Position numbers and translations under genes: made by a program | Notes under the pieces: model-generated | Told to the model about the DNA's origin: nothing | The model's input: only the letters and a program-made list of their open reading frames with translations | Database searches by the model: none | Shown: one piece after another, positions 1 to 64,000 of the stretch | Layout of the letters: each line of letters opens with the position of its first letter | Numbering within the stretch: position 1 is the first letter of the stretch | Assembly (NCBI GenBank): GCA_964016885.1 | Contig: OZ024758.1 | Coordinates: forward strand, 21,390,001 to 21,454,000 | Length of the DNA stretch: 64,000 nucleotides | From: Eledone cirrhosa | Lineage: Eukaryota | Direction: 5' to 3'

Positions 1-349
1 TGTATCAGCTGGTGCGTATGTTATCTATCTTGGATTACTTTGAACTGAAAATAGAACCATAAGGAAATCTAGATTTCTTTCATTGATAAATATTTAAAGG
101 TGAGATGAAGGGAATAATTAGATACGGTGCTTTAAAAATGTGACTGTATGATGCTAAATGAAATCAGTGATGAATTGTTGTGGAAAGGAAATTTTTATAC
201 GTAATAGTGTTTGAAAAGACAAAGAGAAAGAATATTGTTAAATACAACAATCGATGAAACGGCGATTTTTTAGAAAAACATACATCGCCATCAGGTAGGT
301 TCTGCTCAAAGCACGGTTACTGATTCATGCTTAAAATAATTTAATTATA

Positions 350-702
350 TCTTCTAACTTCTATATATATAAAAGTGAGAATGTGTGTGTGTTTGTGTAC
401 AACTTTGGATACCTAAGTCCTTTACAATTACCAACCGAATTTGACAAAACCTTCTGTGCACGTTGCACAGGTAGCTAAGATGGTCATATCACAAACATTT
501 TTCAAATCGATCCACGTTGAGCAATAAAAAATCGATATCAAAATTATCGGCAGCAAAATTGATCTAAGGGAGATAACCAACTTTATTGACAGACATATAA
601 ACATCAGATTCATTTGAAGATAAATCATTAATATTATCGTTTGTTTCTTGTTTATTCTTTGTTGCATTTCAAACCCCGGGCAACGCCGGGTAAATCTGCT
701 AG
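350..702 (+). mobile_element. Non-autonomous Helitron-like element
   Basis: Starts A|TC (TCTTCTAACTTCTATATATATAAAA), ends with GC hairpin CCCGGGCAACGCCGGG (675-690) then CTAG|T (699-702); no TSD or TIR; internal CCGAATTTGACAAAAC motif. Confidence 0.75.
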
Positions 703-963
703 TATATATATAAAAATAACATTATTGTGAACGATTGTATGTAGGTCTGTATATGATTTTTTAAGGAGTATAAGGTATGCTTTTGGGGTTCAATGTAATA
801 ATATATATGGTATACAAATCGGTATATTGACTAACCTATAGTAGTTATATAACTTCATATTACTAATCTCGATATTATAGATCCATCTTACCGTCTTCAT
901 CAGAAACAATGCTTCTGTTATGCTTAAAAGTTATATTTAATAATGTATTTATATATACATGTG

Positions 964-1168
964 AAGGCTTGTGGCTGAATGTTTAGAGAATTGGATCCAC
1001 AATCTTGAGGTTGTGAACGTGCGATGCATCATGTCCTTGAGCGAGATACTTTATTTTTCACGTTGCTCCTTCTACCTGGAGTTGCGACCGATAGATAGTA
1101 TTAGCAACTGGAAAGACCGACGAAAACATTGTTTTATCGGTCCGATTTGACGAAAGTCGATGGATCCT
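964..1168 (+). mobile_element. tRNA-derived SINE, family B (CORE/Meta-like central domain), decayed
   Basis: TGTCCTTGAGCGAGATACTTTATTTTTCACGTTGCTCC core; homologous to 31089-31300 and 13282-13462. Confidence 0.75.
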
Positions 1169-2077
1169 TTTTTATATATAGATATACATCTAAAAATAAC
1201 ACTGTTTAGGAGGAATAAACAAGTACTAACAATAACCTGCATTCGATTGGTCTTACAACAAAAACTCATATAAAAAATGTTCCATGAACCTAAACAAGGT
1301 CCCATAAAGAAGTTACCATGTCCTTTTGCTGTGTCGAGTCTTTGTCTCATTTACAATGTTTAGTTAATGGAGAGTTCTAGACAAAGGTTAAATATGAACA
1401 TCATATTTCATTTCCCCCTGTCTAAAACATATAGTTCCATTTAGATAAAGCCAATACCATAAACATCATCCTGTAAATAGCTGACCAACAAATTTCGCTG
1501 AAGTATGGAAGCAATTTTTGCTCATATAAATATTTAATTTTTTTAGTCTAATTTGTTGAACGCTTGGCTTCTATCGATACTCTTGCTAGAGTTTGTTGGT
1601 GTTTAAAAAATTAATGCGAAAAATATATTAAAGTTTAAAACAAATACTATAAAATATTATATAAAATAACTAAAATATGTGAGTGGTAGAGACGATATAT
1701 CAAGCGAGTAATTGCTTTCATTTATTTCCTTTTTACCTCAGCGTTCAATTAGTATATATATCGTATATAGCTCTCATCCCTCTGAGGTCAAGTATAAGTC
1801 AAATGCTGGATTCTAATTCATCTACTGAATAAATAGCTTACATGATCAGTTATTTACCAGTTTTAGAAATGAGTGTGATAAAAACACTAGAATGTCAGAA
1901 GTGTAGTTAAATTCAACGATAGACGTGGCCGAGAAAAGTATTATGGAAGAGGCTTGTAGTGTATTTAAAATGATCTCATCCAATTTGCTGATCGTTTATA
2001 ATATATAAGGATGTGGTTTCCGGAATCCATGCATTTCTAGCAGGTTTATCAGTCTGCCTCGTTGACTAATTTATAAT

Positions 2078-2263
2078 AATTGTTTCTACTTTTGGCAGAA
2101 GGCCAGCAATTATCCCAGTTTATTACTTGTATTATATTTTATAGACCCTGTAGGGATGACAGGCAAAATCCACCTCGGCGGGATTTTAACTCAGACCATA
2201 AAGGACGGTAACTCTTTGCTGCAAAGCATGGCGTCCGATCCTCTACCCATACTGCCAATCCAC
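2078..2263 (-). mobile_element. SINE-A (tRNA head + Deu/Nin-like core), short form
   Basis: Matches family consensus; 15-bp TSD TGACTAATTTATAAT at 2063-2077 and 2264-2278. Confidence 0.9.
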
Positions 2264-3875
2264 TGACTAATTTATAATGATATATGTTATAGATGTTTCG
2301 ACAACTATTACAAGGAAACAGTCACCAAAAATGCTCGCAAAACCATGGAATTAATAACACCAGACTTCTGTGGTACTGGAATACATAAAAAATAAAATTG
2401 TTTCTTGTTGGAAGACAAGGGTTTTATTTCGAACAGGAGGAGATGACAGTGGGAGTTCGCCTCTTCCACGTTCTTGTGGTTATGTTCCTTAATCAGTTAA
2501 TGAGCTTGACATACGCAATTTGATTTAACCGACTTTCCTTTCTTGTTAAATACCCGAACATGCATCTATATTAGAAACCTTTACTTGTATTTATGGCTGA
2601 AGAGATCTAAATTAGAAACATTAAATTAAATAAACGAGCCACCATAATAATCGAAAACCCATCGAAAAGCTAAAGCTCGGAAAATATGTTCATGCCCCCC
2701 AATTAATCAACATCTATAGCAATAAGAATAAAAAAAGAAACAAAGGGGGAGAAGAGTAAGAAAAAAGGAGTTAAGGAATGAAAGAAAGGTGAAGAGGGGG
2801 GGGGATATATTCTACATCTCGTTTTTAATTTAGTATTTAAAAACCTGCATTAATACCTGAACAAACTGATATTAACATTTCAGTAAAACAGTGAGGTTTA
2901 TGAACATTTAGTTTATTTATTCTCTGTATATAATATATTCAGAGAGAAATCATTGTGGAGAGGATTTGTATTCACTGGAAACGTTGAAGCCATTGTAGTA
3001 TCAGTAATGTAACGTCTCTTTATTAAATATATCACCATTGAAACTTTTTCAGAATCTAATTTGATTTATATTTTGACTAAAATATACCAATTTCTTTCTT
3101 TCTCTCCCACCGCTTTTTCCCTCTTCATATCTCAACCCTTCTCTATCTGTTATTCTCTTTCTCTCACATTCTCTCCCACTTCTTTCTATTTATATCTCTA
3201 CCTTTCTCTCTCAATCCCTCTCTCGATCTCTCTGTAGTTCTCTCTTCCCCTGTTATGTTTATTTCTCGAATTAAATTGTCTAGGTTTTGACAGTCTCATT
3301 TAATATATTTTTTCTTAATTTCTCTTGGTGCTGCTTTCTCAAAGCAACGTTCAGTTTTAGGTTTGTCTTTTATGTCTTTCTTTCGCCTTTCCTACATTAT
3401 TAAATCTCATTGTCTTTGTCATTGTTAATACTTGTTGTTTATGTTAATGTCATTGTTTTCTTACCCCACTAGAAAAAAAATCAAATTGCTATCGCCATCA
3501 TCATTACTGATTACTTCCTATGTGGACAATCTAATAGTTTCTTGCTTAAATATTTATTTTCTAAACCAGACCCCCCAGGCAGAAACAGCATTTGCGCTTA
3601 CAATTATATCTTCATTTTCATCAGTGACTTTCTTTACGTTTTCATTTTGCTATTTGCTTTTTTTTTTCGTCTAGGTATTATTTATTTAATTTAATTTTAT
3701 TGTATTTGATATTTTCTCTTTGTACATTTTCCACTTTCTCACTAGATAATCAGAGTTTATTTTTTTCTCTCTCTCGGATGTCTCATCAAATTCTCAAGAG
3801 ATGAAGTTAAACAATTTTCTTCGATACATCTTCCTAATTTGAAAACATCGCATTCAAAGAACAATTTCCATTTCT

Positions 3876-3936
<61 letters not shown>

Positions 3937-4004
3937 TTGTATATATATACATATACTTATATACATATACTTATTTATATATATATATGTGTATATATAT
4001 ATAA

Positions 4005-4095
<91 letters not shown>

Positions 4096-4167
4096 CATAT
4101 ATACATATATATAAATAAGTATATGTATATATAAGTATATGTATATATATATGTAAACAAGTATATG

Positions 4168-4220
<53 letters not shown>

Positions 4221-4274
4221 GTTATATATATATATATGTGTGTGCGTGTGTGTGTATATATATATGAATATATG

Positions 4275-4361
<87 letters not shown>

Positions 4362-4420
4362 ACATATATATGTATACATATATATGTATGTGTGTGTGTG
4401 TGTATTTGTATAGATAGATA

Positions 4421-4459
<39 letters not shown>

Positions 4460-4550
4460 TAGATTACGTACATATATATACATACCTATAAATTTACAGA
4501 CACACACATACATAGACATATATAAATATATATATATAAATATATATATA
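3876..4550. repeat. Compound (TA)n/(TG)n/(GATA)n microsatellite
   Basis: Direct inspection. Confidence 0.95.
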
Positions 4551-5103
4551 TCTGCGTGTGTGTATAACCATGTATTTATCTATAGGTGTGTGTCATTGTG
4601 TGCGCATGTATATGTGTGTGTATTTCTATACGTGTGTGTGTCAGAGGAGAGAGATACTATTCACTACCGCAAATGCGAATGTCAGATTATCCTCCTTTTT
4701 TTTTTTTTGCCTTCTGCCAACAGTTCGTTAGCAATACTTCAAATAATACGTTTGTATTTATCTTTCCCCGACAAAATACGAAACATTAGTCATTTTGTTA
4801 GTTGTTGTCTTCTAAACATCACTGTTCACGTACAAACTCCTCGAGTGCAAGAAAATCAAATAAATTGTAGCTCTAAGAGTGAAAATTATATGCTCTAAAT
4901 ACATGCCAAATATATTGGCTCCCCACCTATATAGAATGTTCTTGATGTGTCTATAGAAAGTATATTTCACGTACGTAATACTCAAAATCCAAGTAACATG
5001 GAATGCTATATCTAGCCATAGATGAATGTTTAAAATAAATACTGAAAATTATTCGTGACTTCCACTACGGTCAAATTTCTCACAAACGCACACTGATATA
5101 GGC

Positions 5104-5162
<59 letters not shown>

Positions 5163-5216
5163 TTTTGGGAGGCTCATGTCGCCAATAATAATCTTGCTAA
5201 ACAAATTCAGAAACTA

Positions 5217-5554
<338 letters not shown>

Positions 5555-5570
5555 ATATTATATATATATA

Positions 5571-5602
<32 letters not shown>

Positions 5603-5606
5603 GTGT

Positions 5607-5677
5607 ACTCTACTACCCATAGTATCGAGTACTCTGGTGCGTTATGATCCACCTGGTTCCTTACCATATTTCCTTCG

Positions 5678-5679
<2 letters not shown>
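5607..5679 (+). mobile_element. (TA)n-embedded element, family P2 tail only
   Basis: ACTCTACTACCCATAGTATCGAGTACTCTGGTGCGTTATGATCCACCTGGTTCCTTACC..CCTTCGTT matches the tails at 30936-31008 and 55216-55288. Confidence 0.8.
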
Positions 5680-5728
<49 letters not shown>

Positions 5729-5799
5729 AATGTATAAGCGATTGTACATAAGCGGTTCCATCAAAACAAAGCAACTATATATATGCTACACCTTAAAGA

Positions 5800-5885
5800 A
5801 AGTAAAGGTTCTGATAGTGGGCGCTACCGCAACCCAGGTGGCGTTGAGAAGCTCCAGTGAGGCGCTGAGACCTAAAGGGACTGTG
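5800..5885 (+). mobile_element. Possible hAT-type MITE left-end fragment
   Basis: GC-rich AGTGGGCGCTACCGCAACCCAGGTGGCGTTGAGAAGCTCCAG resembles hAT/Charlie subterminal sequence; no partner end seen. Confidence 0.35.
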
Positions 5886-5917
5886 GCCCATTTAAATGAT
5901 ACATATTATATATAAAT

Positions 5918-6100
5918 ATAATTGTTTCTATTTTTGGCACAAGGACAGCAATTATCCCAGTGCATTACTGCTACTTTATTTTATCGACCCCGTAAGGATG
6001 AAAGGCAAAGTTAACCTCGGCGGGATTTGAAATCAGAACGTAAAGGGACATAACTCTATATTGTAAAGCATGGTGTCTGACGCTCTACCGATACTGCCAA
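5918..6100 (-). mobile_element. SINE-A short form
   Basis: Consensus match from ATAATTGTTTCTA to ATACTGCCAA. Confidence 0.9.
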
Positions 6101-6961
6101 AATATAATAACATAAAAAATATATATATAATATCTATTTATACATAGTATAAGCGACTTAGAAAAATTTAAATCAAAATCAAAATTTAATCCCAAAGAGA
6201 GGAAATTGGAACATTATCCTCTAAAAGATACTGAAACCCGGCACTGTTAGGTTCCGAAATATTGGACAGACAAAAGAACGAACAGACAAAGGAAAAACAA
6301 ACAAAGATTACCAGAGACTTTACGTTACATCATCTTACAGTCCATTTTGCATTGTTTTGCCTTCTATCTCTTTCAACGTTACATCGTATATATAATGCTT
6401 AATGTAAACTACAACATTTTATTATAATATATATTATATTATTTATTATATATTATTTATAATTTGTATGAAGGCAGGTTTCTCTGGAAATAGGGTTGGA
6501 GCGTTGAGTACATGTCCGTGTTGTGGGCTGTGGCCAAACACATGTCAGAATATCTACTTTAAAACATTATATGGTGGGGTTATCTAAACCCCTTTAAAGT
6601 GGTATTCGAGAAAGTCTACTGACTGCAGCCTGTAAAAGAATAAACAGAACGTATGCAAAGTAAATAAGGCTGCCACGTTTTGGTGATATTTCCTGTGGGA
6701 AATATGGCCGAACATTCCTCAAATCATATTTACTATTATATTATGTAAACATGATATTTAACAATGAAGTTAGGAATACACAGAAAACAGCCGAAATGAT
6801 CATATGTTGAATTGTTTGAATGTATGTCCTTTCTATCACAGTTAACTATGTGCAAATCATAATCATCTAATATATATATATATATATATGACCAATACAT
6901 ACATATAAATACATACATATATATATGTATACACACATACATAGATATACACACACATAAC

Positions 6962-7018
<57 letters not shown>

Positions 7019-7370
7019 CCAATGATTCGAAGGATACAACAAACAACAGGGAATGCTATTTCCTTTAGTGATTTGTCGACCTCAACAAAGAAAATAAATG
7101 ATAAAAAAGACAAACATACTCGCTTCTGTTTGTCGCTTAAGAAATCAATGTTTGGATGGAAAATATTGTGTAACAATCCCTTCCGTTATTGCAGTGTACT
7201 GAGCTAAAAAGGAGTACCAACAGTAATAGGTTGATTATCTCTGCGATAGACTGGCCTCCTATCCAGTGGGAGTCATTTACACTCAGTGGCTTAACGCCAT
7301 AGTTACCGGGCTTGACAACGGCGAGATGAGCCTCCGCAGTCAACCCATATATATGTGTGTGTGTATGTAT

Positions 7371-7522
7371 GTAAAAGTTAAACAGAAATAACAACACAAT
7401 CGGTACAGTATATGGAAGGTATATATTAGGTTAACGCTTGATATAGCAGGAAGATGGTCATAACTTTTCGGACGCTAGTCTAACATCAGAAGAAAGAATG
7501 AGAAATAAAATAGATTGAGGGG
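7371..7522 (-). mobile_element. Family D short repeat with degenerate minimal hammerhead motif (Penelope-like)
   Basis: Reverse complement aligns with 21730-21886; reads TCTTCTGATGTTAGACTAGCGTCCGAAAAGTTATGAC. Confidence 0.7.
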
Positions 7523-7789
7523 GCGGGCGGATTGGAATTAGAAATCATGTCTTTAGATAAAAATAACAGGTCCATTCTTGTTGACATCTCTATTTTTTTA
7601 GAAAAATGTATGAAGGTGCAAGTCTACCTGAAATGGAAAAAAAAACCGTTTTGTAAAAAGAGCTACACTTGTACACGTGCGTAAACATGTGTGTGTGTGG
7701 GTGTGTTTATGTGTGTGTGTGGGGGGGGGGGGGGGGGTTTCTGTGTGTGTGTGTGTGTTATTATATGTCCGTACAAAGCTAAGAAGAAA

Positions 7790-7821
<32 letters not shown>

Positions 7822-7828
7822 CATATAC

Positions 7829-7890
<62 letters not shown>

Positions 7891-8317
7891 TCTTAATTAA
7901 AGGATATATAGTTTTAATCCATTACACCAATCTAAACTCTGAACAGCAATAATATATATCTCGTTTTATCGATCCTTGATCATTGATCGATAAACAAAGA
8001 ACGAGGAATACATTGGACTTGTTAAAATAAACTTTTCGTCTTTACCATACACTTTTGGCATTTTATCTACATAATAAATTATTATTACATAACTTAAATT
8101 GCTTGTAATACTTTTGGAAGGAAACTTAGTGGATATCATACGATCATGTTTTACTCCTCCTAAAATAAAGATGCATTGTGTAGATTTAAAAGGAGTTATC
8201 TTCTTCTGTGATAGAGGTAAATTGGGTGTTAAATTAGAAAGCTATACAAAGCATTGTGATCAGATCAATGGCTTTTGAAGTTTGTAACAAACACAGAAAT
8301 ATGATCCGTGTGTACAT

Positions 8318-8319
8318 TA

Positions 8320-8370
<51 letters not shown>

Positions 8371-8372
8371 TT

Positions 8373-8461
<89 letters not shown>

Positions 8462-8625
8462 CTATATATAAACATATATTATATATGTAAATATATTACA
8501 TATATATATATATATATATATATTATGTACAAATATATATATTATATATATAAATATATATTATACATATATATGTATTACACATTATATATATATTTAT
8601 AAATACACATATATGCATGTGTGTG

Positions 8626-8662
<37 letters not shown>

Positions 8663-8720
8663 CTTATATATGTGTACATGTGTGTCTCTTTATCTATATA
8701 TATGTATATATATACATTTA
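8318..8720. repeat. (TA)n-rich microsatellite tract
   Basis: Direct inspection. Confidence 0.95.
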
Positions 8721-9170
8721 TATAATCTGAGATATTTTTCATTATTAATTTAAAGTTAAAATCTATTGATTCACTTCTAAAGGATAATGACAAATAGAAA
8801 AATTCGCCGAAAATGGAAAAAAGAAAAAGAGAGATGCATGAAAGGTATATTGTCGACATAAATTTCAAAAGCTACTGTTTTTCTTTCTCAATCTGTTCTG
8901 GCTTTGATGTAACAACTAAGAAAACATTGAATTTATAAAGCCATGTTTTGAAGCGGACTTTTCTACGTGATAATAAAAGCAAGCTGATACCAGCAGCTAT
9001 CTCGTGCAGAATCTTACTAATTGTCACCTCATACAAAGACATATACAGATGTATAAACATGGAAAGACACAATATAGAAATAAATATGCATGCAATGCTA
9101 AATCATATATATATATATATATATGTACGCACCCACATATATATATATATGAATATATATATATATATAC

Positions 9171-9232
<62 letters not shown>

Positions 9233-9286
9233 ATGTATGTATGCATGTATGTATGAATATATGCATGTATATATGTATGTATATAT

Positions 9287-9570
9287 CCTAGCCTTTGTCA
9301 GGGCATTCTTCTAGGAGAAGGCAACTCAGGAAACTGGGATAACTCCTATATAAAACCTGCGGCTCAGTAGTTACCGATGATGTTGATATTTTCTTCTTTT
9401 CAGGTTATAGCTACTGTCGCTCAGAGAGTGGGATTGGCTCAGTGCACAGTCTTTCCTCATTTAAAAAAATATCTTCATGCACAGGCATTGCACGATAGAA
9501 TTAATTAATAATTATTAATAATGGTATATCATGCAATGGCCATACTCGATAACGAGGGGGCAGCCATCAT
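9287..9570 (+). mobile_element. Possible RTE 5'UTR-derived non-autonomous element
   Basis: TAGCCTTTGTCAGGGCATTCTTCTAGGAGAAGGCAACTC resembles the recalled RTE 5' motif GGCAACCAGTCTAGGAGAAGGAAAACTC; single copy here. Confidence 0.4.
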
Positions 9571-9722
9571 ATATGCATGTAGTACACTTATGAATATGTG
9601 CGCGTGCATCTATGTGCAATAGATCTCGATTTGGTTTGCGACTACATGATAAGTTTATCTAAAAATTTATCTTTTCATCTATCTATCTATGTATCTCTTT
9701 CATTCTTTTTCTTTCTCTTTCC

Positions 9723-9802
<80 letters not shown>

Positions 9803-9871
9803 CCCACACACGCATGACAAGTTCTACTGTGTTATATGTTAGCAGTAGTGCAAACGCACTCAAAGCCAACT

Positions 9872-9927
<56 letters not shown>

Positions 9928-10367
9928 ACCCGCGCGCATTTGCATGTGTGTGTGATTGAGTGTGTGTATAGATACGAAAATATGTACAACAAAGTTATGT
10001 ATTCAGTTTAAAATGTGATATATTGAAACCTCTTTACCTACAGATAACGGTTTCATGTTCTCTCCATTTTCTCAACGTTTTCTCTATGCCCTAACCCTTG
10101 ATAATGAATTGCATTAATGAATTGCATATCTGATTAATTGTTATTTAAATCTCTTCTTCAGCCAGCCTTATTTTTTCTTTAAAAAAAAACCTCTGTTCAC
10201 TAGTTCTTTAAACCCAACCATAAACCATAGTGATCCCAATTTTAAATTTATTTTCTACTTATTTAAAAATTCTGTCAAGAAATGCTTTAAATGTTATTAA
10301 GTCCCCTGAGAAAAATATTCTCATCATTCAATTTAATACAGAATTTATGACGTTACTTGATAAAATA

Positions 10368-10734
10368 CGTAGCTGGCAGATCAGAGAGTCACTCCAGCTA
10401 GAGACGCTAGTTCTCAGAATTGAGATATCACAGCTCAAATATATTGGCATGTGGTTAGAATGTCACTGGACAGATGCTATTGGCAAAACAAAAGGTGTAG
10501 ACACCGAGCAAGGTGGTTGGATAAGATCCATGAGCTTGGCTGGTCACGCTTGGGGATCCAGCTGGATCAATTGGAGATGGTTGCTTCTGACAGGATCAGC
10601 TGGAGGAAGTGTTTGAGACATTCTCAAGAAGAAGAGGAAGAAGAAAATGAAAAAGAAGAAGAAGAAGAAGAAGAAGAAGACGAAGAAGAAGAAGAAGAAG
10701 AAGAAGAAGAAGAAGAAGAAGAAGAAGAAGAAGA
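10368..10734 (+). mobile_element. RTE-clade LINE 3' end (frameshifted) with (GAA)n tail
   Basis: Translates as IRESLQLETLVLRIEISQLKYIG/HVVRMS...RARWLDKIHELGWSRLGIQLDQLEMVASDRISWR, typical RTE C-terminus; homologue at 61795-62110. Confidence 0.85.
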
Positions 10735-10792
10735 CAGAATTAATGCACAACATGTTAACATGTATTACACATCGACATTATTCTGTTTAGTC

Positions 10793-10978
10793 GCAGTATC
10801 GCTAGATTGTCGGATGCCATGCTTAGCAGAGTTACACCCCTTTACGGTATGAGTTCATTCAAATCCCGCCGAGCCGAGGTTAACTTTGCCTTTCATCCTA
10901 ACGGGGTCGATAAAATAAAGTACCAGTAATGGACGGTGATAATTGCTGGCCTTGTGCCAAAGGTAGAAACAATTATTA
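10793..10978 (+). mobile_element. SINE-A short form (first of tandem dimer)
   Basis: Consensus match with small internal duplications. Confidence 0.88.
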
Positions 10979-10986
10979 TGTCTAAT

Positions 10987-11171
10987 TGCAGTATCGGTAG
11001 AGGGTAGGACGCCATGCTTTGCAGCATAGAGTTACGCCCCGTTACGGTCTGAGTTCAGTCAGATCCCGCTGAGGTTAACTTTGCCTTTTATCCTTATGAA
11101 GTCGATAAAATCAAGTACCAGTAATGGGCTGGGATAATTGCTGGCTTTGTGCCTAAAGTAAAAACTATTAT
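10987..11171 (+). mobile_element. SINE-A short form (second of tandem dimer)
   Basis: Consensus match; ATTATT(C/A)TGT repeated at the junctions. Confidence 0.88.
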
Positions 11172-11599
11172 TCTGTCCAAGACCTTTCGTATTTTCAGAC
11201 CAAATTTTTTTTTCCTTTTAAATATTTCGAAAGAAATATCAATGGTTCTGTGTATTAATGTTCAAGTGTGTTGTTTGTCTATGAAAAGGATTTCCCTTTT
11301 AACTATACGGCCGATTTGATCATTACAAGCAATTTGAAAATCCGCTATTGAATTATACTTCATAAAGTTAGATGGTACAGCTTTAATATGTTTTCGGAAA
11401 TATAGCTTTATGTGTTGCTTGCCGGAAGTATCTAAAAATATCAATGCATAAAGTTACACATTTGTATTATTAGTGTCTATAAATGACATGAAAATGAGCT
11501 ATATAGATACAATCACACAATATTTTTGTGGTGTAGAGGTAGCTTATGGTTTTAGAAACTTATAATCTTTGTTGAGAATCATTCCTGGAAATGAATATT

Positions 11600-11900
<301 letters not shown>

Positions 11901-13110
11901 ATGTTTATGTTTTATGTTTGTCTTTGTGTGTGTATGTAACATTTGAAATATTTCTGAGGTTATACTATTCAACATTTCCTTCATTTTTATTTCATCATGG
12001 CGCCTAAAATATTTTATCTAGCAGTGTATCTTGTATATATTCCTATGTAACAGCATAAAATATTGTAAACATATTCCATGTATGTAACATCTATAAGCTC
12101 TTTCAAGTAACTTCTCCCTATTTATTTCAACATTTAATCGCTGAAGCGAAATATCATAGCTGATTAATCAAAGGTAGAGATAATTATAGAGTGGGTGAAG
12201 AAATATGCTCTTTTACTTCAGATATACTCAAGTTACAACAATTTCTGTAAATCTAAAAGATCGTTTGAACACATATAAGAAAGGATGAATTTTATTGACA
12301 TGGGTTTACCCAGGCATTTATCGCGCGATATATGATAGCTTCGATTAAAGGAGTATCGGTAGCTGGAACCTGATGGAAATCGAAAATCCAGACTCACAGA
12401 ACAAAAACGAAAAATATATACGTTGTAAAAAATATATTGCAATGTACAATAGCTGAGATTTTACTTTTCTAAATTTGGTTTTTTCCACGCTCAATATAGC
12501 CTAATACTTCTGAGGTTATATAATAGCAACTAGCAATTCACTGTTCCTATTTTCATGTAAATGCACTTAGACATCATTTGATACATAAAATTACATTAGA
12601 TTCAGTGATGCAATTCGCATCACGTATCTATCACTGTCATTCCGTCTTTTGAAATTATATACTATAAATGTTGTTTTCTATACTATATTTATTTTTACAA
12701 TGTATCTTTCATATAGACTCATCATTTTTCAGATCTTCTATAATAACTGTTCTTGAATATACGATAGAAAATCTGAACCAGTTATTACATGATATAGTTA
12801 TTCCTTTTGAAAAGTAAATGAACTAATATAACAATATTTACACTAGCTGTAAGGCTGATATTCACTGCTATGTATTTCTGCTATATAATCTAAATTATAT
12901 TAAACATTCTAGCTACATTAGTGTGCTTGTATAACTTCTACTTAGAAACATTAGGATGTAGGTTCGCTGCAGTTCACTGAACCTGAAATATCATGGTTCT
13001 AACTTAATAGGCTCTCGAGTTATTCTATTTAGACAATTCGCTTTACATCCCCTTTTGCATGAATTACCTACCAGTTCTAGTAAATCATCTACTTGTGTGT
13101 TCATTTAAAT

Positions 13111-13222
13111 CTACACACTCAATAATATGGCAGTGAAGTTAATATGATATACCAGTTGATTTAAGGCTACACACTCAGTAGTATGGCAGTGAAGTTGATA
13201 TGATACACCAGTTGAATTGAAA
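13111..13222. repeat. 56-bp tandem duplication
   Basis: CTACACACTCA(A/G)TA(A/G)TATGGCAGTGAAGTT(A/G)ATATGATA(T/C)ACCAGTTGA starts at 13111 and 13167. Confidence 0.9.
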
Positions 13223-13281
13223 GAAAATATATAAGTCGATCAACTTGTTTCTATGCCTCATTCGCTTACCGAGTGTTGTGC

Positions 13282-13462
13282 AATTCATTAGATCGGAACA
13301 ATGAAATAATTATGCCTTGGGTCTTTCCATTTCTGGTATTATCTACCGGTCGCAACTCTTGGTAGGAAGAGCAACGTGAACTAAAGCATATTATGTATCT
13401 CCTGGCCCGTGAATCGAACTCACAACCTAATGATTGCGAATCCAATTTTACAGCCACTACGC
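13282..13462 (-). mobile_element. SINE family B, decayed
   Basis: Reverse complement has B-box GAGTTCGATTC and TTCACGTTGCTCTTCCTACCAAGAGTTGCGACC, shared with the 964 and 31089 copies. Confidence 0.75.
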
Positions 13463-14559
13463 TACAATTAAATGTATATGTGTAATGTGTTTGAAATACT
13501 ATTAAAATGTGGCTAAATCTAAAAAAAAGAAAGCTCGACATTTGAAGCAATTCTTCTTAACAAAAGGTGAATATTCTAAAAAGGCATAAACGGTGAGCAT
13601 AACCTTAAATGCGAATATTTGTCCTTTAAGATGATTTTCAAACGCATAATAATTTGTACTTATAATTTGGTTTAAGGAGTAATATTCATTATTTATGAAA
13701 GACGAACATATTTGTGTAACATTTCTGTTCTATAAATTTCTGTGAATACATTTCTAACGAAAATATTTGCTTGTTATATTTTGGATGAGAGTCAAATGAA
13801 CGTGAGGAATATACAAATATACTATAGAAACTGGTCTCGAAACGCAAGCCCTTATTTTCGACAGTAGACATTTCAGATGAGGTGTCAAGAGGAGCGAATT
13901 TGAAATATATACACTGAACTCGATCCAACAGTATAATGATTAATCTAATCAAACCTGTAATGTAATATATATAGTGAATTGAAAGTCTGATTATATACTT
14001 GAATCATGGCGATTTGATAAGGCAGGTTATAATGATGACCTGTAATAATTATTAAAACCTATTAACATATAGTTGACACTTGGAGTTATAATGTGAAATT
14101 ACTATAATCTTGCCAACCTATATAGACCCGTGGCATTACATTTTATTGTTCTTGCTCCTGTCACTGTTGCAACGAATCCATGTTGTAGCTCTCGGTAGGC
14201 AATGACATATCATGTAATATCATTTAGGAGATACAATTCCTTCAAATGCCCAAATATAATATAAAGAGCGACTGGGATATAATTCGAGACATTGTTCGAT
14301 ATGTTTATATAGCAATACCCTAGCATGTCTCAGCCTATAGGCTTAGACAAGAAAGAGAATTTGAAAAAAAGTGTTTACAATTCTGTTTGTATTTTTCATA
14401 GTATTATAGAGGTAGTATTATAGAGGTAGTATTTTCCATACTATTTATAAAGGTAGTAGTACCTGCATGTAGTTGTATATTATTCCAATTCCCGAATCCT
14501 GTTACCAATGAGTTATATTGTTGGATTGTCTTTTAAGCAATGAATCGAAACCAGCTTTC

Positions 14560-15400
14560 ACTTGTGAACCCCTCTTCACCTTTTTAACTGAGATGTTTAA
14601 CAATATTGAGATATTAATCCAGGACTCCTTTTGATACGGCCAGTCATTCCCGATATTTTGTCGATAATAGACTTTAGCAAAAAATATTGAGTCAGTTGTT
14701 GAGAGATACCATCTAAAACCAAATAGCGAGTCATTTATATTTGTTTCATAAACATCATTTATTTGTATCATGACAATCTTTGCCAGTATCCGATACATGT
14801 AGGCTCCGATAAACAACCCACGTTAATTCCTTCTAATGTTGAACAGACCCCTTCGTATGCAAACATGTTATGCTGGCATGTAGCCATGAGGTTGTTGTAC
14901 TCACAAACGAACGTATCAAATTAAATAGCGTGAGCTACACATGGAGGAGTTGCTTGCTTAAATTATATTCCAAGCCTTCAGTCTTCAGCTTGTCTGTCCA
15001 GTGGCTTTGTTATATTTGACTGTCTTCCAGACATGCTATATATCCTCTACTATTGGTGGATCTTCATTCACTGGAACTTTAAATATGGGAAATTCTCTGC
15101 TTGAGCTCATTCTGTTCGTATTTCAAGCTGTGGTACGCATCCTGCTTTATGTTATTTCAAATTATCTCTTAGCTTTTGAAATGGAAAGTCTGCCTTTACG
15201 AAGTCTTTCTCCACCTCTCTCGACATAACTGTACAGTTAATGTTTTGAGCAAGTTCAGAGTTGTATCCATTGTTCAGTACTTTTTATCTCACTTTAATTT
15301 TGTTCTGTTTCTTCCTTACTTCTATCGGATTATTTGTTGTCCCCCAATTCTTTCACAAGATCAAACAGTTGTTTGTATTCCCACGGTTCTTCTTTATCAA
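14560..15400 (-). pseudogene. Decayed non-LTR retrotransposon ORF2 (reverse transcriptase region)
   Basis: Minus-strand peptide YRILAKIVMIQINDVYETNINDSLFGFRWYLSTTDSIF resembles the RT QxGFRxxRSTTDxIF motif; upstream NEDPPIVEDI and TDKLKTEGLE resemble the pre-RT PPTxxEI and GxDxxxxExLK motifs; many stops and frameshifts. Confidence 0.65.
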
Positions 15401-15469
15401 GTGTTCCAATATGGTGAAGGGGGGGGGGCGTGTTCCTAAAGACTTCCTCACTCTATCTCTTATCATTTT

Positions 15470-15670
15470 ATTCAGTTCATTCATAGCATTACATTCATAT
15501 CATTACTATTCATATCATTACATTCATATCATTACATTCATATCATTACAGTCATATCATCACATTCATATCATTAAATTCATATCATTACATTCATATC
15601 ATTACATTCATATCATTACATTCATATCATTACATTCGTATCATTACATTCATATCATTACAATCATATC
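15470..15670. repeat. 14-bp minisatellite (CATTACATTCATAT)n, ~14 copies
   Basis: Direct inspection. Confidence 0.92.
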
Positions 15671-17550
15671 CTTGCTATTTACCCACCTCATCAAGTAGGT
15701 TTGGTGGGGTTGCCGGTTTAGTCGCCGGCCACCCGACCATGCAAAGGTTGTACTGAGATACCTGGTAATGTTTTATCTCCAAACTTCTTTACTGTGTTGA
15801 ATGGCTTTCACACCATTTTCAATCTTTGTATTTCTATTTTAATAAAGATCCTTAATTTAGTTAATCGCTGGGTATAATCCTATCACATACCTTTAATACA
15901 ATTTTGGTATAGCAAATTCTCAGAATTTTCAGGAAAAGAAGATATATGTATCTCAGTTACATAACTGTATATTACTCCAAAATATATATAATATGAGACT
16001 CCATATAATAGTTCACTATTTAGATCATTTATTTAATGCGTCTCCACCTCGTAGAAATCATTCCTGGTCAATCTATTCTCATGAAACTGAGAATTTTACG
16101 CTAATCAATCTTGAATGATGTGTGCAGAGGTTTCAAGGTTATGCGGTTTCAAAGTCCAGCTCTATTTCAAAGAGGTTTCAAAGTTATGCGATGTTTCATA
16201 GAGCTGGGGCGATCCATTGTATAATTAAAGAATAAATATTTATGATTCCACGAGCAAACGTCAGCTCATAACATAGAGTAGGGATTCTTAACTTTATATA
16301 TTTCAAAATAGCTTATACAATACAAGTAAGGAGGAGATCTACTAATGATCAAATCAACGTTATCGCTAGTTTATAAGAACAATGTGTATTTTGTTGAATG
16401 AAGGGGGGATAAAGAACTACAGGAGAACTGACAGTGTGATTTATAAAAATAAATTGAAGCACATATCGAATGAATTCATATTATTATTGGACGTATAATT
16501 TGCAGTAAATATTTAACCAATAATTACATTTGCGGGTACAATCGATAAATGCATATAATCTTAGGATTCAATTATGTCACGTGGTATTCCTACGGTGATT
16601 TACATCAAGTGTCTTTTAATTTAATTATTTAAAAATCAATTCAAATATTCTTTAACTAGGAGGCCATATTGTGAAACAAGTTGGAATAGTAAAACACATA
16701 TTCAATATTAAATTAAGAAGTTGTGTATGTATTTGCATATTTATATAATAAATTCAATAATACACCTAGAAATACTAGAGATGATCATAACGCCCGTAGC
16801 ATGTCTCTGCTTCCTCAGGGAAGGTATTCGATTCTGCTTGTTTAATCTACGTAACGCGTATTAACTGCCAACAGCAGGACTGTCTATTGTAGCTTATCGA
16901 ATAAAATGAATAATTTATGAACAACTCTACTATATAATGTATAATGTTTAGAGGTTCGTCTCTCGCTAGGTCTTAAAACTAAACAGTATTTGAACGAACG
17001 GAAAATATTCTACCTTGTTGCTTGTCTTGATAGATGTAGCCAAATCGCTTTCGAATCCCATTCTGTCATCTTAAATACACATGTGATTTTATGGTTGTAC
17101 ATTAACGTTTAGCTAAGGTATTATAAATATATCAACCGGTAATAAATAAGATAATTATTTCTATTTTAGGCACAAAGATATTTATTTGAAAGGGAAATAT
17201 CCTCGTATCTCATAATCTGTCATAATACATAAAACGCATTTTAATAATCAAAACCAAACTAATCCTAGGATTCAAAATCGTTCATATGTCCTTTTAATAT
17301 GGCGCATATAACATTCGAAAAACTACATTCATAGAGATATCCAGTTTTAGTTCCAAATACTTCGGCAGTATTTAAGTCCAAATATTCAATACGTTGGTCA
17401 AAAGTAATTAATTCAGCGTCATTTGGTATCTAATTTTCTAGGATGTATCCTATTAATTCTCACAATGAAATAGTAATTACACGACTGGAAGGCATTGCTG
17501 CAGGACAAACAAAGCTTTCATATCATAATATATCGTATCATATGATATTA

Positions 17551-17592
<42 letters not shown>

Positions 17593-17598
17593 TGTATG

Positions 17599-17777
17599 TC
17601 ATCATCATCATCATCATCGATTAATGCCCATTTTCAACGCAGCTTGGGGTAGACGGGTCCTATTTTAAGGCACGCTGTGTCGGGTGACCGTGTCTCGCTC
17701 GAACAGGGGTGTTTCTGGCTGGTATTCTACGGCTGGATGTCCTTCCTAACGCCAACCACATATACAGTGTGGGCTGC
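17599..17777 (-). mobile_element. SINE 3' part with RTE-related/Ceph-like domain and (GAT)n tail
   Basis: Minus strand reads GGTTGGCGTTAGGAAGGACATCCAGCCGTAGAA...TTAATCGATGATGATG, a motif recalled from RTE-dependent cephalopod SINEs. Confidence 0.65.
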
Positions 17778-18107
17778 AAATTGAAGATCTGTTCAGATTG
17801 CGACCAATTATTACACACGTAGCAGTTGGCAGTGCTAAACCGGCTTATATATTCTCTACCATCAACTTACTATTCCGTATGCTTGAACCAGAATACAAAG
17901 TGATGGACCGGCTCAAATACTGCACACAACCTCGTCTAAGGCTCTAACAGTACACACTCATTTGACCATACTGGGCTTGTAGATCATTTTATCGAAGCCT
18001 AACTAACGATAGGCAACGTTGACATCGGTGGAACGTCAATTCAGTTCGCAGTATGTCGGATAAATTATCATAACGCATTTTGCCCTACGCTTAATTGGCA
18101 TTGCATA

Positions 18108-18357
18108 TTTATATATATAAAAACGAAAATGTTTGTCTGTATGCAGGCGATGTATTTACACAGTTTCTATCCGATTTTGTTCAAATTTGATACATAGGTT
18201 ATTTAGTTCTCATAGCATGTAAACATATAGTTTAAATCCTGCTCTTCTCTAAATTCAGCAGAGTTCTTGGGCCATGTAAAGACTGCTCTGTTGGTGAGAG
18301 AGGGGATCTTTATTTACAGTGGCGAAAGGTGTGTCGGGCAACGAGTTCTTTTGCTAG
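18108..18357 (+). mobile_element. Second non-autonomous Helitron-like element (decayed)
   Basis: Start A|TTTATATATATAAAAACGAAAATGTTTGTCTGT, internal CCGATTTTGTTCAAATTTG, end CGGGCAACG...TGCTAG|T; same layout as 350-702. Confidence 0.65.
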
Positions 18358-18910
<553 letters not shown>

Positions 18911-19659
18911 GTTTTCTCCAGAGAGGAAAATATTGCCGATTGTACTGTTTAAGATTTCATGTTTACTGGTATTACGGTTGAGCGGTAGAGGAAGGTGAAG
19001 TTAAGGTATATTTAATGATATCTCCTGTTGTATGGAAGATGGATTGTTTACAATTGCAGTATATTGGAATGCCAAATCAAACAACGGGAGATAAACAGAT
19101 TTATATTGTGAATAAAACGTTCATTAAATTCTCTTTGATTACCAAGACAGTTCTTCTACAAAATTATAACTGAAACTTGATTTATCGAGATTCGATCAAT
19201 TTGAATTGAGAATCATTATTTAATGAAATAGACGGCGAAACCATAATATATGAATTGAATTAAAAAAATGATAAAAAGCAATTCATGTAAATGCAATAAG
19301 AAAACAAATATAAAAAAAAACACACCACTTCGCTATCAACGAAAACAGAATTTAAATGGAAAACCGTAACAAATATATAATTTTAAATTTACAACATTCT
19401 CAAACTGAAAGAGAAATAATATTGAAAAGAGAATTAAGCAGATAGCGAAAACAACAATAATAATGACAATAATAACAATAATAATAATAATGATTATAAT
19501 ATTAATATCATAGAATCCTTTGTATTATCAAATTGGGAAGTAAAAGAAAAGTTTGTAGTATTATGGATTAATGCAGAAATTTCATAACATCATTGAAATT
19601 GATTTCAACATCTGTTATGATAGAAATATGCAGGTGATAATGAAAGAAATTGGCTACGG

Positions 19660-20210
19660 TCTTGGCGGTGGTGGTGGTGGTGGGCGGGGGGGGGGGGGTC
19701 GAAGGGGGCGGATGGTGGTGATGTCGAAGAGGATGATGTTGACGATGATGATGTGCCGGATTTTAATTATTATGAGGCTGTGGAGAAGGACGAAGAAGTG
19801 CATAGCGACTATGATGAACGATGGTGGTGATGATGATGACGACGATGATGCTGATGATGATGGTGATGATGATGATGATGATGATGATGATGGCGGTGGA
19901 GATGTAGACGATGGTGATGTTGAAGATGATGAGGATGATGATGTTGATGATGATGATGATGATAATGATGATGAGGTGAAGAAGAACGAAGAATTGTATA
20001 GCGACTATAATGACGATAGTGGTGGTGATGATGATGATGATGATGAAGATAATGATGACGATCATTTGGTGAAGAGGAGAAAGGATTGGATAGCATGACT
20101 ATGAGGACGATGGTGTTGGTGATGTTTATTGTGGTGGTGGTGGTGGTGATGGTGGTAGTGATAATGATAATGGGAGTGGTGTTATTGCTGGTGGTGGTTG
20201 TGGTGATCAT
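19660..20210. repeat. (GAT)n/(GGT)n low-complexity tract with ~3 degenerate higher-order units
   Basis: GAAG(G/A)ACGAAGAA(G/T)TG(C/T)ATAGCGACTAT recurs near 19785 and 19981, degenerate near 20070. Confidence 0.85.
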
Positions 20211-20290
20211 AGCTTCTATAAAAACCATAATATATCTCTTTAACATCCGGTATACCAGATAAGGTACCCTCAAACCATCTTTTATTTAAC

Positions 20291-20431
20291 GCTGGTCGTC
20301 CCAAGAAGACATACGTCAAGCTACTTGAGGACGATACTGGATGCACTGCGGAAGAATTGGCAAACGCTATGAGAGATGGATGGAGGAAACGTGTCGTAGA
20401 AAGCCAAGCAAGCTCGACCTGATGATGATGA
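20291..20431 (+). mobile_element. RTE-clade LINE extreme 3' end (second family) with (TGA)n tail
   Basis: In-frame AGRPKKTYVKLLEDDTGCTAEELANAMRDGWRKRVVESQASST* (20291-20422) followed by TGATGATG. Confidence 0.8.
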
Positions 20432-20448
20432 TATATATATATATATAT

Positions 20449-20700
20449 TTAAGAGTTAAACAAGGTTCAATGAATACATCAAAGAATGAGTTATACAATA
20501 TATTGGAAGCACTCAACTGTAGAAATGTTTTCCAGAGTTATTAATATTAATTCAAAATATTAACAAAATAGATATTATTGTGATCAATTATATTTTATTA
20601 TACATATTTTATTATACTTAACTCAGTACCTCTGAAATATGTATAATAAAATATAATTGATCAAAAGAATATCTATTTTGTTAATATTTTAAATTAATAT
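20449..20700 (-). mobile_element. (TA)n-embedded palindrome-head element (family P3)
   Basis: 66-bp inverted arms 20544-20609 / 20635-20700 (3 mismatches); minus-strand tail contains ACTCTGG...GTTGAGTGCTT; (TA)n on both sides. Confidence 0.65.
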
Positions 20701-20956
20701 ATATATATATATATATATATTTCGTTTCTGAAAGTATAACAATATATATATATATATTTAAAAAATATAGAGGTGTGACACATGAGTTGTGATATATTAG
20801 TAAAAAGGAAAAGAAAATGTTGACAATTTTTTCCCAGTGAAAAATAGTTTAATTAGGAAAAAGTATAAATTAGTAATAAGTATTGGTTAGTATTCAGTTT
20901 TAGTTTTCAGTGTTCACCGGTTGCGCATTTCTAATGCTTTTCAAAAATAATTTTGA

Positions 20957-21017
20957 GATAGAGCGCTCGTGATGTTTGCCCTAATCTGATTAGAGCAAAC
21001 ATCACGAGCGCTCTATC
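20957..21017. repeat. Hairpin palindrome, 30-bp arms, 1-nt loop
   Basis: GATAGAGCGCTCGTGATGTTTGCCCTAATC-T-GATTAGAGCAAACATCACGAGCGCTCTATC (1 mismatch). Confidence 0.95.
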
Positions 21018-21176
21018 CGGTTATTTCATTTCTGCCAACAACTTACTGGCGAAACAGATCACTTTGTGTTATATAGTTATAGAGGTATTTATTTACGCTT
21101 GAATTTATATTTTTAATTATCGTTATAGGTTATAGATTCCATACACAGGTGGTTTTTCCCTGTTTTATTGATAGCG

Positions 21177-21498
21177 CACTGTATCTCTCTCTAGTGTGTT
21201 ACCTTTTCAGCATATTGTATTTTAAAGAGCTCATGATTTCCTCTCCTTTGAGCACATTATTTACAGGGAACGGCGAGAGTCTATGGTTCCGTTAATGTAT
21301 CGTGCTATTTCGCTCCTTATAACAGTCTTTTCTCTTTCTCTGGTTGGTTGAGCACACTTCTCTGAGTGGTTTTGGGCTGCCCTTTCTAGCAGCTTGTCCC
21401 TCAGAGGCCACTTGTTCACTGCCCTTAAACACGCTGTAACTTCTCTCTCCCAAGTGTAGCCCACTGTATCTCTCTCTAGTGTGTTACCTTTTCAACAT

Positions 21499-21505
<7 letters not shown>
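21177..21505 (+). repeat. 44-bp direct repeats flanking ~240 bp, ending in (TA)n
   Basis: CACTGTATCTCTCTCTAGTGTGTTACCTTTTCA(G/A)CATATTGTAT at 21177-21220 and 21462-21505. Confidence 0.9.
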
Positions 21506-21555
<50 letters not shown>

Positions 21556-21729
21556 CAAATGAATCAGGATTAACACTTAACACGAATAAACTATACAATA
21601 GGGTTTTATTCCAACCATTAATATATGTTTCATTGCCTAGTATGTAATCGAATGCATCGTAAATCCACTATCTATAATGTTATTGTGAAATTTAGTTTTA
21701 AATACTGCTTATACCAGGCAAATTATCGA

Positions 21730-21883
21730 CTGTCCCTTCTATCTATCTAATTTCTCATTCTTTCTTCTGATGAAGGCCTAGCGTCCGATACGTTAAGACC
21801 CTCTTCGTGCTATTTCAAGCGTTAACTTAATATATTCCTTCCATATACTGTACTGCTTTTGTTGTTATTTTTTGTTTACCTTT

Positions 21884-21886
<3 letters not shown>
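21730..21886 (+). mobile_element. Family D short repeat with degenerate minimal hammerhead motif
   Basis: TCTT-CTGATGA-AGGCCTAGCGTCC-GATA-CGTT-AAGA at 21763-21798; aligns with 7371-7522(-); ends in (TA)n. Confidence 0.7.
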
Positions 21887-21920
<34 letters not shown>

Positions 21921-22110
21921 ATGTGTGTGTGTGTATCTATATATGTATGCATGTATGTATGTGTATTTATATGTCGAAACAGTATATATATGACCTCTGC
22001 CATTATATCTTATTGTAATAGTCTAACTACTTTCAGATTGTCTTAATTGTCTTTAATACTGGAATCACGTCTATCCAATTATATATTTTGCTCTAACTAT
22101 ATATATATAT

Positions 22111-22236
<126 letters not shown>

Positions 22237-22381
22237 TTATATATATAACTTGTATTTCACTGCTCAGTAATGCCTCTGTCTTTGAGCTGATTAATTGTAA
22301 ACGACTATGAGTTTAATCTCTAAATATAATATATATATATATATATATATAAAGAGAGAGAGAGAGAGAGAGATAGAAAGA

Positions 22382-22447
<66 letters not shown>

Positions 22448-22724
22448 TGTATATATACATTTACGCCCGCACATATATACGTGTATATATACTATATATG
22501 CTATGTATATATATATATATATGGTTGCGATTTAAAGCTTTTGTTTCTTGAATAGGAACCGCTATTCATTTGAAGGAATTTTATTACACGGTTTTTAATA
22601 GTTGAAAACATAAGATTCATTTTCTTTCAAATTTCCCATTTTAGAAATGAAAACGTTTAAATATGTAGTTACACACCTACCCTCTCAGATACACACCATT
22701 ACATACCTTGCACGCGCACAGACA

Positions 22725-22766
<42 letters not shown>

Positions 22767-22795
22767 ATGTATGTATATATACACGTGTATGTATC

Positions 22796-22869
<74 letters not shown>

Positions 22870-22929
22870 CATACACACACATATGTATAAATATATATAT
22901 ATATGTATATACATACATACACACACATC

Positions 22930-22979
<50 letters not shown>

Positions 22980-23129
22980 CATACACACACATATGTATAA
23001 ATATATATATATATGTATATACATACATACACACACATCTATATATACATATATATATATATACATATATGTATATGAATATGTATTTATATACATATAT
23101 ATATATGTATATATACATATTTATATACA

Positions 23130-23196
<67 letters not shown>

Positions 23197-23271
23197 TTAT
23201 AGTTATATGTGTACATCTGTGGATATATATGTACATATATATATAAACATATATATATATATACATATATA

Positions 23272-23317
<46 letters not shown>

Positions 23318-23393
23318 TATACATATATATATACATATACATATACATATATATATGAACATATAGATATGGATATACAAATATGTATACATG

Positions 23394-23450
<57 letters not shown>

Positions 23451-23465
23451 ATATTATATATTATA
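22725..23465. repeat. Compound (TA)/(CA) microsatellite with an internal ~110-bp tandem duplication
   Basis: CATACACACACATATGTATAAAT...CATACATACACACACATCT block occurs twice (near 22870 and 22980). Confidence 0.9.
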
Positions 23466-24449
23466 TATTTACCACCGTGTCTATTGTTCCTCATTCTCTA
23501 TTGCCAACCATTTCACACGTTACTCACACTTATTTAACTTAACATCGCATTTTTCTCATTTTTCTCTCGCATTTATATCTTTATCATATTTTCTTATCTT
23601 ATTCATTACAGTTTCTTACGCCCCTGCCATCAACACACATATACATAAAACACCATCATACATATACAAACACATAGCCACACCTCTCATATAATTACAC
23701 ACATCTTTCCTCCTGTCTGCCGAATGAACACACCTGCGAGATTCCTCGTTTTACTTTTCTCCCCCATTTTAATATGTTCTTTTTTGTTCTACATATATTT
23801 CATTCCTTTTGTTCTATAAATTTTTCTTCATCCCGTCTTTTCATTCATTCAATTCTGTATTTATTCATTCTTTCTGTCTTGCTTCCATTTATAACATTTA
23901 TTTTCCTTCATTTTATATATTTCGTTTATCTCCATCTACATCCTTCCTTTTTTTCTTTTAAATCTCTTCATCACATTTTTTCATTCTATATAATAGCCTC
24001 TCATTTTTTTTTTTGTTTCTTTCGTTTCGCCAAATCGAATAAAATATTTCAAGATTAATTTTCACTTATTGATTTCTTTGTTTTCACCATAAATGGGGAG
24101 ATATATTTGGTAGGGTAGTGTATAGGGAGCGAGTGCCATAGAACTGGTATCGTCTGTCTAACATGTATCTATCTCTTCAAGTATAATTAAGAAGCAAGTA
24201 AAGTGAAATGTCTATGGTACGGAAACTGAACCCCCGTCGCTGTTTTTGTCAGCCTTGCGAGGGTCCAACACTTTCTTCTATAGATATCACTAAATCAATT
24301 ATCACGTTTCTGTTTCGCACTAAGGCATTCTTCACTTATTTCCTCATTCATCTTATACTAGCAACAGTAGCATAGACGATAGGATGTAGGATGAACGCAG
24401 TGTAGATTAGTCAGATGCTACAACCCTGTTTCAAATTACCTTCACACAA

Positions 24450-25012
<563 letters not shown>

Positions 25013-25237
25013 ATTATTAGACATATTTGGTTAGAAAATCAGCATTTCACGACTTGCCATGGATTAGCCGTACTTTCGTCACTCCCTTTGCCCTACACTA
25101 CTTACCGATATAACATAAAGATAGAAAACAATTCGTTGAATATCACATCAAGATAAATGGAAATTTCCGGGCATTTTAATGTTTAACAATGCATGAATAG
25201 CTTTCAAAGAACTTATACTTCCCTGTAAAATAAAAAT

Positions 25238-25420
25238 ATAATTGTTTCTACTTTTGACACAAGGCATGCAATTATTCAGTACATTACTGGTACTTTATTT
25301 TATCGATCCCGTAAGGATGAAAGGCAAAGTTAACCTCGACGGGATTTGAACTCAGACCGTAAAGGGACGTATCTATGCTAGAAAGCATGGCATCTGACCC
25401 TCTACTGCTAGTTCACCACC
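25238..25420 (-). mobile_element. SINE-A short form
   Basis: Consensus match. Confidence 0.9.
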
Positions 25421-25852
25421 CCTTATAATGGTGCAGAACATGTAACATGTAGCATCGTCCTCGCTACCCTAAATAGGGTATATTCTTTTCAATATGTTAG
25501 TTCAAATGCAAGTCCCACCACTTAGCGGAAATTATTTAGACTGACTAAAGTGTTGGGGTATGTAGACTGTTTGTGATTAACATTTTACAGACGTGCCAAC
25601 CTCTAAAATCCAAGACGAGGAGTTCCATGCAACGTAACATTTAGAGCAGTGTTATTAATTTTTTCTACGTTTTTATATATAGTGTAGCCTTACTAGTGGT
25701 TTACGTTTTATGTTTGGTATAGGTAATACGTTTATAAAAGTTCTTTGTTTTATTTTCCATTAGCACCTTCAAAGTATAATTAAGGACAATTAGGTGAGAG
25801 AATAAGTAAACTTAAATTATTGTACAGAGGATCAATTCGGAAATGGTTATGC

Positions 25853-26049
25853 AAAGTCGTACCGACCTTTAATAACCCAAACAGGGAGTACCATGAAAAA
25901 AAACTGCCCAAACCAGGGAGAAATGAGGTAAAATTGGAGAAATTTTACATAATGAAATCTATACCTATTTTCACAAGTGAAGACATTTTTTACTCATCCC
26001 AAAGTGAGCGAGAGATCTTTCCGTCCGACGGGGCGTGTTGACAGGTCTA
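25853..26049 (+). mobile_element. MITE family F (TIR CAGACCTGCCAAC...GTTGACAGGTCT), empty copy; left-end fragment also at 25588-25630
   Basis: Aligns with 32464-32557, 48798-49171(-) and 60103-60165. Confidence 0.75.
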
Positions 26050-26765
26050 ATTTCACCAGTCTGACTGATAGCCACACGAAACCAAACTATTTATCACAAG
26101 TTGCAGGCTTAATAACAATTATAATTAATTCAGACATACTCGATAATGATGCTTTCATTCCACCGCAATAAATATTTTATTTCCTACTTTCGAAGCTATT
26201 TAATTTTCCACAGTGTTTTAAGATAAATACACATTTTTAACTGCCAATTTATTCATGTTGTATTTTCTAATAAATTAGCTACTAACATTTCGCTGTGTCT
26301 AAAAAGCAATATAATAATTGCAAAATTATGTAAACGCTTCTGTCTACGAACGAAGATAACGTATTAAAATTAGATTAACATTGCGAATAAGTATACTACA
26401 CATACAGAGGATTTTAGTTCAGCAATGCCGCAGGATAAACATAAGCTCTTAGTCAGATTCGATATCTGATTTCAGTAATTTCGTATAACATATATCTCTA
26501 CTACCACGAGGAAAGAATTAATGTTATAGCATTCAATTCCTTTAACATAATATAAAATGGATATTTCTGTCTCTGTTAGAAACAAATGTAATATTCCGTA
26601 TTTTCTGCATCGTATTTAATAGTCACAAGCATGAAGAAGGTCCACTGTTCGGTTGGTGATATATCTACTACACATCTCTCGCGCTCTCTCTCTCTCTCTC
26701 TCTCTCTATCTCTATCTCTATCTCTCGCTCTCTCGCCACACACATATATATATATATAAATATAT

Positions 26766-26936
26766 ATATTTAATATAGAAATGGCTTCTACAGGGCTAGA
26801 ACTGTTTCATTCGAGAGAATGAAACAGTTTTACTCCTGTAGAAGCCATTTCTATATTAAATATTTATACTCTGCTATGTATTGAGTACCTTACTTACTGT
26901 GGTTACCAACCCCGATTGTTGAACCCGGGATAAACT

Positions 26937-26938
<2 letters not shown>
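26766..26938 (+). mobile_element. Palindrome-head (TA)n-embedded element, family P1
   Basis: 47-bp arms 26766-26812 / 26817-26863 (3 mismatches), loop GAGA, then tail TTATACTCTGCTATGTATTGAGTACC...GAACCCGGGATAAACTTA. Confidence 0.8.
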
Positions 26939-26971
<33 letters not shown>

Positions 26972-27011
26972 ATGTGTGTGTGTGTGCGTGTGCGGGTGCG
27001 TGTGTGTGTGA

Positions 27012-27208
27012 GTCTCGAGTTCAAACAGGGGTACCCACTGTAAATAAAGTACTGAATACATTAGTAGAGTGTAACAACAAATTTAATATATAAATGGCTT
27101 CTACAGGACTAGAGCTGTTTCATTCTCAGGAAACCATCAGGATAGACGATTTTCTTCGATTGAAACACTTCTAGTCCTGTTGAAGCCATTTCTATATTAA
27201 ACTTGTTA
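27012..27208 (-). mobile_element. Palindrome-head element, P1-related, reverse orientation
   Basis: 50-bp arms 27076-27125 / 27158-27207 homologous to the P1 arms; 32-nt loop; minus-strand tail ACTCTACTAATGTATTCAGTACTTT. Confidence 0.75.
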
Positions 27209-27270
27209 TATATATATATTAGAATTGGTGCTCAAACATTCATGATTTTCAGCAAACAGGTGGAGTACTT

Positions 27271-27315
27271 AGCTTTGATAAGTACCCAAAGGTAAGAAAC
27301 AGAGCTCTGTCAGCT
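27271..27315 (+). ncRNA. Degenerate type-I hammerhead ribozyme
   Basis: AGCT-TTGATAA-GTACC-CAAA-GGTAA-GAAA-C-AGAGCTCT-G-TC-AGCT: stems I, II and III and the GUC site are present; 3 substitutions from canonical; stem I extended by TTCAGCAAACAGG/CCTGTTTGCTGAA. Confidence 0.7.
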
Positions 27316-27573
27316 TTATATCCCCTGTTTGCTGAACATTTAAAGTAAGTGAGACTGTCACTACTCTAAAACAAAAGCGTAAGGTCTTCGAAATGCTTTT
27401 AATTAAGCATACAGTGTATTGCAAAATACACTATATATATACATTCATATATATATATCTCTATATATATAGTTTAATATGGTAATATGGACGAAACAAG
27501 AGAAGAAATCCTTCATCAGCTGTAAACGGTAGATCATAGATGTTTCGGCGCTTATATATATACATATATGTAT

Positions 27574-27683
27574 AAATAAGTTTTGAGTAGTAGAGTTGAT
27601 TTAATCAACGTTTTCCTCGTATATATATATATATATACGAGGAAAACGTTGATTAAATCAACTCTACTACTCAAAACTTATTT
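27574..27683. repeat. Perfect 110-bp palindrome centred on (AT)8
   Basis: 47-bp arms are exact reverse complements; the right arm continues into a decayed long-form SINE-A (to ~27780). Confidence 0.95.
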
Positions 27684-28369
27684 TGATTTTATTGACACCA
27701 AAGCCGGGATTTGAAATCAGAATCTAAAGTGATAGGCCAACTATTTATCCGAAGATCAACACATTCTACCAATATACCACACTTACTATTTAACCATATT
27801 AATCATCTAGTCCAGTCAAGGGCGGTACTGTCGAAGGTTTTTCTTTTCTTTTTCGTCTTCAAGAACTATATACTCAACTTAGACTATATTTCATAGTGAA
27901 ACAGTATTGATGCTTCTTTCAAATTCAAACTTCCTTTCGCTCAAAGACTCTAAAAATAGATTCTATGAATTAGATGTGTTTGATCCGTTGGAATATGGTG
28001 CGAGAAGTAGATTGAAAGAATCTTGTCGATTCCATTTTCTTCAGGTTCCAGACTATTCACATGGAGATTGGTCAAATTTATTCTAAGATCTGAAGAAGTG
28101 AATATGATGCGTATATTTTCTTCTGAATGTATTCTGTGTTAGTTCTATATAATTATTTCAATACCAGCTATAGATGCAATTTGATATCTATACGCAATGC
28201 TTTAGGGAAACATTTACAATTATGTTGCCAAGACGTGACGTTACTGAAATTGAATTCTGGCGAATGGTTAGATGTATTACATGTAGGATAACTTTTAGTT
28301 ATTAGAGATTATTTAGTTAAGTGTGTTTTCCAGGAAACCGAAGCTATATTTTAAAATAATCATATACAG

Positions 28370-28935
28370 CTAAAGTCCCCAACCTACGCGCCGCGGACAG
28401 GTACCGCTCCATGAACCATTTGCTACCGGGCCGCAGAGAAATAATTTTCTTGTTTAAAATTATATTATAGATAAATTAAAATTATATTATAGATAAATTA
28501 AATATTGGACTTTAATTTAAACAGATTTACATCAGATTCGAAAGATTATACACTTTCACTTCCCTTTAATAAATTGCTCTTTTTATTATTCCTCTCTTTA
28601 TGAGGCCGGTGGATTGGCAGTATCGGTAGAGGGTCGGACAACCTGCTTTGCAGCATAGAGTTTTGGTCCTTTACGGTCTGAGTTCAAATCCCTCCGAGGG
28701 TAACTTTGCCTTTCATCCTTTCGGGGTCGATAAAATAAAGCACCAGTAACGTACTGGGTCCATTTAATCGATTTTTCCCCTCTCTCAAATTACTGGCCTT
28801 GTGCCTATACTAAAAATCATTATTGCGCTCTTCATCGAAAAGCACTAAAATAACAGATGTGTGCCACTCCCGATCCGCGGAAAAACTGTCCGCCATGAAG
28901 ACCATCCCTGGTATAAAAACGGTTGGAGAGCATTG
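28370..28935 (+). mobile_element. hAT/Charlie (MER1-like) MITE, interrupted by SINE-A
   Basis: Left end GTCCCCAACC..GCCGCGGACAGGTACCGCTCCATG..ACCGGGCCGCA; right end CCGATCCGCGGAAAAACTGTC..CCATGAAGACCATCCCTGGT..AAAAACGGTTGGAGAGCATTG. Confidence 0.75.
28604..28824 (+). mobile_element. SINE-A long form
   Basis: A-box TGGCAGTATCGG, B-box GAGTTCAAATCC, GCCTTTCATCCTTTCGGGGTCGATAAAATAAAG core, extra GGTCCATTTAATCGATTTTTCCCC segment. Confidence 0.9.
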
Positions 28936-28937
28936 AT

Positions 28938-29128
28938 ATAATTGTTTCTACTTTTGGGACAAGGCCAGCAATTATACCCAGGACATTAGTGGTACTTTAT
29001 TTTATCGACCCCGTAAGGAGGAAAGGCAAAGTCAACCTCGGCGGGATTTGAACTCAGATCGTAAAGGGACGTAACTATGCTACAAAGCATGGCGTCCGAC
29101 CCTCTACCGATACTGCTAATCCACCGCC
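28938..29128 (-). mobile_element. SINE-A short form
   Basis: Consensus match, full length. Confidence 0.92.
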
Positions 29129-29369
29129 CTGATTTTAATGTACGCATGATAGCACGGTTAGTCTAAAAACGTTTTTAATTAGTGACATGACATTTCTAGA
29201 TACATTAGAAGGGGGAGGATTGAAAACCTACAAAGACTGTCAACTGAGTAATCCATCCGTTACGGTTATAAAAGTAATTTGTAAATATTTTATAAACAAC
29301 AGTGTGAGTGTGTGTTCAGATCCAGGCATAAAGGGACTAAACTCCTACTGTCATTGCCTCAGTGAGGTG

Positions 29370-29482
29370 GTGTCTGTGAAGTATATACCTATATACCATA
29401 TTCGAACACAAAAGAACCGAAATCCAACTGTCACTGCCTATGTATCTCTCGCTCTCCCCATTTCTCACTATTATGAGCAAAT
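29370..29482 (+). repeat. Unclassified dispersed repeat, family E (partial)
   Basis: Aligns with 53531-53735 and 41411-41656(-): TCTGTGAA..(TA)n..CGAAC(A/T)CAAA..ACC..ACTGTCAC..CTATTATGAGCAAAT. Confidence 0.7.
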
Positions 29483-30195
29483 CACTATTACGGGCATATC
29501 GAGGCTCCTTCGCTGTGAACCCTTGTTTATTTGGCCAACTAGTGTTTTGGCGTTATTTACAATTATTTTATTTGTTCATCAGAACACCTAATTTTCAATA
29601 TAAACCACAGTAAAATAAATTATGTTAATGCTGGGTATTAGATTCGATATTCTGATGTTCCTTACGAGAGGATGACTGAATTTTCTATATCAATATAATA
29701 TATATTTGTTTCGATTTGTATACGCCTACTTGATAGTGTGATTTGTAAATTATTTATCAATTCTTGAGTTTGTTATGATACAGTAGAAGCCACCTGCCCA
29801 AGGTAGCAAGCACTGGGACCGAACGTATACCTGATATTTGTACTTCTTAACCCCTCTGATATATATATATCTATCTTCTCTGCATCTCCTCAAAGTTTTT
29901 TAAATATACTGCTGTTGCTTTTAAGTTCTCCAATATCTGTCGCTTGTCACATTTTCTGTTAACTCCTTCCCCTCCTCCTCCTTATTTTTCCCTAATCTTT
30001 ATTTATTTATTCTTCAACCCCATTTGACATTTCCTTTCTCTCCAGCGAAAGGATTTGTGCGCAGCATGTCACTTTTCTGCTCCCTCGCTGCTTAAAACCT
30101 ATTCCATTGTTTAAATATATACATGACATTTTATGGACGGGGATCAAAAGTAGTTGTCCCGATTGCTATTGTTTTACTGTCTTGGATTGAAATCT

Positions 30196-30711
30196 CTGGA
30201 AATTTCCAAAGTAAACCAATTTACATGGGACCAAAAAATGTTAGTACCTGTCCTATAAGAAATAGATAGAGAGTGCCATAGCTTAGGATTCACAGCAACG
30301 TAGCACTTCACATTTAAACCCGAGCGTTAGTGTTTAAACATTTAGTGTTTAATCATTTAGAATAACCATAGCTGGAAATGTCCAAAGTAAATCAATTTAC
30401 ATGGGACCAAAAAATGTTAGTACCTGTCCTATAAGAAATAGATAGATAGTGCCATAGCTTAGGATTCACAGCAACGTAGCACTTCACATTTAAACCCGAG
30501 CGTTAGTGTTTAAACATTTAGTGTTTAATCATTTAGAATAACCATAGCTGGAAATGTCCAAAGTAAATCAATTTACATGGGACCAAAAAATGTTAGTACC
30601 TGTCCTATAAGAAATAGATAGATAGTGTCATAGCTTAGGATTCACAGCAACGTATCACTTCATATTTAAACCCGAGGGTTAGTGTTTAATCATTTAGAAG
30701 ACCCATAGCTG
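30196..30711. repeat. Tandem repeat, 176-bp unit x3
   Basis: Units start at 30196, 30372 and 30548; near-identical; the third lacks one copy of the internal TTAGTGTTTAA(A/T)CAT repeat. Confidence 0.95.
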
Positions 30712-30798
30712 TAACGGAAGTTTTATTAGGTAAAGTCCAAATCCACGAACGAAACAATATAAGTATTTTCCGTCTTATATATATATATATATATATAT

Positions 30799-31006
30799 AT
30801 AGGAACAAGTAAGACCCCGACGGCTGAGCTCAAGCCGTTTCGACGGCTAATTCTGTACTGAAAGAATTCAGTACAGAATTAGCCGTCGAAACGGCTTCAG
30901 CTCAGCCGTCGGGGTCTTACTTGTTCCTATTACCCACTCTACTACCCTAAGTATTGAGTACTTTGGTGCGTTATGGTCCGCCTGGTTCCTTACCACTTTT
31001 CCTTCG

Positions 31007-31008
<2 letters not shown>
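30799..31008 (+). mobile_element. Palindrome-head (TA)n-embedded element, family P2
   Basis: 64-bp arms 30799-30862 / 30867-30930 (1 mismatch), 78-bp tail; contains GAAACGGCT...AGCCGTC hammerhead-like stem III; twin at 55063. Confidence 0.85.
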
Positions 31009-31088
<80 letters not shown>

Positions 31089-31089
<1 letters not shown>

Positions 31090-31300
31090 AGGCGCTTGGC
31101 TGAGAATTGGAGTCGCAATCCTGAGGTTGTGAGTTCGATTCCTGGACTGAGTGATGCGTTATGTTCTTGAGCAAGACACTTTATTTCACGTTGCTCCTTC
31201 TACCAGGAGTTGCGACCTATAGAGAGTATTTGCAATTGGAAAGACCAATGGAAATATTGTTTCCTCCTCGGTCCGATTTGAGGAAAGTCGATCGGTTTCT
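31089..31300 (+). mobile_element. tRNA-derived SINE family B
   Basis: B-box GAGTTCGATTCC; TGTTCTTGAGCAAGACACTTTATTTCACGTTGCTCC core. Confidence 0.8.
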
Positions 31301-31309
31301 ATCTTTATA

Positions 31310-31856
31310 CGAGGGTCGGCTGAAATGTTCATAGGGCCAAAGTTCATAGGATGACCAAATGAGGTTTATTTTTCGACAGTCCCTGAATAGCATCACTCGT
31401 TCGTAGGCTGACTAAATTGCTCTCATGGAATGATCAAAGGAAGTTTATTTTTCGATAGAGCCACTGGAAGAAAATAATGCAGTTATTAAGAAGAGGTGAA
31501 AAGAATGCATGCAAGATTTCAGAGCTCTAGCATCACTTCTTCACAGCCAGATCAAGATAAACTCATGGAATCACCAAATGAGGTTTATTTTTCAACATAT
31601 TCCATAAGAAAACAATGCCGTTATTAATAAGAAGAGTTGAAACTAATACATGCAAGATTTCACAGCTCTAGCATCACTCCTTCGAATGCTGACTAAAATG
31701 CTCTCCTGGAATGATCAAAGGAAGTTTATTTTTCGATATGATCACTGGAAGGAAATAATGCAGTTATTCAAAAGAAGAGAAGAAAGTAATTCATGCAAGA
31801 TTTCAGAGCTCAAGCATCACTCCATTTCAAGTTATGAACTGTTCAGCCCACCCTTG
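31310..31856. mobile_element. Tc1/mariner-type MITE with internal ~145-bp tandem repeats
   Basis: 25-bp TIR CGAGGGTCGGCTGAAATGTTCATAG / TTATGAACTGTTCAGCCCACCCTTG (20/25), TA on both sides; related end fragment at 42788-42905. Confidence 0.85.
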
Positions 31857-32463
31857 TATGTATATATATTCATGTTATGAATTATTTTACATAAATGTCA
31901 TTCTCTATGCATGAGGTTGCTCAATAATGATAGAAATTATTTTCGCAATTCAAAAAGTACCAACAAGTTATTCAGTAGCATGTTCTGTAATAAAATGTAT
32001 TCTATTGTCATTACAATCTGATTGTAAATCATCGCAACAGTGTTCAGAATTTGTATGAAGGGAGCTATGCTTTGGAAACATCAATTATTGTTTTTCATTC
32101 AATGTGCTACATTAGGATATTAAATATTTAAACGAATTGAAGTTTACACCCACACACTGTGTTGAAATATGGCCTTGCAAGCCAGTCAACTTAAAAGCTA
32201 TTCATACCGGTGTATGCTAATTGTCAAATGCATTTAGATAACACCTTGCACTATCCTTCTTCTATATTTTAGACGGGCAGGAGAGTTGTATCTAAAATAC
32301 ATAGCATCTGTTGTTTTAGTACGATTTAAATGGTTACTAGTGTACTAATATAACAGTTATGCACTCCAGATCTGACAAGTTTCTTAATTTTTTTTCTGCC
32401 TAGATAACACATTTTTCTCTATCAGAATACCCTTCCTACATCCCTAGTCATAAAGAATAATAT

Positions 32464-32557
32464 CAGACCTGCCAACCTCTAAAAACCCAAACTGGAAGTA
32501 GCATGAAAAGAGAGCCGGAAAACAGGAAGACATGGGGCAAAATGGAGAGATTTTACA
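32464..32557 (+). mobile_element. MITE family F left half
   Basis: CAGACCTGCCAACCTCTAAAAACCCAAAC...; interrupted by SINE-A. Confidence 0.75.
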
Positions 32558-32735
32558 TACTTGTTTCTGCGTTTTGGCACAAGGCCAGCAATTATCCAGT
32601 ACATTACTGATACTTTATTTTATCGACTCCGTAAGGATGAAGGACAAAGTTAATCTCGACAGGATTTGAACTCAGACCGTAAAGGGGGGTAACTATTCTA
32701 GACAGCATGGCGTCCAACCCTCTTCTGATACTGCC
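32558..32735 (-). mobile_element. SINE-A short form inside MITE F
   Basis: Consensus match, moderately diverged. Confidence 0.88.
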
Positions 32736-33283
32736 TACACAAGTATGTATAATTGTTGATTTCTCCTAATATGTCTTCGACAATCAGTTGTGCATTATTC
32801 CTTCAGAAGAAAGAAATCTCGAATTACGATAATCCACATCTTATTGACGCATGTCACTGCATTAATAGCGAGTGATTTTCAATTCTCTAAATATTACAGG
32901 TTCGTGACTCATTGAATTAGAGTAGCTATCATCACAGATACCCCATGTTATAGTAGGATGATTCGATCGTTTGTTCATCAATTTCCAGATGAAATGGGAA
33001 ACGAATTTGTCGATTTCATTTTGCTCATTAAACTATTATACTCTAGTTGCTGATAGAATATTTTAGAAATGTTCATACTGTTATCACCTGAAATTTCTAT
33101 CGACACGTCGTGTACAAGGGCTTTTTTTATTAAATCAAGAATGGGTAGAAATAAAATTCAGGTGAATAACGAGGTAGGGAGGGTTTAACAATAACACACC
33201 TGATGTTGTGTTCGGGCCTCAGTGAGTGCGTTGTGGACAGTTGTTCGTGATATTGAAAGCCGCCTAATAGCTGGCAAGGATAG

Positions 33284-33375
33284 CTTCTTCTTATTCTTCC
33301 TCGGCCACTTATTCCTGAGAGGGTCGTAGGGGAGGCAGAGTCCTCAAACACTCCTTCAAGCACATCCTGTCAGTT
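33284..33375 (-). mobile_element. RTE LINE extreme 3' fragment
   Basis: CTTATTCCTGAGAGGGTCGTAGGGG...ACACTCC...TCCTGTCAG matches 61811-61875; (CTT)n tail. Confidence 0.65.
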
Positions 33376-33448
33376 TGGTTGGTGGGAGCAGAATATCGGG
33401 TATTAAAATTGTCAGTAGACAGTTTTGTCGTACATACATGTATGTCGT

Positions 33449-33685
33449 GGAGGCACGTGGCGTACTGGTAAGGGTGTTGGACTTTCGATCATAATGTCGC
33501 GGGTTCGATTCCTCGATTGCGTTTTGTATTCTTGAGCAAAATATTTCCTTTCATGCTGCTCCAGTATACTCAGCTGAAAATGAGTACCAGCAATAGCTGG
33601 GGGTGTAACCCTGCGATGAACTGGTGTCCTGTCCAGGGTGATTAAGCACCGGCCAAATGAGTCTTTTGGCTTAAGACAGACTTTA
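33449..33685 (+). mobile_element. tRNA-derived SINE with Meta/V-like domain
   Basis: A-box TGGCGTACTGG, B-box GGTTCGATTCC, CTCAGCTGAAAATGAGTACCAGC and GGGGTGTAACCCTGCGATGAACTGGTGTCCTGTCCAGGG. Confidence 0.75.
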
Positions 33686-35609
33686 GATGTTTTAAACTTC
33701 TGTGGCACAGTGTGTATGCGCATGTGTGCATGTGCGTGCGTGTGCGTACACATGTGAGTGCGTGACTGTTGGTATGTATATATGTATGTGTGTATAGATC
33801 TATCACAAACTATAACCTTTGAGCAGGCCAAATAGACATTGGCACGGAAATAAGTATATATATCTCACTGTATTGGTTTAATCATCACGAAAATTTCCAG
33901 ACACTTCTGTCATAATATTGTCAGTAATACGAACAAGTCTATGATGGAATCTAACTCTTTTTTGTTACTTTAATCAAATGTGAATGAATTTCTAGAACAT
34001 CAGAATTAATTTAAATGACCCGACTTGAGAAATACGAAATGCCGAAGATAGTCAAGTCACAAAGTAAAAATCTATTTTCGTTTTTTACTCTCTTGGAAAT
34101 TACATTTACTATTATTTCCTGGCCGACAATCAAGTAGATTAATGGGACAAAAAAGTCCATCAATTCTAAATTGAAAACGTAATATATTTTCATGTTGTAT
34201 GTGAGTTCTACGGATGTCATTGTAGAGGAGTCTGAAAGGATAATGTATGTATATATGTATGTGTCAAATAGCAGTGAGGTTTCTACATAGATATTATGAA
34301 AAGCACATATGCATATATACGTATATACGTATATACATCTAAGAGCTCACAGAATTTTAGAATATGGCATTGAACTATGATACATATTTCGTCAGGCACA
34401 TTAACACTACAAGTGCGTAGGTAGGATAGGTATTATAAATCATGGGTTTCCTTGTAGACTTAACACTTCATTATTTTATAGGTCACTACAAAAGCCAATA
34501 TGGTTCCATGGAGTGTACTGGTCCCGTAGTGTTACATACATTGTCATGCTGATTCTACCCCGCAAGGAGAACCAATCCATTTTGCTATATCTCGCTGCTT
34601 TAACTGATTTCCATTTGCATATTTGCATATAAGCAGAGCTCTTACACTAATGGTGTGCCGGGCTATTGCATTCTCACCTTTTTACTCTGATCGTATGACT
34701 GGCTGTGAACTGAAGCTTAGTAAAATCTCATAAAATACACACATTATTCCACTTTGAGATTTTAATTCCTTTATGCATTTCTGGTCATGCTTTGCATTAT
34801 TTGCCGTATTTTTCGTTTATTTTACTATTTATTTTCTGGATAACTATATTTTATATATTTTCTTTTTTATTATTTCTCATTAATTACTATTTTGCATTTA
34901 ATTAACAATTGCAGAATTTCAATGAGTAATGCGTCATCTCTTAAACATTATTGCTCACACACACACAGACACAGACACATACATATGTATGTATATATAT
35001 ATATTGCTTTTAGTATTCCTCTAATATTTTAGCAAGTATTGTAAAAGAATTTAATGATTTCTGCATTGTGCAAGATAAAATCACAATATTGCCTGAACAG
35101 AATTATTTCTGCTTTCATATTCAGCTATAATATATTTTTTTTAAATTTGATCCGGGGGTACGGTTTATGTTATCGTATTAGGTTTAATATTTCAAATCGT
35201 CCACAAATTGATTTTCAGAGGCATTTTGACCTTCTGATTGCTTGAGATTATAAATTTTAATCTATTGCTTCACGCTAGAGCTTAGCCAAAACCAGATTGT
35301 GAATGTTATCTTTATTACATTTATGAAAATTGAAGGTGATGGTTGGACGCTCTGGGGTTTGTATATTTAAAGGAAAGTTATGTATTGAGATCCTTGTGGT
35401 GAAACTATATCGACGTAAGATGTTGTGCTATAAATAATAATATTGAGACTTGGTGCAGTCGTACCAAGATTTTTGCCCACACAAATGTTGATCCTAATGG
35501 AAGAAGCGAAGCTGGAAGTGGCATATACTCCAGTCGCCACCTGGCGAGGATACCTTTAATACCGTGTATGCTTTCATATACATCCCCCCCCCCATAATAG
35601 TATGATAAA

Positions 35610-36606
<997 letters not shown>

Positions 36607-37235
36607 TAACAAACAACATATGATAAACAGAATCAAATAAAATGACAGTATTATTTCCATTTTCCTGAGGCTATCAATAGGTTAAATCAAAGGACGACGT
36701 GAAAGAGTTCCAGTCAAAACCGGAAGGCGACATTTTGTCTTGTCGGCAAATTAGTTTGGCTATTCTATAACTTTTACAATATCGACTATGATATTAATAA
36801 AAAAAAATATATGTATATAGCGTGGATAAATTATACAATTGAAAATGAAATATCAAAATGTAATTGGAAATTCACATTATATGAAATACTTCTATGTGAA
36901 AAAGATATGAATATATATATATATGAAATATAAACAAAATATATCAATGAATAATAGCCTGTACCACAAATGTATTTTATTTATTCTGTTAATTGTTTGA
37001 ATTATATGTTATCAAAACATCAAACTCTGAAACTTCGCCTCTTACACACACACACACGCACACGCACACACGCACACGCACACACACACACACATATATA
37101 TATATAAATAAATATATATATATATATATTACAAACACAGATCGAACCTTAAGCTGATCAATCTTGAAACGGGAGTCACACGTCAATATATGTAATGAAA
37201 AGTTAAAAATTCGTCCATATTATATATATATATAT

Positions 37236-37770
37236 ATAATTGTTTCTACTTTTAGGCACAAGGCCAGCAAATAACCAGTATATTACTGGTACTTTATTTT
37301 ATCGACCCCGTAAGGATGAAAGGCAAAGTTAACCTCGGCGGGATTTGAACTCAGACTGTAAAGGGACGTAACTATGCTAGAAAGCATGACGTCCAACCCT
37401 CTACCGATACTGCCAATTCACCGCCATATATATAATTGTTTCTACTTTTGGCACAAGGCCAGCAATTACACAGTACATAACTGGTACTTTATTTTATCGA
37501 CCCCGTAAGGACGAAAGGCAAAGTTAACCTCGGCGGGATTTGAACTCAGAATGATAAGGGCCGTAACTCTCTCTATATATATAATTGTTTCTACTTTAGG
37601 CACAAGGCCAGCAAATTCACCAGTACATTACTGGTACTTTATGTTATCGACCCCGTAAGGATGAAAGGCAAAGTCAACCTCGACGGGATTTGAACTCAGA
37701 CCGTAAAGGGACGTAATTATGCTGGAAAGCATGACGTCCGACTCTCTACCGATACTGCCAATCCACCGCC
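37236..37770 (-). mobile_element. Three tandem SINE-A copies (37236-37425, 37432-37570 5'-truncated, 37581-37770)
   Basis: Same orientation; TSD-like CCATATATATAAT and CTCTATATATATAAT at the junctions. Confidence 0.92.
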
Positions 37771-38398
37771 CTCTATATATATATAATAACAGCATTTAAG
37801 ATTAAGAAGTGCTGCGAAATTCAATTTGGTGGGTTGCGGGAGGGGGGTCCAGATAAACATGTTTTGACCTTACATACAACATTTTCTGTCTTATTTGTTA
37901 GGCCTAGGGGTGATGGATGTATGGTATGTCAAAACCTCATGAAGGGTAATGATAGAAAACGGTTAAGGAGCACTCTTCTAGAGAGTCCTAAAAGCTACAT
38001 TTTACTGTATAAACTTCCGTATTTTAAAAGACCTGATGTGGAAGATATCAAACTTTGCGAAGCAGTTTATACAGATAATCTGATGAAGTCTTCTGTCTGG
38101 AATCTAGTCTATTAAACAATGCAGTACAATCGGAAATTGTTCAATGCTATACGAATATTTCTATAGTGAAATTGTTTAAAATAAATCCTATATATCTAAA
38201 CATAGAGAGATGACTTGCAGAATGTCCTCAGCTGCTTTGCTATTCATAGCAGTAGACAGAAGTTTGAGTGAACCTAATATATCTTTACGCATTATGAATT
38301 CATGTAAATAAATAAATGACAGTGAAAAAACTTTTATGATGTTCGATTAACATATTTTACTATTACTTCTTCAAATCCAAATAAACGAATTCAGATAG

Positions 38399-38479
38399 AA
38401 TGCTTTGCGGTATTTATTTAGGCCCTCTGGTTTCTGAGTTCAAATCCCAGCGAAGTTAAATTTGTCTTTTATCCTTTCA
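38399..38479 (+). mobile_element. SINE-A fragment, decayed
   Basis: CTGAGTTCAAATCCCAGCGAAGTTAAATTTGTCTTTTATCCTTTC. Confidence 0.65.
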
Positions 38480-38546
38480 ATGATTGCTTCTCCTCTTTTT
38501 CCTTTTTTTTTTTTTTTGGCAAAGAAAGTACGTGTGTGTTTATTTG

Positions 38547-38591
<45 letters not shown>

Positions 38592-38597
<6 letters not shown>

Positions 38598-38698
38598 GTT
38601 TTTTCTTTGGCACAAGGCCAACAATTATTCAAGTGTATTACTGGTAATTAATTTATCGACCCCGTAAGGATGAGAGGCAAAGTTAACCTCGGCCGGGA
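38592..38698 (-). mobile_element. SINE-A, 5'-truncated, in (TA)n
   Basis: Tail and core match; stops at the B-box. Confidence 0.85.
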
Positions 38699-38765
38699 CG
38701 AATGGTTGCTCCTTCATTACGTTTATTGGTTGGTGACGCGCGTTTTGCTACTGATCAGCTCAAGG

Positions 38766-38834
<69 letters not shown>

Positions 38835-38846
38835 TCAGAGAGAGAG

Positions 38847-39046
38847 ATCAGGAGATTCAACTAGTATTAAACTAGTTAGATTATTATTCAACAGAGTACT
38901 CGATACGTGGGATACTAGAGTGTAACTGTATTAGAAAAAGTGGGGACACATCGGCTGAGCTTTTACCGTTTCAACACCCATTTCCAGTCTAGAATTAGAT
39001 GTTGAAACGGCAATAGCTCATCCGGCCCCTTCTAATAAACACACTC
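38847..39046 (-). mobile_element. Diverged palindrome-head element, P2-related
   Basis: CGGCTGAGC..CCGTTTCAACA / TGTTGAAACGG..AGCTCATCCG arms; minus-strand tail ACTCTAGTATCCCACGTATCGAGTACTCTG; microsatellite flanks. Confidence 0.65.
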
Positions 39047-39107
<61 letters not shown>

Positions 39108-41410
39108 AGGGTGTTAAAGTTTGCTTGAAGCATTGTGAAATGTGTAAAATATGTAGTTTAGAAAGCCACAACAATGCAGATGGGAAATCTCGAGGTAGGA
39201 AGTGAGTGAGAAATAGGAGAAAAGTGAAATATATATATGTGTGTGTGTGAGAGCGAGAGAGTGTACTGAAGATGCTGATATAGGTTAACTACATTAAGTG
39301 ATTGATGTAGGCTTACAGTGCTAATTACCTATATTTAATATCTTATTTTCTGTGAAAAGGTTGCCTGTCAATTTTATACTCTTTACCGTACAGTTTAGTC
39401 TGCGTAGTACACGCACTTAATCATTAATTGCATTATGTATTATGTCAATAGGTGACATGTGATTTGATATTTTATCACCGCCTACAATTTACACCACACT
39501 TTATTCATGAGTCTTTTCTTAGTTTCACTTATTCGGTTTAAATATATGCACTTTTAGGGAATATAATAGACAGTGAAACCAGTAATATTATCTAGGGAAA
39601 TGCAAGAATCATTATGGGTATGTAGTATGTCCAGTACCTCTGTTAAAGTTGTTATACAGAAGGTGTTGGCTGTAAACTGCGTTAATCTTGTTATGCATAA
39701 TATGCCTATTGTCTAAAATAAGCAGAGGAAAATATAATCATGGCTGAATTTGTCGGTAGTATTAATTGATAAGATACTGTCTTCGAAGTATTATACATAA
39801 CATATTTAATTTCTACTAAGATTTAATTGCGCTTTGCATAAGAATTTCTAAATGAGCCAACTCAACAATAAATTAAGTTTACTTATTTTCCCACCCAATT
39901 GTCCGTAATTATGCTTACTGGTGATACTGGAAAACAAAAACAAAGAACTTTTATTATAAACGCACTTCGTATATGAAAGGTAAGACCACTAGTAAAGATA
40001 CGCTATATATAAAAATGTAGAAGGTTAATAAAACTGATTTAAATTGTATAGTGTTTCTTGCAGTAATCAAAGAAGTAAAGACATTATAATAACCTATAGG
40101 AGTTTTTATGTAAATAAGGTTAGGATTGCTTTCTATAAGCACGTGTAGCAGTAAATCTTTACATATATTGTTCTATGTCAAACTATATGAAAATTAGTCA
40201 GCGTTTAGCACATCATAAACATTATTTCGCTATGGTTCTCCCCTTAGGGCAGAAGTGGGCGTGAAAAAAAGATGTCTTGTAAAGGACATGTAAAGTTAGA
40301 ATTTAAAATAGTGTAATATAATGCATAAGTCCTTGGACATAATGTTCTTAGGAATGAAGGAATACATGTAATGGTGTGTCGCTACCAATACGAAAGAACG
40401 GAGCCGATGGCAGTTATAATGGTAGGTAAAACATGGTTGAAATATGTGTATTTTATAGCAAGTTCTGATAACAATAGAGATTTCAGTGTGAAGACACTGA
40501 AGTCGTCTGTGGTAATAGTGGTAATAATGAAAGAGGAGAATATACATTCTAGAAGGAAGCCGTGTAAACTTAAATATATTTTGACAATTACTTCTATATG
40601 TATCTGTTTTGAATTCGATATACGGCATGTCTGTCATTGGATTAAAATTCACATTTTAAATATACAAAAGCTGTGGGGGGTCGGAATTCAGTATGAGAAT
40701 AACTTCTCGACTGGATTACATTTTCATTCCATAGAAGCAAAACGAAAAATCGGCGTGTGTATTTAAATATTGAAATTTTATCTAATAAACGTGTGAAGTG
40801 AAATATTGTATTGTTGCTAAATCCAAATAATTCTAGCGAAATACATTATATTAGTAACTTATTAATCAAAACGTTAATAACACATTGGATTTTTAAATAA
40901 ATTGTATTAAATATCTACATCTAATTTCACTGTTTATTGTTTGCAGTCTAGTTTTAGCAATGAAATTATTATTAATTTATTCGAATTACAAATGTTTAAG
41001 CAATCAATATATTTTTTTATTTTTCTATATTCGCTTTCATAATCGTTATATTTCTATTAATTTCATTACCGTTTGCAGTTTAAAATTGTTCCTGCTGCTT
41101 TAGCAATATATAGGAAAGAATATTAAAAAAGAAACATTGCAGACAAAACAACAATTAACTATAAATGTATATTGCATAAATACACAAATATATATTTTCA
41201 TAATACGAAATGAAAACAAGAATGAGTAGAATTGTTCAGACATTCACCTAGAGAAATATTGTTAGTACTATTTTCGACTAACGAATAAGAAATACAATAC
41301 ATTTCTGTAGATAATTGTTAATGTCCATCGAGCTTATATCTATTAAACTGAAATCTGAGTCATTTATCGCGATTGAACACATCTGTAGTGGAAACGTACT
41401 CTTTGGGATA

Positions 41411-41594
41411 CCCAGCGCGTCTCCCTCCCTTACAATCCTTCAGGGAAACATCTTCTCTATTCTGCCCGTCGGGTCTGTGGAGTGCCCAGCGCGTGGTGCT
41501 CCATTAGCTCACAATAGAGAGAGATGTGGAGAGCGGGAGAAACGAAGGCAGTGACAGTGGAAGTTCGGTACGTTTGTGTTCGGACCTGGTATGT

Positions 41595-41641
<47 letters not shown>

Positions 41642-41656
41642 TCACGGGGACACACA
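41411..41656 (-). repeat. Unclassified dispersed repeat, family E
   Basis: Reverse complement aligns with 53531-53735; internal (TA)n. Confidence 0.7.
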
Positions 41657-42068
41657 CGTCATTAGGTGCATTAGCAGATTAGATTACTTCCCAGGAATAG
41701 AGAATATTATGATGTCTATTATCAGGGATGTTTGGTAGATGTAAACCTCATCTGAAGTAATAAAGCCAAGAATCTGTGATAAGGTTAGCGGTTTTAGCAT
41801 ATATAGTGTCCCCTATTTTCTTTTAAATGCTGCGTTGTGTTCATTAATTCATTAATAATAAGGTACCCACCGAACGTGAACATGCAATTGTGATTGCCTT
41901 TCATCTGTGAACATTTGAATAGTTTTATTGAATTTAGATATCGATGCTGCACAGTGTTATGTTCGATTTTTTATACAGAGAAAGCTTCTATCGATAGAAT
42001 AGTATTCCATTTAAGGGAAATATTACCACGCACTTTTAAATAAATAAATAGGCAGAGAGATATGTAGG

Positions 42069-42113
<45 letters not shown>

Positions 42114-42787
42114 TTCTTCATTTGCCACAAGGGCGTGCAAAAATGGAACATTACAAGACGTGACAGCGGGGGTTTTACATAAAATCTTTAACAATAATGA
42201 ATAACAATAAATTATATATAAAATAAAACAATCGATATCCCCAATAGTGGGGCACGTTAGTGCGGGGTTAGACAGACAGAAATAGAGAGATGGAGAGACA
42301 GATATATAGAGATGGAGAGATAGAAAGATGAGAGAGAGAGAGAGTTACTCTTCTTCTATGGTAAATATTCAATATTCATAACTATGAGGAATTAGATAAC
42401 GGATTCGAAATTAGCAGATTAGAAACTATACCTAACATTGTTTATGGAAATAATTTGAAATCGAATGGCGTTAATTACACCCGTTGACACAAGACTAATA
42501 TGAACATATCTCATTACATGTACATATTATCGTTTTCAAATAATTTTCATAAAAGTGCATAGACATCTGCCTTCTTGAGTGTTGTTTATCATATCTGAAG
42601 TTCGACGTTGAATATGTTTAGTAGTATGAATCTCAGATTTATGACTGATCACCAGTGAAGCTATTTATTTGATTAAATTCTGTTCCAGGGAACATCTAAA
42701 ATCTACAATTTCAAAACTCTTATAGTACTGTATGCTGTATTATGTATAATACACTACTTCGTATGATATAAGATATTTTCCAATATG

Positions 42788-42905
42788 TGAGGGTCGGCTG
42801 AAAAGGTCATAGGTTATCTAAAACGTTAAAGGCATTTTCTGTGCACTAATTTCAACTCTTCTTCTTTATAAGTGCGTTGGTTTCTACTAGTGAATATGTT
42901 GAAAA
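42788..42905. mobile_element. Mariner-MITE terminal fragment
   Basis: GAGGGTCGGCTGAAAAGGTCATAGG TIR plus reverse complement of the internal unit of 31310-31856. Confidence 0.6.
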
Positions 42906-44008
42906 ATGTTGTCCGACGCTCTACCGAGACTGCCAACAAACCACCTCTTTTTGAAAATAATACTAATCATAATTTAAGAACATTAATTGTGAGAATAATT
43001 TAAGAAAAACTGCAAAACCCTTCTGGTATGAAAACCATTTTTTTTTTTTTTACACATATCCAGTTTCCATTCCCAGAAATCATCTGGTAGGCTGGTTAAA
43101 TATCCAACTAATTTTAAAATGGACGATCCATTCTATAATATAGACCACGAAAGAGAAGTTTGCTACTGGAACGTCTTTCAAAATAGTTCTCCTCGGTGAA
43201 GCCTGGTCGAGATAATACCAATAAAATATAGATGTGAGAATCAGTGAACTCTTCCAATTCGTGTGGTCATAGAAAGGACACCTTGAATCAACATAGATTA
43301 AAGGAGAAGCTCAATGTCACTTGGAATATTCAGTTGGCCTTTAGAATCCTTCAAATTTTCATTCTTGTAAAAAATTAAAATATATTATACTGCATTGCAC
43401 GTCAAGTTCACAATGAGAAACGAATTGCGTGTTTAAGTAATGTATAGATAATTTGTGTTAGCTGTGAGTTTGAAATAGTTCTCAGACTTATTCCCCTTTC
43501 TCATAAATATTTCGCGTGATGAAAACCATTTTACTCTCTAACGCCACCTTCCAAGCAATGATGTTCCTCTGGAAGTAGTATAAGATATTTAGAAGTGAGA
43601 GTTTCTTGTGACCTCAACAATCCATTGAAATTACTATTTCCTTGCTCTCTGCACTTATAAATAAGTTATTAGACGAAACAATAAACTATCTTTTTGAGCT
43701 CAAACCTAATCAAACGTTATACACGTTGTGTACAATTATGTAAAACGCAGGTAGGTAGCACACTAAAATGTCTACATCATACCATAAAGTGACCTATAAA
43801 AATGTTTACACTTCATATAATCAATATCAGTTTTAATACGGTGGTCAGTATTGCCACGGAAGACATTCACTGTAAGAATATTAATGTTTAGAATCACGAT
43901 ATTTCTGAATTAACTCCCAGTACTAAACTTTTACTGAAATTGCATTCTTTCGGCAACGCAGCTTCAATTACAAACATTTTCTATCTATGCATGTATACAT
44001 ACACACTT

Positions 44009-44142
<134 letters not shown>

Positions 44143-44514
44143 TGTGTGTCTGTATCTGTGTGTCTGTTCGTTCATAAACGTAATCTCCAATGGTAAATAC
44201 ATAGAGATATATTGATGTATAAACGCTATATATGTACATAGCCATACTTCCCAGCAGATATAATATATTAGAAAAATCCTGTAGTTTTGCCGATCAGAGC
44301 TTCGGGAAACCTAACAGAATTAATTTGCCAGTAATGTTTATCTTTCACACTAGGACTTTATTAACTGCGGCCAACTTTCTACAAGAGGACGACGCGATAA
44401 AAATACTTCCATCTTTCAATTCCCTATTCTCATTTCATTATCATTTTTCATTTCCTATTTCACTTACAAACTCCCCAGACTCTTTCCCATTCATAATATA
44501 AACTAAATATAAAC

Positions 44515-44627
44515 TGCAAAAATCACCTCCATACACACAAACACTGGTAGCCCCATTACCTACATACATGTTACCGTATACACAGATACATGTATACGTG
44601 TGTGTGTGTATATGTGTGTACGTGTGA

Positions 44628-44660
<33 letters not shown>

Positions 44661-44697
44661 ATGGGGCTACCAGTGTGTGTATGGAGGTGTTTTTGCA
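44515..44697. repeat. ~40-bp inverted repeat around a microsatellite spacer
   Basis: TGCAAAAATCACCTCCATACACACAAACACTGGTAGCCCCATTAC (44515-44559) vs GTAATGGGGCTACCAGTGTGTGTATGGAGGTGTTTTTGCA (44658-44697). Confidence 0.88.
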
Positions 44698-44858
44698 CAC
44701 ACACGTACAGTAACAAAGACACACACACACACACATGTACACAAATATATATATATATATATACACACACGTGCATACACACACACAAACATCTACACAC
44801 ATAAATACACACACACACATACACACAAACACACACATACACAAACACACATACACAA

Positions 44859-44908
<50 letters not shown>

Positions 44909-45368
44909 GTACAGAAACATATACACACATATACATATATACACCCAGATGTACAGAAACATATACAAACACATACACATACACCCAGAAATACACAAAC
45001 ATACATACACTCATACACATGCACACATACATAAACATACATACACATACATATATACACACACATACCCATACACACCCACACACACCCACACAAACAC
45101 ATATACACACACGTACACAAACGTACACCCCCCCACACACACACACGTATACAAACATACAAACATACCCACGTACACACATACACACACGTACAGTAAC
45201 ACACACACACATACACATACACGTACACATACATTTATTTACATACACACACACACACGTACACATACATACATACACACACACACACACATACACACAC
45301 ACACACACACATACACACGTACATACATATATATACATACGCACACATATGCACACAAACACACATAA
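44698..45368. repeat. Degenerate (CA)/(TA) low-complexity tract
   Basis: Direct inspection. Confidence 0.93.
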
Positions 45369-45936
45369 ATAACTACACAGCATTTAATATATCTAAAGCA
45401 TTTTTAATAAATTTTCCCATTTGTTTTTCCTACCTTCCGGATTTTTCCCTCCATTAATATATTACATTATAGTTTATTTATTATTTCACATATATTATAT
45501 AATATTTTATGCCTATTGTATTATTGAACAATACAAATTGCTTCCAATGTTGTGATTGTCTTACGTATATATTGTTCATTTTCAAGGTTTGCGTTCTTTA
45601 TTCGTTAATCAAGTGTATTCTAACCCCAGGTATTTCACTGTAGTTCTCTAATGTCAATGTTATTGTGTGGTTTGATTTTTTTTTTTATTTGATTTTTGTT
45701 TTATTTTTAATGCGACATACCTCAATGAAGGGCTGATATGTATGTATGTGTTTATGTATGTGTGTGTGTATGTATATGTGTGTGTGTGTATGTCTGTGTG
45801 TATATATATATATTTACATATGTGTATATACTATGTATGTGTGTATATATATATATTTACATATGTGTATATACTATATATATATATATATATATATATA
45901 TTTACATGTGCATATTCAAATATATTTTCTTGTGTA

Positions 45937-45959
<23 letters not shown>

Positions 45960-45976
<17 letters not shown>

Positions 45977-46290
45977 CATGTGTATATATCTATATGTTTA
46001 CATGTGTATATATCTATATATTTACAAGTGTATATATCTATATTTACAAGTGTATATATCTATATTTACAAGTGTATATATCTATATTTACATGTGTATA
46101 TATCTATATTTACATGTGTATATATCTATATTTACATGTGTATATATCTATATATTTACATGTGTATATATCTATATATTTACATGTGTATATATCTATA
46201 TATTTACATGTGTATATATCTATATATTTACATGTGTATATGTATATACATATATATATATATATGTATAAATATTAACGTGTATATATC

Positions 46291-46322
<32 letters not shown>

Positions 46323-46434
46323 AATATTTACATGTGTATATATCTATATATTTATATATATATATATATATTTACATGTGTATATATCTATATATTTATA
46401 TATATATATATATATTTACATGTGTATATATCTA

Positions 46435-46472
<38 letters not shown>

Positions 46473-46505
46473 CATGTGTGTATATATATATATATATATA
46501 TTTAC

Positions 46506-46552
<47 letters not shown>

Positions 46553-46690
46553 CATGTGTGTATATATATATATATATAAACATATTTACATGTGTATATA
46601 TGTATATATATATATATATAAATATTTACATGTGTATATATATATAAATATTTACATGTGTATATATATACATATGTGTATTATTAAAAT
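45960..46690. repeat. 22-24 bp minisatellite TTTACA(T/A)GTGTATATATCTATA(TA)
   Basis: More than 20 copies with variable TA length. Confidence 0.93.
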
Positions 46691-47311
46691 ATATATATAT
46701 ATATATACACGCATAGTTAAACCTATTTGCATACGTATACACATATAGATACATATAGATACATATGCACATGTATAAACATATACATACATATAGATAT
46801 ACATGTATATACATATGCATATACATGTATATCTATATGCATATACATATATAGACATACATATAGATGCACACATATATCGTGACCGGCAGTCAAAATA
46901 AAGAGAGACAAAGTCGAGACATGGACAGAAACTATATGCAGTGGAGCGAGTATAAAACGTCTAAAGTGAAAGAATGATCGATATTAAAATGCCTAATAAA
47001 TTTCCCGTACCCAGTTAACATGTATATGAAAGAGGTAAATTCACAGAACAGACTACTTGTACCAACAGAGATTATATTGAATTTCTATAAAGAATACTAA
47101 ATGCTCAATTCATATTTTTTTCAGTTTTGTATGTGTATGAGTGTTTTTATTTCTGAAATAGCGTCATCCTCTCGAAATTTATTCCCCTGTCTTAATAAAG
47201 ATAATTGTTATATAGAATACACAAGAATCAAAGCTATGTTAGAACATTTAATTGCTGACAATTGTTTCTTCCAAGCCTAGGCTTGGTGTCTTCGGAGCAT
47301 TATTAATAATG

Positions 47312-47497
47312 GGCGGTGGATTGGCAGTATCTGTAGAGGGTCGGACGCCATGCTTTGATGCATAGAGTTACGGCCCTTGCCATTCTGAGTTCAAATCCAG
47401 CCGAGGTTAACTTTGCCTTTCATCCTTATGGGTTCGATAAAATAAAGTACCAGTAATGCACTGGATAATTGCTAGCCTTGTGCCTAAAGTAGAAACA
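47312..47497 (+). mobile_element. SINE-A short form, full length
   Basis: 13-bp TSD ATTATTAATAATG at 47299-47311 and 47498-47510. Confidence 0.95.
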
Positions 47498-47545
47498 ATT
47501 ATTAATAATGTTTGTACATATAATCAGCCTCCTATTCCGCTGAAG

Positions 47546-48552
47546 ATAATTGTTACTACATTTGGCACAAAGCCTGCAATAACCCAGTGTATTACTGGTA
47601 CTTTATGTTATCGACCCCGTAAGGATGAAAGGTAAAATTAGCCTCGGCGGGATTTGAACTCAGAACATAAAGGGCCGTAACTATTTGCTGGAAAGCATGG
47701 CGTCCGACCCTCTACCGATATTGCCAATTCATATTAACTACAAGTGAGAGTAATTAAAATAATTGTTTCTACTTTTGGCATGAGGCGAGCAATTACACAG
47801 TACATTACTGGTACTTTATTTTATCGACCCCCGTTACAATGAAAGGCAAGGTTAACCTCGGTGGAATTTTAACTCAGAATAGCAACGGCCTTAACTCTAT
47901 GCGTTAAAGCAGGGCGTTCGACCCTCTACCGATACTGCCAATCCACCGCCCTTATAAAGATAATAAAGATAATGCCTTATAAAGATAATGGTTTCTTATA
48001 TAGGCAAAAGGCCAGCAATTTGGGGGGAGGGGGAAGTCGAATAAATCGACCCCAGCTGCATGACTGGTACTTTATTTTATCGAGCCCATAAGGATGAAAG
48101 GCAAAGTTAACCTCGGCAGGATTTGAACTCAGAATGGCAAGGGCCGTAACTCTATGCGTCAACGCATGGCGTCCGACCATCAATCGATACTGCCAATACA
48201 CCGATAATTAACTACAAGTGAGAGTAATTAAAATAATTGTTTCTACTTTTGGCACAAGGCCAGCAATTAACCAGTACATTACTGGTACTTTATTTTATCG
48301 ACCCCGTAATTATGAAAGGCAAAGTTAACCTTAGAGGGATTTGAACTAATATCATAAAGGGACGTAAATAATTGTTTCTACTTTTGGCACAAGGCCAGCA
48401 ATTAACCAGTGCATTACTGGTACTTTATTTTATCGACCCCGTAAGGATGAAAGGCAAAGTTAACCTCGGCGGGATTTGAACTCAGAATGGCAAGGGCCGT
48501 AACTCTATGCATCAAAGCATGGCATCCAACCCTCTACCGATACTGCCAATTC
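47546..48552 (-). mobile_element. Array of five SINE-A copies (47546-47730, 47759-47950, 47985-48203 long form, 48233-48367 truncated, 48368-48552)
   Basis: All minus strand; nested duplications of 28 bp (47733-47760 / 48207-48234) and 17 bp (48356-48372 / 48554-48570). Confidence 0.93.
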
Positions 48553-48797
48553 AAAAGGGACGTAAATAATATTAGTCAAATAAAGATTGATGTATTTATA
48601 TGTTCCCTATTCAGACCCGTCAACTCCGTACATGTGGTTAAAAGTATCGGTTTATCTAAATGTGATTACTTCTCGGTTTCTATGTACAAGCCATAGAAAA
48701 CAATCAATTTATCACTGGCTTTCTTGAACATTAATATAACTAAGGACATGACTATGGATAGAAGAAAAGTTTCCAACATGAATGCAAATACGTATAC

Positions 48798-49171
48798 CAG
48801 ACTTGTCAACTCTCCACATCTAACGGGGAGATCTCCCACCCTTTTGGGGTTGGGTGATAGATGTCTTCTCTTTTGAACATAGGTATACATTTCATTATTG
48901 GCAGTATCGGTAGAGAGTCGGACGCCATGCTTTCCAGCATAGTTACGTCCCTTTACAGTCTGAGTTCAAATCCCGCCGAGGTTTACTTTGCCTTTCATCC
49001 TTACGGGGTCGATAAAATAAAGTACCAGTAATGCACTGGGTAATTGCTGGCCTTGTGCCTAAAGTAGAAACAATTATGTAAGATCTCCCCATTTTGCTTC
49101 ATTTCTCCCCGTTTTGGGGCCATTTTTTTCATGGTACTCTCCGTTTGGGTTTTTATAGGTTTGCCGGTTTG
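48798..49171 (-). mobile_element. MITE family F, full length, carrying SINE-A
   Basis: Ends CAGACTTGTCAAC and GTTTGCCGGTTTG; both halves align with 25853-26049. Confidence 0.8.
48898..49077 (+). mobile_element. SINE-A short form, near consensus
   Basis: ATTAT duplicated at both junctions. Confidence 0.93.
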
Positions 49172-49536
49172 ATATTATCCTTTATGACTTTGGATAGAGG
49201 AACAGGTGTTATCTAGGGAGAGAAAGAAAAAGGAACACACTTAAGGATACTATGTATCAATTAATAATCTACTGACGATGTATATTATGTTTATTTTAGC
49301 ACAGTATCCGACCATTGCTGACATGTGAGTTTATGTAGATCACCTAATGTGACGCGTGAGACAAACCTTGCTATCAGCTGAGTCCGTCGTGAATATTCTT
49401 TGTTTGAACTCGTAAATGTCTGTTGATATTGCTAAACATTTTTCTTACAAAAATCCCTCATATTGTACCATCCTGTTTCGCCTATGTTTTCTTGATGTCA
49501 CCCTGTATGGCTAACACAAAAACCCTCATTATTACT

Positions 49537-50063
49537 GGATTGGCAGTATCGGTAGAGGGTCGGACACCATGCTTTGACGCATAGAGTCACATCCCTTTAT
49601 GATCTGAGTTCAAATCCCGCCGAGGTTAACTTTGTCTTTCATCGTTATGGAGCCGATAAAATAAAGTACCAGTAATACACTGGGATAATTGCTGGTCTTG
49701 TACTAAAAGTAGAAACAATTATTACTACTACAATTAGATTGGCAGTATCGGTAGAGCGTCGGACAAGACGTTTTATGGCATAGAAGTACGGTCCTTTACG
49801 TTCTGAGTTCAACTGCCACTGAAGCTAGCTTTACGTTTCCTGCTAACGGTGTCGATAAAATGAAGACCAGTACCGCACTGGGGTCGATTTAAACGACTTG
49901 CCATTCCTCCTAAATAGTTGGCTTCGTGCCTAAATCAGGAACCATGATTATTCGCATATCCCGCCGAGGTTAACTTTGCCTTTCATCCTTACGGGGTCGA
50001 TAAAATAAAGTACCAGTAATGCACTGGGTAATTGCTGGCCTTGTGCCAATAGTAGAAACAATT
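49537..50063 (+). mobile_element. Three SINE-A copies (49537-49717; 49737-49950 diverged long form; 49960-50063 truncated)
   Basis: TSDs ATTATTACT (49528-49536 / 49718-49726) and ATTATTC(G/A)CATAT (49947-49959 / 50064-50076). Confidence 0.9.
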
Positions 50064-50747
50064 ATTATTCACATATTGGTAATTCTCAGATTTTTAAATA
50101 TTAATTTTTGTGTTAACGTTTAAGGTAAAATATGGTTATGACTTGAAAGAGACACAGGATCAACTAAAAAGTCAGAATACAGAAAGTACAAAAGGTGTCA
50201 CATTAATCATGAAGCAAATAAAAATAATAAAATAGTTTGAGAAACAAATAATAATTTATTAGTAAAACAAACATTGGAGCAATCAGTCGTAACGATATAG
50301 AAAAATATAAACAAAAATAAACAAAGCGAAGCACACGTGACAATGGCTTCTTATGCAAATTCCGTTTAATAGATATTAAAATTTTTTCGAGGTCGTGGGT
50401 ATTTTCTGACCTGGTCTGGTTCGCCTCTTCACCAGAATTGCATTGACCTTATTCCAGGGCGCGTATTTTATTTTTCTTTGTGTGAAGGGAAGAAATAGAG
50501 TAAAGGAACGAAGGTTATTAGTGTTGTGGGAAGCTCTGATTTCAATCAAGAAATTGTAGGTTTTCATTTAATTATATCACATCTGTGAACTTTTGTGTAA
50601 TTTTTAACGAGAAAATAATTCTAATGTAACGTATCTCAATAAATGTCGTTGCGCTTTACACCATAATTTGAAGTTTTTTTTTTTTTTCGAATGTATACAT
50701 CTTCATTGAATAAGAAGCCCTTGTGTCAATAATGAAGACATGATAAT

Positions 50748-51553
50748 AATAATTTGTTTCTACTTGTAGCCCAAGGCCAGCAATGGGCAGGAGAGAGTGG
50801 TAAGTTTATTAAATCAATTCCAATACGTTACTTGTGTTTTATTTTATCGACCCCCGAATGGATAAAAGGACGAACTAATATCGGCGCGATTTGAATACAG
50901 AATGTAAAGGGACATAACGCTATGCGGCACTGCATGTTTGACGTTCTACTGATATTGCCAATTCACCGGTATAATATTGTTTTGGACTTAGGGAAAAGCC
51001 AGCAATTTTATCGACCTCGAAGGATGAAAGGCAAAGTTAACACTGGAGGAATTTGAACTCAGTACATAAAGGCACACAATCATATGCTGTAAAGCACATT
51101 GTCTGGGGTTCTTCTCATAGTACTAATCCACTGATCTAATAATTTTCTACTTTTGGCACAAGGCCAGCAATTATCCCAGTACATTACTGGTATTTTATTT
51201 TATCGACCCCGTAAGGATGAAAGGCAAAGTTAACCTCGGCGGGATTTGAACTCAGGTCATAAAGGGAAGTAACGCTATGCTACAAAGCCTGGCGTACCAC
51301 CCTCTACCGATACTACCAAATAATATTATTAATAGTTGTTTCTACTGAAGGCACAAGCCCAGCAATTTTGGGGGAATGGGGAAAGTCAATTAAAACGACC
51401 CTCGTGCGTGACTGGTACTTTATTTTATTGACTCACTAAGGATGAAAGGCACAGCTAACCTCGGCGGGATTTGAACTCAGACTGTAAAGGGCTCTTGCTC
51501 TATGCTGCAAAGCATCGTGTTGGACGCTGTACCGATAATGTCAATCCACCGCC
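50748..51553 (-). mobile_element. Four tandem SINE-A copies (50748-50968 long, 50974-51134 internally deleted, 51138-51319 short, 51332-51553 long)
   Basis: Consensus matches of different divergence, same orientation. Confidence 0.88.
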
Positions 51554-52877
51554 TTATTATTATAATTATTATAATTGACCTAGCTGGGCTAAATGGTGAT
51601 GAATTCAGTGTTTTCCTTTCGTTCTCTACACCTGTGACGGAAGACCAAAATAGATTTATATATTGCGGCGACAACTTAATGCTCTATTAATTCGGCAGAT
51701 AGGATACTGAGTGTTTGGAAAATAGAATAAACAGACCATAAGTTTGTAATTTCTTTCCTTTAATATTGATGATAGAAACTGTACATTTGAAACGACAAGA
51801 CAAATTTCCTGGTTTCTTAGAATCGTTGTATAGCTGTTAAATGACTCACATTATAGTTGTTTCTCGAAAGTAATTGAAAAAGTATTACATGTTAAATGCA
51901 TTTCACACATTTTTTTTCCTCTCAGATTTAATATTTTCTCTCACTCATATTCTTACAACTTCAGTTATAATAAAATCCGATATGCGAAGCCAAATGCTAT
52001 GAATTCCATCATTATAATAATGAAATCTATTTATTATCTAATATAATAAGACATCTTTCACTAACTTAACGTGTCACTTTATAGATTATTGAAGCATCGT
52101 TGACTATGTTTTCTAAATACAAAGAGACGAAACAGAGAATGCAGCTTTGTTAGTTGATAATCAATAGAAAAAAAACATTGTCGCAAATACATATATACAG
52201 ATACATATACACTTGCATACACACATTATTATATTTACCTGTCATGTGCAGTAAAATCAAAGTTTATGGAAACAAGAACAATCTTTGAACATTTCTGTTG
52301 TAAATATACGTTGTCGGATGGTACAATAAGCTAATAATGTGTATATCCAAACAAATCGACAGAAAATATGTGATGTTCTCAGAAAATTTATTCACCCATA
52401 TTTCTAGTGTTATGACAAGTTGAATGTAGCTTTTCTGAAGCATTCTACAGAAAATATCACTACAGGCAGCCTTTCATAATAGCTGATCTATAGGTGAATT
52501 GACAAATGAAGCGTCCAATATTATTGTATTTTGGATCTGTAGCTAGAAAGCTAGAATGTTAAACTGTTTTTCTGGCAAAGAGCAAATCGGAAATTTAATT
52601 TTGGTGAATTCAAAGTGAATGAATGATGGTGCTATTATCTTGTAGGATAGCTCTTCAACCAATCATGTAAGTCGATTAGTGTTTCTGCTCAAATGTTAAT
52701 AGTATTATATAAGTGATAAATGTGTGAGAACTTTTAGTGTAGCAGTAAAACTTATTCCTGATAAGATAAAACGTATAATTCATCTTTTATATACCTGTAT
52801 AAATATAACATAAATCGCAGTCACACTCTTTTGAGCACAGACGCACACAAATATATGGGTGTGTGTGTGTGTGTGTA

Positions 52878-53020
52878 GGCAGCAGAGTCGTCAGAATGAT
52901 GAATAGAATGCTTTATGGTGTTCGTTCTGAATCTTTGAGTTCAAATTCGACCGAGATCTACATTGTCTGCCATCTTTTGAGGTCGATAAAAACATACCAG
53001 TCAAGTACTGGTGCAGATTC
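52878..53020 (+). mobile_element. Old SINE-A relative
   Basis: GAGTTCAAATTCGACCGAG...CCATCTTTTGAGGTCGATAAAAACATACCAGTCAAGTACTGG. Confidence 0.6.
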
Positions 53021-53367
53021 TTCCTCTATATTTATTTATCACTTTGTATCCTCAAATAGGCCCTGTTCATGCACACTTACGTATAAAAGAATTCTGCTGT
53101 GGACATCCTGCTTTTGTTTGTATTGAATATTCTACTGTTCAATGTTTAGTTGTTTCTTAATTTATGATAGTAAAGTGTGCTTTAAAGGGTATTTGGCTAC
53201 TATTTCTAGCAGAACAAGCAACTAAGTCTCATCTCGTTGACACGAGAAAATATGCATTTAATGACGGCGTCTGTGAATATCAATTGAAAAGGTAATTGGT
53301 ATCAAACATATCAGCTGTTGAGATATATTATAAATATAACATATATATATATTATATAAATATATAT

Positions 53368-53503
53368 CTTTGACGCATAGTTACGGCCCTTGCCATTCTG
53401 AGTTCAAATCCCGCCGGGGTTAACTTTGCCTTTCATCCTTACGGGGTCGATAAAATAAAGTACCAGTAATGCACTGGCATTGTGCCAAAAGTAGAAACAA
53501 TTA
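53368..53503 (+). mobile_element. SINE-A, 5'-truncated
   Basis: Consensus match; ATTATATAAA(A)TATATAT TSD-like flanks. Confidence 0.9.
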
Positions 53504-53530
53504 TATAAAATATATATACTGTATACATGA

Positions 53531-53735
53531 GTGTGTATCTGTGAAACATATACATATACACAATGTCCGAACTCAAAAGAACCAAACTCACACTGTCACC
53601 ACCTCCATCTCTCCAGCTCTCCCCCGTCTCACACTATTATGAGCAAATGGGGCCCCACGCTCTGGCCGCCTCGCGGCCCCAGCGGACAGTAATAGAAGAG
53701 GTTTCCCCCGAGAATGGTGAGGGAAACGAGCTGTA
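53531..53735 (+). repeat. Unclassified dispersed repeat, family E
   Basis: Aligns with the 29370 and 41411 copies; GC-rich 3' half. Confidence 0.7.
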
Positions 53736-54076
53736 CGAATAACATGAATGTGTACAAGCCTTGGTGTTGTTACAGAATTATAAAGGAAGACCTATTCAAC
53801 ATTTATTTAAAAATAAAACGCAGAACAATGATCGCTCCTGTTGCAAATTCAGATTCACAAAAAGATGCACAAAGGATAAAATATTCACAAAGTATAAAAT
53901 ATATATATAAAATTGATGCATTTAGTTGGAAATAACTCAACTGCTGTTGCAGTTTCGCTTCGATCCGTATGGATGTTTTCATGTTTACGTTCGTATATTT
54001 TCATAGCGAGAAATTTCTTTCACTCCAGGCGAAAAATTTCGTCCCAAAATACCTAGCAAGGATTTTCTAATATAAA

Positions 54077-54160
54077 CAAAACAAAACTATATATGTATAG
54101 TTCTCAAAACAAAACTATATATGTATAGTTCTCAAAACAAAACTATATATGTATAGTTCT
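54077..54160. repeat. 28-bp tandem repeat x3
   Basis: CAAAACAAAACTATATATGTATAGTTCT x3. Confidence 0.95.
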
Positions 54161-54794
54161 CCTTCTAAAATACCATAAACGTAAATGCTATCACATGAGT
54201 GTGCTTATTAAATGGATGCGACAAAGCTGAAAACAGAATTGACCTACTGTATGAATCATCTTACATAAAAACTTACATAATTCAGTGTAGAGTTAATACA
54301 CAAATGGACAGGGTTCTGTGAAATATAACCAAATTTGTCAAATATAAACCAACATGATATATAATATGTACACATATATTCACTGAAAACACACTAAGAT
54401 TAATAATGGAAATAGGCATATATCCAATGAAATATCGAGATTCTAAATGTATAGAACATAAAACATAGGGGAAACCAAATTAGCTGGAAATATTACAGAG
54501 AAAAATATCTCCTGTACTTTCAAATAATGGAGTTATAATTATCCTTATTATCATAGCAATCTCGCGAGAGTTGCAACTGCTCCACCAGATGCACTTTCCT
54601 ATTATTAGGATGCGTGGAGCGTTATTGCTTGAGGATACAAAATTCTGATGATCGACAATATCAGATTACAGGATTAGATTTGTTGTATCTGGTATTACTT
54701 CAGTGAATTCTCTTATTCTTTTACAATATACGTACAAAGCGTGTTGAGAAGGTAACTGATATATTTATCTTGTGTAAGCAGAATTATGTATTAC

Positions 54795-54883
<89 letters not shown>

Positions 54884-54901
54884 ATAGAGAGAGAGAGTAC
54901 G

Positions 54902-54946
<45 letters not shown>

Positions 54947-55022
54947 GTGTGTGTGTGTGTGTGTGTGTGTGTGGAGAGAGGGAGAGAACCATAAACACAC
55001 ATGCAGTCACACTCACACGCAC

Positions 55023-55062
<40 letters not shown>

Positions 55063-55067
<5 letters not shown>

Positions 55068-55286
55068 AACAAGTAAAACCCCGACGGTTGAGCTCAAGCC
55101 GTTTCGACGGCTAATTCTGTACTGAATGAAAAAGATTAATTGTTCATTCAGTACAGAATTAGCCGTCGAAACGGCTTGAGCTCAGCCGTCGGGGTCTTAC
55201 TTGTTTCTATTACCCACTCTACTACCCTAAGTATTGAGTACTTTGGTGCGTTATGGTCCACCTGGTTCCTTACCACATTTCCTTCG

Positions 55287-55288
<2 letters not shown>
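55063..55288 (+). mobile_element. Palindrome-head (TA)n-embedded element, family P2
   Basis: 68-bp arms 55063-55130 / 55143-55210 (3 mismatches), same ends and tail as 30799-31008. Confidence 0.85.
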
Positions 55289-55343
<55 letters not shown>

Positions 55344-55593
55344 ATGGAGTTATCTGAAACTGCTTAAATATGTATATATATCCATTCATGTATTGAATAT
55401 ATAGATATGTAAACGTATTGAATGTAGGTATTACCATGTAAATTAAAAATAAGCAATAATTTAAAAGATAAGTTTATGATGCATATATATAAATATATAT
55501 ATGAACACAACGTGTAAATTTATATATATTTATATGTATCTCTCTCTCTATATATATATATATACACACACAACGTGTAAATTTATATATATT

Positions 55594-55642
<49 letters not shown>

Positions 55643-55739
55643 GTGTAAATTTATGTATTCTCGGTTATGTATGTTCTGTATGAATATATAAAGCGTTGAC
55701 GTATGTTTCGGCAAATCTGAGTACTCATAATATTGCTAG

Positions 55740-56116
55740 TATACTCTAACCTGAACATCTGGAAGAGGGGTTTCCGTCTAGAAACTGCGAGGATAGTCTC
55801 ACCTGGGGACCGTTTTGCACCTAGAAAGCCCCGCCTCCCCGAGTCACAACACGAGGCAAGATAGTTTTGTGGGGAGCCAGCAGTCACTTATGCATACCAG
55901 TCTCCTCCTTTCCACGTCACCGATGTTGTCCAAGGGAAAAGCAAGGGCTGATAGTTTGACACCAATGACGTCGCCGCAATCTACTACAGCTGAGTGTAAT
56001 GGAGCAACATGAAATAAAGTGTCTTGCCGAATGCATCAACACACCACCCGATCAGGGAATTGAACTTACAACCTCTGATGTGTGAATCTCATACGCTAAC
56101 CACTAAGGCACGTGGC
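55740..56116 (-). mobile_element. Long tRNA-derived SINE (family B-related core, different tail)
   Basis: Minus strand GTGCCTTAGTGGTTAGCG...AGTTCAATTCC...GCAAGACACTTTATTTCATGTTGCTCC..CTCAGCTG. Confidence 0.7.
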
Positions 56117-59100
56117 ATGACCTTTCTTTTATTAATTATTATATAATTCCTACTTTCAAAATCGATAGATGTTACCCTATTGATTGGTGAGTCTATGAAT
56201 CGAATTTTATCATTAGTGTTTTATCATATCCTTGAGTAAGAAATTATCCATGAATAGGTTTAAGTTGGCAGCTATTCATCACAGTAGAAAGTAGCAGGGC
56301 AACTTCACAATTATCAAGGTTGTTTTATTTGCTGTTTTCAAATATTCTCTATATCCCTAGAGATGGTAATGGCGTGAATATAGCACTTAACATCACACAA
56401 CGTAGCAGAAAACACATGATTAAAATCATCAAAGTCAAGAAAACATATTCTTGATCCAATTACCCCCAATTAGATATACAAACATCAGTAGGTATAAAAA
56501 AATAGATTAATTTCAAAATTATACTAATAATCAGCTACTTTTATTACCGTTAGTATTGCATAAAAAATTCATACGTGAGTTGTATTATTTACCTACTTGT
56601 TATTAAAAAGTAAATTCTGTCTCTAATAACCTTGAGAATATTAAAACTACGTCGATGTTATTGAAAATCTATATCATGAAAATGTACGTGATGCTAAAAG
56701 CAACCCAAATAAATATCTTTGAATAAATTCTGATTAAATTGTAGAAGACTCTAATGTGATCGTGTGAAAAACAGAAGCCTATAAACAGAGGCAATAAAAT
56801 TAATGCAAATATTTTTTTCTCGATATTTTTTTTAATTCATTGAAAACCGTTATAAAAATAATTTATTATAACTTGAATTAAATATTTATTACTACTTTTA
56901 GAAATGTTAAACATGTTTAGTCATCTGTATTCATAGATATATGAAAACTAAAAAGTGGTTCCTAATTATGCAAATATAAAAGACGGCAATTTATTGCTAA
57001 TATTTAATGTTTTTTTGCGAAGTGATTTAATAAATAATTGATATTTAAACAAACAGTAACCTCTAATAATGTTGACACCAAACTGATGATATTTAGTCAA
57101 AAGTAAGATAAATTGAAAATATCTAAAATATATATAAGAATCTCTCCATATTTATAACCATAGAAATATAGGAGACTTAACATAAGAAAATTAAAATTCA
57201 TTGCATATAAAAATTCAAATTCGGGGTATATTGAAATTCATGGTTTTAACCAGCATTGATTTAGCTCAATATTACAAATGATCGACAATAACTATTTCAT
57301 TGAGTACAACATTTTACGAAATTAGAAAATTATGTTAAATCTCAAACTTAATTTGCTGATAGAATATAATGTAATAGTAAAATAAAAATAATTTCTCTTT
57401 AATCTTTAACCCACATAAATGAGAATATAGTGTATAATATCTATAATATCGAAATAATTGACATGAAATATTGTTAAATCTACAAACGAAAATAGATTTA
57501 TACATAATCAGATTTAATAAACTAGATAACTGTGTAGTAACCTGTAACCTTTAGAAAGAGAATATTGTTGAATATATCGACTCCAGGAAACATCTTGTAT
57601 TTATAGACCCTCGATGGTATGAAACCCAGAACGTAAAAGTACATAATTAAATGTCGCAATAGACGCTCTATGATTTACATATTTATATATTCAATCAAGC
57701 ATGTGTTTACGTTAGGCAAAGCTGTGAATTTGATCAGTTGTAATGTGCTGTCTTATAAACCATAGAATGTCTCCTGTTTAATATCATTAGCATACCATTA
57801 TATTCTCTCATTAAATAAGTGTTATATAACAAGTCGTGTTAGATTGAATCTCATGGGCATTGGAAGATTCAAAATGATGCTATATATTTATTCATAAATC
57901 TCCTCAGGTTATCTATAAATAATACATCTCGGTATAGGCAGAGAATTAACAGAGGCGATAGCACGTCATGTAGATATCTTTATCCCAGTACAGTTCTCTG
58001 TGCACTATTTTCAAATTCCGCCGATGTTAGTTTTGCTATCTATCCTTTAGAGATCGATAAATGAAGTATAGGTCCTCTGTTAAATTTACTGTTCCTCTAT
58101 CACACTTTCTCTCTACCTATCTGGAAACAATCAATAAAAAATATCTGATGAGGGATGCGCGCTGTCGAATTCAAAGGTATCCAGCGAAACTGTTCAACGC
58201 AATTCATGTAAGACACGATTTATCTGAGATACAATTCATCTAAACATAATTTGTCTAAAACAAAATTCATCGAAGTTTTAACCTTCTCTTTATCAATTTA
58301 CCATAACCTTTACAGATCGATATTCGATATATGATTCTGGACCAAAAGAGAAGTGTATAGTAATATTTGCAACAAGACGTGATTCGAAATGGATAAATAC
58401 ACAATATCAGAACAGCAACCATATACCTCAATCATTAGTTCAGGACCCATGGATGGACATCACATATTTTTCATTGTATGATATCTTTACCTGGATTATT
58501 GTATAACAACTGAACTATTGATACCATTTTGTTTATTGGACTATGCATAACAGAGATATTAAGATAATACTATACAGAATCACAATACGAATTGTTCTCA
58601 GTAAAGGAGTTTTTAACCAATGTGTACTGTAACTTTGTATTTATTGCTAAAGTTAGAATTATTTCACAAAACGAACTCATTTTTTTAATCTAACACGAAA
58701 AAAGTAAAATGGAATAGAATGTATTCCCTAAGATTTCAAAAACTTTTTCTGTCGTCAATTATTTAGATCATGTGTCTCAGGTCCAGGCCTGTTCCTTACG
58801 TGGTGCCACAATTTTAGAAGCGTATTTTTGTACTCTGTCACTTCCAACTAAAGTAAATCACAGACAACATATATGTCTACAAAACTGAAACAAAAAGAAA
58901 GTAATTTTCTTATTGCTGCAATGTATAATGTCAGAATGTCTTTCATTGAAATTTCGTCCACGGCACTTTTAACCAACCTGTCACACGCCGGGCATAAGAA
59001 ATTCTGCTGTTTTAAAACGTACTGTTTAGATTCGATAGTTGGAAACGGACTTTAATTGAAACTGTCATTGTCTACGCACATCAAAGCGGAAAGCAAGTGT

Positions 59101-60102
59101 CTCCACATCTTTTTTTTTTTTTCAAGTTCAGTAATATATTTTAACTTAACTTGCAGCGTTAGCATTCCTTTCACTCACAGTTACATATCCACTTTATATT
59201 TCACCTTATAATTTCTACGTACAACTGTATAATATTATTGTTTAGTATAAAATGACATTCTGCTTTCTAGAAGTATATATTGAAAAAGAAAAAAAAATGT
59301 TTTTCTGTGGTAGTCTAAAAGGTCTTATTGGAAAGGAGCTGATAGCAAATTTAGAAATCATAGTAAAAATCATAAATGGGTTGAATATCCCCGATTTCAA
59401 CAGCTGTCTAAAACTGTAATCAGTTATATTGATGGTTTGTACATTACACTATCACAGGAGGTAAAACCTATGTCGACTGAATGAGTGAACTATGATCACT
59501 TGGTGTGAGATGCATTGATAATGCTCAAACGTTTAACAAAAAAATGGAAAAAGCTGGATAATTCATGCTTGTATCTACAGTTAAAATTTATCATCTAATA
59601 TTGCAATAGAATACATTTACGATCTGTCATGTCATGATACATGCTTGCTATTCGCAATTGCTATTTCAAAATCGATTGCTTTGCGTGAAACCTAAATTCT
59701 CTTCTTTAACATTTGTCAGTAGTCAAACAGATGAACACTTATTTTTCTACCTTATCTTGATCCTCCTATATGTTTATACCTCATCGCCATGATAATTCCA
59801 TGGTATAGGTTCATGTATAAGCCGAACCTATTTACTTTACAGCAGTTATGCACATTAGAAACGTTTTTCAAATCATAATCCGCTTGTATTTCAGGGACTG
59901 AGATCTGTGGGTCATTCTCAATAAAAAGTAATTTTTGCTATCGACTACTCAAAACATTCCCTCGTCATTTTGTTAGGTGGTACATTAGCATTTCAATATA
60001 ACACAACCTAGATTCAGTATATATTGTAATTTCGAAGGATTAAATCATAGGATTCCAAATTAAAGTAAATTCCTTTCTGATACGATTCCCTAAATAGCAA
60101 TG

Positions 60103-60165
60103 CAGACCTGCCAACATTTAAAGATCCAAACGGGGAGTACCATGAAGAAAAGCGCCCAAAATTTT
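60103..60165 (+). mobile_element. MITE family F left-end fragment
   Basis: CAGACCTGCCAACATTTAAAGATCCAAACGGGGAGTACCATGAA. Confidence 0.7.
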
Positions 60166-60354
60166 ATTTAACATAAATATACATGCTTTAAAGAGATCCG
60201 TATTTTATTGCCAGACAAGGAAGCGGCTCTCAAAATGTTCCTCTACCAATGGACCTCATAAATATCACTTAGGTTTATTCCAGCCTATATAAATGAATGG
60301 AGAAGGAAATGACATACTCACACAAGAAAACTAGGAATTTGCACAATTATATAA

Positions 60355-60593
60355 TATTGGTTTCTTATATAGGCAACTATTCTTTTTTTTTGGGGGGGGG
60401 GCGGAGAAAAGTCGATTGAATCGACTCCAGAACGTGACTGGTACTTTATTTTATCGACCCCTTAGATTTATCGACCCCGTAATAATAAAAGGCAAAGTTA
60501 AGCTCGGCGGGATTTGAACTCAGATCATAAAGGGTCGTAACTCTATGCTGCAAAGCATGGCGTCCGACCCTCTACCGATACTGCCAATCCACC
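60355..60593 (-). mobile_element. SINE-A long form
   Basis: Consensus match, internal TTTATCGACCCC duplication; TGCACAATT on both flanks. Confidence 0.9.
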
Positions 60594-61794
60594 ATGCTGC
60601 ACAATTCTAAACTATTAAAATGAGATTGGAAATAAACTGAATTTATTGAATGGGGAGTATTTAAAGAAATAATTTGGGAGCCTATGTGTTGAATAACATA
60701 CACAAAAGTTCTCCAGTTATTTGAAATTCCCCTTTTAGCTTGAACAAGAAAATTCTGCGGTAACTGTTAGTGATTCTCAAAGCAAAGTGAAGATAATTTC
60801 AAGAATTTAAGGAGTAATTTGGTACAGATCGTTCAGGACATTACACCTTATATTATTTATCTACATTCATGCCTAGCTCGTTATGTTCTTTAATCAAACA
60901 TTACATTGCAAATAATGAATATATCCTGAACAGTTTCAACACATAAACTACTATAGTGAATCTATAAACTGCTATAGCGAAACACGTCTAGTTTTACCCT
61001 TTTTCCTCGAAGATACATAATTTTTATTCTGTTTTGAATTAAGAAAGCGCAAATCGACTTTATTTTTCCATTACCACTTAAATCCTAGATGTAATCGTTC
61101 CCTAAACAGGACGTAAAAACAACATAACTTAATATAAGCTATTTTGCCGTCAATGTTTACAAAAATTGGAGCTTTTATGCTTCATACAGTCATTAAATTC
61201 TATAGACGAACAGTTTTACCATGAAGGTAAGAGTTTTATTATCTCTGTGTATATCATTAGTGATCCTAGAAAACTAAAAATAAGAGAATTTTCCTAATAT
61301 TACCAGTAAAATTCTCTTTATAAATATTTCTCGTCTTGTGTATTTCCTTTTAGTTTACAGGCTTTTATGTCTGTTAGTTTCTTTCAATATCTAGTATGAA
61401 TGTTAAAACCCGGAGAAACCTAAAACGTCAAGTGTATGTAAATATATAGGCTATATAGGCCCAGACATGGTTTGTTTGTTTAAGAAGTTCTATTTGCAAC
61501 CACGAGGTTCAATGTTCAATGCAATACCTTGGACAGTATCTTTTCCTGTATTCCCGTGTAGACCAATCATTTTTGAATGGAATTTTAGATACATAAATCG
61601 CAGAAGGATGTCTTACTTACTTTTGTATTTGTGTATACGTCTTGTGACTTCACGGTTCGACAAATATTATCGATAAAATGAGTATTGGGTTCGATTTGAC
61701 CGATTGAAAGGTGGAATATCAGAGTGATCGCAGTCTAAATACAGAATCCAATAAATCAATAAATCCATTCAATTCTCTGCTGCTGCAATCTATC

Positions 61795-62110
61795 TTTTTT
61801 TCTTCATTCACTTATTCCTGGGAGGATCATGGGGGGCATAATCGTCAGACACTCCGTCCAGCAGGTCCTGTCAGAAGTAACCATCTTCACCTGATCCGCT
61901 GGATCCCCAAGCAAAACCAGCCGAGCTCATGGATGTTATCCAACCATCTTGCTCGGGGTCTACCCCTAGGTCTCTTGCCGGTTGGTTTTGCCCATAAAAT
62001 CTGTCCCAAGGGATTCATTCCTGAGACATTCTAACCACATGTCTATAGTATCGGAGCTGTGATATCTCAATTCGGAGACGTAAAGTCTCTACCTCGAGTG
62101 ACACGCCAGC
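61795..62110 (-). mobile_element. RTE-clade LINE 3' end, same family as 10368
   Basis: Minus strand encodes LEVETLRLRIEISQLRYYRHVVRMS and PTGKRPRGRPRARWLDNIHELGWFCLGIQ (frameshifted). Confidence 0.85.
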
Positions 62111-63190
62111 CATTCTTTCCTGAGACATTCTAACCACATCTATATAGAGCCAAATTACTGTGAACATCACATTTTAAGGCATATTGCATTTCATATTGTA
62201 TTACCCAATGTAACCAAGTATATGATAACAGGGTGTGATTTGAGGGAGAATTGGCTAATGTGTGTATCAGTTAGGGAAACAAGGTAATATTTTCCATATT
62301 GGTTCATTGTTAATTGCAGAAAGTGGGAATTGTAAACTCTATTATATTTGCATACATCCATTAGATTTATTTACTGCTACAAAACACCAGAATTAAGTGC
62401 CTGCTTCAATAAATCATACGACTGCATACGTTATTTTCATATGTTTTCTTTTAATATTTATTTGTTACTCAATCTGAATAATATAAGCAAGCTCCGGGCA
62501 AGCGATACATTGATTGTTACACTTTACATTTCCGGGACTAGGGGTGAATCTGATGTTGAACTTAATAATCAATTAGTCCTGTTGAAATGTTTAGCTACAG
62601 GCTTTTGGTTTTGATATTATTAAATTGGAAATATTTCTTTGGCAACATCATTAAAAAGGAGTAAAAGTTTTCATGTGAAAGCCTTAATTGAAAATGTAAC
62701 ATTTTCGAGCTAAATGTTTTGGAGTTTAGTTAAATGGAAATATAAATTTATTTTATGGCTTTGTAGCCCCACATGATATCAGCTCTCATTATCTCTACAG
62801 ATACACCTGAAAATGAATGGCTAAAAATTATGAAGGGAAATGATTTTAATAGCTGATTTCAACACAGTTACAAAACCAGATCACTGTTAACTAATCTTCA
62901 CTCAAGAGCACTGACATTATCGATCTAATGAGTGTTTCCTGTATACAAGTAAGTTTCTCTCTTACGAGTTAGGGTCAGGGTTAATGCAAATACAATAAGA
63001 GAAACGCGAGTAATATAACTATGGTTTAAAACCATTTCAGACATCGAATGTGTTGAGTGTTTACATATTCCAGTGATTGGAAGAGGTACCTCTGAAAACA
63101 TTTCGTTTTTAGATTTTGATATAGAGTCAATGATTTTGGTGAAACCCCTGACATGACAAAAACCAAACAGAAAGTAATGTTATCAATAAT

Positions 63191-63608
63191 GGTTTCTTAT
63201 ATGGGCACAATGCCAGCAATTTGGGGGGAGGGGAAACGTCGATTAAATCAACCACAGGGTATTACTGGTACTTTATTTTATCGACCCTGTAAGGATGAAA
63301 GGCAAAGTTAACCTCGGCGGGATTTGAACTCAGATCATAAAGGGACGTAACTCCATGCTGCAAAGCATGGCGTCTGACCCTGTACCGATACTGCCAATCC
63401 ACCGCCCTGTAATGTTATCAATAATTGTTTCTACTTTAGGCACAAGGCCAGCAATTAACCAGTGCATTACTGGTACTTTATTTTATCGACCCCCGTAAGG
63501 ATGAAAGGCAAAGTCAACCTCGGCGGGATTTGAACTCAGATCGTAAAGGGACGTAACTATGCTGGAAAGCATGGCGTCCGACACTCTACGGATACTGCCA
63601 ATCCACCA
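63191..63608 (-). mobile_element. Two tandem SINE-A copies (63191-63408 long form; 63421-63608 short form)
   Basis: 17-bp TSD GTAATGTTATCAATAAT at 63174-63190 and 63409-63425. Confidence 0.93.
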
Positions 63609-64000
63609 CTGGTTGTTGTGTACCTACATAGCAGAGAAGTAAGTAATGCCAGTCATGATTTATTTAAAGAAATATGAATGCCATAGTTCAAGTATGTATA
63701 ACATGCTAGTCTGGTGATAATTATTAGCTAGATAAATTTATATTATACAAAAGCCAAAAGAAGATTTAATTTCAAATGTTTCCTTTACTATTAATTTATT
63801 TTGATATAATCCATATTAGTATTAATAATGCTATGTGGTATATTCGTTTATATAAATAGTCTGGCGATTTATAGCTGTCGCAGTCATTAGTGTTGCCAGA
63901 CTGTAATTCCAACGATCAAGGTGAGGCAACGTTTCTTTGTCGAACGAAAGACAATTAAATCAGTTTTATATTTGTCAAAGGCACTTAATTTGGTCTAGCT

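Follow-up and report, generated by a model that had tools for sequence, protein, structure and literature searches.

Insertions of Penelope-like elements (PLEs) are described as 5'-truncated and often adjoining an inverted, likewise 5'-truncated copy, with a tail of 30-40 bp at one end (PMC8557442; PMC3846280). The same sources give microsatellites as the targets, with a bias towards (TA)n, and (TA)n targets are listed for 26 of 27 families of the Hydra clade (PMC8557442). AT-rich DNA is nicked by a PLE protein in vitro, with extension of both strands; the cDNA begins at two internal start sites that bound the tail, and hammerhead cleavage was dispensable for insertion in the one PLE assayed in this way (PMC11167929). 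A palindromic helix III is described as a trait of PLE hammerheads (PMC4209133). Among the 25 Hydra hammerheads listed in PMC8557442, 14 have a TGAA layout and four have an ACAG/CTGT stem III.

We analysed a 64,000-nt stretch of Eledone cirrhosa DNA (the window), which is AT-rich and microsatellite-rich, has repeats of cephalopod-like appearance and contains two very similar elements, copy a (30799-31008, plus strand) and copy b (55063-55288, plus strand). We propose, with a probability of about 0.74, that each is one insertion of a PLE that probably belongs to the Hydra clade. Only the last 140-160 bases of the parent would have been copied, in a forward copy that includes the tail and an inverted copy that lacks it, placed head to head in (TA)n. 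Copy a begins with an inverted arm (30799-30862, minus strand), a tail-less copy of the element end whose outer end adjoins (TA)n, and continues with a 4-nt centre (30863-30866) that would be the junction of two truncated copies, a forward arm (30867-30930, plus strand) and a 78-nt tail (30931-31008, plus strand) with a conserved stem motif at 30936-30961; the (TA)40 run on its right (31008-31087) is the presumed target microsatellite. Copy b has a tail-less inverted arm (55063-55130, minus strand), a 12-nt centre (55131-55142, plus strand), a forward arm (55143-55210, plus strand) and a 78-nt tail (55211-55288, plus strand) with the stem motif at 55216-55241. The first and last bases are identical between the two copies, each is flanked by (TA)n runs, and they differ by a 16-nt central indel and by seven substitutions over about 210 positions (two in the left 64 nt, four in the right 143 nt and one in the centre). 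Direct comparison therefore confirms the initial annotation, which had described twin elements with identical outer ends, few substitutions, and loops of 4 and 12 nt. The hairpin of copy a has 64-bp arms, a 4-nt loop and one mismatch, and that of copy b has 68-bp arms, a 12-nt loop and three mismatches; the folding z is about -19 for each, none of 200 shuffles of either copy was equally stable, and in both the 78-nt tail lies unpaired 3' of the hairpin.

The right arm had been read at the outset as a hammerhead 3' half, comprising stem III, a GUC site and a strand of stem I, and this reading stands. In copy a the half spans 30888-30916 (plus strand), with GAAA, stem III at 30891-30896/30904-30909, a predicted cleavage base at 30910 and the 3' strand of stem I; in copy b it spans 55168-55196 (plus strand), with stem III at 55171-55176/55184-55189 around a palindromic loop and a predicted cleavage base at 55190. 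Both forward arms carry GAAAC, a 6-bp stem III and a GUC site, as does the inverted arm of copy a. The inverted arm of copy b has one change, which leaves a stem III scored at 4 bp, so the further claim that the half lies on both strands holds for copy a and only partly for copy b. With a pattern chosen after sight of the sequence, the 6-bp version was found in 5 of 5,000 dinucleotide shuffles of the copy b arm and tail, the 5-bp version in 37 of 5,000, and the 4-bp version seen in the sister family P1 (see below) in 63 of 5,000. Helix III and its loop are palindromic except for one base. We consider the right arm very likely to be a genuine hammerhead 3' half, and likely one by descent rather than by present function.

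The other half of the ribozyme is missing. A descriptor search for a full hammerhead in cis, requiring the CUGANGA core together with closed stems I and II, found none at either copy, and no CUGANGA was seen for the a/b family. The letters CTGAAAGA and CTGAATGA do lie at the hairpin tips, where the initial annotation had placed them; they are the reverse complement of the forward arm, are one base longer than CUGANGA and have no stem I partner ahead of them. Rfam returned no hammerhead match on two tested sub-regions, and the best 150 of its 310 matches across the whole window were all of microRNA type or to 3'UTR elements, below the gathering score. The hammerhead-half pattern had no matches in metagenome, genome and viral contig collections.

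The window contains five more relatives of copies a and b, the sister family P1 included. A tail-only copy of the a/b family (5607-5679, plus strand) is 89-92% identical, lies in (TA)n and has the same 3' end; an older, divergent relative with hairpin and tail (38860-39040, minus strand, limits approximate) is about 70-77% identical in parts. Members of P1 have different arms arranged in the same order, namely hairpin, GAAAC, stem III, NUH and a common tail motif, the last lying 47-51 nt after GAAAC in P1 and 48 nt after it in copies a and b. One P1 copy (26761-26937, plus strand) has a hairpin centred on the predicted stem II loop, its own hammerhead 3' half and the same tail motif. In another (27040-27207, minus strand), the forward arm reaches a decayed CUGAUGA core with one change, CTGATGG, 19 nt before GAAA, followed by a 3-bp stem II and TGAA; CTGAnG occurred in that range in 1,688 of 200,000 shuffles. 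The inverted arm of this copy also extends into the decayed core, and carries A at the position of the deviant G of the forward arm. A third P1 member is a 3' fragment consisting of the arm end and tail (5391-5478, plus strand). We considered the possibility that the fold-back is always centred on the stem II loop; this fits the copy at 26761-26937 but not that at 27040-27207, and so is not general. Each of the five two-armed copies in the window has a centre of its own. About 68 nt of unassigned sequence (5323-5390) lie between (TA)n and the P1 fragment, where an inverted arm would be expected.

The initial annotation had tied its reading of the missing half to the existence of a relative with CUGANGA or to covariation in stem III. 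Each is found in part: the P1 copy at 27040-27207 has its decayed CUGAUGA core, and one stem III pair that is G-C in the a/b family is A-U in P1, a compensatory change read by eye in an alignment where MAFFT left stem III unaligned, with no compensatory change within the a/b family among the 40 of 77 variant rows listed. The initial annotation did not name a class for the elements; we suggest that 5' truncation and inversion of a PLE end explain the missing CUGANGA half better than the idea first put forward, which was cleavage of the half in trans.

Other repeats in the window include a perfect palindrome at 27574-27683, with 55-bp arms and a (TA)n centre, that shares 10 nt of its arms with the beginning of the tail motif and has no hammerhead half, and that gave the top sub-threshold Rfam microRNA matches. 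Two more palindromes, at 20544-20700 (66-bp AT-rich arms, 25-nt spacer) and 20957-21017 (30-bp arms, 1-nt loop), match neither family. Tandem repeats lie on either side of copy a, at 30196-30697 (176 bp x 2.9, 97% match) and 31388-31823 (141 bp x 3.1), and near 31310 is what we take to be a mariner-like terminus. Directly after the (TA)n of copy a, 31088-31197 is presumably a tRNA-type SINE-like head; a 79% similar copy (56001-56075), oppositely oriented, follows copy b at a distance of about 700 nt. A very frequent SINE-like repeat of 190-370 nt is found at 37239-37779, 47315-48553, 63174-63607 and many more places, and an inverted pair of it forms a palindrome with 120-bp arms at 47383-47665. 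An open frame of 130 codons at 10224-10613 has no Pfam match and looks like the C-terminal end of a LINE protein.

The stem motif in the tail consists of RCTC, three paired bases, a loop, a 2-nt bulge, GWGY and AC. Its strict form occurs four times in the window, each time inside these elements (mean of 60 shuffles, 0.13), and in random strands it arises within 60 nt in 19 of 200,000 cases. The same stem can be recognised by eye in three of six Hydra consensi in the supplement of PMC8557442 (Hydra-2_Amil, Hydra-2_Ajap and Hydra-1_Crog), with a descriptor that was written after sight of both sets and covers these six consensi rather than the 21 Repbase Hydra ends. In those three it lies, again by eye, 38-47 nt after the hammerhead cleavage base and shows paired changes, whereas the remaining three run for no more than 36-47 nt beyond that base. 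Because the tail folds no better than shuffles (z -0.3 to -1.1), the case for the stem is one of conservation. The tail pattern had no matches in metagenomes, and a shorter version matched four bacterial loci (L001-L004), which we take to be chance. Two motifs of the a/b family had no matches in the supplement of PMC8557442, and the family is therefore not among the consensi given there. The elements also have the (TA)n insertion preference, which is common to Naiad PLEs too and hence is not specific to the Hydra clade. On the by-eye comparison of sequences, the parent probably belonged to the Hydra clade.

To see the family beyond the window, sequencing runs were searched with the centre, forward arm and tail of copy b as the reference. 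Matches were found in 19,991 of 17.1 million contigs of run X1, 505 of 762,587 contigs of run X4 and 24,144 of 12.5 million RAD reads of run X13, counts that indicate high abundance rather than copy number; run X5, with two matching contigs of 36.1 million and a depth of about 2, was left out. Inverted copies end at 55210, followed by (TA)n, in 3,273 X13 reads, 73 X1 contigs and six X4 contigs, such that this position is a fixed end of inverted copies across the family. Depth drops steeply to the left of 55155 and is near zero over the centre of copy b, which indicates that this centre is rare. Among 15 of 20 joints listed, 14 of the 15 connect opposite strands, with sides at 55146-55166 and 55187-55249, and they read as long inverted arms adjoining much shorter forward copies; the joints were called at 82% likeness, where repeat artefacts are possible, and symmetric hairpin joints are absent among those listed. 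Joints at 55207-55208 may reflect divergence between subfamilies. Loose ends include an inverted arm joined at 55146 (57 X1 contigs, agreement 0.55) and (TA)n joined near 55160 (101 contigs, agreement 0.51).

A few loose ends have other sequence ahead of the hairpin. A longer form upstream of the copy b centre, present in five X1 contigs and three X4 contigs, has CGGCTA and a TATA-like run; CGGCTA is able to pair with the TAGCCG before GAAA, and could represent either stem II (its 5' strand) or a piece of an inverted arm. The copy b centre matches this longer form from about 55133 onward in five contigs, and on this match is likely to be template-derived. In X13, a loose end before 55160 (1,553 reads, agreement 0.71) has a different upstream sequence and apparent changes at 55164, 55176, 55177 and 55203; it is probably a distinct subfamily or the product of a few RAD loci, and is a candidate for a longer template. 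We did not accept the X13 read ends at 55157 and 55146 as element ends: they fall on AATT sites and we infer that they are restriction cuts of the library. An X4 loose end with AGAG where CUGAAGAG could end was too weak to use (two contigs, agreement 0.65).

Three features of the locus are those of PLE insertions: an adjoining inverted truncated copy, a tail on one side only, and variable 5' truncation with a fixed 3' end. There are two fixed outer ends, equivalent to 55210 and 55288 of copy b, and the inner ends vary. We suggest that the fixed outer ends, the one-sided tail and the variable centre result from nicking and two-start insertion by a PLE. By analogy with published PLE work, a PLE reverse transcriptase-endonuclease would nick AT-rich DNA, cDNA synthesis would begin at one or other of two internal sites flanking the tail, and priming would be possible from both DNA strands. 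The palindrome could then arise from two short cDNAs, or from one cDNA that folds back and primes itself. Both cDNAs would stop about 10-45 nt upstream of GAAA, leaving the CUGANGA half behind, and the half-ribozyme would be carried along from the terminal repeat of the parent; it is probably a leftover passenger of the parent element rather than a working part. Each copy would be a separate insertion that lost CUGANGA through truncation. Later deletion within a cruciform is another possible source of the differences between centres. A Pfam search of 145 of the 179 non-repetitive ORFs of the window found no reverse transcriptase or endonuclease remnant, with sub-threshold hits in three, and six short Hydra motifs in six frames likewise found none in the 64-kb window, within which no coding partner was found.

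The range of 5' truncation is narrow, clustering shortly before GAAA in the copies seen, and few longer copies are found, though ordinary 5' truncation should leave them. A bolder option is that a short RNA starts near 55146. Loose ends in five and three contigs have the TATA-like run about 25 nt before 55146, an initiator-like TCATTC lies at 55144-55149, and the copy a forward arm and 57 contigs start at 55146; only few contigs bear on the option. We offer tentatively, as a possibility that we ourselves doubt, a fuller version in which a and b represent a SINE-like, non-autonomous class of Hydra-type Penelope elements. Their RNA would start at a promoter inside the hammerhead stem II loop, and so would lack CUGANGA; in each insertion, opposite nicked strands would prime two run-off cDNAs at the two starts bounding the tail, and these would be joined head to head; and the tail stem, which the present elements would share with those of cnidarians, echinoderms and crustaceans, would be a binding signal for the PLE protein.

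We considered other origins for the elements. They might derive from a PLE and yet move as a finished hairpin-plus-tail unit from a few master copies, with the loop differences produced by later deletion at the tip. The seven differences between copies a and b, the fact that their inner ends stop within 13 nt of each other, the recurrent junction at 55146 (57 X1 contigs, agreement 0.55) and the depth drop left of 55155 would all suit such a process, but the five centres in five window copies, and the existence of tail-only and arm-less forms, would not. Moreover, no arm-specific change is common to a and b, the copy b centre matches a longer form with other upstream letters (five contigs), and the end of the inverted arm is a fixed internal site, which is also a feature of PLE insertions; we therefore regard movement from master copies as unlikely. 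A non-autonomous DNA element that targets (TA)n, whether fold-back, MITE-like or Helitron/Helentron-like, with a ribozyme-like motif that is a chance occurrence or was captured, seems to us less probable still. The long inverted repeat, the TT end that both families have, preceded at 8-13 nt by a small hairpin, the lack of CUGANGA in the a/b family and the lack of an Rfam match are consistent with it. However, MITEs have terminal inverted repeats at both ends, and here the inverted repeat leaves 78 nt of the element outside it, such that we rejected this assignment. Helitrons and Helentrons are marked either by TC...CTRR ends or by a 3' hairpin together with subterminal inverted repeats at both ends; the ends here are not TC and CTRR and no repeat pairs the two ends, while a small 3' hairpin and TT end are present. 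Tail-only and asymmetric copies have a common 3' end, and the hammerhead half and tail stem recur in the divergent P1 family and in published Hydra PLE ends. MITEs and short elements of the Helentron type are also short, high-copy and hairpin-forming, with TA-rich targets, but copies a and b lack terminal inverted repeats at both ends and have a 3'-anchored truncation series and a ribozyme remnant.

The proposal of the initial annotation, that the half-hammerhead on each strand is cleaved in trans by a CUGANGA-bearing partner RNA, has in its favour the presence of the half motif on both strands, the predicted formation of stem III in a single-arm transcript alone, and the suggestion that PLE hammerheads with a palindromic helix III act as dimers (PMC4209133). 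In RNA of the whole element, however, the half-ribozyme region is predicted to be buried on either strand, about 96% paired inside a duplex of 64-68 bp, with a mean unpaired probability of 0.036-0.040 and a stem III closing-pair probability of 0.0 in four of four strand cases. Variants in the family, A>T at 55184 (31% of X1 depth) and C>T at 55187 (19%), each break a stem III pair, with no compensating change among the 40 of 77 variant rows listed, and cleavage was not required for insertion by one PLE in vitro (PMC11167929). A role as a trans-cleaved substrate is thus not borne out by these data, and we consider it very improbable. As for copies a and b being parts of one local segmental duplication, their high identity and 24-kb spacing might suggest this, but we give the idea almost no credence: the likeness ends at (TA)n, the 3-kb flanks share dispersed repeats only, at non-collinear offsets, and the family is present in thousands of contigs. 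The initial annotation had named a larger duplication as a finding that would undo its account, and with flanks out of register there is none.

If the PLE reading is correct, these hairpins are ordinary products of Penelope-like retrotransposition and no new ribozyme function is needed. Thousands of minimal insertions would record the starts and stops of cDNAs, and such records could show whether PLE inverted repeats originate by self-priming or by two-strand priming, a matter left open in the accounts given in PMC3846280, PMC8557442 and PMC11167929. The tail stem that these elements share with Hydra-clade ends is a candidate cis-signal suited to the published in vitro PLE assay. Elements of this kind probably tend to be mistaken for MITEs or microRNA hairpins in annotation, and dispersed hairpins of 64-68 bp would be a source of double-stranded RNA, if transcribed. 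We found no published description of the a/b family or of short hairpin-tail PLE families in a search that lay outside Repbase, Dfam and most subscription papers, so they are possibly catalogued already.

Among described elements, non-LTR retrozymes (bioRxiv 10.64898/2026.07.22.740005) are similar in being short, non-coding and hammerhead-bearing, and in being proposed PLE derivatives. As described there, their units are arranged in direct tandem and every unit contains a complete type I hammerhead, whereas copies a and b are inverted, dispersed and coreless, and we did not assign them to that class. The PLE insertions with an inverted pLTR and tail described in PMC3846280 and PMC11167929 are closer, with a head-to-head tail-less copy, a variable junction, two fixed 3' ends and an AT-rich target; those are long or full-length copies, whereas here the hairpin and tail stand alone at high copy. 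The a/b tail, at 78 nt, is longer than the 30-40 given for PLEs (PMC8557442; PMC3846280). Hydra-clade PLEs, as presented in PMC8557442, share the (TA)n targets and a type I hammerhead near the 3' end, and one listed family has a 5'-truncated inverted copy. P1 fits the hammerhead layout listed for them, namely a core with an extra base, a short stem II, TGAA and, as in four of 25 families, an ACAG/CTGT stem III. They differ from the present elements in that here there is no ORF, only 140-160 nt are copied and the tail is 78 nt; their stem III is 3-4 bp with a loop of 1-3 nt, in contrast to 6 bp and 7 nt in copies a and b, and the tail motif lies 38-47 nt after the cleavage base in the Hydra consensi as opposed to 25-27 nt here (PMC8557442).
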